Below, piece after piece: positions 1 through 64,000 of a stretch of DNA of 64,000 nt. The stretch covers positions 14,820 to 78,819 of the forward strand of contig JBGAHA010000011.1 in the NCBI GenBank assembly GCA_044226385.1, written 5' to 3'. Under the pieces are notes generated by a model. It ran no database searches. It had not been told where the DNA came from and was given only the letters and a program-made list of their open reading frames with translations. A program made the translations under genes and the position numbers. The stretch comes from Phycisphaerales bacterium. Its GTDB lineage: Bacteria; Planctomycetota; Phycisphaerae; Phycisphaerales; UBA1924. Position 1 is the stretch's first letter, and each line of letters starts with the position of its first letter.

Positions 1-2
1 GG

Positions 3-377
3 CTGCGGGAGCGGGGGGCGCTGACGTCCGAGGGGATCGAGGCGCCGATCGAGGCGTGGACGCAGACCGAGCTGGGGTCGTTGCACGCGCTGTGGTCGCT
101 GGCGAACCGTGAGCGGCGCGAGGATCTGCGGGCGCGGTGCCTGGACGCGGCGGGGTGGTTCATGGCGGAGGTGCAGCCCGACAATGGGACGCATCATCCG
201 TGGGCGGTGCACGTGTTCGCGTGGATGTGGGCCCAGCGCGGGGACCAGGACGCGCGGATGTACGCCGAAGCGCTTCTGCACAACTGCATGGTGATGCTGG
301 GGAGGCCGGACCAGTTCAGCGCGTGCGTGCTGTGGCACGCGGGGAGCGAGCTGGAGAAGAGCGCATGGGAGGGGTGA
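3..377 (+). CDS. C-terminal fragment of a hypothetical protein (5' end lies outside the window)
   Basis: Frame 3 is open from the first bases of the window to the stop at 375-377. The listed ORF 81..377 is only its TTG-initiated tail. Third codon positions are G/C-rich. No family recognised. Confidence 0.4.
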   Translation: MRERGALTSEGIEAPIEAWTQTELGSLHALWSLANRERREDLRARCLDAAGWFMAEVQPDNGTHHPWAVHVFAWMWAQRGDQDARMYAEALLHNCMVMLGRPDQFSACVLWHAGSELEKSAWEG

Positions 378-381
378 GGGT

Positions 382-1713
382 TCACCCGCGGTAGCGGATG
401 GCGAGCATGGTCTGGTCGTCGGCCTGCGGGGCGTTGCGGGCGTGGGCCGTGATGTGCTCACGGATGGTGTGGAGGCACTCCTGGGCGGAAAAGTCGGGGC
501 AGGCGGTGAGCGCGGCGTCGAGGCGAGCGAGGCCGAAGAGCTCGCGCGAGGCGGGTCCGCCGGAGACCGACCGCGCCGGGGCCATGGTCTCGGTGATGCC
601 GTCGGTGTAGAGCAGGAGCATGTCCCCGGGGACGAGCGTGGCGCGGGCCTGGCGGTAGGTCTGGCTTTCCAGGATGCCCAGCGGAAGCTCGCCGTTTTCA
701 CCGAGCTCGATGATGGACCCGCGGCGCACGAGCCGGGGCGGGTTGTGGCCGGCGAGGGAGTAGGTCAGTTCACCCGACGCCGGGTTGAGCACGCCGTAGA
801 AGGCGGTGACGAAGGCGCCGGAGGTTCCGTAGGAGCGGAAGAGGCGCGTATTGAGTTCCTGGAGGAAGTCGACGGGGCATCCGTGCGCATCGGGGAGCGC
901 GTGGGCGAGCGTGCGGATGATCGCCATCAGGACGGCGGCGGGGGTGCCGTGTCCGGAGACGTCGGCGATGAAGATCCCCCAGCGGCCGTTGTCGAGCGGG
1001 AAGAAGTCGTAGTAGTCACCGCCCGCGCGGGCGCTGGTCTGGTAGAAGTCGCAGAGGTCGTATCCGGTGATCTGGGGAAGCTGGGAGGGGAGGAGGGATC
1101 GCTGGATTTCCCCCACGGTCTGGAGCTCGGCGTCGAGGGCTTCGAGGGCGGAGGCGAGCTGGTTGCGAAGGACGAGGTTCTGCGTGCCTCGGCCGAAGAG
1201 TCCGCCGTGCCAGTGCAGCATGGGGATGCGTGCCTGATCGATGCGCCCGCCGGGGGGCAGCAGCAGCATCGTGACATTGAGCCCTTCGCCCTGGTCATAC
1301 TGCGGGAGGGCGATGAGCGATTCAAAGCCCTGGAGGTAGAACCAGGCGGGGTCGTCCCGGGAGAGCGCGGCGGGGAGGTTGTCGATGATCACGGGCTTGT
1401 TGGCGTAGACGATCTCCCCGGCGACGCCGCCGGAGAGTAGCGGCAGGCGGTCGCGGTAGAGCCAGGGGTTGGGAAGCTCGGGCGCGCGGGATGAGCGGGT
1501 TACCAGGTAGTGTGGGGGTTCGCACTGCCGGCGCGAGACGGAGAGGTAGTTTTCGAAGGGGAGCAGCTCCCCGATGCCGTTCCAGTACGCGTCGACCATC
1601 TCCTCGGGGTCGGTGATGCCCGAGATCGCCTTCATCGTGCGGTCGATGATCTCGAGCTCCTGCTGCCATGTCCGGTGGGGATGGTGAGAGGTGGGCGTGG
1701 GCGCGGTGGCCAT
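382..1713 (-). CDS. PP2C/SpoIIE-family protein serine phosphatase with an N-terminal GAF-like sensor region
   Basis: 443-aa ORF. The C-terminal half carries SpoIIE/PP2C hallmarks 'GGDYYDFF', 'IADVSGHGTPAAVLMA', 'LLLYTDGITE' and 'DDQTMLAIR'. Confidence 0.85.
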   Translation of the reverse strand: MATAPTPTSHHPHRTWQQELEIIDRTMKAISGITDPEEMVDAYWNGIGELLPFENYLSVSRRQCEPPHYLVTRSSRAPELPNPWLYRDRLPLLSGGVAGEIVYANKPVIIDNLPAALSRDDPAWFYLQGFESLIALPQYDQGEGLNVTMLLLPPGGRIDQARIPMLHWHGGLFGRGTQNLVLRNQLASALEALDAELQTVGEIQRSLLPSQLPQITGYDLCDFYQTSARAGGDYYDFFPLDNGRWGIFIADVSGHGTPAAVLMAIIRTLAHALPDAHGCPVDFLQELNTRLFRSYGTSGAFVTAFYGVLNPASGELTYSLAGHNPPRLVRRGSIIELGENGELPLGILESQTYRQARATLVPGDMLLLYTDGITETMAPARSVSGGPASRELFGLARLDAALTACPDFSAQECLHTIREHITAHARNAPQADDQTMLAIRYRG

Positions 1714-1875
1714 GCACCGATGGTAGAGCGGGTGGGACGAATTGATTCGGCTTGAGTCGAGCCGTCCATGGGGCGCGGAGCGGAGTCGCAGGCCGGCGCT
1801 GGGCCGAAACGGCGCCAGCGCCAGTGAGGGGGGCAGGGTGGGGAATATGGCTGGATCAGAACGAGCGCCGCGGGA

Positions 1876-2802
1876 CTAGTCCATGCCGGACAGGGTCTGC
1901 TTGTGCTCGTCACGGATGGGCAGCTCGATGACGACGATCGTGCCCGTCCCGCTTGCGGAACTCAGGCTGATCGTGCCGCCGATGTCGCAGAGAAGCTGGC
2001 GGACCACGGTGAGGCCTGAGCCGGCAGTTCCCTGGTCGCCCTTGCAGACAAACCGGGGGTCGAAGACGTGCATGACAGCTTCCTGGGTCATGGACACGCC
2101 GTTGTCGGTGAAGGCGATGGTGACGGCGCGGGCGCGGGGGGAAAGCTTGCCGTAGATGTCGATCGCGCCCTTCTCCAGCGGCGGGGCGCCGGGGGCGGGA
2201 GGCGGGCGGTAGGCGATGGCCTGGAGCGCGTTGGCGACGAGCGTCAGGAAGATCTGCGTGAGGTGGTGGGGCTTGACGCAGACTCCGGGGAGATGCTTGG
2301 GGAAATCGGCGTCGATGGTCACGCCGTCGCAGCGCAGCGTTCCCAGGAGCAGGGACATTCCCGGCCACCACTGGGAGAGGTGGAGTTCCCGGTCGGTGGC
2401 GCGGGCATCGGCGTCCTCGGCGGCGATGCGCAGTTCCCGGGTCAGGTTGTGGAGATACAGGGCGACGACGTGCATGGATCCCAGTGCTTCGGCGGCATCG
2501 GCGGAGAGCCATTCGGCGTCGAGCAATTCGAGGTTGGAATCGAGCTGGAACATGGAGCCTTCCAGATCGTGGGCGGCGGTGGCGGCGATGTTGCGGAGCG
2601 CGACGGCGCGTTCGAGGCCCTGGGCGCTGTTTATCGCCGCGCGCGTGGCTCGCATGAGCGGGACCGCGGAGACCAGATGCCCCGGGGTGGGCGTCTGGTG
2701 TGGTGGCGTGGTGGGCGCGCCGGCAACATGGTGCGCTACCGCGTGCAGGAGCGCCAGGTGGGGGTGGAGGGAATCTCCGGCGGCGTCGATGGGCGTGGCC
2801 AT
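1876..2802 (-). CDS. Soluble histidine kinase (H-box plus HATPase_c) with no obvious transmembrane or sensor domain
   Basis: H-box 'AATAAHDLEGSM'; ATPase boxes 'LVANALQA', 'DNGVSM', 'GSGLTVVRQL'. Start is uncertain (ATG at 2802 or 2835). The ORF stays open to 3114, but that upstream part is a Pro/Ser/Thr-rich stretch. Confidence 0.7.
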   Translation of the reverse strand: MATPIDAAGDSLHPHLALLHAVAHHVAGAPTTPPHQTPTPGHLVSAVPLMRATRAAINSAQGLERAVALRNIAATAAHDLEGSMFQLDSNLELLDAEWLSADAAEALGSMHVVALYLHNLTRELRIAAEDADARATDRELHLSQWWPGMSLLLGTLRCDGVTIDADFPKHLPGVCVKPHHLTQIFLTLVANALQAIAYRPPPAPGAPPLEKGAIDIYGKLSPRARAVTIAFTDNGVSMTQEAVMHVFDPRFVCKGDQGTAGSGLTVVRQLLCDIGGTISLSSASGTGTIVVIELPIRDEHKQTLSGMD

Positions 2803-3206
2803 GATGTCGTGCCTCCGTGATGGTGTTCCCACCATCGCTTCGCCTGCGCGTCGACCCGGGGGGATGGGTCGATGTGCGGGGAGGGCGCTGGTGCCGCCCG
2901 CGGGCGGTTCGCGGGAGGTCGTGTGGGGGCGGGGAGTGGAATCCTCGGGCGTGAGAGGAACGTGAAGATTGGATGGTGCGTGCGTGGAGGAATGTGAATC
3001 GATCGCGGGAGCGGTGTCGCCGGCGGTCGGAAGCTTGATGAGGAGACGCTCATTCGTGCGGTTCAGTGGAGGGATGTTGCGGTGTTGCATGTGTATGGGA
3101 ACGAAGAGCCGCAAGCTCCGTGGGGTGGGTTCTATGACGACATCATGGGGGGAGCCGCGCCCGCGCGGCCATACGGAAGTTTCCCACTTCTGGATGGCGG
3201 CCCGGC

Positions 3207-4853
3207 ATGCCTGACGAGCGCCGGGCCGGGGGACTCATACACTCCTCCATGCCAGAGAGTTCTTCCCGCAGGCTCCCGGCGGCCCGGAAAGCCCGCCGCG
3301 CCTCGCCGCGGGGCGTCGCCAGGTCTGGCCGGGGCCCGGTGCTTGATCCCATCATCACGATGAACGCCGGGGGGATTATTCAATCGGCGAGCGATTCGGT
3401 GGAGCAGGTGTTCGGGTGGACGCCGACGGAACTCTTCGGGCGCAACGTGAAGGTTCTGATCCCCGAGCCGCGGCGCTCGGCGCTGGACCGGTACCTGGAC
3501 CGCTACCGGCACGGGGACCGGGCCAAGACGCTGACACGCATGCGGAACTTTGACGCTGTCCGCAAGGACGGCAAGATCATCCAGATCGAGCTCTCGATGT
3601 CCCGAGCGGACCTGCCCGTGCACGTGGCGCCCTACTTCATCGGCGTGGTGCGCGACGTAGGGCGGCAGATCCACGTCGGGGCCGATTCCGCCGACGAGCG
3701 TTCCCGGCTTCAGCAGTTGATCACGGAGCAGACACGGGCGCTGGCGACGGCGAACCTCCGGCTGCACCTCGCCGACCGGCTTGCGTCCCTGGGAACGCTG
3801 GCGGCGGGGCTGGGGCACGACATGAACAGCGTGCTGCTGCCGGTGCGGGCGAGGCTGAACGCGCTGGAGCACGCGGGGATTCCGACGGCGGCGATGGCGC
3901 ACATCACGGCGGTGCGGCGCTCGATCGCGTACCTGCAGCACCTCAGCGACGGGCTGCACTTCCTGGCGCTGGATCCCGACGGCCCGGGGGTGGCGCACGA
4001 CGGTGAGGGGGTGACGGACCTGGTGGAGTGGTGGGAGCAGATGGGGGTGCTGCTCCGCAAGGCGGTGCCCAAGCACGTGACGCTGCAGGCGTCGATCCCG
4101 GCGACGCTGCCATCGGTGCAGATCGCGCCGCACTGGCTGACGCAGGCGGTGCTCAACCTGATCGTGAACGCGGGGGAGGCCTCGGTGCAGACGCACCGCA
4201 AGGCCCGGGTGGGGATCCGGGCGCGAGCCTCTGAAGATGGGGCGACGGTCCGCATCGCCGTGACCGACAACGGGCGCGGGATGTCGCAGGGGATTCTGCG
4301 GCGAGCGTTTGACCTGTTTTTTACGACCAAATCCCGCAACCTTGGCACGGGGCTGGGGTTGCCGCTGGCGCGGAAGGTGGCGATGCGGGCGGGAGGGGAC
4401 GTCGAGCTTGCGTCGGAGCCTGGGCGTGGCACCACGGCGACGCTGGTGCTGCCGGCGGCGGACGGCGGCCGGGGCCGGGTTACCGCGAGCGTGAACGGGC
4501 CGCGGACGGCGGTGATCTCGGTGCGCGACTACCGGACGGCGGCGCTGATTTCACAGGTGCTGCTGGGCTCGGGCGTCCGGCTCACGGCGGCGACGCGCGC
4601 GACCCCGCCGCCGGCGGATCTGTGGGTGACGCCGCCCACGGCGGGCGCCCTTGCGGCGGCGAAGCGGTGGCTCTCGGGGCATTCCCAGCGCCGGGTCGTG
4701 CTGCTGGGTTCCCCTGGGCGTGGGACGGCGGGTCAGTGGTCGAAGCTGGGCGCGACGATCATCGATCCTCCCGATGATTTCGGTGGCATCCGCCACGCGC
4801 TGGGTGAGGCGATGTCGGGGTGGAAGCCTGCGGGCAGGAAGAAGGTCACATGA
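3207..4853 (+). CDS. PAS-domain sensor histidine kinase
   Basis: PAS-like 'IITMNAGGIIQSASDSVEQVFGWTPTELFGRNVKVLIP'; H-box 'LAAGLGHDMNSVL'; HATPase boxes 'NLIVNAGEA', 'DNGRGM', 'GTGLGLPLARKV'. Start could also be the ATG at 3249. Confidence 0.85.
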   Translation: MPDERRAGGLIHSSMPESSSRRLPAARKARRASPRGVARSGRGPVLDPIITMNAGGIIQSASDSVEQVFGWTPTELFGRNVKVLIPEPRRSALDRYLDRYRHGDRAKTLTRMRNFDAVRKDGKIIQIELSMSRADLPVHVAPYFIGVVRDVGRQIHVGADSADERSRLQQLITEQTRALATANLRLHLADRLASLGTLAAGLGHDMNSVLLPVRARLNALEHAGIPTAAMAHITAVRRSIAYLQHLSDGLHFLALDPDGPGVAHDGEGVTDLVEWWEQMGVLLRKAVPKHVTLQASIPATLPSVQIAPHWLTQAVLNLIVNAGEASVQTHRKARVGIRARASEDGATVRIAVTDNGRGMSQGILRRAFDLFFTTKSRNLGTGLGLPLARKVAMRAGGDVELASEPGRGTTATLVLPAADGGRGRVTASVNGPRTAVISVRDYRTAALISQVLLGSGVRLTAATRATPPPADLWVTPPTAGALAAAKRWLSGHSQRRVVLLGSPGRGTAGQWSKLGATIIDPPDDFGGIRHALGEAMSGWKPAGRKKVT

Positions 4854-5680
4854 GAACGCCGCCAAGGAAGCCGGATGTCGCGGAGGCGAGGGGCTCGCGC
4901 GCTGTGAAGGACGGGAGCGCCTTGCGTGGCAAGGAGGCGGCGGCCGGGCGGGCGACGCACTTGGCGACGGATCGGAGCGCGAGGCCTGCGACGTCGCACG
5001 CGACCAAGATGCTGTGCGTGGATGATCACGCGGTGCTGGTGGAGGGACTCAAGGCGCAGTTCGCCATCGAGGGGCGCATCGAGGTCGTGGGGAGGCTTGG
5101 AACGGCGGCCAAGCTGGTGGAAGAGGCCCGGCGCCTGCAGCCCGATGCGGTGCTGCTGGACATCGAGATGCCCGGGCCCGACGCCTTTGAGATGGCCGAT
5201 CGCCTGCACCGACTCCAGCCGAAGGTGCGCATCATCGTGCTGAGCGCTCATATCCGTGACGCGTTCATCTCGGCATCGTTCGCGTCGGGGGCGAGCGCGT
5301 ACTTCGCCAAGTCGGACGAGCTGGAAGACATCGTGGGGGGGATCCACGAGGTCATGAACAGCAAGCCTGGATCGTTCCTTCTGGGGCCCAAGGTGCGGGA
5401 GCGATGCCGGCCGGCGGCGTCGGAAGGGGCGTCGGGGCCGCGGGTCGAGGATACGGTCGCCTCGGGGCCGCTGACCCTTCTTTCTTCGCTTTCGTCCCGG
5501 GAGATCTCGATCCTGCGGCTGGTGGGACTGGGGCTGTCTCGCATCCAGATCGCCAAGCAACTGTGCCGCAGCGCCAAGACCATTGATGCGCACCAGAGCC
5601 GGATGATGCGCAAGCTTGGGATCGCGGCGAGGGCGGATCTGATGCGGTTTGCGATCCGGGAGGGGCTGGCGCAGGCGTGA
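4850..5680 (+). CDS. LuxR/NarL-family response regulator (REC plus HTH)
   Basis: REC domain 'MLCVDDHAVLVEGL...VLLDIEMPGPDAF'; LuxR HTH 'LSSREISILRLVGLGLSRIQIAKQLCRSAKTIDAHQSRMMRKLGI'. The ATG at 4850 overlaps the kinase stop codon (ATGA), suggesting translational coupling. Alternative start at 5009 (MLCVDDH). Confidence 0.85.
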   Translation: MRTPPRKPDVAEARGSRAVKDGSALRGKEAAAGRATHLATDRSARPATSHATKMLCVDDHAVLVEGLKAQFAIEGRIEVVGRLGTAAKLVEEARRLQPDAVLLDIEMPGPDAFEMADRLHRLQPKVRIIVLSAHIRDAFISASFASGASAYFAKSDELEDIVGGIHEVMNSKPGSFLLGPKVRERCRPAASEGASGPRVEDTVASGPLTLLSSLSSREISILRLVGLGLSRIQIAKQLCRSAKTIDAHQSRMMRKLGIAARADLMRFAIREGLAQA

Positions 5681-5828
5681 GGCTTCTCGGGGGTGCGTCC
5701 GAAGGCTTGCTCCCGGATTTGATGCTTGTTCGACGCCTTGTCCCGTGAATCCAGGCCGTGCGTTGATTCATCAGGCCTGTTGAGGTGCGGCTCGCCGTGG
5801 CAGGGTCATCGTGAAAAGCGCGGAACCA

Positions 5829-6479
5829 TCATGCGGACCCGGGCTGCAGTCGCCGCCGCAGGAAGGCGGCGGTGACGGCGATGGGCGGGAAGATGGTGAG
5901 GGTGAAGATCCGCTGGAAGAGGCCCTGGAGCTCGTAGGCGTCGAGGTTGATCATGCGGCTCATGATCGGGACCATGACCAGGAGCAGGCCGAGGTTGGCG
6001 AGGAGGTAGGCGCGGAGGGGGCGTGTGCCGGGCTTCCAGAGTGACAGCAGGAAGAGCACGGGGAGGGCGAGCATGAAGACCAGGAAGATCGGGTGCCCGC
6101 CGTGGCGCGGGTCGGGGAGTGTGTAGTAACCCGACCAGAGGGATTGAACGCCGTTCATGGTGATCGCGGAGGTGACGGGCCAGGCGAGGAGCGGGTGCAC
6201 GCGGACGCGGAGGAGGGCGAGGGCGAAGGCGGGGGAGACCAGCAGGGTGATGGCGCCCTGGGTCATGATGCCGATGTTGAAGATGCGGGCCTGGGGCGAG
6301 AGGTCGGAGCCCAGCATGCTCGCGGACTGGCTGAGGAAGCTGTAGCCGGGGTAGAAGCAGGCGGCGGCGAGCTGGATGCCGTAGTAGAGGAAGGGGATGG
6401 AAACGGCGAGCGCCAGGGCGGCGCGGGTGTAGCGATCCGTATGTGATGCGGTCACGGGAGTCTCCGATCGCTGGCTCAT
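5829..6479 (-). CDS. Hypothetical polytopic membrane protein (possibly DUF998-like)
   Basis: The ORF has about 6 hydrophobic segments (for example 'ALALAVSIPFLYYGIQLAAACF', 'IFLVFMLALPVLFLLSLW'). The ATG at 6479 is preceded by GGAG about 11 nt upstream. Alternative start at 6509. The family assignment is tentative. Confidence 0.5.
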   Translation of the reverse strand: MSQRSETPVTASHTDRYTRAALALAVSIPFLYYGIQLAAACFYPGYSFLSQSASMLGSDLSPQARIFNIGIMTQGAITLLVSPAFALALLRVRVHPLLAWPVTSAITMNGVQSLWSGYYTLPDPRHGGHPIFLVFMLALPVLFLLSLWKPGTRPLRAYLLANLGLLLVMVPIMSRMINLDAYELQGLFQRIFTLTIFPPIAVTAAFLRRRLQPGSA

Positions 6480-6637
6480 TGGGCGGATGTCTCCGGCGAT
6501 TTCATCCATGGACAGCGCGCCGCGAACGGTTGTCGGCGGGGTGGAGCGGAGGTGGAGGGCGCACGTCGCGCGCTCGCGTGGGACTGGGCGTTTTTGTATG
6601 CTCAGGGGCGTCGTGGGATGCAAACGGGGGAGACGCC

Positions 6638-6901
6638 ATGTGCACGCTGGCAGAAGTGACGGTGGGGGTGCCGCGGGGCGCGGTGGAGTACGCGCTGGGC
6701 CTGGGCTCGATGCTCGCGGTCGTCAGCTCGTGGCATCGCAATCGCTCGATCTCGCTGGCGCTGCTTGCCGGCATTCTCTCGTGGCTGTACGTCGCGTATT
6801 ACGTGCTGACGCGAGAAGAAGAGGCCACCATCGAGCCGCTCTCTCCCGAGCAGCGGGAGGCGGTGGAGGATGGCGTGATTCCGATCCCGCGCCGGCAGTG
6901 A
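6638..6901 (+). CDS. Small hypothetical membrane protein (about 87 aa, two hydrophobic segments)
   Basis: ATG at 6638 (MCTLAEV...). Hydrophobic stretches 'ALGLGSMLAVVSSW' and 'LALLAGILSWLYVAYYVL'. No family recognised. Confidence 0.4.
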   Translation: MCTLAEVTVGVPRGAVEYALGLGSMLAVVSSWHRNRSISLALLAGILSWLYVAYYVLTREEEATIEPLSPEQREAVEDGVIPIPRRQ

Positions 6902-7010
6902 GCGTGCTCCGCGCGAGGTGCCCCGACGAGCCCCGACGAGCCCCGATGAGCACTGGAGAGCAAAGGGATCGTTGATCCCGCCCTCGTGGCTCCGTCATAT
7001 GTTCACACGT

Positions 7011-9098
7011 TTACACCGTCTGGCGCTGGGCCGAACCGTTGCGCAGCCAGCGGTCGACATCGGGATCCCCGACGCGGACCAGCCCGGGATCGCTCGCCTG
7101 CGCCTTGCGGCGGATCGCGGCGGCGATGAGGCCCATGAAGAGGGGCTGGGGGTGCAGCGGGCGGCTGGTGAGCTCGGGATGGAACTGGGCGCCGATGAAG
7201 AAGGGATGCGTGGGCAGGTGGGCGGAGGCGTCGTGCCCGTCCCCGGCGTTCTCGGTCTGGCGAAGCTCGAGGATCTGCATGATCGGCGTCGCAGGGTGGC
7301 GGCCGGAGAAGACCAGGCCCGCGGCCTCGAGGCGATCAATGAACTGGGGGTCCACTTCGTAGCGGTGGCGGAAGCGTTCCCGCACGTGGGGGCGACCGCC
7401 GGAGAGGAAGCTGGCGAGGGTGCCGGGGGTGATGGCGACGTCCTGCGCGCCCAGCCGCATGGTGCCGCCCAGGCCCTCGACCTTCTTCTGTTCGGGCAGC
7501 TCGCTGATGACGGGGTAGGGCGTGTGGAAGGCGGCGGTGTCGAACTCGGTGCTGGAGGCGGTGGAGAGCCCGACGACGTTGCGGGCGAACTCGATGACCG
7601 CGACCTGGAAGCCCAGGCAGATGCCCAGGTAGGGGAGTAGCTTTTCGCGGCAGTACTTGACGCAGGCGATCTTGCCTTCGACGCCGCGGGTGCCGAATCC
7701 GCCGGGGACGATCACGGCGTCGAGGTCGCCCAGGTGGCCCTCGGCGGTGCGGTTGTCGATGACGGTCGAATCGATCCAGCGGGTTTCGATGCGGCAGTTG
7801 AGATGGGCCGAGCAGTGCTCGACGGCCTTGTCGATCGAGGCGTAGGCGTCGCGGAGGTCGGCGTACTTGCCGGCGATGCCGAGCATGACCGTGTGTTTCT
7901 TGGGGGCGGTGAGCTTCTTGACGAAGCCCAGCCACTGCTCCCGGGCCCGGTCTTCCTTGCCCACGTCCACGCGGTCGTGGAGGTTGAGCAGGGAGAGGAT
8001 TTCCCGGTCCAGGCCTTCCTGGCGCATTTCCTCGGGGATGGTGTAGACGCTCGGCCGGTCGTGCATCGAGAAGATGCGTCGCGGCGGAACGTTGGTGAAC
8101 ATCGCGATCTTTTCCATGACCTTGGGAGAGCAGGGATTGCTCGCCCGGCATGCGATCACGTGGGGCTGGATGCCGACTTCCATCAGGCGCTTGATGCCCA
8201 GCTGGGCGGCCTTGGATTTCTGCTCGCCCAGGGCCTTGGGCTCGATGATGTACGTCAGGGCGACGAAACAACACGAGCCGGGGCCTTCCTCGAAGGCCAG
8301 CTCGCGCAGGGCCTCGATGTAGAAGGCGTTTTCGTAGTCGCCCACCGTTCCGCCGACTTCCACGAAGACGACGTCGGCGGGCTTCTTGCCATCCCCGTAG
8401 GCGGCGAGCTCGCGGAGCTTGCGCTTCACTTCCCCGGTGACGTGGGGGATCCACTGGACGTCCCGTCCCAGGTACACGCCGCGGCGCTCCCGGGAGATGA
8501 TCTCCCCGAAGATCTGGCCGCTGGTGGTGAAGTTTTTGCGGGTGAGGTTCTGGTCGAGAAGGCGCTCGTAGGTGCCCAGGTCCATGTCGCACTCGGTGCC
8601 GTCGTCGAGGACGAAGACTTCACCGTGGCGGTAGGGGTTGAGCGTGCCCGAATCGATGTTGAGGTAGCCCTCCATCTTGATGGGGGCGACGGTGAGGCCT
8701 TTTTCCTTGAAGAGCTTGGCGAGGCTGGAGGAGAAGATGCCCTTGCCCAGGGCGGACATGACCGTGCCGAGGATGACGACGTACTTGTGGGCGCCGCGCT
8801 GGTAGCCCTCGGGGATGGGGCTGTAGAACTCGGAATCGACGGAGCTTTCGGAGACGGCCAGGAGGGGGTTGGCGGATCCGGCGGCGGGGGAATGCCCGGC
8901 GGAGGAGGCTGCAAAAGGCGACGATCCCGACGCGGTGGTCGGGATCGTGGTGGAGGCGGTGGGGGTGGGGGTGCCGGCGAGGCTCTGTGCCCGGTTCTGC
9001 TGCGAGTTGCCAAGGCGGTCCTGGCCGGTATCCCGGGTTCGGGAGCCTTTGTCCTGGGTCGGACCAACGTGATCGGGCTGGTTCGGGGAGGAAGGCAT
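7011..9098 (-). CDS. pyrG: CTP synthase with a roughly 100-aa low-complexity N-terminal extension
   Basis: Clear PyrG sequence: 'KYVVILGTVMSALGKGIFSSSLAKLFKEKGLTV', 'YLNIDSGTLNPYRHGEVFVLDDGTECDMDLGTYERLL', and the GATase domain 'LGICLGFQVAVIEFARN'. The first ATG in frame is at 9098. The TTG-initiated ORF reaches 9197. Confidence 0.95.
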   Translation of the reverse strand: MPSSPNQPDHVGPTQDKGSRTRDTGQDRLGNSQQNRAQSLAGTPTPTASTTIPTTASGSSPFAASSAGHSPAAGSANPLLAVSESSVDSEFYSPIPEGYQRGAHKYVVILGTVMSALGKGIFSSSLAKLFKEKGLTVAPIKMEGYLNIDSGTLNPYRHGEVFVLDDGTECDMDLGTYERLLDQNLTRKNFTTSGQIFGEIISRERRGVYLGRDVQWIPHVTGEVKRKLRELAAYGDGKKPADVVFVEVGGTVGDYENAFYIEALRELAFEEGPGSCCFVALTYIIEPKALGEQKSKAAQLGIKRLMEVGIQPHVIACRASNPCSPKVMEKIAMFTNVPPRRIFSMHDRPSVYTIPEEMRQEGLDREILSLLNLHDRVDVGKEDRAREQWLGFVKKLTAPKKHTVMLGIAGKYADLRDAYASIDKAVEHCSAHLNCRIETRWIDSTVIDNRTAEGHLGDLDAVIVPGGFGTRGVEGKIACVKYCREKLLPYLGICLGFQVAVIEFARNVVGLSTASSTEFDTAAFHTPYPVISELPEQKKVEGLGGTMRLGAQDVAITPGTLASFLSGGRPHVRERFRHRYEVDPQFIDRLEAAGLVFSGRHPATPIMQILELRQTENAGDGHDASAHLPTHPFFIGAQFHPELTSRPLHPQPLFMGLIAAAIRRKAQASDPGLVRVGDPDVDRWLRNGSAQRQTV

Positions 9099-9249
9099 AT
9101 CAGATCGTACCAACAACAACGCGGCGCTCAAAGCACGCCACTGCCAATTGGGGATAAGTCCACGGGTTTCCGTGCGGGGAGGTCTTGCACGGAGCAAACT
9201 CTAGGCCGCCAATCCGGTATCCTTCGTCGCCAACCGGAGATTTCCCGAT

Positions 9250-11172
9250 ATGTCCCCCAAGAACCGGGCCACCACGGTCACGCTGATCCCTTCGCTCCTG
9301 TGCCTCGTCGCCTCCCTGGCGATCGGCCAGAACGCCCCGCCCCCGCCCGCCGAGGATCTCATCCCTTCGCCGGCGGACCAGAAGCAGCCCGCCGGGCCCG
9401 AGAACCCGGCCCCGGCGCCCGCGGATCCACCTCCCGCTCCCGAGAAAGAGCCCGAGGCCGAGCCCGATCTTCCCAGCGATCCGCGGATCGACCCCCACAC
9501 GGGTCGCCAGCTCTCCACCTGGCAGCCTTCCCCGCAGTTCGACTACCAGCACATGCGGCTGGAGCTGGACTTTCCGGACCTTTCCAAGCCGACCTTGGTG
9601 GGCAAGGAGACGCTGACGGCGATCGCCCTTGGAAAGCCTCGGGAGACGATGCGGCTGGACGCGAAGAAGATCGGCGTGCGGTCGGTGCAGGTCGGCCGCA
9701 AGCCCGCGAAGTTCGACAACAACGGCTCGGAGCTGCTGATCCATTTCCCGCAGGCCGCGGCGGTGGGGGAGCAGGTCGAGGTGGTAATCTCCTATGACGT
9801 GGACTTTGGGTACTGCAAGGGTCAGGGGCTGACATGGTCGGCGCCCAAGCCCGATGCGAAGAGCCCGTCGGACCAGGTGGTGCAGATCCACAGCCAGGGA
9901 GAAGCGCAGGACAACAGCTGCTGGTTCTGCTGCCACGACTATCCCAACGAGAAGCTCACGACCGAACTGATCGTGACGGTCGAGGAGGGGTACGACGTGT
10001 CCTCCAACGGGCGGCTGGTCTCCAAGGAGGCGGCGAGCGCGGGACGGACGCGGTGGCACTGGCTCCAGGACAAGCCGCACGCCAACTACCTGGTGACGCT
10101 GGTGATCGGGAAATTCTCGATCGTGGAGGTAGGGGGGCCTGAGTCGGCGACGCCCTGGCTCTCGGTGCCGGTGTACACGCCGATCGGCACGGAAGAGGAT
10201 GCGCGGCGGCTGTACCAGAACACGCCGGCGATGATCGCGTATTTCGGGGAGCTTTTCGACGAGCCGTACCCGTGGGACCGTTATGCGCAGCTGATCTGCC
10301 GTGATTTTGTGTGGGGCGGGATGGAGAACACGTCGGCGACGACGATGACGCGAGGGAGCCTCTCGGGTGAGGACGGCAGCCAGGATTCATTGATCTCCCA
10401 CGAGCTGGGGCACCAGTGGTTCGGGGATCTGGTCACCTGCAAGGGGTGGGAGAACCTGTGGCTGAACGAGGGGTGGGCGAGCTTCTGCGAGGCGCTGTGG
10501 GATGAGCACGCGGCGGGGACGGATCCCGCGGCGCGGCGCAAGGCGTACCAGCGGGCGGTCAGCGGGTTCCTTGCCGGCCAGCGAGCACGCAACAGCTCGT
10601 CGGCGCCGGATTCTCCCGCGCTGGTCAGCAACCGGTACATGAACGAGATGCAGGTGATGTCGAAGCCCGACGATGTCTACGGCAAGGGCGCGATGGTCCT
10701 GCACATGCTGCGGATGCGGCTGGGTGATGACGCGTTCTTTGCGGGGACGCGGCTCTACCTGAACCGCTTCAAGTTCAAGCACGCGACGTCCGACGATTTC
10801 CGCCGCTGCTTGGAAGAGACGTCGGGCCAGAGTCTGGATCGGTTCTTCGCCCAGTGGACGCTGCGCCCGGGGATGCCGCGGCTGGAGATTTCCTACGACT
10901 TTGACGCTTCGTCCTCCCAGCTGACCATCGGGGTGGACCAGACGCAGCGCGTGGACGCCGACAACCCCGCGTACGCGTTCTCACTGCCGTTCTATGTGAA
11001 ATACCCGGGCGGCCCGGGGGAGTACCTCCACCTGGATGTCGATACTCGCCAGGCGAAGGCGGTGTTTGAGGTCCGGGAGAAGCCCTCGTCCATCTCGGTG
11101 GATCCGCGCCTGACCGTGATGGCGGCGCACAAGGTCACCAGGGAACTCGAGCCCAAGGTCGAGTCCGAGTAA
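9250..11172 (+). CDS. Secreted M1-family aminopeptidase (aminopeptidase N-like)
   Basis: Signal-peptide-like N-terminus 'TLIPSLLCLVASLAIGQ'; exopeptidase motif 'GGMENTSATTM'; zinc motif 'HELGHQWFGDLVTCKGWENLWLNEGWASF' (HEXXH-18-E). Confidence 0.9.
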   Translation: MSPKNRATTVTLIPSLLCLVASLAIGQNAPPPPAEDLIPSPADQKQPAGPENPAPAPADPPPAPEKEPEAEPDLPSDPRIDPHTGRQLSTWQPSPQFDYQHMRLELDFPDLSKPTLVGKETLTAIALGKPRETMRLDAKKIGVRSVQVGRKPAKFDNNGSELLIHFPQAAAVGEQVEVVISYDVDFGYCKGQGLTWSAPKPDAKSPSDQVVQIHSQGEAQDNSCWFCCHDYPNEKLTTELIVTVEEGYDVSSNGRLVSKEAASAGRTRWHWLQDKPHANYLVTLVIGKFSIVEVGGPESATPWLSVPVYTPIGTEEDARRLYQNTPAMIAYFGELFDEPYPWDRYAQLICRDFVWGGMENTSATTMTRGSLSGEDGSQDSLISHELGHQWFGDLVTCKGWENLWLNEGWASFCEALWDEHAAGTDPAARRKAYQRAVSGFLAGQRARNSSSAPDSPALVSNRYMNEMQVMSKPDDVYGKGAMVLHMLRMRLGDDAFFAGTRLYLNRFKFKHATSDDFRRCLEETSGQSLDRFFAQWTLRPGMPRLEISYDFDASSSQLTIGVDQTQRVDADNPAYAFSLPFYVKYPGGPGEYLHLDVDTRQAKAVFEVREKPSSISVDPRLTVMAAHKVTRELEPKVESE

Positions 11173-11254
11173 CGAAGCCCCGGCCGCTCCCGACATCCCG
11201 CGTGCCCGTGAACCTCTCCTGACAGTGCCGATCGACCGACCCGTGAGTTCAACG

Positions 11255-13948
11255 ATGCCCACACGCTTCTTCCGCATTTCCGCTCTCACCCTCGCCCTGC
11301 TCGCGGGGTCCCCCGCGCCGGCAAGCGCCCAGCCCGGAGCGTTCGATCCTGAGACCGGCCGGGACCTGCTCAGCTATCCACGCCACCCGCTGGTGGATTA
11401 CACCCACATGAAGCTCAACATCCTCATCGCCGACATGAACGTGCGGCGGATGCAGGTGGTGCAAGAGCTGACCTTTACGGCGGGGCTGGCGCCGGTGGAG
11501 AGCCTCACCCTCGACGCGAAGCTGATGCAGGTCCAGAGCGTCACGGCGTCCACGGGCGGCGTGAGCTTTGAGCATGACGCCCAGAAGCTGGCGATCCGGT
11601 TCGAGACCCCCGTTCCCGCGGGAGCCTCGTGCACGCTCACCACGACCTACACGGTGACGACCCCTCCGTATGGGCTGGTCTGGACGCCGCAGGACCCCGC
11701 ATGGCCGGGCCGCGCGGCGCAGATCCACAGCAAGGGAGAGCCGGAGAACAACAGTTACTGGTTTCCGTGCCACGATTTTCCCAACGACCGCATGACGACC
11801 GAGATCATCGCCACCGTTCCCGCGGCGTACGACGTGGTTTCCAACGGGCGGCTGGTGAGGGTGGAGAACAAGGCGCTTTCTACGCGAGAGAGCACCGGGG
11901 AGACCACGGTGGATGCCCGCCTGGGCATGTTCCGCAAATTCCACTGGCTGCAGGACAAGCCCCACGTGCCGTACCTGGTCACGCTCGTCGTCGGGCGGTG
12001 GGATGTCGTGGATGTCGGCAACAAGAAGATGCCGATGCCTGTGTATGCCCCGGTCGGACGCGGACAGGACGTGGGGAGGAGCTTTGGCCGCACGGCGGAG
12101 ATGGTGGACGTCTTCGCCAAGGCCTTCGACGAGCCGTATCCGTGGGATCAGTACGCCCAGGTGCTGGTGCATAATTACTCGAGCGGGGCGACGGAGAACA
12201 CGTCGGCGACGTCGCTCAGCGACGCGAGCATCTACAGCGAGCAGGGCGTGATCGATTCGGATCCCGACGGGCTGGTGGCGCACGAATTGGCGCACCAGTG
12301 GTTCGGGGATCTGGTGACGTGCAGTTCGTGGGAGCACATCTGGCTCAACGAGGCGTGGGCGACGTACAGCGAGGGGCTGTGGTTCGAGCACCGGGACGGG
12401 CCGGCGGGGTACGAGGCGCACGTGTTTCGGGAGTTTCAGTCGGCGTTAGGCCAGGACACGGGAACAGCCCCGAAAACGCCGGCGATGGTGAGCCGCCAGT
12501 TCCGCCAGCCCCGCGAGGTCTTCACAAAGGCCGCGACGCCGTATGCGAAGGGCGCGTCGGTGCTGCACATGCTGCGCAGGCATATCGGGGACGCGGCGTT
12601 CTTCCGCGGCACCGCGGAGTATCTCAACCGCTTCAAGTTCAAGCAGGCCGAGACGTCCGACCTCCAGGCCGTGATGGAAGAGGCGTCGGGTGAATCGCTC
12701 GATCTCTTCTTCGCCCAGTGGTGCTACAGGCCGGGCTGCCCGCGGGTCAGCGTGAAGGCGTCCTGGGATGCGGGGGCCTCACGCCTGCACCTTGAGGCGC
12801 GGCAGACGCAGAAGATCGACGGCCCCAACCCAGCCTTTGAATTCGATCTGCCCGTGGTCGCCCGCCTGTCCGACGGGAGCGACCGCAAGGGCGTTCTCGC
12901 CGTCCGTGGACGCAGCGCCACGCTTGAGATGGAACTTCCTTCGGAGCCCGCGTGGATCGCGGTAGATCCCGACGCAAACATCCTGGCGCAGATCTCGATC
13001 GACGCCCCCGCCTCGTGGCTCGCCGCGGAGGCGAGGAAGGGTCCGAGCCTCGCCGCACGCGCCCAGGCGATCCGAAGCCTCGCCAAGCTCAAGGATGAAC
13101 GGGCGGCGGGGCTGTGCGAGATCGTTGTGTTCACGCCCGAGGAGCACGAACTTGTGAAGCTCGAGGCGATCAAGGCGCTGCGCACGCTCAAGGACGCCGG
13201 CACGCTGGAGACCTGCGTGCTGGGCCGCCCGCCCTCTCCGGCGGTCCGGGAGGCCGCGGTGACGACCCTTGCCGACATCGCGGCGGGCAGGAAGGACGAA
13301 GGCGCCCAGCGCGGCCGGGACCGCGCGGCGGAGATGCTCGTCAAGCTCTACGGGCTGGACCGCAGCACCAAGGTTCGGGCGGCGTGCATCTCCGGCCTGG
13401 GGACGCTCAAGGCCGTCCGCCACCAGCCGCTGATTCTCTCGGCGATGACGGAGGAGTCGCAGTCCGACCGCATCCGCCAGGGGGCGGTGCGGGCGCTGGG
13501 CAACCTCAACACGCCGGAGGGACTGGCGGCGGTGATGATCGCCGCGGGTGACGGCTCGTTCGACCGCACGCGTCCCGTGGCGTTCGACGCGCTGGTCAAG
13601 ATGAAGGAGCACGATCCCGACACGGTTCTGGAACTGCTCGCCAAGGTGCTGGACGACTGCGCGGATCGCACGCGCCGGGCCGCGGGCAAGGCGTTGGTGG
13701 ACCTGGGCGACCCCCGAGGCCTGGACGTGCTGCAGCGGCTGATCGACCGTTCAGAGGATCGCGCCGAGAAGCAGATGCTCACGGACTGGCTGAACGAGCT
13801 CACCGCCAAGGTGGAGAAGGCGGCGGGGAAGGAAGACATTTCCGGCGGGGATGCCCCCGGGGATGGCACGACGCCAAAGGGCGCGTCAGCTCAGGCGACT
13901 CCTGAGGATGACGCGACCGCAAAGGCAAAGTCGGTGGAAGCGAAATAG
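11255..13948 (+). CDS. Secreted M1-family aminopeptidase fused to C-terminal HEAT-like repeats
   Basis: Signal peptide 'MPTRFFRISALTLALLAGSPAPASAQ'; 'SGATENTSATSL'; 'HELAHQWFGDLVTCSSWEHIWLNEAWATY'. The C-terminal roughly 300 aa (about 13040-13948) are helical repeats, for example 'VREAAVTTLADI', 'VRAACISGLGTL', 'IRQGAVRALGNL', 'RRAAGKALVDLGDPRG'. Confidence 0.9.
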   Translation: MPTRFFRISALTLALLAGSPAPASAQPGAFDPETGRDLLSYPRHPLVDYTHMKLNILIADMNVRRMQVVQELTFTAGLAPVESLTLDAKLMQVQSVTASTGGVSFEHDAQKLAIRFETPVPAGASCTLTTTYTVTTPPYGLVWTPQDPAWPGRAAQIHSKGEPENNSYWFPCHDFPNDRMTTEIIATVPAAYDVVSNGRLVRVENKALSTRESTGETTVDARLGMFRKFHWLQDKPHVPYLVTLVVGRWDVVDVGNKKMPMPVYAPVGRGQDVGRSFGRTAEMVDVFAKAFDEPYPWDQYAQVLVHNYSSGATENTSATSLSDASIYSEQGVIDSDPDGLVAHELAHQWFGDLVTCSSWEHIWLNEAWATYSEGLWFEHRDGPAGYEAHVFREFQSALGQDTGTAPKTPAMVSRQFRQPREVFTKAATPYAKGASVLHMLRRHIGDAAFFRGTAEYLNRFKFKQAETSDLQAVMEEASGESLDLFFAQWCYRPGCPRVSVKASWDAGASRLHLEARQTQKIDGPNPAFEFDLPVVARLSDGSDRKGVLAVRGRSATLEMELPSEPAWIAVDPDANILAQISIDAPASWLAAEARKGPSLAARAQAIRSLAKLKDERAAGLCEIVVFTPEEHELVKLEAIKALRTLKDAGTLETCVLGRPPSPAVREAAVTTLADIAAGRKDEGAQRGRDRAAEMLVKLYGLDRSTKVRAACISGLGTLKAVRHQPLILSAMTEESQSDRIRQGAVRALGNLNTPEGLAAVMIAAGDGSFDRTRPVAFDALVKMKEHDPDTVLELLAKVLDDCADRTRRAAGKALVDLGDPRGLDVLQRLIDRSEDRAEKQMLTDWLNELTAKVEKAAGKEDISGGDAPGDGTTPKGASAQATPEDDATAKAKSVEAK

Positions 13949-14062
13949 GTTCTTGCAGCACGCCGCGAACTGCGCAAAGAACGTGGGACCACAGCCCTCG
14001 GCCTGGGCGCGGGTTCGTCGTACGCCGCGGAGGCGCTGATATTCAGCCAGAGTCGCCGGAGT

Positions 14063-14554
14063 TCAGCCCAGGTGCGCGAGCATCTGGTTGAAATCCATGG
14101 CCTGCTTGATCTCGCGCTTCTGGACCCACTTCACGCGGCAGACGCCTTCCGCCGACTGGCCGATGACGAACGTGCCGCGTCCGGAGATGTTCAGGTCCGA
14201 CCAGTACATGCCGAAGGCCTTGCAGACCGCGCGGTGCATGTCGGCCAGGAGCGTCTGCTTGAGCTGCATGGAATCCGCCCACGCCTTCTGCACGGCGAAG
14301 CTGTCGCAGGAGATGCCCACGACCTGCGCGCCCTTGCTCGCCCACGAGTCCATCTCGTTGTTGACGCACTTCATCTCGACCGAGCAGACGTCGGTGAAGG
14401 CCATCGGGTAGAAGCACAGCGCCACGTCTCCTTTCTTGACCTGCTCGGAGAGCGTCCAGTCTCCGCGGTGCTGGTCCTTGAGCGTGAAGTCGGGGGCGAG
14501 ATCTCCCGCGGCCAGGGGCGTTTCACGGGGCGTGAGGGGAGCGTTCTGTGCCAT
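14063..14554 (-). CDS. Peroxiredoxin (AhpC/TSA family)
   Basis: 'LAPDFTLKDQHRGDWTLSE..GDVALCFYPMAFTDVCSVEM' contains the PxxxTxxC peroxidatic-cysteine motif. The ATG at 14554 (MAQNAPL) fits typical family length. The ORF is open upstream to 14698. Confidence 0.85.
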   Translation of the reverse strand: MAQNAPLTPRETPLAAGDLAPDFTLKDQHRGDWTLSEQVKKGDVALCFYPMAFTDVCSVEMKCVNNEMDSWASKGAQVVGISCDSFAVQKAWADSMQLKQTLLADMHRAVCKAFGMYWSDLNISGRGTFVIGQSAEGVCRVKWVQKREIKQAMDFNQMLAHLG

Positions 14555-14785
14555 GGGGTGATTCCTTCCGGGGCCCGACCGTCCACCGTCCAGCGGGCCC
14601 AGATCCAGGGAATTGGTTGGGAAAAGAAATTGAGAACACGGCGGGGCGGGCGGTCCCGCGCCCCAGCGGACGTGTATCCTATTTCCGCACTGGCCCACAT
14701 GTCAGGTGCGTTCGCGGAGCGATCTGTGCCAGCACACACCCATGCCAACACCGTCGGATCGACCAGCACCGCCCAGGGCGGGGAC

Positions 14786-15691
14786 ATGATCACGCAGGGA
14801 TCGGTCGCCGGCCCCGCCGGCGGGACGCAGGGGGAGCTGGCGAGCCGATACCACGCCGTCTGTGATCGCGTCGCCAAGGCCGCGGCGCGGTCCGGACGTT
14901 CCGCCGCCGACATCATCCTCGTCGCCGTCACCAAGCACGCCGACCCCGACCAGATCCGCGGGATGATCGACCTGGGCCACCGGGACTTTGGTGAAAACCG
15001 CGTCCAGACGCTGATCCAGCACGCGGCGATGGTGGAGGAGTACATTGCGCGGCTCCGCGTGGTGCCCAGCGCCTCCCGGCCCGACCTTGCCGGCGGCCGG
15101 CTGCTGAGCGCGATCCGCTCGGGCAACGCGCCTTCATCGGCCAAGGCGGCCGGGCCCGTCAAGGCAGCGCCGGTGCGATGGCACCTGATCGGGCACCTCC
15201 AGCGTAACAAGGCCCGCAAGGCTCTTGAGTTCGTGCGGCTCGTGCACTCGGTTGATTCCCTGCGGCTGGCGGAGGAACTCCAGACCGCCGCGAACCGGCG
15301 TGAGGAGCCGGTGGACGTGCTGCTGCAGGTGAACTGCTCGGGGGAGGAGTCCAAGTTCGGCTGCCCCGTCCCCGCGGCGCAGCCGCTGGCCGAGCAGATC
15401 GACACGATGGCGAACGTGCGGGTTCGCGGCATGATGACGATGGCGCCGCTGGAATCCGATCCTGAGCAGACGCGGTCGGTTTTCCGGCGCTGCCGAGAGA
15501 TCTTCGAGGAGATCCGCACCACGGGCGTGGGCGGGGGCCACTTCAACATCCTCTCGATGGGGATGTCTGGGGACTTTGACGTGGCGATCGAAGAGGGCGC
15601 GAACGTGGTGCGGGTGGGGACGGCGATCTTCGGGGAGCCCAAGGCCGTTGAGGCGGGGCGTGAAGAGGAACGGGAAGAGCCGGGGCAGTAG
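14786..15691 (+). CDS. yggS: YggS-family pyridoxal-phosphate-binding protein
   Basis: 'ILVAVTKHADPDQI', 'FGENRVQTL', 'WHLIGHLQRNKARKA', 'LSMGMSGDFDVAIEEGANVVRVGTAIFG'. Start at ATG 14786 is chosen by alignment to the family N-terminus (14699 is also possible). There is an extra low-complexity segment between the FGEN and WHLIG motifs. Confidence 0.85.
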   Translation: MITQGSVAGPAGGTQGELASRYHAVCDRVAKAAARSGRSAADIILVAVTKHADPDQIRGMIDLGHRDFGENRVQTLIQHAAMVEEYIARLRVVPSASRPDLAGGRLLSAIRSGNAPSSAKAAGPVKAAPVRWHLIGHLQRNKARKALEFVRLVHSVDSLRLAEELQTAANRREEPVDVLLQVNCSGEESKFGCPVPAAQPLAEQIDTMANVRVRGMMTMAPLESDPEQTRSVFRRCREIFEEIRTTGVGGGHFNILSMGMSGDFDVAIEEGANVVRVGTAIFGEPKAVEAGREEEREEPGQ

Positions 15692-15708
15692 TCTCGTGAT
15701 CTGCAGCT

Positions 15709-16872
15709 TCATTGCTGGCGGATGGATCGAGCCGGAGACTCGTCGGCCGGCCATGGAAATTCGGCGGCTCGATCGGCGAGCGTGTGCAACACAGCCGCGA
15801 GCGGCACGGCGATGACGATGAATATCGCCAGCAATATGGCGGTGGCGCGCGGCGTTGTGGACCAGATCGGACCCGCTGTCGACGTCAACCAAAGAGGCCC
15901 GGATCCCGAGGGTGTCGAGAAGGTGACCTGGGAAGGTTGCTGCGCCGCGCGCAGGCGTTCCGCCGCATGCCGTACATGATCCGCAGAGCGTTTCAATTCC
16001 TCGGCCAGTCGCCGCGCCACGTCGTCGACCGGCAGCCCTCCAATCCGATCATCCATGGACCGGAGCCTTTCCGAAGCCGCGTACAGCTCGTCGCGGCCGC
16101 CGTCCGTCACAGTTGCCGCGGCGTCAGGAACTTTCAGGGTGCCGACGAACCGCGTTTCCACGGCGGTCACCGAAAGTGAGATGGCGACGACGTGAGGCAG
16201 ATCTTCGCGAAAAGAAATTGGATTCTCGCCCAGACGCAAAGGACGAAGGCTCTCGCAGCGAATGAGCAGCGTGGGGCCAGGATCCCGACTCACGTCTCCG
16301 GGATTTGACGGAGCGTGGTGCAGAAAAAACGGGATGGCGTCGATCCCGATGTCCGCCTGATACTCCAGCGGTATGGATGCGTGCAGGAGCGTGACCATGC
16401 CGACGGAAAGGCCGCATGAGAGCGAGACGGTGCGGACGGCAAGCATCCATCGACCCACAGGCTTCCACATAGCGCCGTGAACAAGCCCGCACTCCGGGCA
16501 GATCGAAGCGCCACCCGCCGGGTAAGCGCACCGGGGGCACTGAAGTCGCCGCAGCAGTTCGAGCTTTCGTAGCGTCCCGAAGAAGGAGAGTATTGGAATG
16601 CACACACTGCCTGCCGCCACGCCCAGGAGCGCGACCAGAATCAGCATTCGGAAGTCCGAAACGTTCAGCCCTGGCATTCCCCACGCAGTCGCGGCTCGTG
16701 CCAACGTGTGACCGGGGCCGCTGGTCGGCATCTTCCAGTGCGCCAGCCCAAGAATCGCGATTGTCACGGCGGAGGCGATCCAAAGATACGTCCCGGCGTG
16801 ATCACTCGTGCGGCCGACAGGGCTTGATCCACTTCGCGTACGCACTGACCCAGTGTCCCACGGGGACCTCAT
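15709..16872 (-). CDS. Hypothetical membrane protein with a CxxC..CPECG zinc-ribbon motif
   Basis: Motif 'CPRCAYPAGGASICPECG' at nt 16486-16539, flanked by hydrophobic segments, with a C-terminal transmembrane segment 'AILLAIFIVIAVPLAAVL'. Start is set at ATG 16872, because the longer ORF (to 17124) would overlap the upstream C25 peptidase gene. Confidence 0.5.
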   Translation of the reverse strand: MRSPWDTGSVRTRSGSSPVGRTSDHAGTYLWIASAVTIAILGLAHWKMPTSGPGHTLARAATAWGMPGLNVSDFRMLILVALLGVAAGSVCIPILSFFGTLRKLELLRRLQCPRCAYPAGGASICPECGLVHGAMWKPVGRWMLAVRTVSLSCGLSVGMVTLLHASIPLEYQADIGIDAIPFFLHHAPSNPGDVSRDPGPTLLIRCESLRPLRLGENPISFREDLPHVVAISLSVTAVETRFVGTLKVPDAAATVTDGGRDELYAASERLRSMDDRIGGLPVDDVARRLAEELKRSADHVRHAAERLRAAQQPSQVTFSTPSGSGPLWLTSTAGPIWSTTPRATAILLAIFIVIAVPLAAVLHTLADRAAEFPWPADESPARSIRQQ

Positions 16873-17005
16873 GCCGTCAAACGCAGAACCCTCGTGCGCA
16901 CGCGAGGGCGCCGAACCATGGAAACAGAGCGACCCGGCCTTTCGACCGGGTCGCTCGCAGAACTGTCTTGACTCTTCCGCACCACGGTGTGCGGACCTGA
17001 CCTTC

Positions 17006-19315
17006 TCAGCACCCACGCTCGAACGCGTGCACGAAGGCGTCGAAGTCGTCGGTGTCGACGAAGCCGGACTGGTCGAAGTCGGCGCCCTGCACGCCGTCCT
17101 CAAACATCCGCACGAAGAAGTCAAAGTCGTCGGTATCCACGAAGCCCGAGCCGTCCGCGTCCGCCGGGCAGGCCCCGACCTGGATCCTGGACTCGGTCTG
17201 GCCCGTGCCGTCGTCGTAGGTGTAGGTGCGGATCGTCAGCGTTCCGTAGCTCTGGGGGTTGACCAGCAGTGAAGCGTGCCCGTTCGCATCGGCATACACG
17301 GTCTTCTGCACTTCCCCTTCCTTGAAAGCGCTGATCACCGCGCCGGGGACCGGATCACCGTGCCCGTTCTTGACGGTGATGTCCAGCGTGGTGCCGCCGG
17401 CGTTGATGCCCGGGGGCAGCGACTCGGGAGCGCAGTTCACCGGCTTCTTCGCCCAGATCTTCATCTCGGGGTCGCCCAGCAGCGTGTACGTCCAGAGGTT
17501 CTTCGCCGGATCGTTCATGTCGGGGCTCCACTGCTGGAGGTAGCCCATGATCTGCGACCACTCCATGTGCGAGAAGATCGTCCCCGTCTTGCCGAAGGTC
17601 CGCAGGTACTTCCAGAACATGGTGGTGAAGCCGTGGTTCATGTCCCGGCGGCTGCCGATCAGCGCCCCGTAGGCCGCGACCGCGCCGTTGCCCGGCCGCT
17701 GGAACCAGTCTTCCATAAGGCAGTCGCTGGTGCCCAGGGAGCCGTTGGAGCACGCGCTGCTGATGACGATGGGGCACCAGGAGGGATGGCTGGGAGAGTT
17801 GTTGTCGGTCAGGTAGGTGTCCAGGAAGTGCTCGGACTGGAAGGTCCACTCGTAGAAGGTGTTGGGGGAGCCGTGCCCGCGGTAGTAGACGATGTGCTGG
17901 CCGTCGTTGAGCATGTTGATCAGCTGGAAGTTCTGCCCGGTGATGGCGTTGTTGCCGTACAGCTTCACGAACGACATGGGCTCGTCGGCGGGGAAGGGGA
18001 TGCTCACCGCCGCGTCCAGCACCGACGCGAAGTTCGCGGAGGTCTGGTTGTGCGCCACGGCGAGGGACTTGCTGTAGTACTCGCTCGCCGACGGCGGGGC
18101 GTCCTCGTAGGCGAGGATGCGCGAGACAATGTCGGGGAGCTGGCCGGCGTTGAAGGTGATGCGGCCCAGGCCCATGTCGGCGTAGAAGTCGTTGTTCTCG
18201 TAGCAGGAGTAGTAATAGTCGCTGGGGTAGCCGTAGAACGGGTCGGAGGCGTTGGGGATCCGGTTGACGTCCCCCACGAGGATCACGTACTTGAGCGCCT
18301 CGTTGTCGTGGTCGTCGTACCAGCCCTTGATGTAGGAACGAACCTCGGTCGCCTGCATGGAACCGTCGTGGTTGGTGTCGACCTCGGCCTCGGTGGCGAC
18401 GCGGGTGGTGTAGCCGCGGTGCTGCTTCTGCTGGACCAGCGGGCGCAGGTCGTCGACGACGTCGGACTTGGTGATGAAGAGGAACGCGCCCTTGTAATTG
18501 ATGTGGTCGGTGATCCACGGCGCGGCGGGGGTGTCGTAGTTCACGCACGCCGTCTGCACCTGGCGGGCGAGCAGGACGTGCTCCCGCGTCTGCGGCAGCG
18601 GATCCCCGTGGTGGTCGATCACCACGTTGAACTTGCGGTTGATCACCAGCTGGCCCGTCGCCGGGACGTACTTGAAGGGCTTGATGCTCATCGGCTGGAG
18701 CCGGATGCCCACCTTCTTGCCCACGGGGCCGATCGGCTCACCGTTGGTCGCCGGGTACGCCGCGGTGCTCGCATACGCCGCCGCGTCGTACTCGAACGGG
18801 GGCTGATTGGCGGGATCGATGCTCTCCTCTTCCATGATGTCAGGCTGGGCGGGGATGATCCGCATGCCGCTCACGGTGGAGGTCGCCGTGGGCGTGAGGG
18901 AGCTCACCGAGCACGTCGCCGCGTCGCTGGGCAGCGCCACCAGCATGTTCAGCACCGGCACCGCCGCGACGCCGCGGACCTTCTGCACCGCGGGGATCAG
19001 CAGGCCGATGCCGGAGGTGGGCGTCGGGATCGTGAGCTTCTGGAACGAGCCGTGCACGGGGTCGATCACTTCCTCGGTGTAGAACCCGGGGATGGAGATC
19101 TCCAGGATGGTCTCGTCCTCGGTGGAATTGGGGCTGAGAACAACGCTCGGAGGCGTGCCGGCGCCGACCGTTGGGTCCAAGGAGACCCACTGGGGCCGGC
19201 CCGGCTGGGCGAAGGCGGCGCTGGCGCTCAGGGCCAGGCCGGCGAGGGCGGCGGTGAGGCCCACCTTGCCGGTACAGAAACGTGAGAGGGACGCGGGAGT
19301 GTTCTTCTTATGCAT
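17006..19315 (-). CDS. Secreted C25-family (gingipain-like) cysteine peptidase with a C-terminal dockerin-like tail ending in Gly-Cys
   Basis: Signal peptide 'GLTAALAGLALSASAAFAQ'. Gingipain-like block 'YVILVGDVNRIPNASDPFYGYPSDYYYSCYENNDFYADMGLGRITF'. Catalytic-type 'YYRGHGSP' (His) and 'IVISSACSNGS' (Cys). The C-terminus carries two Asp-rich repeats, 'DADGSGFVDTDDFDFFVRMF' and 'DFDQSGFVDTDDFDAFVHAF', then 'ERGC' and the stop. Confidence 0.8.
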   Translation of the reverse strand: MHKKNTPASLSRFCTGKVGLTAALAGLALSASAAFAQPGRPQWVSLDPTVGAGTPPSVVLSPNSTEDETILEISIPGFYTEEVIDPVHGSFQKLTIPTPTSGIGLLIPAVQKVRGVAAVPVLNMLVALPSDAATCSVSSLTPTATSTVSGMRIIPAQPDIMEEESIDPANQPPFEYDAAAYASTAAYPATNGEPIGPVGKKVGIRLQPMSIKPFKYVPATGQLVINRKFNVVIDHHGDPLPQTREHVLLARQVQTACVNYDTPAAPWITDHINYKGAFLFITKSDVVDDLRPLVQQKQHRGYTTRVATEAEVDTNHDGSMQATEVRSYIKGWYDDHDNEALKYVILVGDVNRIPNASDPFYGYPSDYYYSCYENNDFYADMGLGRITFNAGQLPDIVSRILAYEDAPPSASEYYSKSLAVAHNQTSANFASVLDAAVSIPFPADEPMSFVKLYGNNAITGQNFQLINMLNDGQHIVYYRGHGSPNTFYEWTFQSEHFLDTYLTDNNSPSHPSWCPIVISSACSNGSLGTSDCLMEDWFQRPGNGAVAAYGALIGSRRDMNHGFTTMFWKYLRTFGKTGTIFSHMEWSQIMGYLQQWSPDMNDPAKNLWTYTLLGDPEMKIWAKKPVNCAPESLPPGINAGGTTLDITVKNGHGDPVPGAVISAFKEGEVQKTVYADANGHASLLVNPQSYGTLTIRTYTYDDGTGQTESRIQVGACPADADGSGFVDTDDFDFFVRMFEDGVQGADFDQSGFVDTDDFDAFVHAFERGC

Positions 19316-19438
19316 GGTTCATTCCTCGGAGAGTGGCTTGCGTCACGCCTCCCGGAACCGACCGGGGCGTCGACACCCTTGCGAGTGCTGTCCGCCGCGG
19401 GATGTGACATCAAGGGAGAGGAATTTTCCTTTCGCGGC

Positions 19439-19460
19439 AAAAAAGGCGTCTATTGACGCC
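19439..19460 (-). terminator. Intrinsic terminator downstream of the Ser/Thr kinase gene
   Basis: The minus strand reads GGCGUC-AAUA-GACGCC followed by UUUUUU (plus strand: aaaaaa ggcgtc tatt gacgcc). Confidence 0.6.
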
Positions 19461-19530
19461 ACAATGGCAGAACGCACCCCAGTAAGAGGGGCGTGTACAC
19501 CCAAGATGATGTGAACTGCGCCGGGCAACC

Positions 19531-22269
19531 TCAGCGTGGCGCGGGAGCCGGGTCGATGGGCGCCAGGCCCGCCTTCTGCCGGTATTCGGCCGCCTTGGCC
19601 GGATCCCCCAGCTTTGCGTAGACCTCCGCGAGGAATGCGGAGACTCGCTGCACCACGGCGTTCTTTTCCCCGCCCACGAGCGTGATGAATCCTTCCCGCG
19701 CGCTGAGCAGGGCTCGCTCGGCCTGGGCGTAGTGACCCGCGGCGGCGTAGGAACGTCCCAGAATCTCGTAGGCCCGGGGGAGCTGGACGGGATCGTGGTC
19801 GGGGCGAGCCAGGAACGGCGCAAACGCCGGCTCCAGCAGCGCCGCCGCTTCCTCCGGGCGGCCCAGCAGCAACCGGATCTCCGCCAGGTCCCTCGCCGCG
19901 CCGAACGTCAGATCAAACCCCGGCGGGAGCCGGCGGGTGTACCCCTCCAGCGCCGCCTGCGTCAGGCGCTCCGCCTCCGGAAGGCCGTTGGATTGCATCA
20001 GCATATTTGCGAGGATCGTGCTCGCGTTCAGCGTCGTGATGTGCTCCGCCCCGAACAGCCGTGTGAGGTCGGCGATGCACTCGTGCATCAGCCGGATCGA
20101 ATCCTGCGCCCGCATGAGGTAGAAGTTGTTCCGCGCCAGCTCGATCTTGGCCTTGATGACGTTCTCGATGTCAACATCCGACCCTCGCGCCGCGGCATCG
20201 AGCACCGCCTGGAAGTGCACCGCGGCCTCGGCGAAGAGGTGCTGGGAGGAGATGATGATCCCCAAGGACATCCTCGCGGCGAGCGTCAGGGAATCGTCCG
20301 CCCCGAGGCTGCGCGTCATGTCGTCGATCAGGGTGCGCAGCTCGGGAACGATCTCCGCGGAATTCGAGAGCGTGCGCGTCAGCAGCAGCGCGTGGCGGGT
20401 CCAGAGCGTGTCTCGGTGAGATTCCCCCAGCTCTCGGCGCTGGATCCCCAGCGCCGTCTCCAGCTCTCTGGCCCCTTCGGTGACCTCACCCAGCATCCGG
20501 TACGTGGAACCCAGCGTGTCGCGCACCTGCGCTTCGATGCGCGGCTGGTCCTTGAAGCGGACCGAGATCTCCGACGCGGAGAACCGCACGGCGTCGATCA
20601 TCTTGACGTCCCGGCCCAGGATTCCCGGGTCGGCGGCCTGAAGCACTCCCTGCAGGAACGAATTCACGCTCTCGCTCACCGCCCGCGCCTGCTGGGTTTC
20701 CAGCAGCTGCCGCTTGGTCGCCTCTTCGGCGGCGACCGCGCGGTCGCGCTCCCGCCCGATAGACACGATGTATCGCCACACTCCTGCCGAACCCAGGATC
20801 AGCGCAATCCCCGCGACGGCGGTGGGGGCGGCGTGCCGGCGCGACCAGAGGGCCAGGGTCCTGCCAGCGCCCGCCGGACGGGCCGCGACGGGCCGGTAGC
20901 CGAGCCACGACGTGAGGTCCTCGGCCATCTGCTGGGCGGAGACATACCGCTCCCCCGCCGCGTGGCGCATCGCTTTGTCGCAGATCGCCGCGAGGTCTCT
21001 GGGGATGTTCCTGCCGGCCTGTGACGTCAGCTCCATCAGCGGCCGAAGCTCTCTGCGCCGCACCTGCTCGACGACATCCCAGCGTGCGTCGGCGTGGTAC
21101 TTTCCGCTGGGCTGGAACGGAAGCTCTCCGGTGAGCAGGAACCGCAGCGTCGCCCCCAGCGCGTAGACGTCGGACGCGGGCAGCGCGGGCTTTCCCTCGG
21201 CCTGCTCGGGGGACATGAACGCCGGCGTGCCCGTGATGGAGCCGCCGCGAGAGGGGAGTGAAACCGTCGCCGTGATGGGCGGGTTGTTCCCCGAGAGATC
21301 GCCGGGCTCCGCCACGTTCGCGGCGTGCCGCGGGGCGGCGATCGACAGCCCAAAGTCCGTGACCAGCGGCCTGCCCGAGGGCGTCACCATGATGTTCGAG
21401 GGCTTGATATCCCGGTGCACGATCCCCCGCGCATGCGCGGCGGCAACGCCCCGGCACACCGATTCCATCGTCCTCGCCGCCGCCCGTGGCTCCATGGGCC
21501 GGGCCTTGCCGTCCCCCGAGGCCAGGGACGCGCTGAGCGTGGTGCCGATCTTCACACGCTTGCGATCCTGCGGAACAGGATCGGGATCGCCGACGAGCTG
21601 GCAATCGATGAAGCACTGCCCGCTTCCCAGCCTTCCGGCGGCGTGCACCTTAACGATGTTCTCGTGGTCCAGCGCCGCCGCGGCTTGGGCCTCTGCCAGG
21701 ACGCGGTTGAGCCCATCCTCCGTCGCCGCGGGCAATCGCAGCAGTTTCAGGGCGATGTAGCGTTCCAGCCGCGTATCCCACGCGCACCAGACCTCCCCGA
21801 ACGACCCCGCCCCGAGCCACTCCACAAGCCGGTACGTCCCCAGCACGCTCCCGGCGTCCAGGTCATCCTCGTGCGCCGTCGTCGCCGCCTCGCGCATCAG
21901 CGAGACCAGCTCGATGACGCCCTCGATCTCGTCCGCAAGCTCGGGGAGCCTGGTAAGCAGTTCCCGGCGGAGTTCCTCGGGCGTGCGGTCCCGGCGGTGG
22001 GAGCATTCGGCCATGAGGAGGGCGCGGACGAGCTCGGGCGCGGCAGCGAGGGCAGGGATGGAGGCGCGGTAGTGCTCGATCGACGCGGGCAGGTTTCGTG
22101 AGAATCGCTCGTGCGCGTCGGCGACGACGGCTTCGATCTGGTCCGCCGGCGTCGCGTCGTTCACCGAGGCGAGCAGCGCGGCAAGATCGGGCGGCGCTCC
22201 GCCGGCCGAGCGCTCCCACAGCAGTCGGATTCTGTCGGCGGGCGTGCCGCCGCCGGGGAAGCTGGTCAT
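19531..22269 (-). CDS. Ser/Thr protein kinase with a transmembrane segment and C-terminal TPR-like repeats
   Basis: Hanks kinase motifs 'LGAGSFGEVWCAWD', 'YIALKLL', 'IVHRDIKPSNIMV', 'DFGLS', 'GTPAFMSPEQ'. Hydrophobic segment 'APTAVAGIALILGSAGVW'. Long helical repeat region to the C-terminus. Confidence 0.9.
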   Translation of the reverse strand: MTSFPGGGTPADRIRLLWERSAGGAPPDLAALLASVNDATPADQIEAVVADAHERFSRNLPASIEHYRASIPALAAAPELVRALLMAECSHRRDRTPEELRRELLTRLPELADEIEGVIELVSLMREAATTAHEDDLDAGSVLGTYRLVEWLGAGSFGEVWCAWDTRLERYIALKLLRLPAATEDGLNRVLAEAQAAAALDHENIVKVHAAGRLGSGQCFIDCQLVGDPDPVPQDRKRVKIGTTLSASLASGDGKARPMEPRAAARTMESVCRGVAAAHARGIVHRDIKPSNIMVTPSGRPLVTDFGLSIAAPRHAANVAEPGDLSGNNPPITATVSLPSRGGSITGTPAFMSPEQAEGKPALPASDVYALGATLRFLLTGELPFQPSGKYHADARWDVVEQVRRRELRPLMELTSQAGRNIPRDLAAICDKAMRHAAGERYVSAQQMAEDLTSWLGYRPVAARPAGAGRTLALWSRRHAAPTAVAGIALILGSAGVWRYIVSIGRERDRAVAAEEATKRQLLETQQARAVSESVNSFLQGVLQAADPGILGRDVKMIDAVRFSASEISVRFKDQPRIEAQVRDTLGSTYRMLGEVTEGARELETALGIQRRELGESHRDTLWTRHALLLTRTLSNSAEIVPELRTLIDDMTRSLGADDSLTLAARMSLGIIISSQHLFAEAAVHFQAVLDAAARGSDVDIENVIKAKIELARNNFYLMRAQDSIRLMHECIADLTRLFGAEHITTLNASTILANMLMQSNGLPEAERLTQAALEGYTRRLPPGFDLTFGAARDLAEIRLLLGRPEEAAALLEPAFAPFLARPDHDPVQLPRAYEILGRSYAAAGHYAQAERALLSAREGFITLVGGEKNAVVQRVSAFLAEVYAKLGDPAKAAEYRQKAGLAPIDPAPAPR

Positions 22270-22453
22270 GCGATTGGCTCACTGCGCGCGTGGACACGGG
22301 GACAGACCGGTCACCAAACGAGCCCCCACCCACGCAGAACAGTGCGGCGGGAGGCGGGTTGTGACAGGCAATCGTACCGGATCACGAAAGATTGTGGACT
22401 GGCCGAAAGATCTGCAGGGAAGTGCACGTGACCCAGCCGCCCGCGGTGAGGTG

Positions 22454-22858
22454 TTATCGCTCGTCGACGCGTGCGGCTGGATCGGAAAGGACTTCCTTCC
22501 CCAGGGCGGATGGAAAGCAGCGTCGCCATTGGCGTACACACTCGGCGTGGGCGTAGTCCTCTCCGCATTCCGGGCAGCGCCCGGTTGGATCAGCGTTCGT
22601 CAGGTCGTAGTCACAGTGCGTGCAGAGCAGTCCGCGGGCGGCCTTCACCGCCGAGCGGAGGCGACGCTCCTGCACCCGGTTATAGATGCCGAAGGGAAGC
22701 AACGTCGCGATCGCGACCCAGAATCCGTACTGTCCATACGCAGAAGTGGGGAACCTCGCTCTCCAGTACAGAGAGGTGATGACGATCACGACGAACAGCG
22801 CCAGCGGCACCGGTTGGAGGCTCCGGCGCGAATACCGGGAGAATGAACGGGGCGTCAT
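22454..22858 (-). CDS. Small membrane protein with a C-terminal CxxC..CPECG zinc-ribbon motif
   Basis: Two hydrophobic segments ('PLALFVVIVITSLYW', 'GFWVAIATLLPFGIY'), then 'CTHCDYDLTNADPTGRCPECG' at nt 22562-22624. Confidence 0.55.
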   Translation of the reverse strand: MTPRSFSRYSRRSLQPVPLALFVVIVITSLYWRARFPTSAYGQYGFWVAIATLLPFGIYNRVQERRLRSAVKAARGLLCTHCDYDLTNADPTGRCPECGEDYAHAECVRQWRRCFPSALGKEVLSDPAARVDER

Positions 22859-22908
22859 AGGGTCCCCCTGGGCCTGGGTCGCAGCCTCATCGCCGCCACG
22901 AGGCAGGC

Positions 22909-25900
22909 TTATCGGGAATCCCCCAGCCGCTTGCGCAGGGCCAGCAGCAGAGTCTCGGGTTCAACAACATACCGCTCCGGAGGCCGGAAATACACCTCGT
23001 GCAGAGAATCCCCGGACTTGGGCGGTAGCACCGTGACCCGGCCAGGCAGCGGCGTGTCCTTGCTGGGCAGTTCCTTGTCGAACGATGCCGGTCTGGAGAG
23101 CGTTCGCCGCGCCGGCTTGGCCTCTTTGCCCGCCGCACGCTGGGACTGCGCCGCGGCTTCCCGCACCGCAAGCTCCGCCGTCTCCTTCGCCACGCTCAGC
23201 CGTGTCTGGAGTTCCTGCGGCATGCTCGTGCGGAAGATCACATCCTTTTCACGCAGCGTGATGCTCTTGCACCCCAGGTTCGCGGCGGCGATGCGCAGCT
23301 CCGCAAGGTCGAGCATCTTCTGCACCGGGCTGGGCGGTTCTCCATACGCCTCGGTAAGGTCCAGCCGCACTTTCGCCACCTCTTCCACGGTCGTCGCCGT
23401 CGCCGCCCGCCGGTACGCCTCCAGCCTTCGGAGGTCCGACGGGATATACGGCCGCGGGATCACCCCGGGCACGCCGATCTCGACCGTTACCGCGCTGGGC
23501 GGATCGGGCTTCTTGTCGTTCTTCAGGTCGTGCACCGCCGTCTCCAGCAGCCGGCAGTACATCTCGTATCCCACCGCCGCGATGTGCCCGGACTGCTCCG
23601 CGCCCAGGATGTTCCCCGCCCCGCGGATCTCAAGGTCCCGCATCGCGATCTTGAACCCTGCGCCCAGCATCGAAAACTGCTCGATCGCCTTGAGCCGCTT
23701 CTGGGCCACCTCTTTCACCGTGCGGTCCCCGGGCAGCAGCAGGTAGCAGTACGCCCGGTGCTTGGACCGGCCGACGCGCCCGCGAAGCTGGTGGAGCTCG
23801 GCGAGGCCGAAGCGGTCGGCGTCGTTGATGATCATCGTGTTTGCCGTCGGCACGTCCAGGCCGCTCTCGATGATCGTCGTCGAGACCAGGATGTCCGCCT
23901 GCCTGCGGAAGAACTTGAGCATCACTTCTTCGAGCTCGTGCCCTTCCATCTGCCCGTGACCGAAGACGACGCGGGCGCCTTCGGGGGCGAGCCGCCGAAC
24001 CTCGTCGGCAACGGTCTGGATGTCGCTCACCCGGTTATGGACAAAATACACCTGCCCGTCCCGCGCGAGCTCCCTCGCCAAGGCCTGCGAGATCCGCCGC
24101 TCGTTGTACCCGATCACCTCCGTCACGATCGCCCGTCGGTCCGTCGGCGGCGTCGTCAGGCTCGAGATATCCCGGATCCCCAGCATCGCCATGTGCAGCG
24201 TCCGCGGGATCGGCGTCGCCGACAGCGTCAGTACGTCCACCGTCAGCCGCAGCCGCAGCAGCCGCTCCTTGTGCTCCACGCCGAAGCGCTGCTCCTCGTC
24301 GATCACCACCAGCCCCAGGTCGCTGAAATGCACGTCCTGGGAGAGCAGCCGGTGCGTGCCGATGATCAGGTCGATCTGGCCCTTTCGCACCGCCTCCAGC
24401 GTGTCGCTCTGCTCCTTGTGCGTCTTGAACCGGGAGAGCGATTCGACCCGGAAGGGGTACCCCGCAAATCGCGACCTGAACGTGCGCTCATGCTGCTCCG
24501 CAAGGACCGTGGTCGGCACCAGCACCGCGACCTGCTTGCCGAACTCGCAGGCCTTGAACGCCGCCCGGATCGCCAGTTCGGTCTTGCCGAAGCCCACGTC
24601 ACCGCACACCAGCCGGTCCATGGGCCGCGGCGCCGTCATGTCGCGCTTGATCCCGGCGAGGCACGTGAGCTGGTCCTCGGTTTCCTCGTACGGAAACTCA
24701 TCCTCAAACTGTTTCTGCCACGCCGTGTCGGCGGGATACTGGATCCCCGGCATGTGCTCCCGCGCCGCCCGCACGCGCATCAGCTCCCCCGCCAGGTCCT
24801 TGACGCTCTCGAGCGCCTTTTCCTTCTGGTGCTTCCACTTCTGCCCGCCCAGCGTCGAGAGCGGCGGATTGCCCGAAAACCCGCCGACGTACTTCTGCAC
24901 CAAGTCGATGCGGCTCACCGGCACGTGCAGCTTGGTCCGCCCCGCGAACTCCAGCGTCAGGTACTCTTCGGGCTCCCTCGCCCGGCTCACCGTCGCGCCC
25001 TGGAACTCCGTCGCGATGCTCTGGGGCGTCAGCAGCACCAGCCCGGAGAACCGCGCGATCCCCTGCTCCGCGTGCACCACGTAATCCCCGGGCTGGAAGT
25101 CCAGGAACGTGTCCATCGCCCGCGCGGACTTCATCCGCCCCGAGCGTCGCCGCGAGGTGAACCGGTTCACCAGCTCGTGGTAGGGCACCACGGCGACGGA
25201 CGCGTTCTCATCCGCCGCGGCCTGCAACCCATCGATCCCGGCGATCTCCCCCGCGCCCCCGTCCCACACAAACCCCCGGTGCACGTAGCACACCGTCGAT
25301 TCCACGTCCCCCGCCCTCGCCGGCGCATACTGCTCCAGCAGCTCGCGCAGGCGGTGCTCCTCCGCCGCGTTCTGGCAGCACACCAGGATCCGCCGACCGT
25401 TCTCCCGCAGGCCCAGCAGTTCCTGGATCGCCTCGGGCGTCTCCTTGCTGAACGACGGCAGCAGCCCCGCGGGGAGCTGGATCCGCACGTCCGCGGACGC
25501 GGCGCCGGCGGAAAACTGGTTGATCTCCGCCAGCCCCCGCAGCGCCTCGATCTTTTTCAGCACCGCCGGCGGGCCGAAGATCCCGCGCGAATCGATGATC
25601 CGCTCGAAGTACCCGCGTCCCTGCTCCACGACTTCCAGCGTCTCGGCGATGATGCCCGCGGTGTTCCTGGGCATCAGGTCGATGAAGCTCACCGTCTGCT
25701 CATCGCTCTGCACCGCGGCCAGGTCGGCGCACACCAGCTGCACGCTCTCGATCGCCTTGTCGGACCCCATCGTCTCCAGGTCGACCAGGTTCATCCGGTC
25801 GATGACATCCCCGAAGAAGTCGATGCGTACGGGGTCGGCGCCGGTGCCCCCAGGAGGGAAAATGTCCACGATCCCGCCGCGCACCGCGAAATCCCCGGGC

Positions 25901-26574
25901 TCTTCCACCGCATCTCGCCGGTGATACCCCGCGCCGCCCAGCCACCTCGCCAGGTCCACCGGATCCTGCTTCTGCCCCACGCGCAGCGTGCGAAGCAGCG
26001 ATTCCATCCTCGCCAGCGTTGGCACCGATTGCATCAGCGCCTGGATCGGGCACGCCACCACCCGTCCGCGCGTTCCCTGCGGATCTTCCATCACCTGCCG
26101 CACCACCGCGAGCCGCTCGGCGAAAAGGTCCAGCGCCACGCCGGTCTCCCCGGGCAGCACTTCCAGCGCGGGCAGCCGGAGCGCTTCGACCCCCAGCCCC
26201 GCAAGCTCCTCCACGATCTCGTCCGCTTCGTCGATGTGCGCCACCACCACCAGCACCGGCCGCCCCAGTGCACTCGCCGCCGACCCGGCCAGCAGCGAAG
26301 TCGAAGACCCCGCCGCCCCCGTCGCTACGACGCGGCGGCCCATCTCCAGCGCCCGTGTCAGCGCCCGGGAGGCAGGATCCTGGCTCAACGTGTCCAGCAG
26401 CGATTTCACGGGGAGGGAACTTTCTCTCGGAGCGCGCACGAGCTCGCCCAGAACATCGCGTCCGCGCGGGCGCTGTTCCGGGTCGCTGCCGGCTTGCTCG
26501 CCAATCGTAGATCGCGCCCGCGCACGCTGCCGCAGGACCCGCTCCGCGGGAGATCCCGCCCGCACGCGACACAT
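22909..26574 (-). CDS. mfd: Transcription-repair coupling factor
   Basis: 1221-aa ORF. Helicase motifs 'CGDVGFGKTELAIRAAFKA', 'VVIDEEQRFGV', 'TLSATPIPRTL', 'LHQLRGRVGRS'. CarD-like 'GDYVVHAEQGIARF'. Exact start is uncertain. Confidence 0.95.
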   Translation of the reverse strand: MCRVRAGSPAERVLRQRARARSTIGEQAGSDPEQRPRGRDVLGELVRAPRESSLPVKSLLDTLSQDPASRALTRALEMGRRVVATGAAGSSTSLLAGSAASALGRPVLVVVAHIDEADEIVEELAGLGVEALRLPALEVLPGETGVALDLFAERLAVVRQVMEDPQGTRGRVVACPIQALMQSVPTLARMESLLRTLRVGQKQDPVDLARWLGGAGYHRRDAVEEPGDFAVRGGIVDIFPPGGTGADPVRIDFFGDVIDRMNLVDLETMGSDKAIESVQLVCADLAAVQSDEQTVSFIDLMPRNTAGIIAETLEVVEQGRGYFERIIDSRGIFGPPAVLKKIEALRGLAEINQFSAGAASADVRIQLPAGLLPSFSKETPEAIQELLGLRENGRRILVCCQNAAEEHRLRELLEQYAPARAGDVESTVCYVHRGFVWDGGAGEIAGIDGLQAAADENASVAVVPYHELVNRFTSRRRSGRMKSARAMDTFLDFQPGDYVVHAEQGIARFSGLVLLTPQSIATEFQGATVSRAREPEEYLTLEFAGRTKLHVPVSRIDLVQKYVGGFSGNPPLSTLGGQKWKHQKEKALESVKDLAGELMRVRAAREHMPGIQYPADTAWQKQFEDEFPYEETEDQLTCLAGIKRDMTAPRPMDRLVCGDVGFGKTELAIRAAFKACEFGKQVAVLVPTTVLAEQHERTFRSRFAGYPFRVESLSRFKTHKEQSDTLEAVRKGQIDLIIGTHRLLSQDVHFSDLGLVVIDEEQRFGVEHKERLLRLRLTVDVLTLSATPIPRTLHMAMLGIRDISSLTTPPTDRRAIVTEVIGYNERRISQALARELARDGQVYFVHNRVSDIQTVADEVRRLAPEGARVVFGHGQMEGHELEEVMLKFFRRQADILVSTTIIESGLDVPTANTMIINDADRFGLAELHQLRGRVGRSKHRAYCYLLLPGDRTVKEVAQKRLKAIEQFSMLGAGFKIAMRDLEIRGAGNILGAEQSGHIAAVGYEMYCRLLETAVHDLKNDKKPDPPSAVTVEIGVPGVIPRPYIPSDLRRLEAYRRAATATTVEEVAKVRLDLTEAYGEPPSPVQKMLDLAELRIAAANLGCKSITLREKDVIFRTSMPQELQTRLSVAKETAELAVREAAAQSQRAAGKEAKPARRTLSRPASFDKELPSKDTPLPGRVTVLPPKSGDSLHEVYFRPPERYVVEPETLLLALRKRLGDSR

Positions 26575-26575
26575 C

Positions 26576-27091
26576 TCAGCGCGTGATCCGCACCAGCGGC
26601 CGCAGCTTCTCGATCATCCTCGGGCCCACGCCCTTGACCTGATCGAGCTCCTCGATCGACCGGAATCCGCCTCGCCGCTCCCGGTACTCGATGATCCGCT
26701 GCGCCATCGTCGGCCCCACGCCCGGGAGCATCTCCAGCTCCGTCTGCGAAGCCCTGTTGAGATCGATCCGCACCGCCACGAGGTTGCGTGCAGAGCTTCC
26801 GCTCCCTCCCACGTTCCCAGCAGATCCGGCGTCGCCCAGGTTCCCGGCGGTGGGGGAGCTACTCGCGTGGTGCACCGGTGAAAGCGCCGGCGTGCGGAAA
26901 TACGACAGCCCGATCCCCGCGATCGAGGCGCCCACCAGCACGCCCACCGCGATCCACAGCGCGGACCCGTACACACCGGGTCGCGGCCCCTGGTCGGCGG
27001 CTGGCGTGGACGGCGCGGCGGCCGTGGGAGAATCCATGTCGAAAAGTGTACCGAGATTCGTCGCCCCCGCACGCCGGCCCCGGACCGCCAT
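26576..27091 (-). CDS. comEA: ComEA-family helix-hairpin-helix DNA-binding protein
   Basis: Membrane anchor 'ALWIAVGVLVGASIAGIGL'. Tandem HhH 'IDLNRASQTELEMLPGVGPTMAQRIIEYRERRGGFRSIEELDQVKGVGPRMIEKL'. The stop lies 1 nt from the mfd start. Start is ATG 27091 (or TTG 27097, or ATG 27037). Confidence 0.8.
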   Translation of the reverse strand: MAVRGRRAGATNLGTLFDMDSPTAAAPSTPAADQGPRPGVYGSALWIAVGVLVGASIAGIGLSYFRTPALSPVHHASSSPTAGNLGDAGSAGNVGGSGSSARNLVAVRIDLNRASQTELEMLPGVGPTMAQRIIEYRERRGGFRSIEELDQVKGVGPRMIEKLRPLVRITR

Positions 27092-27097
27092 GAACAA

Positions 27098-27125
27098 CGG
27101 GCGGGCCCGCTTCCGGACCCGCCCG
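27098..27125 (-). terminator. GC-rich hairpin between the FG-GAP protein gene and comEA (possible weak terminator)
   Basis: CGGGCGGG / CCCGCCCG 8-bp stem with an inner CCG/CGG extension. On the minus strand it is followed by UUGUUCAU, which is only moderately U-rich. Confidence 0.35.
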
Positions 27126-27159
27126 CACCACGCATGGTTTCATCCGGCTTGGCGCCTGA

Positions 27160-30100
27160 TCACAGCACGCTGACGTCCCAGTGATCGTGCGCCGCATCGA
27201 AGGCAAACTGCACGACCTCGCCCTCCACGTTGCTCGCCAGCACGAACAGCTGCGAGTTGGCGTTGGCAAAGCCCGTCACCTGGCCCACGAGCGAACTGGT
27301 GATCTCCGCGGGGGGCGTGATCTCCGCCACCTGCCACGTCTGCACGTTCAGCGACCAGCGGAAGATCGCCAGGTTCCCCTGCTCGGTCAGGCCGGCGACC
27401 ACGATGTCACCCGCGACGGAGCTGAACGACGACGCCGTGCCCGAGGCAAAGTCCGGCGCGTTGGCAAGCAACGTCATGTCGGTGACCTGCCAGTCGTACC
27501 CAGGCGCCCACCACAGCGCGATGGTGTGGCCCATCGCATCGGTTCCCAGCACGTTCACGCCGCCCCAGGGCGTCACCGATACGCTCACCGTCCCCACAAG
27601 CTTCTGTGCGCCGGTGATTTCCGTCAGGTTGCTGTAGACCCAGTGGTCGAGCCCCGGCGCCCACCACACGGCCGTCACGTCACCGTTGGCGTCCACGGCG
27701 ATGACGTTCATCCCGCCCCACGGGACCGAGTACGACTCGATGTCGCCGTTCCACGCGGGCTGGTCCTGTCCTGTCTGGGCGAGGTGCTCTCCGAGGTTGA
27801 CAAAGTTCCAGTTGAAGCCCGTGGAGCCTTCGGAGCCGTCCTGCCAGTAGGCGACGAGCTCTCCCTGGGCGTTCTTGCCGAAGATGTTGCTGTTTCCCCA
27901 GGGCGTGGTCAGCACGTCCAGGTCGTCGGAAGCGAAGGCCTCGGCGCCGGGGACGTCGTCGGTCAGGTTGCGTTCATGCCACGAGCCGTCCTCGTTGTTC
28001 ACGAACAGCATCAGGCCCTGGCTGGTCTGCCCCGCGGCGTACCGCCGCGCGTGCGCCCCCGCGCCCGAGCCCTGCTCGTGCTTCACCTCGTCCACCACCA
28101 CCAGATCCCCCTGGATCGCCGGAGCATCGTCGAACAGATCGTGCAGGTTGTACTCCGTCGATCCGCCCTGGCCGTCCTCCACCGTCACGATCGGCCGGCC
28201 CATCTCGTCCACCCGGGCCCGCGCTCGCCGACCATCGTTGTTGGTCGGTTCGTTGGGGTCGGTGTTGTTCACCTCCACCCGCGGAGACTTGATCGTGATC
28301 GCCAGCGGGTCCGACCGCTTGCCTTCCCGGCCTCCCACGGTGATCGACGCCGTCACCAGGTGCGTCCCGTCGGTCAGCACGGTCGTGCCGTCGGTCTGCA
28401 CGTACAGATGACCCTCGTCGCTGCGGACCAGGCCGCTGCCCAGCCGCACCCCGTCCACATAGAGGTTCACGAACATCCCGCGCTGCACGTCGTCCACCCG
28501 GAACGCGAGGGACCGGCCCGCGGCGTTGTTCAGCGGCGTGATGTTGTCCGAGTCGCTCGCCCCCAGGTCAAAGGCCGGTGCCAGGTCGGGCACGGCGGGA
28601 ACCGCCACGTCGTCGTACCCGTGATCCTCGCCCGAGTCTCCGCCGCCCGAGTCCCCGTTGCCGTGGTCGTCGGTGAAGGTGATGATGGTCACCGTGCCGT
28701 CCCCCGCGTTGGCGACGGCGATGCCGTCCCCGCCGCTGGCCGAGAAGATCCCCGGGGCGGCCCAGGAAGGCTGGTCTCCGACCTTGATCACGCCGAACAG
28801 GGTGACTTTGCCCTCGAGATCGATGCGGTGGCCGCTGATGGAATCCTCCCCGCGGCTGACGGTCATCAGCACGAACCCGAAGCCAGGCTTGAAGTAGCCC
28901 AGGGTGTGCACCGGCTGGTCCCCGACATTGATCGTGGACCCGCTCGTGAACGTGCCGCCGGACTGGCCCAGCAGGATGGACACCGTGTCGGAATCGGTGT
29001 TGGTCACGATCAGGTCGGCCCTCAGATCCCCGTTCACGTCGTTGACGACCACGCTCGACGGGCCCGCGCCCACCTGGTACGTCGCCGCCGCTTCGAACAG
29101 CCCCGAACCGCCCCCGGCGAAGTCGAAGTACATGTTCGAGGCCAGCAGCGTTGCGAGGAACGCGTCGATCGAGAAGTCCTCCGATCCTCCTCCTCCGCCC
29201 TCCCCGCCCCCGTTGCCTCCGGAATGACCGCCCGAGTCGTCCTCGAAGTTGCCGAAGAGCTCCTGCAGTTCCGCTTCTGAAGGCATCCGGTGCAGGTGGT
29301 GGTCAAAAATCCCCTTGAGCACGCTCGCCCGGTAATCGGGCGTGTCGATCAGGCCCTTGACGAAGTCTTCCCGGGAAAGTCCGCCGTTGATCAGCGCCGC
29401 CGCGGCCTGCGCGATCTGCGGGTCCACGGGGCGTCCCAGCAGATCCGCGTACACGTGGTTGACGAACGCGACGACGTTGCTCTCGGCCCGGGTGCTGAAG
29501 TACGCGCTGGATCCCAGCACGGCCTCCTTGACTTCCTCGATCTCGCCGCGCTGGGCAAACACGGCGGCGAGGGTCTGCATCTCCTGATCGGTTGGATTTC
29601 GCCCCATGTACTGGGTGAACAGGTGGCGAATCTGCGACTGGGAGAATTCCGTGCTGCCGATCAGCTGCGTCACCAGTTCAAGCCGGCCGCTCGCCCCCGC
29701 GTTCAGCAGCTCACCGGCCTGCGTCCGCTCCGGCGTGGTCGGCACGCGATCAAACAGGTCCCGGTACAGCCGCGTGATCAGCTCGTCGGTCCCGACGCTC
29801 GCGCGGTGGTTGAGCAGCACCGAGACCGTGCCGCCGGCATTGGTCGTGATGATGTCGGCCGCCCCGTCCTGGTTCACGTCCCGCGCAATCACGCTCGTCG
29901 GGCCGCTTCCAACGTCATAGCTCGCCGAGAGCTCGATCCCCGTCGGGTTCTCCGGGTCCCCCGTGTCGACGATCCGGTAGACCGCCGCGCGGTTCTGCGC
30001 GCTGAACGCGATCACAATCTCCATGCTGCCGTCGGCATTCAGGTGCGCCGGCGTCGCCGATGTGGCCCCCTCGGGCAACTGGATCCCTCCGTGGTCCACG

Positions 30101-30531
30101 AATCCGCCCTCACCATCGTTGGTGAGCAGCGCCAGGCGTCCGCCCGCCGCGTCCAGCGTGACCAGGTCGGGGGAGCCATCGTCGTTGATGTCCAGCGCCC
30201 AGGCTCGTGTGGGCGTCCCTCCGACGTCGTAGTTCACCGCGTCATGAAACCCGTTCGCCGAGTTGAGCAGCACCGAGAGCGTCCCCGCCCCGGCGTTGCT
30301 CGTCGCCACGTCCATCATCCCGTTGCCGTCAAAGTCGGCGACCACCACGGAGCTCGCCCCCGCCCCCGCGACCAGATCGATCCGCTCGAACCCATCCCCG
30401 CTCAGCAGCTTCCGGGCTTCCAGCGGCTGCACGTCGTGCGGCCCCATCGCCCGTCCCGCTCGCCGTCGCACGTCCCGCCCGGAAGAAGCGCCGCGAGCAT
30501 TCGTTGCGGGACCGGTCATCGCATGGGCCAT
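27160..30531 (-). CDS. Large secreted FG-GAP/VCBS-repeat protein with DUF4214-like segments and a C-terminal Trp-rich propeller-like repeat region
   Basis: N-terminal 'LEARKLLSG'. FG-GAP repeats ('VVADFDGNGMMDVATSN', 'DINDDGSPDLVTLD', 'DVNQDGAADIITTN', 'DVNGDLRADLIVTN'). DUF4214-like 'LYRDLFDRVPT', 'VNHVYADLLGRPVD'. Repeats of 'PWGGxNVxxxDAxGxxxAxWWAPG' in the last roughly 400 aa. Start at ATG 30531 (MAHAMTG); the ORF is open to 30687. Confidence 0.75.
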   Translation of the reverse strand: MAHAMTGPATNARGASSGRDVRRRAGRAMGPHDVQPLEARKLLSGDGFERIDLVAGAGASSVVVADFDGNGMMDVATSNAGAGTLSVLLNSANGFHDAVNYDVGGTPTRAWALDINDDGSPDLVTLDAAGGRLALLTNDGEGGFVDHGGIQLPEGATSATPAHLNADGSMEIVIAFSAQNRAAVYRIVDTGDPENPTGIELSASYDVGSGPTSVIARDVNQDGAADIITTNAGGTVSVLLNHRASVGTDELITRLYRDLFDRVPTTPERTQAGELLNAGASGRLELVTQLIGSTEFSQSQIRHLFTQYMGRNPTDQEMQTLAAVFAQRGEIEEVKEAVLGSSAYFSTRAESNVVAFVNHVYADLLGRPVDPQIAQAAAALINGGLSREDFVKGLIDTPDYRASVLKGIFDHHLHRMPSEAELQELFGNFEDDSGGHSGGNGGGEGGGGGSEDFSIDAFLATLLASNMYFDFAGGGSGLFEAAATYQVGAGPSSVVVNDVNGDLRADLIVTNTDSDTVSILLGQSGGTFTSGSTINVGDQPVHTLGYFKPGFGFVLMTVSRGEDSISGHRIDLEGKVTLFGVIKVGDQPSWAAPGIFSASGGDGIAVANAGDGTVTIITFTDDHGNGDSGGGDSGEDHGYDDVAVPAVPDLAPAFDLGASDSDNITPLNNAAGRSLAFRVDDVQRGMFVNLYVDGVRLGSGLVRSDEGHLYVQTDGTTVLTDGTHLVTASITVGGREGKRSDPLAITIKSPRVEVNNTDPNEPTNNDGRRARARVDEMGRPIVTVEDGQGGSTEYNLHDLFDDAPAIQGDLVVVDEVKHEQGSGAGAHARRYAAGQTSQGLMLFVNNEDGSWHERNLTDDVPGAEAFASDDLDVLTTPWGNSNIFGKNAQGELVAYWQDGSEGSTGFNWNFVNLGEHLAQTGQDQPAWNGDIESYSVPWGGMNVIAVDANGDVTAVWWAPGLDHWVYSNLTEITGAQKLVGTVSVSVTPWGGVNVLGTDAMGHTIALWWAPGYDWQVTDMTLLANAPDFASGTASSFSSVAGDIVVAGLTEQGNLAIFRWSLNVQTWQVAEITPPAEITSSLVGQVTGFANANSQLFVLASNVEGEVVQFAFDAAHDHWDVSVL

Positions 30532-30760
30532 CGAGGAAGCTCCTTGAACCGAGGGCAATCGACTCTTGAATATCCCATTTGAATCGGGCGGGCGGCCATC
30601 CACCTTCGTTCCCGGTCCTGGGAAGCAGAAAGTTCGTTCCCAGCGCCGGTGCCGCCCCGCGCAGGGCCGACCGCCGGCATCTCCCAAGAGGCGTCCGGAA
30701 GGAATCTGATCGGAAGAAGTAGAAAATCTGGCCGGTATGGGGTGTTTTCACCGGCGCCGG

Positions 30761-32374
30761 TTATCGGGACGTCTTGCCCGCCGGGATTACCGCTACCAGG
30801 GTCGCGAACGCGGTCCCAACCATCAGTCGCCACGGCGCCGCGAGCGTGGGGCACTCCAATCCCGGCCACCACCGCGGCATGATCCCCGGCTGCAGCAGTG
30901 TCACGACCACCAGGCCCGCGACCAGCGCGGCGATCGCCGAGGCCACCGTCCCTCGCCGCGTGAACAGGGCGGCGAAGAAAACGCCCAGCATCCCCGCGTA
31001 GGCAAAGCCCATGACCCCCAGCACAAAGTCCAGGATCGCCTCCCCGTTGGCCTGCTTCCACGGGATGCAGATCATCGCGAACGCGCCCAGCACCACGCCC
31101 CACCCCGCCGTCGACCATCGGCCCACCGACACGTAGTGCGCATCGCTCCGCCCCGGCCGCAGCGGCCGGTACACGTCCGAGACCAGCGTTGCGGCCATGG
31201 AATTGAGGGATGAATTGATCCCCGCCGGCCCCGCCGCCATCACGCCGGCGAGGACCAGCCCCGCCGCCCCCGCGGGCATTTCGTGCAGCGCGAACTTGAG
31301 GAAGACTTCCCCGGTGTCCCCCGTGAGGTACCCCGGCTCAGCCCGCCCGGTGATCTGCGGGCACTTGTAGAAGACCCAGAGCAGCAGCCCGATGACGGCG
31401 AAAACGAGCACGGTCGGGATGCTCATGAGCACGCCCGTCATCACCGACCAGCTTCCCTTGCGGGCGTTCTCGCAGGCGAGCAGGCGCTGCACCAGGTCCT
31501 GATCGGTGCCGTACGCGGCCAGCAGCAGCAGCGTCCACCCCGTGCAGACCGTGATCAATGTGTAAGGATCGGCGAAGCTGAACCCCCCCGGACCTTCCCA
31601 ACCCAGTGACAGGAACTGGAGCTTGGAGCCCCCCCCGGGCAGGCCGTGCCGGAGCGCGTCCACCACGGTGCTCGCCGGCGCGTGGATCCCGCCCCACAGC
31701 ACCGCGATCGTCACCACCGCCGCGCCCAGGTATACACCGACCTGGAGCACATCGGTCCAGATCACGCTCGTCAGGCCACCGGCGAGAGTGAAGAGCGTGC
31801 CAAATCCCATGAAGAAGAGAATCGCCAGGGACACGTGCGCGGCGGATGCATCACCGAAGACCGCCATGGAGACGGGGATTGATCCCACGAAGACGCGGGA
31901 ACCGCTCGCAAAGACCCGGCCCAGCATGTACGTCGCGCTCGCCGCGAGCTTGGCGCCCGCTCCGAAACGGTGCTCGAGCAGCTGATACGGCGTGCCGACG
32001 CCCAGCCGGTAATACGCGGGGATGAAGGCCCACGCCAGGATTACCGCCGCGAGGATCCCCCCCAGGTTGGTGGAGAGGTAGCGAAGGTCGCCCTTGTACG
32101 CCGTCTCCGGAACACCCAGCACCGTCGCCGCCGACTGCGCCGTCGCCAGGAACGACACCGCCACGGCCCACACGGGCATGTGCCCGCCGCCCTTGAAATA
32201 CGCCGCCGCATCGGTTCGCCGCGCCCGGACCGCGAACCACACCCCGGACCCGATCAGCAGCGCGAAATACCCGGCCAGCACCACCCAGTCCCAGGGTCCC
32301 AGCGTCGGATGGGCCGCCGCCCCCTGCCCGGGAAGATCCGGCGCTAGCGCAAGCGTCGGGGTAGCCCCAAACAC
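30761..32374 (-). CDS. Sodium:solute symporter (SSF) family transporter
   Basis: 537 aa with about 13 hydrophobic segments. SSF-like N-terminal region 'YFKGGGHMPVWAVAVSFLATAQSAATVLGVPETAYKGDLRYL'. Confidence 0.85.
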   Translation of the reverse strand: MFGATPTLALAPDLPGQGAAAHPTLGPWDWVVLAGYFALLIGSGVWFAVRARRTDAAAYFKGGGHMPVWAVAVSFLATAQSAATVLGVPETAYKGDLRYLSTNLGGILAAVILAWAFIPAYYRLGVGTPYQLLEHRFGAGAKLAASATYMLGRVFASGSRVFVGSIPVSMAVFGDASAAHVSLAILFFMGFGTLFTLAGGLTSVIWTDVLQVGVYLGAAVVTIAVLWGGIHAPASTVVDALRHGLPGGGSKLQFLSLGWEGPGGFSFADPYTLITVCTGWTLLLLAAYGTDQDLVQRLLACENARKGSWSVMTGVLMSIPTVLVFAVIGLLLWVFYKCPQITGRAEPGYLTGDTGEVFLKFALHEMPAGAAGLVLAGVMAAGPAGINSSLNSMAATLVSDVYRPLRPGRSDAHYVSVGRWSTAGWGVVLGAFAMICIPWKQANGEAILDFVLGVMGFAYAGMLGVFFAALFTRRGTVASAIAALVAGLVVVTLLQPGIMPRWWPGLECPTLAAPWRLMVGTAFATLVAVIPAGKTSR

Positions 32375-32566
32375 CGTGCGAACAATGAATGGAACGCTGC
32401 TGACGGGCGTAAGAAAGCCTCCAGAGAGCGGTCCACAGCGGCAACGGCCGGGACCATTGGATGGCTCATCGGGAGATCAGGGGCGGTTTCAAGAAAGGTG
32501 GGCCCGGCGAACGCGATCCGAAGGGCCTTTTGGCCGCCCCGAGGGGCATCGCGTCGCAGCAGGTTC

Positions 32567-32660
32567 AAAAAAACACTCGACCACGTGTTTCCGCCCGTGG
32601 TCGAGTGATAGGAGGAGGGGACAAGACTTGTCGAGGAACCCGGTTTCCCGGTTTCCCCTG
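32567..32660 (-). ncRNA. Candidate sRNA module 1 (diverged copy)
   Basis: Perfect 10-bp stem ctcgaccacg/cgtggtcgag with the conserved loop tgtttccgcc (32576-32605). It is preceded on the plus strand by aaaaaaa (a U7 tail on the minus strand). 'ataggaggagggg' follows on the plus strand (CU-rich on the minus strand). Confidence 0.5.
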
Positions 32661-32816
32661 GTAATCCCAACGTCTCGCGTCTCCGCAAACCGTCGAGCGT
32701 CTTACAAGGGTCTATCCGCAGCGACCTGCCCCCAGGTTCCACGCCAGATCAAAGTTTTTTTCGGTCGACGACCATGCCGACGCAACTGGCTGTTGCGCAA
32801 CGACTTAGAAGAATCG

Positions 32817-32909
32817 AAAAAACTCACCACCCGCGTTCCCTTCGTGGGATCAGGGGGTGGTGAGTTAAGCGGCGGAGAAATTCTGGCAACCGGTCGCAAC
32901 CGCTGCCAG
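32817..32909 (-). ncRNA. Candidate sRNA module 2 (most diverged copy)
   Basis: 10-bp stem ctcaccaccc/gggtggtgag (32823-32864) with a longer, different loop. It is preceded by aaaaaa on the plus strand (a U6 tail on the minus strand). 'gcggcggagaaa' follows, then a CTGGCA/TGCCAG hairpin at 32883-32909. Confidence 0.4.
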
Positions 32910-32915
32910 GGAACC

Positions 32916-32999
32916 AAGAAAGCTCGTCGCGTGTTTCCGCCCGCGGCGAGCTATAGGAGAAGAGGGACTCTGGTGATTCGCAACCCGTTCGGGTGCGAT
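32916..32999 (-). ncRNA. Candidate sRNA module 3 (diverged copy)
   Basis: Stem gctcgtcgcg/cgcggcgagc with the conserved loop tgtttccgcc (32922-32951), followed by 'tataggagaagaggg' and a second hairpin around 32979-32997. The U-tract is weaker (CUUUCUU on the minus strand). Confidence 0.4.
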
Positions 33000-33002
33000 T
33001 CG

Positions 33003-33083
33003 AAAACTCGACGCGTGTTTCCGCCCGCGGCGAGTTACAGGAGGAGAGAGACAAGAGACTGATCGGCCCTTTTCAGGGCCAGG
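33003..33083 (-). ncRNA. Candidate sRNA module 4 (81-nt unit)
   Basis: The minus strand reads CCUGGCCCUGAAAAGGGCCGAUCAGUCUCUUGUCUCUCUCCUCCUGUAACUCGCCGCGGGCGGAAACACGCGUCGAGUUUU. This gives a small hairpin, a CU-rich stretch, and a 9-bp GC-rich hairpin (33007-33034) followed by U4. Confidence 0.5.
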
Positions 33084-33164
33084 AAAACTCGACGCGTGTT
33101 TCCGCCCGCGGCGAGTTACAGGAGGAGAGAGACAAGAGGCTGATCGGCCCTTTTCAAGGCCAGG
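33084..33164 (-). ncRNA. Candidate sRNA module 5 (81-nt unit)
   Basis: Same architecture, with the main hairpin at 33088-33115. The small hairpin has one change (aggcc instead of gggcc), which gives a G-U pair only when read on the minus strand. Confidence 0.5.
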
Positions 33165-33245
33165 AAAACTCGACGCGTGTTTCCGCCCGCGGCGAGTTAC
33201 AGGAGGAGAGAGACAAGAGGCTGGTCGACCCTTTTCAGGGTCAGG
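33165..33245 (-). ncRNA. Candidate sRNA module 6 (81-nt unit)
   Basis: Main hairpin at 33169-33196. The small hairpin carries a compensatory double change (gaccc/gggtc instead of ggccc/gggcc), which preserves pairing. Confidence 0.5.
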
Positions 33246-33326
33246 AAAACTCGACGCGTGTTTCCGCCCGCGGCGAGTTACAGGAGGAGAGAGACAAGAG
33301 GCAGGTGAGCGGCCGGGTTTCCCCGT
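33246..33326 (-). ncRNA. Candidate sRNA module 7 (81-nt unit, first in minus-strand order)
   Basis: Main hairpin at 33250-33277 with the same CU-rich segment. Sequence on the 5' side (minus-strand sense) diverges from the other units. Confidence 0.45.
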
Positions 33327-33580
33327 TTCACTCGATTCAACCGTTCAGTCGTTCCCGTCTGGTCGGTCGTTCGTCTTGACGACCCAAAGGTGCCACAGGA
33401 ATGCGGATGTGCAACCGCACAGGCGGATTTTTCTGCATACCCCGCGCAGACTCGTCACAACGTGTGGATGTCACAGGGTTTAGAACAATCGCTGCCGGCA
33501 CCATTGGTGCCGCTGGCCCCACGGCCGCGAGGTATTTCGTGCTTGGCGGTGGTCGGCCCGCCCGGTCCGCGGTCCCCCGC

Positions 33581-34258
33581 TCAGGCGGGCACGAACGGGT
33601 TATCGCGCCTCTCCACCCCGACGGTGGTGGGTCCCCCGTGGCCGGGCAGGCACGTCGTCTCCGGGGGAAGCGTGTACAGGCGCGTGCGGATCGACCGCTC
33701 CAGCGTCTCAAAGTCCCCGCCCGGCAGGTCCGAGCGGCCGACGGAGCCGGCGAACAGCGTGTCCCCAACGAAGGCCGTCGCCGACGGGGCGTGGTAGAGG
33801 GTGATGCCCCCGGGCGAGTGTCCGGGCGTGTGCATCACCTTCCAGATGTGGGCGCCCAGCACCAGATCGTCCCCGTCCTGGAGCAGGCGGGCGGCGTCGG
33901 GCACGGTGAAGGGATGGCCCGCCCCGTCGCTGAGATTGAGCAGCGGGTTGCCGAGCCAGCCCGCTTCCGCCTTGTGAATCCAGATCGGAAGGTCTGGAAA
34001 TGCCTTCCGAACGTCACCGATCCCGCCAATGTGGTCGACATGGGCGTGCGTGAGCACAATGGCCGACGGGGTGAAGCGTTCGGTCTTGATATCGTGCAGC
34101 ACCTTTGCCGGTCCGAAGCTGGGGTCCACGATCCAGCACTGGCGGGTGCCGGGATCGGCAACCAGGTAGGTGTTGGTCTGCCAGGGTCCCAGCGGATACC
34201 CGCGGATCCACGGGATCCCGGGCGCAGGGGTGAGCGGGGACGAAGGGGCTTCTGGCAT
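33581..34258 (-). CDS. MBL-fold metallo-hydrolase (hydroxyacylglutathione hydrolase-like)
   Basis: 'IVLTHAHVDHIGG' (HxHxDH motif), 'MHTPGHSPGG', 'GDTLFAGSVGRSDLPGGD'. Confidence 0.85.
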   Translation of the reverse strand: MPEAPSSPLTPAPGIPWIRGYPLGPWQTNTYLVADPGTRQCWIVDPSFGPAKVLHDIKTERFTPSAIVLTHAHVDHIGGIGDVRKAFPDLPIWIHKAEAGWLGNPLLNLSDGAGHPFTVPDAARLLQDGDDLVLGAHIWKVMHTPGHSPGGITLYHAPSATAFVGDTLFAGSVGRSDLPGGDFETLERSIRTRLYTLPPETTCLPGHGGPTTVGVERRDNPFVPA

Positions 34259-34380
34259 CCGTCGATGCTAGGTACACTGGCTCGGAACGACCGTGTTGGA
34301 GCGGGCGACGGGATCCACGAAGGACCGGCCCGGGGACGTGTTGGGACGGGACGGGCCGACCTCCCGGCTCGCAAGCGGAG

Positions 34381-35421
34381 ATGCAGTTCATGGACGACGG
34401 GCACGCTCGCTGGATTGCCGCGCACGAAGCCAAGGTGCGGGCCGGAAGGCTCTGGGTCGGGATCGCCTACGGGGTTGCCATCGGCATCTCCGGGGCGACC
34501 CTCGCCGTCGGCATGCAGCCCATGGCCCCTCCCCCCAACATCGAGACCAACGCCGTCATGCTCACCGCCGTGACCGCGCTGGGGCAGCGGCACGCGATGA
34601 TGACCTTCGGCCTCACGGGCCTGGTCGCCTCGATCATCACGCTCCCCATTGCGCTGGTGCTGCTCTCGATCTGGAAGGAAGCCGGCCACCAGCGAGCCAC
34701 GGGCATCGCCAAGGCCCTTGCCCAGATGACCGAGCACGCGGCGCTCTCCGACGACGCCCGCCGCGTCATCTACCGCCGCCAGGAGCGGGAGATGCTCTGC
34801 CGCGCCATCGAGGAGGACGTCGCCGCCGAGGATTGGGATGCGGCGAGCGTGCTGGTGGGTGAGCTCGCCAACCGTTTCGGCTACCGCGCCGACGCGGAGG
34901 AGTTCCGCTCGCGCATCGATTCGGCCCGGCGCCAGACGATGGACCGCAAGGTCAACGACGCGATCTCCCTGCTCGACGGGCTCATCATCCAGCGCCGCTG
35001 GGACGACGCGGTGGGGGAGGCGGCGCGGATCATCCGCCTGTACCCCGAGTCTCCCCGCACGGCCGGGCTGATGCGCCGGGTCGAGGTCGCGAGGGACAAC
35101 TACGTGCAGGAAGTGGAACGCAACTTCCTCGTCGCCGCGCAGGAGGACCGCGTGGAGGACGCGATGCGCATGCTCGCCGAGATCGACCAGTACCTCACCG
35201 AAGCGCAGGCCGCCCCGTTCCGGGAAGTGGCGCGCGGCGTGATCGGAAAGGCGAGGGAGAATCTGGGCGCGCAGTTCAAGCTCGCCGTTCAGGACCGCCG
35301 CTGGAGAGACGCGGCGCTGGTGGGTGACAAGATCATCCAGCAGTTCCCCAACTCGCGGATGGCGGCGGAGGTGCGCGGCCTGATCGACGGCATCCGCACC
35401 CGCGCCACGCAGGTGGCCTGA
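34381..35421 (+). CDS. Hypothetical membrane protein with a helical-repeat C-terminal domain
   Basis: Hydrophobic segments 'LWVGIAYGVAIGISGATLAV' and 'GLTGLVASIITLPIALVLLSIW', then about 230 aa of Arg/Glu/Asp-rich helical sequence. High GC at third codon positions. No family recognised. Confidence 0.5.
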   Translation: MQFMDDGHARWIAAHEAKVRAGRLWVGIAYGVAIGISGATLAVGMQPMAPPPNIETNAVMLTAVTALGQRHAMMTFGLTGLVASIITLPIALVLLSIWKEAGHQRATGIAKALAQMTEHAALSDDARRVIYRRQEREMLCRAIEEDVAAEDWDAASVLVGELANRFGYRADAEEFRSRIDSARRQTMDRKVNDAISLLDGLIIQRRWDDAVGEAARIIRLYPESPRTAGLMRRVEVARDNYVQEVERNFLVAAQEDRVEDAMRMLAEIDQYLTEAQAAPFREVARGVIGKARENLGAQFKLAVQDRRWRDAALVGDKIIQQFPNSRMAAEVRGLIDGIRTRATQVA

Positions 35422-35785
35422 GCGGGGCGGAGGGCAGCGCGAGGCGGCGGCGGGGGTCTCAACGCGAGAACAGGCTCCCGCGCCCATCATCTTTCCGGCA
35501 AGAATCTTCAGGTCGTCCTGGGGACCGGCCCGCGCTGCAGAAGTCGGTTGATCTTCCCCGCGCCGGGAGTGGCAAACGCCCTTCAGGGTGGGGAAAATCC
35601 CGCCTTGCGATGATGACGGGAGACGGATGCCCGGGCATCATCGGTGGAAGCGTGCGGCGGGGCCTCGCGGGTGCTGGGCACCCTTGGCCGGATCCCGACG
35701 CGCGGCGAGAGTCTTCGCCTCGACCGCCGGCGTGTCTTTCTGACATGCCAGGTCCGGGGCACATTGACCGACGGGGTACGACCGA

Positions 35786-36742
35786 ATGATCGAAACTCGA
35801 AACCTGGTGAAACGCTTCGGGCCGTTCACCGCCGTCGCCGGGATCTCCTTCAAGATCCAGCGCGGTGAGGTGCTGGGCTTCCTGGGGCCCAACGGCGCCG
35901 GCAAGTCCACCACCATGAAGATGATCACGGGCTTCCTGACGCCCACCGAGGGAACGGCGATCGTCTGCGGGCACGACGTGACCGCCGATCCCCTCGCCGT
36001 GAAGGAGAAGATCGGCTACCTGCCCGAGGGGGCGCCGGCGTACCCCGACATGACCCCCGCGGGGTTCCTCAACTTCATCGCGCAGGTCCGCGGCCTGACG
36101 GGCTCTAGCAAGCGGGCCCGGATCGAGGAGGTCGCGGCGAAGGTGCACCTCGAGGGCGTGATGCAGCAGAGCATCGAGACGCTGTCCAAGGGGTACAAGC
36201 GGCGCGTGGGGCTGGCGCAGGCGATCCTGCACGATCCCGAGGTGCTGATCATGGACGAGCCCACCGACGGGCTTGATCCCAACCAGAAGCACGAGGTTCG
36301 GGCGCTGATCCAGAGCATGGCGGCGACCAAGGCGATCATCCTGTCGACGCACATCCTCGAAGAGGTGGATGCCGTCTGCACGCGGGCGATCGTGATCAAC
36401 CGCGGCGCCGTGGTGCTCGACGGCACGCCCGACCAGCTGCGCGGCCGCTCGCGGTACTACAACGCCGTGGCGATCAAGCTCGCCGCCAACGCCGCCTCCG
36501 CGGGGACGATGCGGCAGGAAATCGAGAAGCTCCCGGGCGTGGACGAGGTCGAGGACGCCGGCTCGCGCGACGGGTACGTGAGCCTCATGGTCATTCCCAA
36601 GCGCGGCAAGAGCATCGTGGAAGAGGTCGGCCGTCACGCCCGCGCCAAGGGCTGGCCGGTCGATGAGATCCGCGTGGACGGCGGTCGGCTCGACGAGGTC
36701 TTCCGCACGATTACGGTCGGCAATGCAGGAGGGGCGCGATGA
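35786..36742 (+). CDS. ABC transporter ATP-binding protein (GldA-like)
   Basis: Walker A 'GPNGAGKSTT'; signature 'LSKGYKRRVGLA'; Walker B 'VLIMDEPTDGLD'. Confidence 0.9.
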   Translation: MIETRNLVKRFGPFTAVAGISFKIQRGEVLGFLGPNGAGKSTTMKMITGFLTPTEGTAIVCGHDVTADPLAVKEKIGYLPEGAPAYPDMTPAGFLNFIAQVRGLTGSSKRARIEEVAAKVHLEGVMQQSIETLSKGYKRRVGLAQAILHDPEVLIMDEPTDGLDPNQKHEVRALIQSMAATKAIILSTHILEEVDAVCTRAIVINRGAVVLDGTPDQLRGRSRYYNAVAIKLAANAASAGTMRQEIEKLPGVDEVEDAGSRDGYVSLMVIPKRGKSIVEEVGRHARAKGWPVDEIRVDGGRLDEVFRTITVGNAGGAR

Positions 36743-37470
36743 GCCGGACCCTGGCGGTTTTCAGGCGCGAGCTGGGCGGCTACTTCGCCACGCCCGTCGC
36801 CTACGTCTTCATCGTCATCTTCCTCTTCGTCACGGGCGTCTTCACCTTCCAGCTCGGACAGTTCTTCGAGCGCGGGCAGGCGGACCTTCGCCCGTTCTTT
36901 GATTTCCACCCCTGGCTCTACCTCTTCCTGATCCCGGCGATCTCGATGCGTCTGTGGGCCGAGGAACGCAAGCAGGGCACCATCGAGCTGCTCATGACCC
37001 TGCCCATCCCTATGTCGGCGGCGGTCATCGGCAAATTCCTCGCCGCCTGGGCCTTCGCCGGCGTCTCCCTGCTGCTCACCTTCCCCATCTGGATCACCGT
37101 CAACATCCTGGGCAGCCCCGACAACGGCGTCATCGTCGCCAGCTACGTCGGCAGCTTCCTGATGGCCGGCGGCTTCCTCGCCGTCGGCAGCTTTGTCTCG
37201 GCCCTCACCAAGAACCAGGTCATCGCCTTCGTCATCAGCGTCGTGCTGTGCTTCGGGCTGCTCATCAGCGGGTATCCGCCGGTGATGGGCATCTTCAGCG
37301 GCTGGGCGCCCCAGGCCGTGCTCGACGCCGTCTCCAGCTTCAGCTTCCTCACACACTTCGACGCGATCAGCCGCGGCGTGATCGACCTGCGCGACCTGGT
37401 CTTCTTCGCCTCCCTCATCGCGGTCTTCCTCTTCGCCAACGGCGTGATCATCGAGCAGAAGAATGCGTAG
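36739..37470 (+). CDS. ABC-2 type permease (GldF-like)
   Basis: 243 aa with six hydrophobic segments. The start overlaps the ATPase stop codon (ATGA). 'FRRELGGYFATPVAYVFIVIFLFV' is typical of ABC-2 permease N-termini. Confidence 0.8.
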   Translation: MSRTLAVFRRELGGYFATPVAYVFIVIFLFVTGVFTFQLGQFFERGQADLRPFFDFHPWLYLFLIPAISMRLWAEERKQGTIELLMTLPIPMSAAVIGKFLAAWAFAGVSLLLTFPIWITVNILGSPDNGVIVASYVGSFLMAGGFLAVGSFVSALTKNQVIAFVISVVLCFGLLISGYPPVMGIFSGWAPQAVLDAVSSFSFLTHFDAISRGVIDLRDLVFFASLIAVFLFANGVIIEQKNA

Positions 37471-37530
37471 GGGAAGTCACGGAGTCGGGAAGTCACGAAG
37501 TCACGGAGTTGGAAAGTCAGGAAGCAGTCA

Positions 37531-39606
37531 ATGAACAAGGCACTTACATCCCTGGTCGCCCTGCTCGCCGTGGCGGTGGCGTTCGTGGCGATCAACATCG
37601 TCTCGAGCCAGACGCTCCGCGGGGCGAGGATCGACCTCACCTCCAACCGCCTCTACACGCTCTCCCCGGGGTCGGGCAACATCGCCCGCTCCCTCCAGGA
37701 GCCCGTGAAGCTCACGCTCTACTTCTCGGAGAAGCAGGCCAACGAGCTGCCGCAGTACAAGAACTACGGCCTGCGCGTGAAGGAGCTGCTGCGTGAATAC
37801 ACGGCGATCGCCGGCGGCAAGATCCGCCTGGAGATCGTGGACCCCGAGCCCTTCAGCACCGCCGAAGACGCGGCGACGGGGGCGGGGCTGGTGGGCGTGC
37901 CCACGGGCCGCGGCAACGACCGTCTGTACTTCGGGCTGGTGGGCACGGGCTCGACCGACCAGCAGCAGGTCGTTCCCTTCTTCGACCCGTCCAAGGAAGA
38001 GTTTCTCGAGTACGACGTCACGCGGCTGATCTACCTGCTCTCGAGCCCCAAGAAGAAGACCGTGGGCGTGATGAGCTGGCTTCCCCTCGACGGCGGCAAG
38101 CCCAGCCCCATGATGCGGCAGATGCCCCAGCCCTGGCAGATCCTCACGCAGATGCGCGAGCTGTTCGAGGTCAAGATGGTGGAGACTACGGCAACCGAGA
38201 TCCCTTCGGATGTCTCGGTGCTGATGGTGGTGCACCCCAAGAAGATTTCCGACGCGGCGCAGTACGCGATCGATCAGTACGTGCTGCGCGGCGGCCACGT
38301 GCTGGTGTTTGTCGATCCGCTGTGCGACACCGATGTGCCGCCGGGCGTCAACCCGATGCAGGCGATGGGGATCCCCAAGGACTCCGGCATGCCCAGGCTG
38401 CTCGCGGCGTGGGGCGTGGAGCTGACGCCCGAAATGGTCGCCGCCGACAACCGCACGTCCGTGCGCGTCAACGTGGGCCCGCAGAACAACCCCAAGCCGG
38501 TCAACTATCTCATCTGGATGAACGTGGGCTCGGCGACGGGGAATCTTGCGACGGCCGACCCCGTGACCGGGACGCTGCAGTCGATGCTGATGGCCTCCGC
38601 GGGAGTGCTGAAGAAGAAGGACGGCGCGACGACGACCGTGCAGCCTCTCATCCACACCACCAGCGAATCCATGCTCGTGCCCGTCGCCAGCGTGAGCATG
38701 ATGCCCGACCCCGAGAAGCTCGTGCGCGAGTTTGTCTCGGGCAACGCGGAGCTCACCCTCGCCGCGCGGATCAGCGGCAAGGTCAAGACCGCCTTCCCGC
38801 AGGGCCGGCCCGCGGCGCCTGCGGCCCCCGCGCCGGGCGCGGAGCCCGAGGAAGTTCCCGGCGGGGCGCTGGAGCGCCAGGAGGCGGCGCCGCCCGTCCC
38901 CGCTCCGTCAAATCCGGCTCCCGCCAATCCCGGCGAGTCCCAGCCGGCGCCGTCGCAGCCCGCGCCAGCTCCCGCCGCCGCCCCCGCCGATCCCAACTTC
39001 CTTGCGGAATCCAAGGGGGATATCAACGTCATCGTCGTCGCCGACTGCGACATGCTCAGCGACCGCTTCTGGATCAGCGAGGACCGGCTCTTCGGCCAGA
39101 TCCCGATGGGCTACCGCAAGATCTCCGACAACGGTGACTTTGTGATCGGCGCGCTCGACCAGCTCTCGGGCCCCTCGGACCTGATCAGCCTCCGCGCCCG
39201 CGGGTCGGCGGCGAGGCCGTTTGAGCTGGTGAACAAGATCCGCCGTGAGGCCGAGCAGCGCTTCGCGCAGAAGGCCGACGAGCTCCAGCAGCGGCTGCGG
39301 CAGACCGAGACGAAGATCTCCGAGCTGCAGAAGCAGCGCGGGCCGGAAGATTCCTCCGCGCTCATCCTCAGCCCCGAGCAGCAGGCCGAGCTCGACAAGT
39401 TCAACAAGGAGCGGCTGGACATCCGCGGGCAGCTGCGGGCCGTGCAGCACCAGCTCTCCCAGGACATCGACGGCCTGGGGACGCGCCTGAAGTTCATCAA
39501 CATCGCCGTCATGCCCGCGGCGGTGGCGCTCTTTGCCGTCGGCCTGGGCGTCTACCGCCAGAACCGCCGCACCGCCGACCGCCGCAAGGTCGCCGACCGC
39601 ACATGA
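37531..39606 (+). CDS. GldG-like auxiliary component of an ABC-type transport system
   Basis: N-terminal anchor 'SLVALLAVAVAFVAINIV'. 'RIDLTSNRLYTLSPGS...VKLTLYFS' and 'VIVVADCDMLSDRFW' are typical of the GldG family. A Pro/Ala-rich insert, a coiled-coil region and a C-terminal transmembrane segment are also present. Confidence 0.8.
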   Translation: MNKALTSLVALLAVAVAFVAINIVSSQTLRGARIDLTSNRLYTLSPGSGNIARSLQEPVKLTLYFSEKQANELPQYKNYGLRVKELLREYTAIAGGKIRLEIVDPEPFSTAEDAATGAGLVGVPTGRGNDRLYFGLVGTGSTDQQQVVPFFDPSKEEFLEYDVTRLIYLLSSPKKKTVGVMSWLPLDGGKPSPMMRQMPQPWQILTQMRELFEVKMVETTATEIPSDVSVLMVVHPKKISDAAQYAIDQYVLRGGHVLVFVDPLCDTDVPPGVNPMQAMGIPKDSGMPRLLAAWGVELTPEMVAADNRTSVRVNVGPQNNPKPVNYLIWMNVGSATGNLATADPVTGTLQSMLMASAGVLKKKDGATTTVQPLIHTTSESMLVPVASVSMMPDPEKLVREFVSGNAELTLAARISGKVKTAFPQGRPAAPAAPAPGAEPEEVPGGALERQEAAPPVPAPSNPAPANPGESQPAPSQPAPAPAAAPADPNFLAESKGDINVIVVADCDMLSDRFWISEDRLFGQIPMGYRKISDNGDFVIGALDQLSGPSDLISLRARGSAARPFELVNKIRREAEQRFAQKADELQQRLRQTETKISELQKQRGPEDSSALILSPEQQAELDKFNKERLDIRGQLRAVQHQLSQDIDGLGTRLKFINIAVMPAAVALFAVGLGVYRQNRRTADRRKVADRT

Positions 39607-39640
39607 TTCACGCACCATCGATTCACGGAGATACGCTGCG

Positions 39641-40945
39641 ATGAATTCCAAGACGCTCGCCATCGTGGTCGGCGGAGCGGTGGTCCTCGCCGGGGCGGCC
39701 GCCCTGGTCGTCAACCGCGCCCACCAGGCCACGGCCGTGCAGCAGTACGGAGACGCCGTCTTCCCGGGGCTCTCCGCCAAGGCCGGGGACGTCGCCACCG
39801 TTGTCGTCAACGCCGCCGGAACGACCTCCACCGTCCAGAAGCAGGGCAACACCTGGGTCCTCGCCGAGAAGGGCAACTACCCCGTCAAGATCGAGAAGAT
39901 CAAAGGCCTGGTCGTCGGCCTCGCCCAGCTCAAGCAGCTCGAGCCCAAGACCAGCCGCCCCGACAGCTACGCGAAGATCGGCGTGGAAGATCCGCCCAGC
40001 GCTCCGGCGCCCGTCCCCGCGCCCGATCCCGCCAACCCCTCCGCGATGCCCCCGGAGAAGAGCCAGGCAGCGCTGGTCACCCTCAAGGACGCCTCCGGCG
40101 CCGTCATCGCCTCCGCGGTGGTCGGCAAGCAGCACCTTGGAACGCCGCCGGCCGTCTTTGTTCGTAAGGCCGGGGACGCCCAGTCGTGGCTCGCCGAAGG
40201 CCAGGTCGAAGTTCCCCGGGAAGTCAACGGGTGGATCGAAACCCAGCTCATCAACCTTTCGCGCGACCGGATCAAGTCGGTCACGGTCACCGCTCCGGGA
40301 GGGGAGACAAGCCCGCTGGTGGTGCACCGGGAGACGAAGGAACAACCCGGCTTTTCCGTCGAGGGGATTCCCTCGGGCGCGACGCTGAAGGATGCGGGCG
40401 CGGCGGATCCCGTCGCGACCGCGCTGAGTTACCTGAATTTTGACGATGTCTTAGCGGCCTCGGGCGTGGCGCCGCCCGATGGCGTCTCGCCGACGACCTA
40501 CGAGGCCCGCACCTTCGACGGCATGGTCGTGACGTGCAAGCTCTTCGCGAAGGATGGCAAGCACTGGGCGAGGTTCGAGGCGGCGGTGGATGAGGCGGCC
40601 CTTCCCAAGGCGCCGGCGACGCCCGCTCCCGCGCCTGTGGATCCCGCCAAGCCGGCGGACCCGGGGACGCCCGATCCCGCCAAGCTCGCCGCGGACGAAG
40701 CGGCGAAAAAGGCCGCGGACGTGCGCAAGGAGGTCAAGGACTTCAACGACCGCCACGGCGGCTGGATGTACTCCATTCCGGAGTTCAAGGCCAAGAACAT
40801 GGTGACGCGCCTCGACGAGCTCCTCGCCGAGACGCCGCCGTCCCCGGGCCCCCAAGGCCCCGCGGTGCCGAGCGACCCGGCCGTGAACCCGCCGCCCGCG
40901 CCGTCTGATAATCCGCCGCCCCAGCCAGTCCCCGAGCCGAAGTAA
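39641..40945 (+). CDS. DUF4340-like protein (usual partner of GldG-like genes)
   Basis: ATG at 39641. Anchor 'LAIVVGGAVVLAGAAALVV'. Repeated pattern of the type 'QKQGNTWVLAEKGNYPVKIEKIKGLVVGLAQLK'. Sits immediately downstream of the GldG-like gene. The family call is made from sequence pattern and context only. Confidence 0.65.
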   Translation: MNSKTLAIVVGGAVVLAGAAALVVNRAHQATAVQQYGDAVFPGLSAKAGDVATVVVNAAGTTSTVQKQGNTWVLAEKGNYPVKIEKIKGLVVGLAQLKQLEPKTSRPDSYAKIGVEDPPSAPAPVPAPDPANPSAMPPEKSQAALVTLKDASGAVIASAVVGKQHLGTPPAVFVRKAGDAQSWLAEGQVEVPREVNGWIETQLINLSRDRIKSVTVTAPGGETSPLVVHRETKEQPGFSVEGIPSGATLKDAGAADPVATALSYLNFDDVLAASGVAPPDGVSPTTYEARTFDGMVVTCKLFAKDGKHWARFEAAVDEAALPKAPATPAPAPVDPAKPADPGTPDPAKLAADEAAKKAADVRKEVKDFNDRHGGWMYSIPEFKAKNMVTRLDELLAETPPSPGPQGPAVPSDPAVNPPPAPSDNPPPQPVPEPK

Positions 40946-41085
40946 CGGGCTTCACAGCCGCCCCCGGCCTCCACAACCAGTTGCGGTTGCGGACCCGGGC
41001 TTCCCTTTGTACGCTCTCCTCGCTCCGGGGGGAGGGTGGGGATGTGTTTCCACGCTGCGTTCCCCGGTGAAGGGGAGTTTCAGCG

Positions 41086-41541
41086 ATGGATCGAGTGATG
41101 GTTCGTATCGTCGGCGGCATCATCCTGGCGGTGGTGGCGATCAGCATCAAATTTTGCATGGGCACCGAGCGGCGCGAGGACGCGAGCAAGGAAGTCCTTA
41201 CCGCCGCGCGGCAGATGATCAAGGAAGTACCCGGCTACGACCAGGATCCGGCGTATATGGATTGGCTGGTGAACGAGGGACATAGGCAGGTATTCAACGA
41301 TTCGTACCACATCGATATCGGCTCACGCTACAGCGCCGGGCGCGACTCGATGGACCTGGACCATTACTTCGATGATCTCTTCCACTGGATGATCGACCGC
41401 TCGAAGACCGACGGGCGCACCACCGTCGCCGACAACCTCAAGAAGTACCAGGACGACCCCGAAGCCGCCGCGGAGCCCGCGGACAAGAACGCCAAGAACG
41501 CAAAGAAGGCACCGGCAGACAATCCCTTCGTCAAGAAATGA
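41086..41541 (+). CDS. Small hypothetical membrane-anchored protein
   Basis: Anchor 'IVGGIILAVVAISIKF'. The stop overlaps the ispE start (ATGA). It uses more A/T-ending codons than neighbouring genes. No family recognised. Confidence 0.5.
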   Translation: MDRVMVRIVGGIILAVVAISIKFCMGTERREDASKEVLTAARQMIKEVPGYDQDPAYMDWLVNEGHRQVFNDSYHIDIGSRYSAGRDSMDLDHYFDDLFHWMIDRSKTDGRTTVADNLKKYQDDPEAAAEPADKNAKNAKKAPADNPFVKK

Positions 41542-42590
41542 CCCCACGCGGCCGGGGGAGCGGCGGCAATACCATCGCCTTCGTGCAGGTCCTCGCGCCC
41601 GCCAAGATCAACCTCGCCCTCTCCGTCGGAGGGCCCCAGCCCCCGGGTGCGCCGCGCCCGGGCTTCCACGCGATCGCCTCGTGGATGTCCTGCATTGATT
41701 TCTGCGACGAGATCCGCCTCGAACGCCTCGGCCCCGATCGCGTCTCGGAGTACCGCGTCGCCTGGGCCGCCGAGGCGCTCAAGCCCACCCGCATCGACTG
41801 GCCGCTGGAGTCAGACCTTGCCGTGCGCGCCCACAGGCTGCTGGAGTCGCACGCGGGTCGCTCCCTGCCGGTGCGGCTGGAAGTGATCAAGCGCATCCCC
41901 GTGGGCGCGGGGCTGGGCGGCGGCTCGTCGGACGCCGCCGCGACGCTGCGTGGCCTCAACACCCTGTTCGGGCTCGCCCTCTCGGAGGAACAGCTCGTCA
42001 CGCTCTCCTCCGCCCTGGGAAGCGACGTGGCCTTCTTCGCCGACCCCGATCCTGCCGCCGCGATCGCGGGGGGACCGCCGCGCCCCGCCGCATACCCACG
42101 CCCCGCCCTGGTGACGGGCTTCGGAGAGACCATCGCCCGCGTGCCGCACGTCCCCGCGGCCGTGCTGCTGGTGATCCCCCGCTTCCCCTGCCCCACGGCA
42201 GGCGTCTACGCCGCGTACGACCGCCTTCTCGCCGGCCACGACGCCGTGGACGCCTCCATCCGCAGCGAAAGCCGCCCGACCATGCAGGCCGGGGAGGGCC
42301 TGGTGAGACTCATGATCCGCAGCGCCGTCGAGGCGAAGCGAATCGATCCTTCCTGCTGCTTCAACGCCCTCACCGCCCCGGCCGTCTTCCTCGAGCCGCG
42401 CGTCGCCGCCGTCATCGAGGCCGTGACCCGCGCCGCGGGCCTCCAGGCCCATCTCACCGGCAGCGGGAGCTGCGTCTTCCTGATCGGGGATGAGCCCGGG
42501 ATCGCCGCCGCCCACGCCGCCGTCACCCACGCATGTCTCACCGATCCCGCCCTCGCCGGCGCGGTGCACCTCCAGACCCGCCTGGTGTAA
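41538..42590 (+). CDS. ispE: 4-diphosphocytidyl-2-C-methyl-D-erythritol kinase
   Basis: 'APAKINLALSV' and the GHMP-kinase motif 'KRIPVGAGLGGGSSDAAATLRGLN'. Confidence 0.85.
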   Translation: MTPRGRGSGGNTIAFVQVLAPAKINLALSVGGPQPPGAPRPGFHAIASWMSCIDFCDEIRLERLGPDRVSEYRVAWAAEALKPTRIDWPLESDLAVRAHRLLESHAGRSLPVRLEVIKRIPVGAGLGGGSSDAAATLRGLNTLFGLALSEEQLVTLSSALGSDVAFFADPDPAAAIAGGPPRPAAYPRPALVTGFGETIARVPHVPAAVLLVIPRFPCPTAGVYAAYDRLLAGHDAVDASIRSESRPTMQAGEGLVRLMIRSAVEAKRIDPSCCFNALTAPAVFLEPRVAAVIEAVTRAAGLQAHLTGSGSCVFLIGDEPGIAAAHAAVTHACLTDPALAGAVHLQTRLV

Positions 42591-42681
42591 AGGACCGGTT
42601 CGAACAGCCGCAATGTCGCCCGCGATCCGCGTTTGGCATGTTTCCAGTCCGCCAGCCCGCGCGGTCGATACGATCCACACC

Positions 42682-43260
42682 ATGCGGATGCTCGGGATCG
42701 ATCCAGGACTCAGAATCACCGGCTACGGCTGTGTCGAGGGAGACCTGGATTCCCCCACGCTGGTCGAGGCCGGCGTCTTTCGCCTGGGGAAATCCGGGGA
42801 GAGCGACGATTCCCTGGGCGGTGCGGCGGGCGTCAGCTCGCGCCTCGCCGAGCTCGAAGGTGACCTGGTCGCCGTCATCGAGCGCCTCCGCCCCGACGCG
42901 GCCGCGGTCGAGTCGCTCTTCGCCCACTACAAGCACCCGGCGACGGCGATCGTCATGGGTCATGCCCGCGGCGTCATCCTCCTGGCCCTGCGCCGCGCCA
43001 AGCTCCCGTTGATCGAGCTCAAGCCCAACGAGGTCAAGAAGTCCATCTCCGGCAACGGCCACGCCGACAAGGCCCAGATGCAGCGGGCCGTCCAGGTCCA
43101 GTTCAACCTTGCCGAGCCGCCCAGCCCGCCGGACATCGCCGACGCGATCGCCATCGCCCTTTGCGCCGCCCGGCGAAGATCCCGCGGGGAGGAACTCGGG
43201 GAGCAGGCCGTGCTGCTGCCCGCGCGGACGCGGAGACGCCTGCGCGTGATGCCGGGCTGA
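42682..43260 (+). CDS. ruvC: Crossover junction endodeoxyribonuclease RuvC
   Basis: 'MRMLGIDPGLRITGYG', 'VESLFAHYKHPATAIVMGHARGV', 'KKSISGNGHADKAQMQ', 'DIADAIAIALC'. The ORF is open upstream to 42490, but the family N-terminus aligns with the ATG at 42682. Confidence 0.9.
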   Translation: MRMLGIDPGLRITGYGCVEGDLDSPTLVEAGVFRLGKSGESDDSLGGAAGVSSRLAELEGDLVAVIERLRPDAAAVESLFAHYKHPATAIVMGHARGVILLALRRAKLPLIELKPNEVKKSISGNGHADKAQMQRAVQVQFNLAEPPSPPDIADAIAIALCAARRRSRGEELGEQAVLLPARTRRRLRVMPG

Positions 43261-43377
43261 TCGCGGCGCATCACGCCTCCGCCACGCTGCCGTTTCATGC
43301 ACAATTCCACCGTGAAAACCTGTCCACTGCGCCCCCCGTATATTCCTGAGGCGCCTCAATAAAAGAACTCCCGCGCA

Positions 43378-45180
43378 ATGCCATGGCGGCCGTCCGCTCC
43401 CCCGATCAACGCGCCGTATGCTCGCTCCCCCATGTCCTCCGCCTCCTTCTCATCCTCCTTCGAAAGCGACCCCACCCGCTCCCGCGGCATGCGAGGCGCT
43501 CGCCCACGCCCCGAGCCCCTGGGCAAACTCTTCGACCGCCTCCCGCCACACTCGATCGAAGCCGAGATGTCCCTCCTGGGCTCGATGATCCTCGACCCTC
43601 AGGTCATCGCCGACATCCTGCCCCACGTTTCCAAGCCCGAGGATTTCTACAACGAACCCCACGGCGCCATCTTCAAGGCCGTCGTGGACGTCTACGACAA
43701 GTACCACTCCGGCGACCTCGTCCAGATCGCCGAGATCCTCAAGGACGTCGGCACGCTCGACGCGATCGGCGGACCCGACTACCTCGTCAAGCTCGCCGAG
43801 GCCGTCCCTTCGTCGGTCAACGCCCCGCACTACGCGAGGATCGTGGGGGAGAAGGCCAAGCTGCGCCGGCTGATCTCCGCCGCGGGCCAGATCCTCTACG
43901 ACGCGTACCACACCGGCGAACTCGGCCCCGACGGCGCGCGGGAAGTCCTCGACAAGGCGGAGGCCGCCGTCTTTGAGATCGCCCAGGAACGCACCGCCGC
44001 CGAGCCCGAGCGCCTCGCCGACCTTCTCCAGCTCGAGATCGACCGCATCGAGTCCTCCGAGGGCAAGGGCCTCAGCGGCGTGCCCACCGGCTACATCGAT
44101 CTCGATGGACTGCTGCACGGCCTCCAGCCGGGTGAACTCACGATCATCGCCGCCCGTCCTTCCATGGGAAAGACGGCGCTGGCCCTCAACCTCGCCGAGC
44201 AGATCGCCATGGGCGGGGCCTCCCCGGGGATGCCGGCGATCGGCGCTCCCGCGGGCGTCGCCTTCTTCAGCCTGGAAATGTCCCGCGGCGCGGTGACGCA
44301 GCGACTGCTCAGCGCCCGCTCGGGCGTCGGGGGCGAAAAGTTCCGCGGAGGCCAGGAGATCACCTCCGCCGAGTGGCAGGCGCTGCTGGGGGCGTGCGAC
44401 GCCCTGCGCGACGCCCCCGTGTACATCGACGACACCCCCGGCCTCACCGTTCTCAATCTCCGCGCCCGCGCCCGCCGCTTGGTGGCCCAGCACTCGTGCA
44501 AGTGCATCATGATCGACTACCTTCAGCTGCTGACCGCGCCGGGCTCGGCTCGCGAGTCGCGCCAGGTGGAAGTGTCGGCGATCTCGCGCGGCGTCAAGGC
44601 TCTGGCCCGAGAGCTCAAGGTCCCGGTGATCTGCCTCTCCCAGCTCAACCGCGCCACCGAGCAGCGCGAGGGCAACCGCCCGCGCATGAGCGACCTGCGC
44701 GAATCGGGCTCGATCGAGCAGGACGCCGACGTCGTGATCCTTCTGCACCGGGAGGACTACTACCACCGCGGGGAGCCCGCCTGGGACCCCAATTCCCCCG
44801 ACTTCGACCACGAGAACCAGGAAAAGATCGGCACCGCGGAGCTCATCATCGCCAAGCAGCGAAACGGCCCGACGGGCACCGTCCGCCTGACCTGGGATTC
44901 CAACATCACCCGCTTCCGCAGCCATTCCGACGCCCAGCCGCCGGCGAACTACCAGGCCCAGCAGCAGCGGGCGAACACGAGCAACTTCGGCGGCGGCAGC
45001 GGCCGCACCAACGCGCCGCCCACGCACAGCGAGCTCGCCGCGCCCGATTCATGGCCGCCGCGCCCCGCCTCGGGCTTCCCCGGCGGACGCAAGACCGGCC
45101 CGATCGACAACCACCGGGATGGCGGGGGGCCCGATCGCGGCGCTCCATTCGGCAGCCCCGACGAAGAGCCGCCGTTCTAG
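43378..45180 (+). CDS. dnaB: Replicative DNA helicase DnaB with an 85-aa low-complexity C-terminal tail
   Basis: 'PPHSIEAEMSLLGSMILDP', Walker A 'ARPSMGKTALALN', 'IMIDYLQLL', 'SQLNRATEQR', 'RESGSIEQDADVV', 'AKQRNGPTG'. Start could also be the ATG at 43429. Confidence 0.9.
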   Translation: MPWRPSAPPINAPYARSPMSSASFSSSFESDPTRSRGMRGARPRPEPLGKLFDRLPPHSIEAEMSLLGSMILDPQVIADILPHVSKPEDFYNEPHGAIFKAVVDVYDKYHSGDLVQIAEILKDVGTLDAIGGPDYLVKLAEAVPSSVNAPHYARIVGEKAKLRRLISAAGQILYDAYHTGELGPDGAREVLDKAEAAVFEIAQERTAAEPERLADLLQLEIDRIESSEGKGLSGVPTGYIDLDGLLHGLQPGELTIIAARPSMGKTALALNLAEQIAMGGASPGMPAIGAPAGVAFFSLEMSRGAVTQRLLSARSGVGGEKFRGGQEITSAEWQALLGACDALRDAPVYIDDTPGLTVLNLRARARRLVAQHSCKCIMIDYLQLLTAPGSARESRQVEVSAISRGVKALARELKVPVICLSQLNRATEQREGNRPRMSDLRESGSIEQDADVVILLHREDYYHRGEPAWDPNSPDFDHENQEKIGTAELIIAKQRNGPTGTVRLTWDSNITRFRSHSDAQPPANYQAQQQRANTSNFGGGSGRTNAPPTHSELAAPDSWPPRPASGFPGGRKTGPIDNHRDGGGPDRGAPFGSPDEEPPF

Positions 45181-45213
45181 CGGGCTTCACCGCGCCGGGC
45201 GAGCCGGGTACGC

Positions 45214-45717
45214 TTGTGCATGCGCACCACGACACTCCTGAGCCTTGCCCTCGCGTGCCTCGCCGTGAACCTTTCCGGCTGTTCGTATTTCAAGACCGGC
45301 GGTGGGGCGAGCGCCGGTGGGGGAGGTGGTGGGGGAGGCGGTTCCGGCGGAGGATCGTCCACCTCTGGCGGCGGCTCCACCGGTGCCCCGGTGTACTCCG
45401 GCAAGGTTACGGGCACGGTCACGTACCGGGAGCGCATCATGCTCCCCGCCGACGCGATCGCCATCGTCCAGCTGGTCGATGCCTCCAAGGGCGCGGTCAT
45501 CGCCGAGCACCGCGTGGGCACCATGGGAAAGGCGCCACCCTACAGCTTCACCCTCGCCTATGACCCGTCGAAGATCACCGAATCGGTCCGCTACCAGGTC
45601 CGGGCGGAGATCCAGGTCCGCGGCAGCGCCCGCTTCACGACCGTGATGCCCGCCGCCGTGATCACCCAGGGCGCTCCGGCGAACACCGAGCTGGTGCTCC
45701 AGGCCGCCCGCCGCTGA
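45214..45717 (+). CDS. YbaY-like lipoprotein
   Basis: Lipobox 'LAVNLSGC', a Gly/Ser linker, then 'VTGTVTYRERIMLPADAIAIVQLVD' and 'YSFTLAYDPSKI...RYQVRAEI', which are typical of the YbaY family. Confidence 0.7.
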   Translation: MCMRTTTLLSLALACLAVNLSGCSYFKTGGGASAGGGGGGGGGSGGGSSTSGGGSTGAPVYSGKVTGTVTYRERIMLPADAIAIVQLVDASKGAVIAEHRVGTMGKAPPYSFTLAYDPSKITESVRYQVRAEIQVRGSARFTTVMPAAVITQGAPANTELVLQAARR

Positions 45718-45747
45718 TGGTCCCGGATAACACGCGGTCCCGGCCGG

Positions 45748-46350
45748 CTACGTTCCGGGCCACGGCCGCGGCTTGATGACTTTCGCCGGGTTCCCCCCGA
45801 CGATCGTCGCCTCGGCGACGTCCTTGGTCACCACCGCGCACGCGGCGACGATCGCGTTGTGCCCGACGGTGACCCCCGGGCCGATGAACGCCCCTGCGCA
45901 CACCCACACCCCGTCCCCGACGACGATGCTGGGGCGGATCAGGGGCAGGTCAAATTTCGTGTAATCGTGCGTGCCCGCGCACAGCCACGCCCGCTGGGAG
46001 ATCGTGGTCTGGCTGCCGATGCGGATCCAGCCCAGGTTGTAGATCTCGACATCCTCGGCGAGGGTCGACCACTCCCCCATCTCCAGCAGCCAGGGATGGC
46101 GAACGACGGTCGTCGCCTTGGTGAAGGACGTACTGGTGAGCTTGGCGCCAAAGGCCCGCAGCCAGAAGCGTCGCCAGCCGTGGGCCCGCTTGGGGCTGAG
46201 CCGGATGAACGTCGCCTGCACCCATTCCCACAGGAATCGCCGGATGTACTCCGACAAGGGATAGGGAGCGCCCGCCGTCTGGTCGTTGCGCTGGTACAGC
46301 CGCTCGGGGGGCGGCAGCGGGGGCGGGGCGGGTTGACTCTGGACGGCCAT
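45748..46350 (-). CDS. WcaF-like hexapeptide-repeat acetyltransferase (polysaccharide O-acetylation)
   Basis: 'RFLWEWVQATFIRLSP...WRRFWLRAFGAKL', then left-handed beta-helix repeats 'IGSQTTISQRAWL', 'VGDGVWVCAGAFIGPGVTVGHNAIVAACAVV'. ATG at 46350. Confidence 0.8.
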   Translation of the reverse strand: MAVQSQPAPPPLPPPERLYQRNDQTAGAPYPLSEYIRRFLWEWVQATFIRLSPKRAHGWRRFWLRAFGAKLTSTSFTKATTVVRHPWLLEMGEWSTLAEDVEIYNLGWIRIGSQTTISQRAWLCAGTHDYTKFDLPLIRPSIVVGDGVWVCAGAFIGPGVTVGHNAIVAACAVVTKDVAEATIVGGNPAKVIKPRPWPGT

Positions 46351-46597
46351 GCAATGCTCTCGTCGGACATTCCCGCCCGAGTTCTTCACCGTCCGATGAC
46401 ACTCGGCCTCATGGGGAGAGAATCCACGGCGGCCGCAGAACCGGGCGCGAACGAGCCGATGCTAGGTGGGGGGACGGCGAGGACAACGTCCCCGAAGTTA
46501 TTCCCGGGCTGCGTTCGCCCACCCCCGCAGGCCCGCCGTAGGCTTGCTGTGAGTCGTCACTCGCCCCCGGTTCCGCTTATCTGGACCCGCCGACCGC

Positions 46598-49060
46598 ATG
46601 CGAATCCTTCACTACATCGAGGAACTCAACCTCAAGTCCGGCGGGCCCGTCCGGGCCGTGCTCGACCTCTCTCGCCTTACCAGCGAGGCCGGACACCAGG
46701 TCACCATCCTCTCCCCGGATGTCTCGGATTCACCCAAGGAGTGGCTCACGCCCCCCGCGCCGGGGGAGCACCGCCCCCACGTCGTGAAGGTGCCCGAATT
46801 CTCCGGCCGCGGCAAGCTCTTCCCTTTCCCGGTGGTCGAGCAGATCCGCAAGGATTTCATCGCCGGCCACGACCTGCTCCACGTCCACGGCATGTGGGCG
46901 CCCTCCAACGTCCAGCTCACCGGCGCGGCGTACCGCGCGGGCGTGCCGTATATCGTCAGCCTCCGCGGCATGCTCGACGACTGGCCCATGTCCCAGCGCC
47001 GGCTGAAAAAGCAGATGTTCCTGCTCATCGCCGGCCGGCGCATGCTCACCCGCGCTGCTTTCGTGCACTGCACGGCCGAGGGCGAGCACCAGCAGTCGCG
47101 CAAGTGGTTCCCCAAGGGTCGTGGGCGAGTCATCCCCAACCTGCTGGACCTGGGACCGTTCCGCAGCGCGCCGGGGCCGCAGCTCGCCCGTGCGAAGTTC
47201 CCGGGGCTGGATGGCTCCGTGCCCGCCGTGCTCTTCCTGAGCCGCGTGCACTACAAGAAGGGCGTCGAGCACTTCATCAAGGCGGCGGCGATCCTGCGGG
47301 ACCGCGGCATCCATTACCAGTGGATGGTCGCCGGTGACGGAGACGCCGATTACATGCAGTCCCTGCGGGCGCTGAGCGCCTCGCTCAAGCTCGAGGATCG
47401 CGTGCACTTCCTGGGCATGGTGAAGGGGCCGGAAAAAATCTCCCTCTTCCAGGCGTCGGATCTGTTCCTGCTTCCGACCAGCCAGGAGAACTTTGGCTTT
47501 GCGCTGGTTGAGGCGATGGCCGCGGGCGTGCCCGTCATGACCACCAAGGGCGTGGACCTGTGGCCGGAGCTCGAAGCCTGCGGCGGCGCGGAAATCGTCG
47601 AGCAGGACGCCGCGCCCATCGCCGATCACGTCGCCAAGCTCCTCGCCGACACGCCCCGCCTTAAGGACATGGGCGTCAAGGCCCGCAAATGGGTCTTTGA
47701 CAACCTCGACGAGCAGGCCGTCATCCGCCAGTTCATCGCGACGTACTCCGACGCGATCTCGGAGCGCACCGGCGTGCCGGTGGGACGGCTGCGGCACGGC
47801 CTGCCGGCCGCGGAGGCGGGCAACGTTCCCGCGGAGTCACCCTCGGGAAAAGGTGATGGGCCGGGCGTCACAACGGTCGCGCCCGGCCGAAACCACATCG
47901 TGCACTACCTCCCGCACTTCCGGCTCGAGCAGGGGGGCGTGGTGCGGGCGGTGCTGGACCTGTGCGAGGGCGTCGCCAAGGCCGGCGACCGCGTCACCAT
48001 CATCACCGAGGATCACACCGATTGCCCTCCCGCGTGGAAGACCGGGGACGCAGGTGTTCCCCAGATCGTGCAGGTGCGCGGGGAACGCGCCGGCAACCCC
48101 GTGCTGCGTCCCTGGTCCATGACGGTCGTCCGCAAGATCGTGACCAGCGCCGACGTGGTGCACCTGCACGGCATGTGGACACCGGCGAACCTCCAGGTCG
48201 CCTCGGTCGCCCTGGATTTCCGCATCCCCTACATCGTCTCTCCCCACGGCATGCTCGACGACTGGCCGATGTCCCAGAAGCGGCCCAAGAAGCTTTTCCA
48301 CTGGTTCGCCTATGGGCGCAACCTGCTCAACAACGCCGCGTTCGTGCACTGCACCGCCCAGGCCGAGCTGGACCAGGCCCAGAAGTGGTTCCCGCGCGGG
48401 CGAGGCATGGTGGTGCCGCTGGTCTTCGACCTCGAGCCCTTTCGCCAGCTTCCCGGGCCCCAGTTGGCGCACGAAGCGTTTCCCGCCGCGGCTTCGGGCA
48501 ACCTCAAGCTCCTGTACCTCAGCCGAGTGAACTACAAGAAGGGCCCCGACGTCCTGATCCGCGCCGCCTCGCAGCTGGCGCGAAGCGGGGTCCACTTCAC
48601 GCTCCTGATCGCCGGCCCCGGCGACCCGCCCGAGTACCTCGAAAAGATGCGGGCCCTGGCCGCCTCCGAAGGGATCGCCGATCGCACCCACTTCCTCGGG
48701 CTGGTCTCCGGTAAGACCAAGCTCTCCCTCTACCAGGCAGCGGACATCTTCGTGCTTCCCACAAGTCAGGAGAACTTCGGGTTCGTCTTCTTCGAGGCCC
48801 TGGCCTGCGGCACGCCGGTCATCACCACCCCGGGCGTCGATGTCTGGCGGGAACTCGAGTCCAGCGGGGGCGCGGTGATTGCGCCCCGCACGCCTGCTGA
48901 CTTTGCGGCGGCGATCGAGCCCTTCGCCAAAGACTCCGGCCGCTCGAAGGCCATGGGTAGTTCCGGCCGGGAGTGGATCCTGCGGGAGCTGGCGCCGGAG
49001 GCGATCGTGGCGCGTTTCAGGAAAATGTACGGTGCCGCGGCGTGCCGCCGAGCCTCCTGA
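46598..49060 (+). CDS. Fused tandem double GT4-family glycosyltransferase
   Basis: There are two homologous halves, about 46598-47760 and 47891-49057. Each has 'GG(P/V)VRAVLDL', 'HxHGMW(A/T)P', 'PYIVSxxGMLDDWPMSQ', 'AAFVHCTA' and the EX7E-type block 'LPTSQENFGF(A/V)..EA(M/L)A.G.PV'. Confidence 0.85.
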   Translation: MRILHYIEELNLKSGGPVRAVLDLSRLTSEAGHQVTILSPDVSDSPKEWLTPPAPGEHRPHVVKVPEFSGRGKLFPFPVVEQIRKDFIAGHDLLHVHGMWAPSNVQLTGAAYRAGVPYIVSLRGMLDDWPMSQRRLKKQMFLLIAGRRMLTRAAFVHCTAEGEHQQSRKWFPKGRGRVIPNLLDLGPFRSAPGPQLARAKFPGLDGSVPAVLFLSRVHYKKGVEHFIKAAAILRDRGIHYQWMVAGDGDADYMQSLRALSASLKLEDRVHFLGMVKGPEKISLFQASDLFLLPTSQENFGFALVEAMAAGVPVMTTKGVDLWPELEACGGAEIVEQDAAPIADHVAKLLADTPRLKDMGVKARKWVFDNLDEQAVIRQFIATYSDAISERTGVPVGRLRHGLPAAEAGNVPAESPSGKGDGPGVTTVAPGRNHIVHYLPHFRLEQGGVVRAVLDLCEGVAKAGDRVTIITEDHTDCPPAWKTGDAGVPQIVQVRGERAGNPVLRPWSMTVVRKIVTSADVVHLHGMWTPANLQVASVALDFRIPYIVSPHGMLDDWPMSQKRPKKLFHWFAYGRNLLNNAAFVHCTAQAELDQAQKWFPRGRGMVVPLVFDLEPFRQLPGPQLAHEAFPAAASGNLKLLYLSRVNYKKGPDVLIRAASQLARSGVHFTLLIAGPGDPPEYLEKMRALAASEGIADRTHFLGLVSGKTKLSLYQAADIFVLPTSQENFGFVFFEALACGTPVITTPGVDVWRELESSGGAVIAPRTPADFAAAIEPFAKDSGRSKAMGSSGREWILRELAPEAIVARFRKMYGAAACRRAS

Positions 49061-49195
49061 TCCGGGGCCAAGCTCCGAACCACGGCACCGTTGCTCCCGT
49101 GACTGGAGCGTGCAACGTTCTCGGCCGATGTTGAACGGCAGGGCAGGCGGTGCGAACCGTACCCGACCAGCACGCGTACCCTCAGTGGTCTTGGT

Positions 49196-50692
49196 GTGTC
49201 CCCGAGTTACCGGACGGTTTTTCTGCAAACGCTCGCCATCATCCTCAGCGTCGCGACGATCGCCGGGCTCATCCTCCAGATCCTGGTCGAACACTTCACG
49301 CGCAAGACCGACCTCTTGAGCTCCCGCAACGTCTTCTACGTCGGGCTCATCAACTTTCAGTTCTTCCCCATCTCCCTTTCCCTCTACGCCGACACGTACA
49401 TGCGCAAGCTCATCCCCGCGAACCCCGGCGCCGCCGGGATGATCTTCGTGGGGATGTCCTGGACGTTCCTGCTCCTGTTCAACATCGTCTACCACCGAGG
49501 CTGGGGCGCCCGGACGCTGGCGGGCATGGTCCGCAGCAAGTTCCCCATCCCCTCTCCCAACGCCCTGCTCGTGATCGCCGTGGTCTTCCTGATCCTGGGG
49601 GCCTTCAACCGCGTGGTGGTCATGACCACGCCGCTGATCAACACGCTGGGCGCCATCTTTTCCATCGGCTTCCTCAGCGCCGCCGCGGGGTGCGCCATCT
49701 GGGCGTGGCTGCCGCGCATGTGGAATCCACTCTACGCGATCCCCGCCGGCATGATCACGCTGGGCAGCATGCTGGTCTCCATGCACCTGAGCTTCGGCCG
49801 CCGAGACCTGCTGAGCGTGGTGCTCGCCTGCGTCTGGGCGGGCTACTGGGGGTACCTGCGCGACAAGGGCAACTTTGCCGTCTTCACGCGGCTGGGGAGC
49901 ATCGGTTCGGTGGGCGTGGTGCTGCTGGCGCTGCTCTCGGCGACGCGTGGTGAGGCCGGTGAGATCCGCAGCCTGGGCAAGATCCTTTCCGACATGAACT
50001 CCGCGGAGGTCTCCTCGGGAATCCAGCACATGGCCACGGTGCAGGATTCGGGGCCCATCACGCTCTACCTGATCGACACGCGTCCCAAGGATTTTTCCTA
50101 CGACCCCCTGCACAGCCTGATCTACCTGGTCACCCAGCCCATCCCGCGCGAGATCTGGAAGGACAAGCCCAACGCCCTGGGACAGGACATCGTGTACCAG
50201 GCAGGGGTGCGCGGGCTCGCGCGGGGGTTCAGCTACGGACCCGGGATCTTCGGCCACATCGCCAACGACAACCCGTACATCGCGCTGCCCATCTACGCGA
50301 TCCTTTTCGCCATCGCCCTGGGGTTCCTCGACCGCGTCTGCCGGCTCAATCCCACCAACCCGTTCGTCATGATCCCCCTGGGCGCGGGCCTGGGAGAGCT
50401 CATGGCGATCCCGCGCGGTGAAATGGGCCTGTTCGTCTTCCGCTGCTTCTTCATGTTCGTCACCGCCTGGTTCGGCATGTGGGCCGTCGCCAAGCTCATG
50501 ATTGCTTCGGGCCTCCAGCTCACCGGCGGGGGTACCGAGGACGCCGAGCAGCTCGACGAATACGCCGACTATGGGGAAGAGATCGAGTACCAGCCCCCGC
50601 CCCAGAACCCCGACCTTGCTCCGGCGCGGGAGGATTTCCCGTCCCTCGCCGGCCACCGCCCCGACTACGGTCCCGCCGGCGGACCGGCCTGA
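49196..50692 (+). CDS. Polytopic membrane protein, possible O-antigen/EPS polymerase (Wzy-like)
   Basis: GTG start, 498 aa with at least 10 hydrophobic segments. Located between the glycosyltransferase and the flippase. The functional call rests on context only. Confidence 0.55.
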   Translation: MSPSYRTVFLQTLAIILSVATIAGLILQILVEHFTRKTDLLSSRNVFYVGLINFQFFPISLSLYADTYMRKLIPANPGAAGMIFVGMSWTFLLLFNIVYHRGWGARTLAGMVRSKFPIPSPNALLVIAVVFLILGAFNRVVVMTTPLINTLGAIFSIGFLSAAAGCAIWAWLPRMWNPLYAIPAGMITLGSMLVSMHLSFGRRDLLSVVLACVWAGYWGYLRDKGNFAVFTRLGSIGSVGVVLLALLSATRGEAGEIRSLGKILSDMNSAEVSSGIQHMATVQDSGPITLYLIDTRPKDFSYDPLHSLIYLVTQPIPREIWKDKPNALGQDIVYQAGVRGLARGFSYGPGIFGHIANDNPYIALPIYAILFAIALGFLDRVCRLNPTNPFVMIPLGAGLGELMAIPRGEMGLFVFRCFFMFVTAWFGMWAVAKLMIASGLQLTGGGTEDAEQLDEYADYGEEIEYQPPPQNPDLAPAREDFPSLAGHRPDYGPAGGPA

Positions 50693-50747
50693 CCACCTCC
50701 CCTGATCCTGTCGCTACACCCCACCCGCGCATCCGAGCGAGTCCTGC

Positions 50748-52346
50748 ATGTCAACCGAGCTTCGAAGAGGGTTCGTGCGGATCGCTTCCAGCTACGGCCG
50801 CCTGGGCATCAGCCTCGTCGTGGGCATCATCCAGACCCGCCTCCTGCTGGGGTGGCTGGGCTCCGAGGCGTACGGACTGGTCGCCTTCATCGGCTCCTCC
50901 GTCGGCCTTGCCCTGCTCATCGACGAGGTCCTGCGCTCCAGCATGATCCGGGAGCTCGCCGCCGCCCACCACGCCGACCCGCGCGGTGACAACGGCAAAT
51001 TCCGCGCCGTCCTGGCCTGCGGAACCGTCATCTCCCTCACCGGCACCGCGCTGACCGCGATTCTCTTCCTGACGCTGGCGCTGCTGGTCCCCGTCTTTGA
51101 CATCCCCCCCGCGCTGCACCGCGCCGCCTCCCTGCTCATCCTCGCCGAGGGCATTCACGCCTGCGTGATGGTCTTCACCGCTCCCGTCTACAACATGTTC
51201 GTCGTCACCGAGCGCTTCGTCGAGGACAACATCTTCACAACGGTCCGCAAGACCAGCTACCTCGCCGTCGCCTGGATCCTCCAGTCGCTCATCGGCATGA
51301 AAGACCCCGGCCAGGCCGTGATCTGGTACGGATTCCTCTCCGTCGCCGCGAACGTTGCCGTGCTGCTGGGCGCTTCGGCCTGGATCATGTCGCGCGACGC
51401 CCGCGTACGCCCCGAGCCGCGCACGGCGACCCGCGCCGGCGTCACCCAGTTCATGAGCACCTTCGGGTGGAACACGACCATGATGGTCGCCGTCAACTGC
51501 TACGACCGCGTGGGCGCCCTCATCACCAACCTGGCCTTCGGCACCGTCGGCAACGCCATCTTCGGCGTGGGCTACCAGCTCGCCGCCTACGTCCGCATGA
51601 TGTCCCTGGGGATGAACTTCGGCGCCGACTCTGTCGCCGCCCGCCTCTCCAGTTCCGACAAGGAAGAACGCCGCCAGGCGATGATCCAGTTCACCACCAC
51701 CATGACCCGCCTGCACGGCTTCTCCGCCTTTCCCGCGGCGGCGATCCTCTCCTGCCTTACCGGCCCCATCATGCACCTGTGGGTGGGCGACCGTCTCAAG
51801 GACGAGGGCCAGGTCCTTGCCGCCACCATCACCGCCCAAATCCTGCTCCTGCCCGTGACGGTCCGCTCGGTCACCGACTGCTGGACCCGCATCCTCTACG
51901 GCGCGGGGTACATCCGCCAGTATGCACCACTGCTGCTCGCCGGCGGCATCATCAACCCCATCGCCGCGGTCGTTCTGCTCAATGTCCTTCACGACCCCTA
52001 CCGCCAGTACTCAGCCTCCATCTCCTTCGCGGTCATCATGACCCTCTTCCACTTCATCCTGCTGCCCATCCCCGCCGCGAGGTGCCTGGGGTGCCAGTAC
52101 CGCACGCTGCTCCTGCCCATCATCCGCCCCGCCGTCGCGGCGCTGCTGCCCACGCCCGTGCTCATCTACGGCCTGCCCGCCGTGCTACCGATGGTGGGGG
52201 GGCGACTCGCGGTAGCGCTGCTGATCGTCACGGCCGTCTACGGCGGGCTGTACGCGATGCTGGCGCTGGTCTTCGTCCTCAAGCCCGAGGAAAAGAAGCG
52301 ATTCACGGGCGTGATCACGCGGCGGCTGCGGCCGGCGCGGGGGTAA
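50748..52346 (+). CDS. Oligosaccharide/polysaccharide flippase (Wzx/MOP superfamily-like)
   Basis: 532 aa with about 12-14 hydrophobic segments. The N-terminus 'FVRIASSYGRLGISLVVGIIQTRLLLGWLGSEAYGLVAF' is typical of polysaccharide biosynthesis/flippase proteins. Confidence 0.7.
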   Translation: MSTELRRGFVRIASSYGRLGISLVVGIIQTRLLLGWLGSEAYGLVAFIGSSVGLALLIDEVLRSSMIRELAAAHHADPRGDNGKFRAVLACGTVISLTGTALTAILFLTLALLVPVFDIPPALHRAASLLILAEGIHACVMVFTAPVYNMFVVTERFVEDNIFTTVRKTSYLAVAWILQSLIGMKDPGQAVIWYGFLSVAANVAVLLGASAWIMSRDARVRPEPRTATRAGVTQFMSTFGWNTTMMVAVNCYDRVGALITNLAFGTVGNAIFGVGYQLAAYVRMMSLGMNFGADSVAARLSSSDKEERRQAMIQFTTTMTRLHGFSAFPAAAILSCLTGPIMHLWVGDRLKDEGQVLAATITAQILLLPVTVRSVTDCWTRILYGAGYIRQYAPLLLAGGIINPIAAVVLLNVLHDPYRQYSASISFAVIMTLFHFILLPIPAARCLGCQYRTLLLPIIRPAVAALLPTPVLIYGLPAVLPMVGGRLAVALLIVTAVYGGLYAMLALVFVLKPEEKKRFTGVITRRLRPARG

Positions 52347-52374
52347 CCCCTCCCCGCACGCAGGGCAGGATGGA

Positions 52375-54165
52375 TCACCTGGAAAGTTCCGGCTGCGCCT
52401 CCTGCGGAGCCAGATCCATCCTGGAGAGCATGGCTTCGAGTTCACGCTGATCCGCGGGCTCGAGGACTTGCTCCCGGGAGAGCGACTGGATCGCGGGGAC
52501 GATCATGCTCATCTGCTCTGGAGGGAGGTCCGACAGCACACCCACCGCGGCCATCCGCAGAGAGGCGGGCCGGCCAGAGTCCGTGACGATGGCGATCAGC
52601 TCCTGAATGATCCAACCGGGAAACTCCCGAAACTCCCCGCGCACGGGGATTGAGTCTCGGATGATCTCCAGCATGGTCTCCCGCTCCCGGGCTCGCCGCG
52701 CGATCTGGGCGAAGAGCTCTTTCGCCAGTTCTTCCCGCGGCATATGCAGGCGCAGGGAACTCGCGGCGCGGGCGGCAATGGCGTCGGAAGGGTCGTTCAG
52801 CATGGACTTGAGCGCGTCGATCGCCTCCGGGCGACACCGGCAGGCGACATTGACCAGCCTCGCGGCGGCCATGCGGAGCTGGGAGTCTCCCGACCTGCTG
52901 TAGGCGACGAATTTCTCGAGCGCGTCGTCCCGCGTGCGTGAAAGAACCGCCAGCACGTAAAGGTTCTGCCACGCCCGCCGGCGCTGGCCGCTCCTATCGC
53001 TCTCGATGGCCTGGAAGATCCCCTGCATGTACGGGTCGGCCGCCGCGCCCGCGTAGGACACCACCTCCGCCGCGCTCATCAACACCGATGGGTTCGAATC
53101 CGCCAGCCCCCCGGCCGCCGCCAGAGCGCATTCCTTCGCCACCGCGATCCACGCCGCGTCACGCTCGGGGATCATCGGTCCGCCGAACAGGCCCGCCGCC
53201 GCAAGTCGTTCCTTCCCATCCTCCGAGCCCAGCATGTTGAACGTCCGCCGAATCAGTTCCGGATTCCCTTTCATCGGATCGAAATCAACGCCCCTGGCCA
53301 GTCCGCCGAGCTGTTCCAGCATCGGGATAATCTCCCTCGGATCCGTCGCCGCCTTCAGCTTCCGTTCGACCCGCCACATCAGCCACGACTGCTGCCAGTC
53401 AAAGACATCACGTTCCGCGACCCGGTTGAACAGGCTCGCCGAAGAAGCGCCGGGCACACTGCGCGAGATCAGCGGCTCGGGCCAGTATTCGTACGTCGCG
53501 ATGAGCAGCGTCGTGGGAACCAGTGCAAAGGCGCCGCTGGCGCGGCCCTGCGGGATCTTGAGCGTGATGTAGCACAGCGCCGCGACCAGCACCCCCAGCT
53601 CGATCAGCCCGCGCTTGCGGCGCGTGCGGAACAAGCGGCGCTCGGACCTCGCCTCCCGCCCACATTCCGGGCAAAGCAGCCCCGCCGTCCCCGCCATGTC
53701 GTACCAGCACGTGGGGCAGCGCCTGCGCCCTCGCGAGGGGTCAAACCACCATCCCACGCAGATCAGGGCGGCCGAGACCTGGATCTGGGCGATGAGCGTC
53801 ATGACCACCAGCGCGCCCAAACGGTCGACCCAGGGCAGGCTGTCTCCCAGCCGTCCCCCGCCCAGGGAGACCCAGCACACCGCCAGGCCCGCGGCGAACG
53901 CGAGTGGCGCGAGCGTGAACACCAGCACGTTGCGCAAGGGATTGACCGGCGTGCCTGTCTGCGTCGTACCCGGCCGCGGCGTGGCGGCGCCGAGTGGGCG
54001 TGAAGTGTCCCCCGCGATTTCTCGCCGGCGGATCGCCCGGATCTCCGCCCGCTCCGCCAGCGCCCGCACGATGAGGCTGATGGCCCAGAACGAGAGGAAC
54101 GTCCCGACCAGGAAGACGCTGGCGATGAGGAATTCCACGAGCCACAGTCTACCAATCGCCCTCAT
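52375..54165 (-). CDS. Membrane protein with a CxxC..CPECG zinc ribbon and C-terminal HEAT-like repeats
   Basis: Transmembrane segments at the N-terminus; 'CPTCWYDMAGTAGLLCPECG' at nt 53659-53718; another transmembrane segment 'LGVLVAALCYITL'; then about 380 aa of helical repeats (for example 'LRMAAARLVNVA', 'DAIAARAASSL', 'SLRMAAVGVLSDL'). Confidence 0.55.
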   Translation of the reverse strand: MRAIGRLWLVEFLIASVFLVGTFLSFWAISLIVRALAERAEIRAIRRREIAGDTSRPLGAATPRPGTTQTGTPVNPLRNVLVFTLAPLAFAAGLAVCWVSLGGGRLGDSLPWVDRLGALVVMTLIAQIQVSAALICVGWWFDPSRGRRRCPTCWYDMAGTAGLLCPECGREARSERRLFRTRRKRGLIELGVLVAALCYITLKIPQGRASGAFALVPTTLLIATYEYWPEPLISRSVPGASSASLFNRVAERDVFDWQQSWLMWRVERKLKAATDPREIIPMLEQLGGLARGVDFDPMKGNPELIRRTFNMLGSEDGKERLAAAGLFGGPMIPERDAAWIAVAKECALAAAGGLADSNPSVLMSAAEVVSYAGAAADPYMQGIFQAIESDRSGQRRRAWQNLYVLAVLSRTRDDALEKFVAYSRSGDSQLRMAAARLVNVACRCRPEAIDALKSMLNDPSDAIAARAASSLRLHMPREELAKELFAQIARRARERETMLEIIRDSIPVRGEFREFPGWIIQELIAIVTDSGRPASLRMAAVGVLSDLPPEQMSMIVPAIQSLSREQVLEPADQRELEAMLSRMDLAPQEAQPELSR

Positions 54166-54348
54166 TGCCCGACCCGCCTTGCCCGGGGAATCTTCCGGGC
54201 AAACCTCCTATCCTCTAGGCCCCGCAGCGGGGAGAACAATCACCACACGTTTGCATGCCTGGGAATACGCCGACGCTTCCTGAATATCGGTCCCGGCACG
54301 GCGAAACGACGGATCACACACGCGGACGACCAACAAGAGAGGCCGGAG

Positions 54349-55554
54349 ATGCAGAAGGTACTGGTGCTGGGCGGTGGCAAGGTCGGCAAATCCGTCGCGG
54401 AGCTCCTCCTGGCCTGCGGACAGGGAAACTACCACGTCACCCTCGCCGACCGGGACGCCGCGAACCTCGCCCTCGCCGAACAGAACATGAAGCGGCTCAA
54501 GGGCCTGGTCCCCCACGCCGTGGAGTTCGCGACCAAGGTCGTCGACGCGCGGGAGACCAGCGCCGTCCGCGCCGCGCTCACCGGACAGAACTACGTCATC
54601 TGCATGCTCCCCTTCGACCTGGTTCCCGGCATCGCCGCCATGGCCAACGAGCTGGGCGTGCATTACTTCGATGTCACCGAAGACGTCGAGGCCACCGAGG
54701 CCGTCAAGGCCATCCAGGATTCGGGCAAGGCCCGCGTCGCGCTGGTCCCCCAGTGCGGCCTGGCCCCCGGCTACGTCGCCATCGCCGCCAACGCCCTCGC
54801 CCGACAGTTCAGCGTCGTCCACGACCTCACCCTGCGCGTCGGCGCGCTCCCGCAGTACCCCACCAACGCGCTCAAGTACAACGTCACATGGTCCGCCGCG
54901 GGCGTGGTGAACGAATACTGCGAGCCCTGCAACGTCATGCTCGACGGCAAGCAGGTCAAGGTCCCCGCGCTCGAAGGCCTGGAGCAGTTCAGCTTCGAGG
55001 GCGTCGAGTACGAAGCCTTCTACACCTCCGGCGGCGTCGGCAGCCTCATTGACACGCTCACGAGCGAGAAGAAGATCGTTCCCGAGACCAAGATCGCCTA
55101 CAAGACCATCCGCTACCCAGGCCACCGCGACCTGATGAAGTTCCTGCTCCAGGATCTGCGCCTGGGCGTCGAGCACGGCGCGCCCACCGCCGCCGGCCGC
55201 GTCTTTGACCGCGCCGCCGCCGTCGACCTGCTGGAGAACGGCATCCCCCGCACGTTCGAGGACGTGGTCGTGGTCTTCGCCAACTGCATCGGCATGCGCG
55301 AGGGTCGCCGGGACCAGGCCAACTTCCACCGCGCCGTGCGGGCGACAAAGATGTTCGGCCGCATCTGGCCGGCGATCGAGCTGACCACCGCGGCGGGCGT
55401 GTGCGCCATGGTCGACCTCCATCGGCTGGGGAAGCTCCGCCAGAGCGGGCTGGTCCTCCAGGAAGAATGCTCCCTGGACGAGTTCAACGCGACGGTCTTC
55501 GGGCTCGCGTACGAAGCGCCCCACCGGCTGGAGAGCGTGATCCTGAAGAAGTAA
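54349..55554 (+). CDS. Saccharopine dehydrogenase family protein (NAD(P)-binding)
   Basis: Rossmann N-terminus 'KVLVLGGGKVGKSVA'; 'HYFDVTEDVEAT', 'LVPQCGLAPGYV', 'YNVTWSAAGVVNEY', 'IRYPGHRDLMKFL'. Confidence 0.8.
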   Translation: MQKVLVLGGGKVGKSVAELLLACGQGNYHVTLADRDAANLALAEQNMKRLKGLVPHAVEFATKVVDARETSAVRAALTGQNYVICMLPFDLVPGIAAMANELGVHYFDVTEDVEATEAVKAIQDSGKARVALVPQCGLAPGYVAIAANALARQFSVVHDLTLRVGALPQYPTNALKYNVTWSAAGVVNEYCEPCNVMLDGKQVKVPALEGLEQFSFEGVEYEAFYTSGGVGSLIDTLTSEKKIVPETKIAYKTIRYPGHRDLMKFLLQDLRLGVEHGAPTAAGRVFDRAAAVDLLENGIPRTFEDVVVVFANCIGMREGRRDQANFHRAVRATKMFGRIWPAIELTTAAGVCAMVDLHRLGKLRQSGLVLQEECSLDEFNATVFGLAYEAPHRLESVILKK

Positions 55555-55653
55555 GCCCGGCCGGGGAGGCGAGGGGCCGCGGTTTCGTGTTTTTGAACGC
55601 GGAACGGGCCTTCCAAACCGCCCCCGGGGCGCGACGCACTTACCATCCGCCCG

Positions 55654-57261
55654 ATGGAGAAGGTCAACGTACTTCTGATCGGTGGCGGAGGACGCGAGCA
55701 CGCGCTGGCGCTGAAACTGCGCCAGTCCAGGCTGCTGGGAACGCTCTGGACGACGCACCCCCAGAACCCCGGCCTCGCCGCCGTCGCCCGCGCGGTGGAT
55801 GTCCCCGTGAGCATCCGGGAAATCTACCGCCTCGAGCAGTTCTGCGACGCCAACCAGATCGGGCTGGTGGTCATCGGCCCTGAGGATCCCCTCGCCGAGG
55901 GGTACGCCGACCGGCTTGCCACGCCCACGCGACTGGTCTTCGGCCCCACCAAACAGGGGGCGATGATCGAGTCCGACAAGGCGTGGTGCAAGCAGCTGCT
56001 GCGCTCCGCGGCGATCCCGACCGCCGAGGCCCGGATCGTGACCGACCCCGAGGCGGCCCTGACGTACATCGAGAGCCGTTTGCGCGACGATGATTCCCTG
56101 CGCATCATCCTGGGACAGCCGCGCGACTTTGAGCGGATGGAGGACAAGCGGGCCTTCATCATGAAGCAGATGGAGGCGATGATCGGACAGCTCGGCGGTC
56201 CCGCGGGCAACAAGCTCGCCCCCGAGCAGGCGACGAGCATCAAGGCCCGTGCCGCGCTGACGTGCGCCGCCCTTGCAAGCGCCACGTACCGGGATCCCGA
56301 GGATCGCCGCCGGGCGATGAACGAGTACATCCGCACCAACCCCACCGTCGCCGCCGCGTATGTCGCCCCCGTGCAGGGCCTGCCGGTCATCAAGGCCGCC
56401 GGCCTCGCCAAGGGTAAGGGCGTGATCCTTCCCTCCACGATGGAAGAAGCGGCCCGCGCGATCGATGAGATCATGGTCCGCCGCGTCTTTGGAGACGCCG
56501 GCGCCACCGTGGTGCTCGAGGAATGCATGTCGGGCCCGGAAGTCTCGGTGCTCGCCATCACCGACGGCCAGAGCATCCTGGTCATGCCGCCCTGCCAGGA
56601 TCACAAGCGGCTGGGAGATGGGGATGTCGGCCCCAACACGGGCGGGATGGGTGCGTTCTGCCCCGCGGGCACGATCGACGCGGCGATGATGGACCGCATC
56701 GAGCGCGAGGTGCTCGTGCCGGTGCTCGATGCCCTTCGGCGCGAGGGGATCGACTACCGCGGCGTGCTCTACGCGGGGCTGATGCTGACACCAGGCGGAC
56801 CCAAGGTGCTGGAGTTCAACGCCCGCTTCGGGGACCCCGAATGTCAGCCGCTGATGGCCCGGCTCAAGACCGACCTTCTCGAGCTCATGCTCGCCACCTG
56901 CAAGGGCCAGCTCGATCGCGTGAATGTCGAGTGGGATACCCGCGCGGCGTGCACAGTGGTCATCGCCGCGAAGGGATACCCGGAGAAGCCCCTCGCAGGA
57001 ACCGAAATCCTCGGCATCGATGAGGCCGAGCGAGTGCCGGGCGCGACCGTGCACCACGCGGGCACCAAGCGCGAAGGAGCCCGGATCCTTACCGCCGGCG
57101 GCCGAGTGCTCTCAGTCACAGGAATCGGAGACTCGCTCGAGGCCGCCCGCGCCGTTGCGTACAAGGCGTGCGACCTGATCCAGTTCGAGGGCCGGCAGAT
57201 GCGGCGAGATATCGGCGTGGCATCCCCTCCCGCACGGCGTACCGCCCGCGGGGATCGCTGA
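55654..57261 (+). CDS. purD: Phosphoribosylamine-glycine ligase with a roughly 100-aa internal insertion
   Basis: 'VLLIGGGGREHALA', 'VVIGPEDPLAEG', 'FGPTKQGAMIESDKAWCKQLL', 'PVIKAAGLAKGKGV', 'DHKRLGDGDVGPNTGGMGA', 'YAGLMLTPGGPKVLEFNARFGDPE', 'GGRVLSVTG'. Confidence 0.9.
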   Translation: MEKVNVLLIGGGGREHALALKLRQSRLLGTLWTTHPQNPGLAAVARAVDVPVSIREIYRLEQFCDANQIGLVVIGPEDPLAEGYADRLATPTRLVFGPTKQGAMIESDKAWCKQLLRSAAIPTAEARIVTDPEAALTYIESRLRDDDSLRIILGQPRDFERMEDKRAFIMKQMEAMIGQLGGPAGNKLAPEQATSIKARAALTCAALASATYRDPEDRRRAMNEYIRTNPTVAAAYVAPVQGLPVIKAAGLAKGKGVILPSTMEEAARAIDEIMVRRVFGDAGATVVLEECMSGPEVSVLAITDGQSILVMPPCQDHKRLGDGDVGPNTGGMGAFCPAGTIDAAMMDRIEREVLVPVLDALRREGIDYRGVLYAGLMLTPGGPKVLEFNARFGDPECQPLMARLKTDLLELMLATCKGQLDRVNVEWDTRAACTVVIAAKGYPEKPLAGTEILGIDEAERVPGATVHHAGTKREGARILTAGGRVLSVTGIGDSLEAARAVAYKACDLIQFEGRQMRRDIGVASPPARRTARGDR

Positions 57262-57323
57262 GGCCATCAGGCCGCGTGTTCAACCTTGATTCTCTCTCGT
57301 TGACGTGATCGGCACGGGCAGGC

Positions 57324-58784
57324 TTACCGCATCCCCAGGTGTGCCAGCGCCTCTTCCCACACGGCGGCGGCGTCCGCCCCGTGGATGCGGTTCACCGATT
57401 CGCTGCGCACCACCAGCTCGCGCGTATCCCCCGAGCCGCGCACAAAGACCATCGCCGAGTCCAGCGGCGGGCCCGCGGCGCCCAGCAATTCCACCCGCAC
57501 GCCCGCACCCGGCGGCACGCTCTCGTCCGACGCCCGCTCGATCCGCATCGCCAGCCCCGCCGTGAGCAGGTCGATGATCGATCGGATCCCGTCTCGCTCG
57601 ACCAGCGTCATCGTTCCGCCCGGCTCGCGCAACCACTCATCGATGCTCCGCGTCGCCGTCAGCGTCCGGTCCCCGCTCGCCACCGTGAGGCGCCGCACAT
57701 CGGCGGTGACCACGCTGGTCGCGAGCCGCGAGGCGAACGATTCCGCAGGCCTCAGCACGTCCCTTGCCGTCGCCTTGTCCACGACCACGAGCGTCGGTCC
57801 CCACAGCACTTCGGGCGCCTTCCCGGCGCGCTCGATGCTCACCGTCGCGCGGGCGAGCATGGATTCATCCCCCGCAAACGGCGCCAGGTCCAGGCGCTGC
57901 CGCAGCACCCAGCGCGAGGACGCGTCCCCATCGGGAAGCTTTCGGTCGGATTCGATGATGATCGACTCGGCGAACGGGTCATCCGCCGCCCCGGTCCATC
58001 CCGGCTGATCACCGGGAAAGCGCGCGATGCGCAGCTTCTTGAGCGCCGCGAGGAACCCCTCGATCGCCGCCCGGTCGGCCCGAACCTGCATGGGCTCCAT
58101 CACGCCCCATCGTCCCCCGACGCGCTGAAGTCTGGTCGCTCCGTCCGCGGATTGCAGCGCAATGCGCGCCGTCTGGGATGTCTCCGCCGCGAACAGCGAC
58201 AGGTCGCGCCACGCCAGGATGTCGGCCCGCTGAAAGACCTGCACCAATTCCCCGTCAACCTCGGCGGCGAGCGCGGAGTTGACGCCCCCGCCGCGCCTCC
58301 CGTCCGCCGGACTGACCGCGGAACCCTGCGGTGAGGACGCGCTCGGAGCGTCCGCTCGCCGCACGAGCACCCCGCGCCCTCCGAACGACCGCTTGGCCGC
58401 CTCGATCGTCACCGAAGAATCCGGTGAGCGCAGCGTGATCCACACCGGGTCTCCCAGCGCCTCCACCGACGTCTCCGCCGTGCCCTTGACCGCCGTCAGC
58501 AGCTTGATCGCCCCCGCAACCCGCGAGCCGATGACCGGCCACGTGCCCGACGCATCACCCGATCGCCACCGCATCACCCATGTCCCATCCGCGGCCCTGG
58601 AGACGGTGCTGGCGATGCTCCCATCTCCCGCCCAGCGCACTTCCACGCTCGTCACCTTGGCGGGATCGATCTCCACCAGCGCCGCGGGAGGGGAAACGAT
58701 CGCGCTGGTCCTGCCCATCCAGTAGACGGCGCCGGCGAGCAGGCTCGCGAGGATCAGGAGCGTGACGATGAACTTCACGGGCAT
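57324..58784 (-). CDS. Hypothetical membrane-anchored protein, possibly DUF4340-like
   Basis: Anchor 'FIVTLLILASLLAGAVYW'. Repeated pattern 'VTSVEVRWAGDGS..RAADGTWVMRW' and 'ATRLQRVGGRWGVMEPMQVRADRAAIEGFLAALKKL' resembles the gene at 39641-40945. The assignment is tentative. Confidence 0.5.
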   Translation of the reverse strand: MPVKFIVTLLILASLLAGAVYWMGRTSAIVSPPAALVEIDPAKVTSVEVRWAGDGSIASTVSRAADGTWVMRWRSGDASGTWPVIGSRVAGAIKLLTAVKGTAETSVEALGDPVWITLRSPDSSVTIEAAKRSFGGRGVLVRRADAPSASSPQGSAVSPADGRRGGGVNSALAAEVDGELVQVFQRADILAWRDLSLFAAETSQTARIALQSADGATRLQRVGGRWGVMEPMQVRADRAAIEGFLAALKKLRIARFPGDQPGWTGAADDPFAESIIIESDRKLPDGDASSRWVLRQRLDLAPFAGDESMLARATVSIERAGKAPEVLWGPTLVVVDKATARDVLRPAESFASRLATSVVTADVRRLTVASGDRTLTATRSIDEWLREPGGTMTLVERDGIRSIIDLLTAGLAMRIERASDESVPPGAGVRVELLGAAGPPLDSAMVFVRGSGDTRELVVRSESVNRIHGADAAAVWEEALAHLGMR

Positions 58785-58932
58785 GGCACGTCACTGTAGA
58801 GGTGAGCGGCGCCGCCGGGAACGCATCCGTAGGCTCAAAATCAGGCGACCCGCGGGAGACGGCCACGCTCTCCGGAGCGATTGATGCCGCGCGCGTTCGC
58901 CGGCCTCCCGTGGTCCGGCCAACAATCCAGCC

Positions 58933-59640
58933 ATGACACTCCACGCGCCGCTTGTGGGAATCACCTCCGACCTGTTCGAGCGTTCACCCGGACGCTGGTC
59001 CGTTGCGGTGGCGCGAGCCTACGGCGATCGCGTCTCCGCCGCCGGCGGGATCCCCGTGCTCCTGCATCCAGACCCCTCGCTCGCCGCCGCCCACGCCGCC
59101 GCCTGCGACGCCTTCGTCTTCACCGGCGGCAACGACCCCGACATGCGCCAGTTCGGCCGTGAAACCCATCCCAGCGCCACCGTCATGCACCCCCAGCGCC
59201 AGGAGTACGAGACCGCGCTGCTGCGCATCCTCCGCACCGATCACCCCACCAAGCCCGTGCTGGGCATCTGCCTGGGCATGCAGATGATGTGCCTCGACGC
59301 CGGCGGAGAGCTCAACCAGCATCTGCCCGATACCCATGCCTCCGCCGCCGCCCACCGGGACGCGGACCACCCAATCACCCCCGTCGTCGCGGTGGGGGAG
59401 GGCTGCCCCACCTGGCTCGCCGCCGGTGGAATGGGCAACAGCAACCATCACCAGGCCGTGGTGAACCCCGGCCCGGACATGCGAGTCCTCGCCGTCGGTG
59501 ACGATGGCGTGATCGAGGCCGTCGTGAATCCTCATCGCCCGTTCTACGTCGGCGTGCAATGGCATCCCGAGCGAACCGCCGACCAGCGCCTGGGGGCCGA
59601 CGTCTTCACGTCGCTGGTGCAGGCGGCGACGCAGGGGTGA
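58933..59640 (+). CDS. Gamma-glutamyl-gamma-aminobutyrate hydrolase family protein (class I glutamine amidotransferase-like, peptidase C26)
   Basis: 'FVFTGGNDPD', nucleophile elbow 'PVLGICLGMQMM', 'NSNHHQAV', 'GVQWHPE'. Confidence 0.8.
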   Translation: MTLHAPLVGITSDLFERSPGRWSVAVARAYGDRVSAAGGIPVLLHPDPSLAAAHAAACDAFVFTGGNDPDMRQFGRETHPSATVMHPQRQEYETALLRILRTDHPTKPVLGICLGMQMMCLDAGGELNQHLPDTHASAAAHRDADHPITPVVAVGEGCPTWLAAGGMGNSNHHQAVVNPGPDMRVLAVGDDGVIEAVVNPHRPFYVGVQWHPERTADQRLGADVFTSLVQAATQG

Positions 59641-60424
59641 GAGTTCCGCCGCACTCCGGGCACTCCGCCAGTCCCCCGCTCTGCAGGTCGTATCCGCAGA
59701 GCACGCAGTGTCCGCTGCGGCGCCACCGCCGGCGTTGCAAGGCCTTCCACGCCGGCACGATCGAGAGCCAGAACCCCCAGAAGCACCCGTGCACGGCCAG
59801 GTCGGCAACGAGCAACGGCCAATTGGGAAACGCCGGCACCACGCCGACGCCCAGCTCGGTTCCTGCTTTCACTTCCGCCCAGATTCTCCAAGGCGGAATT
59901 TCCAAGGCGCCGCGCCGTCCTCCGACGCCGTCCTCCTTCGTCCAGGTGATGGCCCAGAAACACCGCCACGGCCACCCAGTTTCCACGAGCCCCCATCGCC
60001 GGTACGTGGCCGTGTCGTCGGGAAGCTTTCCCACCCACCATTTCGGCGCCGCCCAGAAGAGGCCCGGGCCGACGATCCCACTCCCGGAGATCCGCTCCAT
60101 GTCCGTTGCGGCCTGCGAAAGGTCACGCCGGGTGAAGCCGATTCCAAGGTCGGTCTCGATGAACGTCTCACGCAATCCCAGCGCCGCGTGATTGAGATGG
60201 AACCACTCTCCCACGCGGTTGGTCGCCGGGTTGCTCGCCAGCGGCGCCTTGCGTTTGGCGTAGTCCCGCGGAAGAACCGCCAGATTCGTCACAAAGCGCT
60301 TCATCCCCGGCGCCACCAGTGCTGAGAACCACGCGAGCCCCACGGTCGAGGCAATGGCCAGGCACGCCGTCAGAATGATGATCCTGCGAGCAGACACGCC
60401 GCCGAGTGTACCGGGCCTCATCAC
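59606..60424 (-). CDS. Membrane protein with a C-terminal CxxC..CPECG zinc ribbon
   Basis: N-terminal anchor 'IIILTACLAIASTVGLAWF'; 'ETGWPWRCFW'; transmembrane segment 'LAVHGCFWGFWLSIV'; 'CVLCGYDLQSGGLAECPECG' at nt 59648-59707. The 3' end overlaps the convergent gene by 35 nt. Confidence 0.5.
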   Translation of the reverse strand: MMRPGTLGGVSARRIIILTACLAIASTVGLAWFSALVAPGMKRFVTNLAVLPRDYAKRKAPLASNPATNRVGEWFHLNHAALGLRETFIETDLGIGFTRRDLSQAATDMERISGSGIVGPGLFWAAPKWWVGKLPDDTATYRRWGLVETGWPWRCFWAITWTKEDGVGGRRGALEIPPWRIWAEVKAGTELGVGVVPAFPNWPLLVADLAVHGCFWGFWLSIVPAWKALQRRRWRRSGHCVLCGYDLQSGGLAECPECGGTLTPASPPAPAT

Positions 60425-60482
60425 TTCATGCTCACCGACGCTCCACGGACGGTCGCGCCGGCGGCTTGATCAAAAAGCAGCG

Positions 60483-61868
60483 TTACCTGCGTCGCAGCGA
60501 CATTTCCCGGCGATCAAAGTCGATTCGGACCTCCGCAAAGCGGCCCAGCACATCGTTCCCCAGCACCCCGATCGGCCGGCCCGCGCGGAGCGTGTTGAAG
60601 ATCGGCAGGTTGCCCACGCGCACGGGAACATCGGTGAGCGTCTCCACTCCAAGGGACATCGCGCTGGCGGTGCCCACCGAAAGTGCCGAAGCCCCGCTCC
60701 CCAGCCCGCGCACGTTCTCACCGCCGGCCCCCGTCGCCACCTTCGCCTGCGTCGCCGCCTTCCCATCCAGGATCGTGATCGGAGAACCCGTATCCACGAT
60801 CAGGCAGGTGGTGACATCATTGATCTTCGCCGCGACATACGCCCGGTCCCCGATCAGGCTGAGCGGTAGCGTGGTACACCCGGCCTCCGGCGCCCCGCCG
60901 CCCACGCTCATGGTCCACGATGCCGGGTCCGGTGAGGAGAAGGTCACGCTGCTCGCGCGTGCGAGCAGATCGATCCCGACGATGCCGATGACCGTTCCGT
61001 CACCCACGGGCGGGAGCGTCTCCATCACCAGCACCGAGGCATCCTTGAACACGATCTCGCCGACGCGAAGCTCCGGGATCACCGCGACGCCCAGGGGCGT
61101 CACCGCGCCGGTCGCTCCGCCGATCTCCGTCGCCAGCCGGCGAACACCCTGCGGGGATTGCTGCGTCATGACCGACTCTTCAATCGTGACCCCCGGTGGG
61201 AGGGCGCTGCGCAGCATGACCGTTGTACCCGCCGCCAGATCGATGACCACCTCCGCGGCCGTATCCCCCACGCGTGCGGGCGCAAGGTGGTGCCCCTTCA
61301 CCAGCCGCAGCGGTGAACGCCCCGACAGTCCCTGAGTATGCGCGCTGCGGGCGGGGAACGTGGTGGTGTACACCGAGCAGTCACCCTCCTGCAGGGGGAT
61401 CGCGCCCGCGAAGATATCTTCCACCGGGCCGATGTCGTCGGGGATGATCTCGTCGTTCCCGCGGATGAACCCGCTGTACATCCCGTGCAGCGTCCGCGCC
61501 GAGACCCGCACGTCCAGTGTGCGCCAATCCCTCGCCGGCGCGAGCGGACGCTCATACGCGCGGCCATCGGAGGTCACGGTCTTCACCGTCAGCACTCCCT
61601 CCCTGCACGAGGCCTCGACCGTCGGCTTCGATGCCGCCTGCACGATGCTTCCCGACCCCCCGGGCCCGGTGGTCGTCACCACATCCAGAAACCCGTCCTC
61701 CCCGAGTTTCCAGCGTCGCGTCTCCCCCTCCTTGACCGTCTGCTTCTCCAGTGTGATGACGCCCGCTCGCTCCCGCAGGACAAACACTGCGGGATCCGAA
61801 AGCTCGCGGGCCGATCCCATGCAAAGACTCGCCGCCGCCAGGACGGGAAACAGGGCATGCATGCGCAT
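60483..61868 (-). CDS. Secreted retropepsin-like (clan AA) aspartic protease domain protein
   Basis: Signal peptide '[20 protein letters not shown]'. Aspartic-protease-type '[14 protein letters not shown]' and '[19 protein letters not shown]'. There is an earlier degenerate copy '[19 protein letters not shown]'. Start at ATG 61868; the ORF is open to 61913. Confidence 0.6.
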
Positions 61869-62049
61869 CGTTCGCTCCGGCTTTATTCCCCACGTGCCCG
61901 AACCACCGCTCATGGATGCGCCCGCCCGCCGTCACCGTCAGCCGACCCATATTTTCGCCCCGCTCGACCCCGGGCGGTGCCGCGAGAATCCTGCTAATCT
62001 CTCCCTCCGCTCGCCCGTCATTTCCCCACGCAATTCGGGAGATTCCACC

Positions 62050-63066
62050 ATGCCCCGCCCCGTCACGCTCTTCACCGGCCAGTGGGCCGACCTGCCCCTC
62101 GACACCATGGCCGCCAAGGCCAAGAGCTTCGGCTACGACGGACTTGAGCTCGCCTGCTGGGGCGACCATTTCGAGGTCTCCAAGGCCAACGCCGACGCCG
62201 CCTACTGCCAGTCGCGCTGGGACCTGCTCAATCGCCACGGCCTCAAGTGCTACGCCATCAGCAACCACCTCGTCGGCCAGGCCGTCTGCGACCAGATCGA
62301 CCACCGCCACAAGGCGATTCTTCCGCCTCACATCTGGGGGGACGGAGATCCCGAAGGTGTTCGCCAGCGCGCCGCCGAAGAGATGAAGGCCACCGCCCGC
62401 GCCGCCGCCCGCCTGGGCGTCAAGGTCGTCAACGGCTTCACAGGCTCCTCCATCTGGGGCATGCTCTACTTCTTCCCGCCCACCAGCCCCGCCGACGTCA
62501 AGGCCGGTTACGACGACTTCGCCAAGCGCTGGGGACCCATCCTCGACGAGTACCGCAACCTCGGCGTCAAGTTCGCCCTCGAGGTGCACCCCAGCGAGAT
62601 CGCCTACGACGTCTATTCCACCGAGGCCGCCCTCAGCGCCATCGGCAACCATTCCGCCTTCGGCTTCAACTTCGATCCCAGCCACCTCCTCTGGCAGGGC
62701 GTCGCCCCCAATAAGTTCATCGAGCGATTCCCCGACCGCATCTTCCACGTCCACATGAAGGACGTCGCCGTCCACTACGGGGCGTCCTCGGGTGACGGTC
62801 TCTCCGGCGTGCTGGGCTCCCACCTCTCCTTCGGCGATGTCCGCCGAGGCTGGGATTTCCGCTCCGTCGGTCGCGGGCATGTCAATTTCGAGGCGATCAT
62901 CCGCTCTCTCAACCGGATTGGCTACCAGGGCCCGCTGAGCGTGGAATGGGAAGACCCGGGCATGGACCGGGAGCACGGCGCGACCGAAAGCTGCCAGTAC
63001 GTCCGCCGGCTCGATTTCACCCCCGCCCACGCCGCCTTCGACGCCGCCTTTGAAAAGAAGGGCTGA
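62050..63066 (+). CDS. Sugar phosphate isomerase/epimerase (xylose isomerase-like TIM barrel)
   Basis: '[15 protein letters not shown]', '[13 protein letters not shown]', '[11 protein letters not shown]', 'HVHMKDV', 'PLSVEWED'. ATG at 62050. Confidence 0.8.
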
Positions 63067-63116
63067 GTTTCCCTCCGCGAAGCAAGTCCCATCGACCCCG
63101 GATTCGCGGCATTTCG

Positions 63117-63136
63117 ACGCCCTGCGCGGGCGTTTT
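63117..63136 (+). terminator. Probable intrinsic terminator after the isomerase/epimerase gene
   Basis: ACGCCC-TGCGC-GGGCGT followed by TTTG. The stem is short and the T-run is short. Confidence 0.45.
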
Positions 63137-63277
63137 GACTCCAAGCTCGGCCCCCGGCCGATCCCACGGACGCCCGCTCGGTTTTCGGCGAGGCATCGCA
63201 TATTGTTCCTTCCCTGGCAGATGTCCGCACCCGCCCGGCGCCCCCGCCGAGCGTCAGAGGTCCCGGAGAGAACCGAC

Positions 63278-64000
63278 ATGGCCCACGCAAAGTCCTCCAA
63301 TCCCAGCGAGTTCATCCTTCCCGACCTGGGCGAAGGCGTGCACGAAGCCGAGCTCATCAAGTGGCGCGTCAAGCCCGGTGATTCCGTCGCCGAGCACGAC
63401 ATCCTCGCCGAGATGGAGACCGACAAGGCCCTGGTGGAAGTCCCCAGCCCCCGCGCGGGCGTGATCGCCCAACTCCACGGGGCCGAGGGTGAGATCCTGC
63501 ATGTCGGCAATGTGCTGGTGACCTACCAGGATGACGGCGCGCCCGCCCGCCCCGCCGCGGCGCCGGCGACCTCCGCCCGCGCCGCCTCTCCGGCGCCGGC
63601 CTCACCTTCCAAGAACGGTTCATCCCACGCCGCTCCCGCCCCCGCCCCGGCCAAGCCCGAAGAGCGCGAGGACGCCGGCACCGTCGTCGGCAACATGTCC
63701 GGCGGCGTCGCCGGCGTTTCCACCACCCCGGGAAAGGCCCTCGCCACCCCCGCGGTGCGCCGCCTCGCCCGCGACCTGGGTATTGATATCGACGCCGTCG
63801 CCGGCACCGGCATCGGCGGACGCGTCACCGAGAAGGATGTCCGCGGCGCGACGCCGGGCTCGTCGAAGTCTTCCGGTTCCTCCTGCGACATGGGCCAGCC
63901 CTCGATCCCGCCTTCGGTCCCGGGTGCTCGCACCTCTTCGCCCGCGACGCGTCCCTCGGCCCCCGCGCCCGCGGCCAAGCCCGCCGACCGCGGCGTCCCC
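63278..64000 (+). CDS. 2-oxoacid dehydrogenase complex E2 (dihydrolipoamide acyltransferase), 5' part; continues beyond the window
   Basis: ATG at 63278. Lipoyl domain 'FILPDLGEGVHEAELIKWRVKPGDSVAEHDILAEMETDKALVEVPSPRAGVI', a Pro/Ala linker, and the E3-binding domain 'ALATPAVRRLARDLGIDIDAVAGTGIGGRVTEKDV'. There is no stop before the window end, so this ORF is absent from the ORF track. Confidence 0.85.
   Translation, partial: MAHAKSSNPSEFILPDLGEGVHEAELIKWRVKPGDSVAEHDILAEMETDKALVEVPSPRAGVIAQLHGAEGEILHVGNVLVTYQDDGAPARPAAAPATSARAASPAPASPSKNGSSHAAPAPAPAKPEEREDAGTVVGNMSGGVAGVSTTPGKALATPAVRRLARDLGIDIDAVAGTGIGGRVTEKDVRGATPGSSKSSGSSCDMGQPSIPPSVPGARTSSPATRPSAPAPAAKPADRGVP

What the first reader, a model, noticed from the sequence alone, without database searches (positions are those of the whole stretch)
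32567..33326. Seven tandem terminator-capped RNA modules with a CU-rich anti-Shine-Dalgarno-like core: candidate multicopy small-RNA array
**What the sequence shows.** The 1.2-kb non-coding gap between the MBL hydrolase and the Na+/solute symporter (both on the minus strand) holds four near-identical 81-nt units (33003-33326) and three diverged copies (hairpins at 32576-32605, 32823-32864, 32922-32951). In plus-strand order each module is an A-run of 4-7 nt, a 9-10 bp GC-rich inverted repeat, a purine stretch (acAGGAGGAGAGAGAcaagag) and a second small hairpin. The loop tgtttccgcc is conserved in six of the seven copies.

**Minus-strand reading.** On the minus strand this becomes a small hairpin, then UCUCUCUCCUCCUGU, then a strong hairpin followed by U4-U7. 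That is the shape of a short transcript ending in an intrinsic terminator. Only the minus strand explains the one-sided A/U tracts.

**Covariation.** Changes between copies preserve pairing:
- The main stem is cgcg/cgcg in the 81-nt units and ccacg/cgtgg at 32576.
- An A.G mismatch becomes A-T at 32576.
- The small hairpin is ggccc/gggcc in the consensus unit and gaccc/gggtc in the unit at 33165-33245.

This argues for selection on RNA structure rather than on a protein or a CRISPR-like function.

**Inference.** The single-stranded CU-rich segment is complementary to GGAGG ribosome-binding sites. CU-rich seeds of tandemly arrayed sRNA families such as Listeria LhrC work this way. Tandem arrays in which each copy has its own terminator are known for Anabaena NsiR1.

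**Alternative.** A plus-strand transcript would display repeated UUACAGGAGGAG motifs, which resemble the CsrA-binding consensus RUACARGGAUGU, and could act as a CsrA/RsmA sponge. G-U evidence is split: one change favours each strand.

I do not recognise this unit as any described RNA family.
Basis: partly seen in the sequence, partly recalled or inferred. Interest (0 to 1): 0.85.

Follow-up and report, generated by a model that had tools for sequence, protein, structure and literature searches.

The report
Conserved tandem small-RNA array, Phycisphaerales
The repeats are six copies of a previously undescribed small-RNA gene family found across Phycisphaerales (Planctomycetota), in which a nearly invariant CU-rich tail that looks like the ribosome's anti-Shine-Dalgarno sequence sits in front of a covarying hairpin, so it most likely silences mRNAs by covering their ribosome-binding sites.

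Summary
**Verdict: a real, conserved small-RNA (sRNA) family on the window's minus strand. Its function is inferred, not shown.**

- **Copies.** The window holds six family copies, not seven. The hairpin at 32817-32866 is an unrelated terminator.
- **Distribution.** DNA pattern scans and a covariance model found about 190 further units. They lie in about 70 Phycisphaerales genome bins and about 20 metagenome contigs, in arrays of 1-7 units, apparently one locus per genome.
- **Structure.** The 10-bp stem is 97% paired, and 7 of 10 pairs show compensatory changes.
- **Strand.** There are 128 G·U cells against 26 A·C cells. A sigma-70-like promoter box precedes 51/62 first units and 0/79 internal units. 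Long U-runs follow mainly the last unit.
- **Transcription.** Arrays are therefore probably single multi-unit transcripts. The window has two units of transcription: five copies plus a terminator, then a lone variant copy behind its own conserved box.
- **Repeat unit.** Each repeat is a spacer hairpin, then single-stranded GUCUUGUCUCUCUCCUCCU, then a hairpin whose loop is usually GGCGGAAAC.
- **Novelty.** There is no Rfam 15 match and I found no paper describing it.
- **Rejected.** The coding, DNA-repeat and plus-strand CsrA-sponge readings are rejected.
- **Analogues.** The closest are the cuckoo/CcsR RNAs and Yfr1.
- **Mechanism.** Pairing with ribosome-binding sites is the best-supported idea. 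A protein-sponge role is not excluded.

The parts
33387..33434 (-). Promoter-like box of the five-unit array. It has an A-tract at 33423-33434, a -35-like TTGCAC at 33414-33409 and GTGG+CACCTT (-10-like) at 33392-33387.
   Evidence: The same arrangement (A-tract, xTGGCA, about 17 nt, GTGG-CAnnTT) lies upstream of the first unit in 51/62 loci and of 0/79 internal units. The sequence was read. Promoter function is inferred.
33305..33380 (-). Leader of about 75 nt between the -10-like box and the first unit. It ends in a small CGGG-GAAA-CCCG hairpin at 33314-33325.
   Evidence: The leader sequence (CGAACGACCG...GGGAACGACUGAACGG) is conserved in the closest relatives L035, L046, L068, L072 and L105. 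The hairpin comes from the fold. More distant lineages lack this leader: there the -10 box lies 6-7 nt before GUCUUG.
33241..33304 (-). Unit 1: CU-rich single strand CUCUUGUCUCUCUCCUCCUGUAA followed by a 10-bp hairpin with loop GGCGGAAACA and a U4 tail.
   Evidence: Covariance model R1 scores 71.7 bits, E = 1.6e-15.
33227..33242 (-). Spacer hairpin GACCCU-GAAA-AGGGUC between units 1 and 2.
   Evidence: The fold is. It differs from the next two spacers by compensatory changes. Family-wide, spacers fold with mean z = -2.8.
33160..33223 (-). Unit 2.
   Evidence: R1 scores 71.0 bits, E = 2.4e-15.
33146..33161 (-). Spacer hairpin GGCCUU-GAAA-AGGGCC. It contains a U·G pair that is valid only on the minus strand.
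   Evidence: Fold.
33079..33142 (-). Unit 3.
   Evidence: R1 scores 71.0 bits.
33065..33080 (-). Spacer hairpin GGCCCU-GAAA-AGGGCC.
   Evidence: Fold.
32998..33061 (-). Unit 4.
   Evidence: R1 scores 73.5 bits, E = 6.2e-16.
32975..33001 (-). Spacer hairpin with a different sequence (GAAUCGCACCCGAACGGGUUGCGAAUC).
   Evidence: Fold.
32914..32977 (-). Unit 5, a diverged copy with seed GAGUCCCUCUUCUCCUAUAG and the same hairpin and loop.
   Evidence: R1 scores 60.0 bits, E = 9.8e-13. The same variant sits at the same array position in L035, L046, L068 and L105.
32817..32866 (-). GC-rich hairpin followed by U6. It is the likely intrinsic terminator of the five-unit transcript and is not a family unit.
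   Evidence: The surrounding 84-nt segment (32817-32900) folds at -33.2 kcal/mol, z = -3.25. R1 scores only 8.1 bits. A hairpin followed by a T-run at this position is kept in all six genomes of the lineage.
32712..32741 (-). Conserved block TGGAACC-N17-TGCGGATAG upstream of the lone sixth unit. It is a candidate second promoter, and its GGAAC -35 resembles ECF-sigma promoters.
   Evidence: It stands out as a conserved island amid poorly conserved sequence in the alignment of the window with L035, L046, L068, L102 and L105. Promoter function and sigma type are inferred.
32639..32657 (-). GGGAAACCGGGAAACCGGG segment directly before unit 6 (ACCGG-GAAA-CCGGGU hairpin). It takes the place of the spacer hairpin.
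   Evidence: TRF reports an 8-nt repeat at 32639-32657. It is conserved in all six relatives. The ACCGG-GAAA-CCGGGU pairing is read by eye; the minimum-free-energy fold of 32567-32650 pairs this segment differently.
32567..32631 (-). Unit 6, a lone variant copy. Its seed is GUCUUGUCCCCUCCUCCUAUCA, its 12-bp stem is perfect, its loop is GGCGGAAACA and its tail is U7.
   Evidence: R1 scores 64.2 bits, E = 9.6e-14. The fold is -31.1 kcal/mol. The unit is almost identical in L035, L046, L068, L102 and L105.

Best explanation
**What it is.** The gap encodes, on the minus strand, members of an undescribed sRNA family of the order Phycisphaerales.

**The unit.** One unit has three parts:
- a structured spacer hairpin;
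- about 22 nt of single-stranded, nearly invariant pyrimidine sequence, (G)UCUUGUCUCUCUC(UC)CUCCUCCUAU, which contains the anti-Shine-Dalgarno hexamer CCUCCU;
- a 10-bp covarying hairpin whose loop is usually GGCGGAAAC(A/G).

**Transcription in the window (inferred).**
- A sigma-70-like promoter near 33390-33430 drives one transcript. It carries a leader and five units, and ends at the hairpin+U6 at 32817-32866.
- A second conserved box at 32712-32741 drives a lone variant unit that ends in U7 at 32567.
- Internal units have no promoter and only short U-tails. They are probably released from the precursor by processing at the semi-conserved GAC(G/A)RNG|UCUUG junction, or they act while still joined.

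**Mechanism (inferred).** The exposed CU-rich segment pairs with purine-rich ribosome-binding sites (GGAGG, GGAGGAGAGA) of target mRNAs, blocking translation initiation and/or triggering decay. Tandem copies raise the dose. The conserved GAAA-type loops may recruit a chaperone.

**Status of each step.**
- Shown: family conservation, stem covariation, strand, promoter-box and terminator placement, and an unpaired seed in predicted folds.
- Inferred: transcription, processing and targets.
For: **Family and structure**
- A genome scan found 108 stretches, with the true units almost all in Phycisphaerales or Planctomycetota bins and often tandem.
- Covariance model R1 finds 6 units in the window, 153 in 69 loci and 37 hits in metagenome contigs that were selected by the seed sequence alone (two are doubtful).
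- The stem is 97.4% paired, and 7/10 pairs show changes on both sides. The covariation score is 0.608 against 0.281 in shuffles (0/500 reach it), and slid registers pair in only 30-39% of cells.
- RNAalifold predicts the same single hairpin and leaves the CU-rich part unpaired.

**Strand**
- There are 128 G·U cells against 26 A·C cells in 126 distinct units.
- The promoter-like box xTGGCA-N17-(GTGG)CAnnTT, with an upstream A-tract, ends 6-7 nt before GUCUUG. It occurs in 51/62 first units and 0/79 internal units.
- T-runs of 5-7 follow 39/70 last units but only 3/86 non-last units. Several arrays whose last unit lacks a long T-run show an extra hairpin+T-run downstream.

**Accessibility and plausibility of pairing**
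- The CU-rich segments are unpaired in the centroid fold of the 801-nt minus-strand transcript, z = -4.1.
- Spacers are structured, mean z = -2.8.
- SD-like GGAGG/AGGAG motifs peak 14-9 nt before the first ATG of long ORFs in these genomes, so SD pairing is used.
- Individual start sites carry extended complementarity, for example GGAGGAGAGAuuccAUG in L056.

**Independence from neighbouring genes**
- The downstream gene is convergent or unrelated in many loci.

**Known precedent**
- An anti-SD motif, clustering, co-transcription with a terminator after the cluster, and Hfq binding are documented for cuckoo/CcsR RNAs (PMC4615179).
Against: - There are no transcript data, so expression, 5'/3' ends and processing are unverified.
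- Sites complementary to the seed are not enriched in the about 570 kb available: 66 against 68 for a same-composition control. No conserved target was identified.
- A near-invariant stretch of about 22 nt plus a conserved hairpin loop is more than a short seed needs. It could reflect a protein-binding site instead.
- Internal U-tails are short, so single units may never exist as separate RNAs.
- No Hfq, ProQ or CsrA homologue was seen in the sequence at hand. That sample is far too small to conclude anything.
- The simple terminator scan found nothing in the region, because the loops exceed its 8-nt limit.
Confidence: 0.6

Rival explanations
1. **Multivalent protein-sequestering RNA.** The multi-unit transcript acts as a sponge, in the manner of CsrB/RsmZ or CrcZ. 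Each unit offers a pyrimidine-rich single strand plus a GAAA-type hairpin loop as a binding site for an RNA-binding protein such as an S1-like, KH or cold-shock protein, or an unknown Planctomycetota chaperone. Copy number sets the titration capacity.
For: - Units are co-transcribed from one promoter box and have weak internal terminators.
- About 22 nt are nearly invariant, which is longer than typical seeds.
- The loop motif GCGGAA is kept in 26 of 35 units that were selected by the seed alone.
- GGAAAC occurs in 16/75 spacer hairpins against 0.8 expected.
- No enrichment of complementary mRNA sites was seen.
Against: - About 20 of 70 loci show a single unit, although some are cut by contig ends.
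- Some members have quite different hairpin loops while keeping the CU-rich strand: L155, L163, L209.
- No candidate protein partner is linked to the locus. The neighbours are tsf, SOD, a symporter and GH20.
- The exact anti-SD hexamer is more simply explained by pairing with SD sequences.
Confidence: 0.2
2. **Cis-acting leader of the downstream Na+/solute symporter.** The array would be a 5' untranslated region whose hairpins act as attenuators, or whose CU-rich segments sequester the symporter's ribosome-binding site.
For: - An SSF symporter lies directly downstream on the same strand in the window and in 18 of 48 loci with enough flank (median gap of all 23 SSF-cluster members about 90 nt). 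A GH20 gene often follows it.
Against: - In many loci the downstream gene is unrelated or convergent.
- The last unit ends in a strong U5-U7 terminator.
- In several lineages the symporter start sits about 6 nt behind its own conserved GCGATAG box, just after that terminator.
- No conserved sequence complementary to the seed precedes the symporter start.
Confidence: 0.07
3. **Plus-strand purine-rich RNA.** This is the reader's alternative: repeated UUACAGGAGGAG motifs on a plus-strand transcript would sponge CsrA/RsmA.
For: - GGA-containing motifs recur once per unit.
- The plus strand also folds (z = -1.9).
Against: - 128 G·U cells would become C·A mismatches on the plus strand.
- The promoter box and U-rich terminators are oriented for the minus strand.
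- The GGA motifs lie in single strand between hairpins rather than in hairpin loops.
- The plus-strand fold of the unit disrupts the conserved helix.
- No csrA was seen in the sequence at hand. This is weak evidence.
Confidence: 0.02
4. **Not an RNA gene.** The repeat would be coding, a dispersed DNA repeat (REP or MITE-like), or a CRISPR-like or protein-binding DNA array.
For: - ORFs run through the array on the plus strand: 32993-33379 (128 aa) and 32094-33062 (322 aa).
- The repeats are regularly spaced.
Against: - The unit period varies from 75 to 169 nt, and 51 of 80 periods are not multiples of 3.
- Neither ORF has a Pfam match above the curated cut-off. The only match is a sub-threshold 15-residue match to DUF6723.
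- There appears to be one locus per genome, not dispersed copies. Apparent second hits in the same genome bin lie at contig ends; L037 visibly continues into L010.
- Spacers are structured and related to one another, not unique as in CRISPR.
- Compensatory and G·U changes indicate selection on a single-stranded transcript.
- The only IMG/VR hit is a chance match.
Confidence: 0.02

Closest known systems
Cuckoo RNA family (CcsR1-4 / RSs0680a-d of Rhodobacter sphaeroides; SmelC397 and others of Rhizobiales)
   Same: - Both carry a pyrimidine-rich anti-SD-like motif repeated in every module.
- Stems vary by compensatory changes while the motif stays fixed.
- Both form clusters (up to 9 copies in cuckoo, 1-7 here) that are co-transcribed from one promoter with a terminator-like hairpin after the cluster.
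- Both show partly conserved intergenic neighbourhoods (PMC4615179).
   Different: - The cuckoo motif is CCUCCUCCC and sits in hairpin loops. Here the motif is UCUUGUCUCUCUCCUCCU and sits in single strand 5' of the hairpin.
- The cuckoo cluster is transcribed with an upstream DUF1127 gene. Here the promoter box directly precedes the RNA.
- The hosts are Alphaproteobacteria versus Planctomycetota.
- There is no sequence or covariance-model similarity.
Yfr1 (cyanobacterial sRNA)
   Same: - Both have a very conserved CU-containing motif held single-stranded between two stem-loops, thought to pair with targets (PMC6778093).
- The architecture is the same here: spacer hairpin, seed, hairpin.
   Different: - The motif sequence differs.
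- Yfr1 is single-copy and cyanobacterial.
- There is no Rfam hit.
LhrC1-5 (Listeria monocytogenes)
   Same: - Both are multicopy, partly tandem sRNAs whose CU-rich (UCCC) motifs pair with ribosome-binding sites.
   Different: - LhrC motifs are short, occur several times per RNA, and lie in loops as well as single strand.
- Each lhrC gene has its own promoter and terminator.
- The host is a Firmicute.
- There is no covariance-model match.
NsiR1 (Nostoc/Anabaena)
   Same: - Both are tandem arrays of near-identical short sRNA genes in one intergenic region. This rests on my own knowledge.
   Different: - In NsiR1 every repeat carries its own promoter and terminator.
- Here the promoter box is found before first units only (51/62 against 0/79), and long U-runs follow mainly last units.
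RsaE/RoxS (Firmicutes)
   Same: - Both have C-rich single-stranded motifs in front of a terminator hairpin, targeting ribosome-binding sites.
- RsaE was among the weak, non-significant Rfam matches, on the same strand.
   Different: - The score is 18.1 bits against a gathering score of 79 (E = 4.1), so it is not a member.
- The motif and architecture differ.

Membership tests
Any Rfam 15 family | Covariance-model score at or above the family's gathering threshold. | tested here: not met
   There are 0 matches at gathering score in the whole window. At E <= 10 only noise appears in 32300-33600: P35 at 22.8/70, RsaE at 18.1/79, CrfA at 14.5/38.
Cuckoo/CcsR RNAs | CCUCCUCCC motif located in the loops of 2-4 adjacent hairpins. 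| tested here: not met
   The CU-rich motif is a different sequence. It is single-stranded 5' of the hairpin, and the loop is GGCGGAAACA. The definition is taken from PMC4615179.
Cuckoo/CcsR RNAs | Clustered copies co-transcribed, with a terminator-like hairpin after the cluster. | tested here: met
   By sequence inference only. The promoter box occurs before first units only, and the long U-run or an extra terminator follows the last unit. No transcript data are available.
NsiR1-type array | Each repeat has its own promoter and terminator. | tested here: not met
   0/79 internal units carry the promoter box. 78/86 non-last units have T-runs of 3 or fewer.
CsrB/RsmZ-type CsrA sponge (plus strand) | Many GGA motifs presented in hairpin loops of the transcribed strand. 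| tested here: not met
   GGA motifs lie between hairpins. The helix is supported only on the opposite strand: 128 G·U against 26 A·C.
Intrinsic (Rho-independent) terminator | GC-rich hairpin directly followed by a U-run of 5 or more. | tested here: met
   Met for the 32817-32866 hairpin (U6) and for unit 6 (U7), and for 39/70 last units family-wide. Not met for internal units (2-4 U). The consensus scan missed these because it allows loops of 3-8 nt only.
Trans-acting base-pairing sRNA with an anti-SD seed (functional class) | Own promoter and terminator, independent of neighbouring genes. | tested here: met
   By sequence inference.
Trans-acting base-pairing sRNA with an anti-SD seed (functional class) | Demonstrated pairing with target mRNAs. 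| tested here: inconclusive
   SD motifs are used in these genomes, and single examples of 10-12 nt complementarity at start sites exist. There is no enrichment over control in the small sample: 66 against 68. This needs whole genomes and experiments.
Hfq/ProQ-dependent sRNA | A chaperone gene is present and the RNA is bound by it. | not testable with these tools
   tblastn with E. coli Hfq, CsrA and ProQ against the window and loci found nothing. Only fragments of each genome are held.

The most novel reading that the evidence does not exclude
The array is not a classical seed-pairing sRNA. It would instead be a multivalent decoy: one transcript displaying up to seven copies of a 16S-3'-end-like CCUCCU strand next to GAAA-loop hairpins. 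It would globally titrate either Shine-Dalgarno-bearing mRNAs or a translation-associated RNA-binding protein, giving Phycisphaerales a dosage-tunable, RNA-based brake on SD-dependent initiation. The lone variant unit behind an ECF-like box would add a stress-specific input.
Probability: 0.2. Interest if true: 0.75.

Novelty: new member of a known kind. Interest (0 to 1): 0.6.

Why it matters
**First well-supported sRNA family in an understudied phylum**
- As far as I could find, Planctomycetota have no characterised regulatory sRNA.
- This is an order-wide, strongly conserved family. Its promoter box, seed, covarying hairpin and terminators can all be read straight from sequence.

**Practical uses**
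- It can be added to Rfam.
- It can be used to annotate metagenome bins. Assemblies often break inside the array, as in L001.
- It can be tested directly by Northern blot or RNA-seq.

**Broader points**
- It gives an independent, distant example of the strategy seen in cuckoo/CcsR and LhrC: tandem copies of an anti-SD-like sRNA. This suggests convergent evolution of a dosage-tunable brake on translation initiation.
- It yields a first view of likely promoter and terminator signals in Phycisphaerales.

Tried and rejected
**Known-family, element and literature searches**
- Rfam at gathering score and at E <= 10 found no family.
- The simple promoter/terminator scan found nothing, because its consensus and loop limits do not fit.
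- Literature searches by taxon, topic and sequence strings found no paper on this RNA.
- The IMG/VR scan gave one chance match and no phage link.

**Readings tested and rejected**
- Coding reading: no Pfam match above the curated cut-off, and 51 of 80 periods are not multiples of 3.
- Seventh module: the 32823-32864 hairpin fails the model.
- My first guess for the second promoter (TTGCGC...CATGGT near 32770-32800) is not conserved in relatives and was dropped in favour of TGGAACC-N17-TGCGGATAG.
- Yfr2 idea: I recalled GGAAACA loops from memory and looked in the Yfr1/Yfr2 paper. It does not contain that string, so I dropped it.

**Searches that gave no usable signal**
- Source genome: the MBL protein is found only on a 2.6-kb Logan contig that ends inside the array.
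- Hfq, CsrA and ProQ by tblastn in held sequence: none. This is uninformative.
- Target search by 9-mer complementarity in held loci: no enrichment.
- Conserved complementarity upstream of the symporter: none.
Full report
**1. The observation**

The 1.2-kb gap between an SSF-family Na+/solute symporter (30761-32374, minus) and an MBL-fold hydrolase (33581-34258, minus) does contain the repeats described.

- Tandem Repeats Finder reports 33002-33302, period 81, 3.7 copies, 97% identity.
- The hairpin core CGCGTGTTTCCGCCCGCGGCGAG occurs exactly five times, against 0.01 expected.
- The shorter GTGTTTCCGCCCG occurs six times, including 32585.
- The purine block TACAGGAGGAGAGAGACAAGAG occurs four times, against 0 expected.
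- Single units fold on the minus strand as: small hairpin, about 27 unpaired nt containing UCUCUCUCCUCCU, then a 9-10 bp hairpin with a 10-nt loop, then U-rich sequence.

**2. It is a family, not a local oddity**

- A scan of one genome per species (GTDB set) with TGTTTCCGCCCG-N6-16-AGGAGRAG gave 108 stretches. The true units are almost all in Phycisphaerales or Planctomycetota genome bins, and many are tandem: seven in L017, five in L046.
- The segment AGAGAG(AG)ACAAGAC, which the pattern did not require, is almost invariant in them.
- I aligned 50 distinct units (A1) and built covariance model R1.
- R1 finds six units in the window, all on the minus strand, at 60-73.5 bits: 33304-33241, 33223-33160, 33142-33079, 33061-32998, 32977-32914 and 32631-32568.
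- R1 finds 153 units in 69 genome loci, in arrays of 1-7 units. Successive units within an array lie 75-169 nt apart.
- There appears to be one locus per genome. Apparent second hits in the same genome bin lie at contig ends; L037 visibly continues into L010.
- The window's own genome is on record only as a 2.6-kb Logan contig that ends inside the first repeat.

**3. Structure and strand**

- For the 10-bp helix, 97.4% of cells pair and 7 of 10 pairs show changes on both sides.
- The covariation score is 0.608, against 0.281 ± 0.018 in shuffles (0/500 reach it). Slid registers pair in only 30-39% of cells.
- RNAalifold independently predicts the same helix and nothing else.
- In 126 distinct units there are 1089 Watson-Crick, 128 G·U and 26 A·C cells. 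The helix is therefore read on the strand that corresponds to the window's minus strand.
- One caveat is that the first scan fixed the loop sequence. A second scan of metagenome contigs used the seed alone (TCTTGTCTCTCTC-N0-2-CTCCT).
- That scan gave 37 R1 hits (two doubtful). Of 35 distinct sequences, 18 have GGCGGAAAC, 26 have GCGGAA, and 5 have a different loop.
- The loop is therefore conserved but not universal. Many variants can close into a G-C-capped GAAA tetraloop, which I read by eye.

**4. Transcription signals (sequence inference)**

- Upstream of the first unit of nearly every array lies an A-tract, then xTGGCA, about 17 nt, GTGG-CAnnTT, and 6-7 nt later GUCUUG.
- The -10-like element is present before 51/62 first units and 0/79 internal units.
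- T-runs of 5-7 follow 39/70 last units, but 78/86 non-last units have 3 or fewer. Several arrays whose last unit lacks a long T-run show a further GC hairpin with a T-run downstream.
- Internal units are preceded by a structured spacer. Spacer folds average z = -2.8, and 89% fall below -1.
- Internal units also follow a semi-conserved junction, YYYGAC(G/A)RNG|UCUUG.
- The simplest reading is one promoter, one multi-unit transcript and one strong terminator, with possible processing at the junctions.

*The window has two such transcription units.*

- The first has its box at 33387-33434, a lineage-specific leader of about 75 nt, five units, and the hairpin+U6 at 32817-32866.
- The second is a lone variant unit (seed GUCUUGUCCCCUCCUCCU, U7 tail). 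It follows a block, TGGAACC-N17-TGCGGATAG (32712-32741), that is conserved in all six genomes of the lineage.
- The GGAAC resembles -35 elements of ECF sigma factors. This rests on my own knowledge and is untested.

**5. Context**

- The array often sits in the order tsf, Fe/Mn superoxide dismutase, array, SSF symporter, GH20 hydrolase.
- The symporter is directly downstream in 18 of 48 loci with enough flank. Other loci have unrelated or convergent genes.
- In several lineages the symporter start lies just behind its own conserved GCGATAG box, after the sRNA terminator.
- This argues for an independent gene in a partly conserved neighbourhood rather than an obligatory leader.

**6. What it probably does**

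- The unpaired segment contains CCUCCU, the anti-Shine-Dalgarno core of 16S rRNA (established knowledge).
- It stays unpaired in the centroid of the 801-nt minus-strand fold, z = -4.1.
- SD-like motifs peak at -14 to -9 before the first ATG of long ORFs in these genomes, so SD pairing is in use.
- Some start sites show 10-12 nt of complementarity, for example GGAGGAGAGAuuccAUG in L056.
- I therefore favour a trans-acting sRNA that occludes purine-rich ribosome-binding sites, with tandem copies raising the dose.
- This step is inferred. In the about 570 kb at hand, complementary 9-mers are no more frequent than a same-composition control (66 against 68), and no conserved target emerged.
- The main rival is a multivalent protein sponge. 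It is favoured by the length of the invariant strand, the conserved loop, the enrichment of GGAAAC in spacer hairpins (16/75 against 0.8 expected) and co-transcription of units.

**7. Rejected readings**

- *Coding.* 51 of 80 periods are not multiples of three, and the ORFs have no Pfam match above the curated cut-off.
- *Plus-strand CsrA sponge.* The strand test, promoter and terminators all point the other way, and the GGA motifs are not in loops.
- *Dispersed DNA repeat, CRISPR or phage.* There appears to be one locus per genome, the spacers are structured and related, and the only IMG/VR hit is a chance match.

**8. Comparison with known systems**

- No Rfam 15 family matches, and text searches found no description.
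- In function it most resembles the cuckoo/CcsR RNAs of Alphaproteobacteria. These have an anti-SD-like motif, covarying stems, clusters of up to nine copies, co-transcription, and a terminator after the cluster (PMC4615179).
- In architecture it resembles Yfr1, which has a conserved single-stranded motif between two stem-loops (PMC6778093).
- It is not a member of either. The motif sequence and position differ, and no model similarity exists.
- The NsiR1 analogy fails on the criterion that each copy has its own promoter and terminator.

**9. Verdict**

This is a real, conserved, undescribed sRNA family of a known general kind, in a phylum where I found no characterised sRNA.

Noticed in passing
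window 33305-33380 (minus): A leader of about 75 nt lies between the -10-like box and the first unit (CGAACGACCG...GGGAACGACUGAACGG). It is conserved in the closest relatives (L035, L046, L068, L072, L105) but absent from more distant lineages, where the box abuts the RNA. Its function is unknown.
   Followed up: partly
L020, L024, L049, L062, L067, L107: 20-45 nt after the last unit's T-run: A conserved GGGCGATAG(T/C) box lies about 6 nt before the symporter's ATG. This suggests the symporter has its own promoter and a leaderless mRNA.
   Followed up: no
window about 32470-32500 (minus); also L068 and L105: The sequence GAUCUCCCGAUGAGC is conserved upstream of the symporter. In the window its AUG opens a short out-of-frame upstream ORF of about 44 codons.
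   Followed up: no
L046, directly after the last unit (RNA orientation): A run of about 14 copies of the heptamer GGCACTG lies between the sRNA terminator and the symporter. L035 has a degenerate trace of it.
   Followed up: no
Spacers of arrays in many loci, for example the window at 33227-33242, 33146-33161 and 33314-33325: Spacer hairpins often end in GAAA or GGAAAC loops, like the main hairpin. GGAAAC occurs in 16/75 spacers against 0.8 expected. The loop may be a shared recognition element.
   Followed up: partly
Junctions before internal units, all loci: The semi-conserved motif YYYGAC(G/A)RNG lies immediately 5' of UCUUG. It is a candidate ribonuclease processing site that would give internal units the same 5' end as the primary transcript.
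   Followed up: partly
L004 (RHKP01000004.1): A typical family unit with its promoter box sits on a contig labelled 'Cyanobacteria bacterium' MAG. It is nearly identical to Phycisphaerales units such as L071, so the contig is probably mis-binned.
   Followed up: no
window 27160-30687 (minus): A large ORF (1175 aa) with FG-GAP repeats and DUF4214 lies just downstream of the symporter. A homologous ORF follows the symporter in L046.
   Followed up: no
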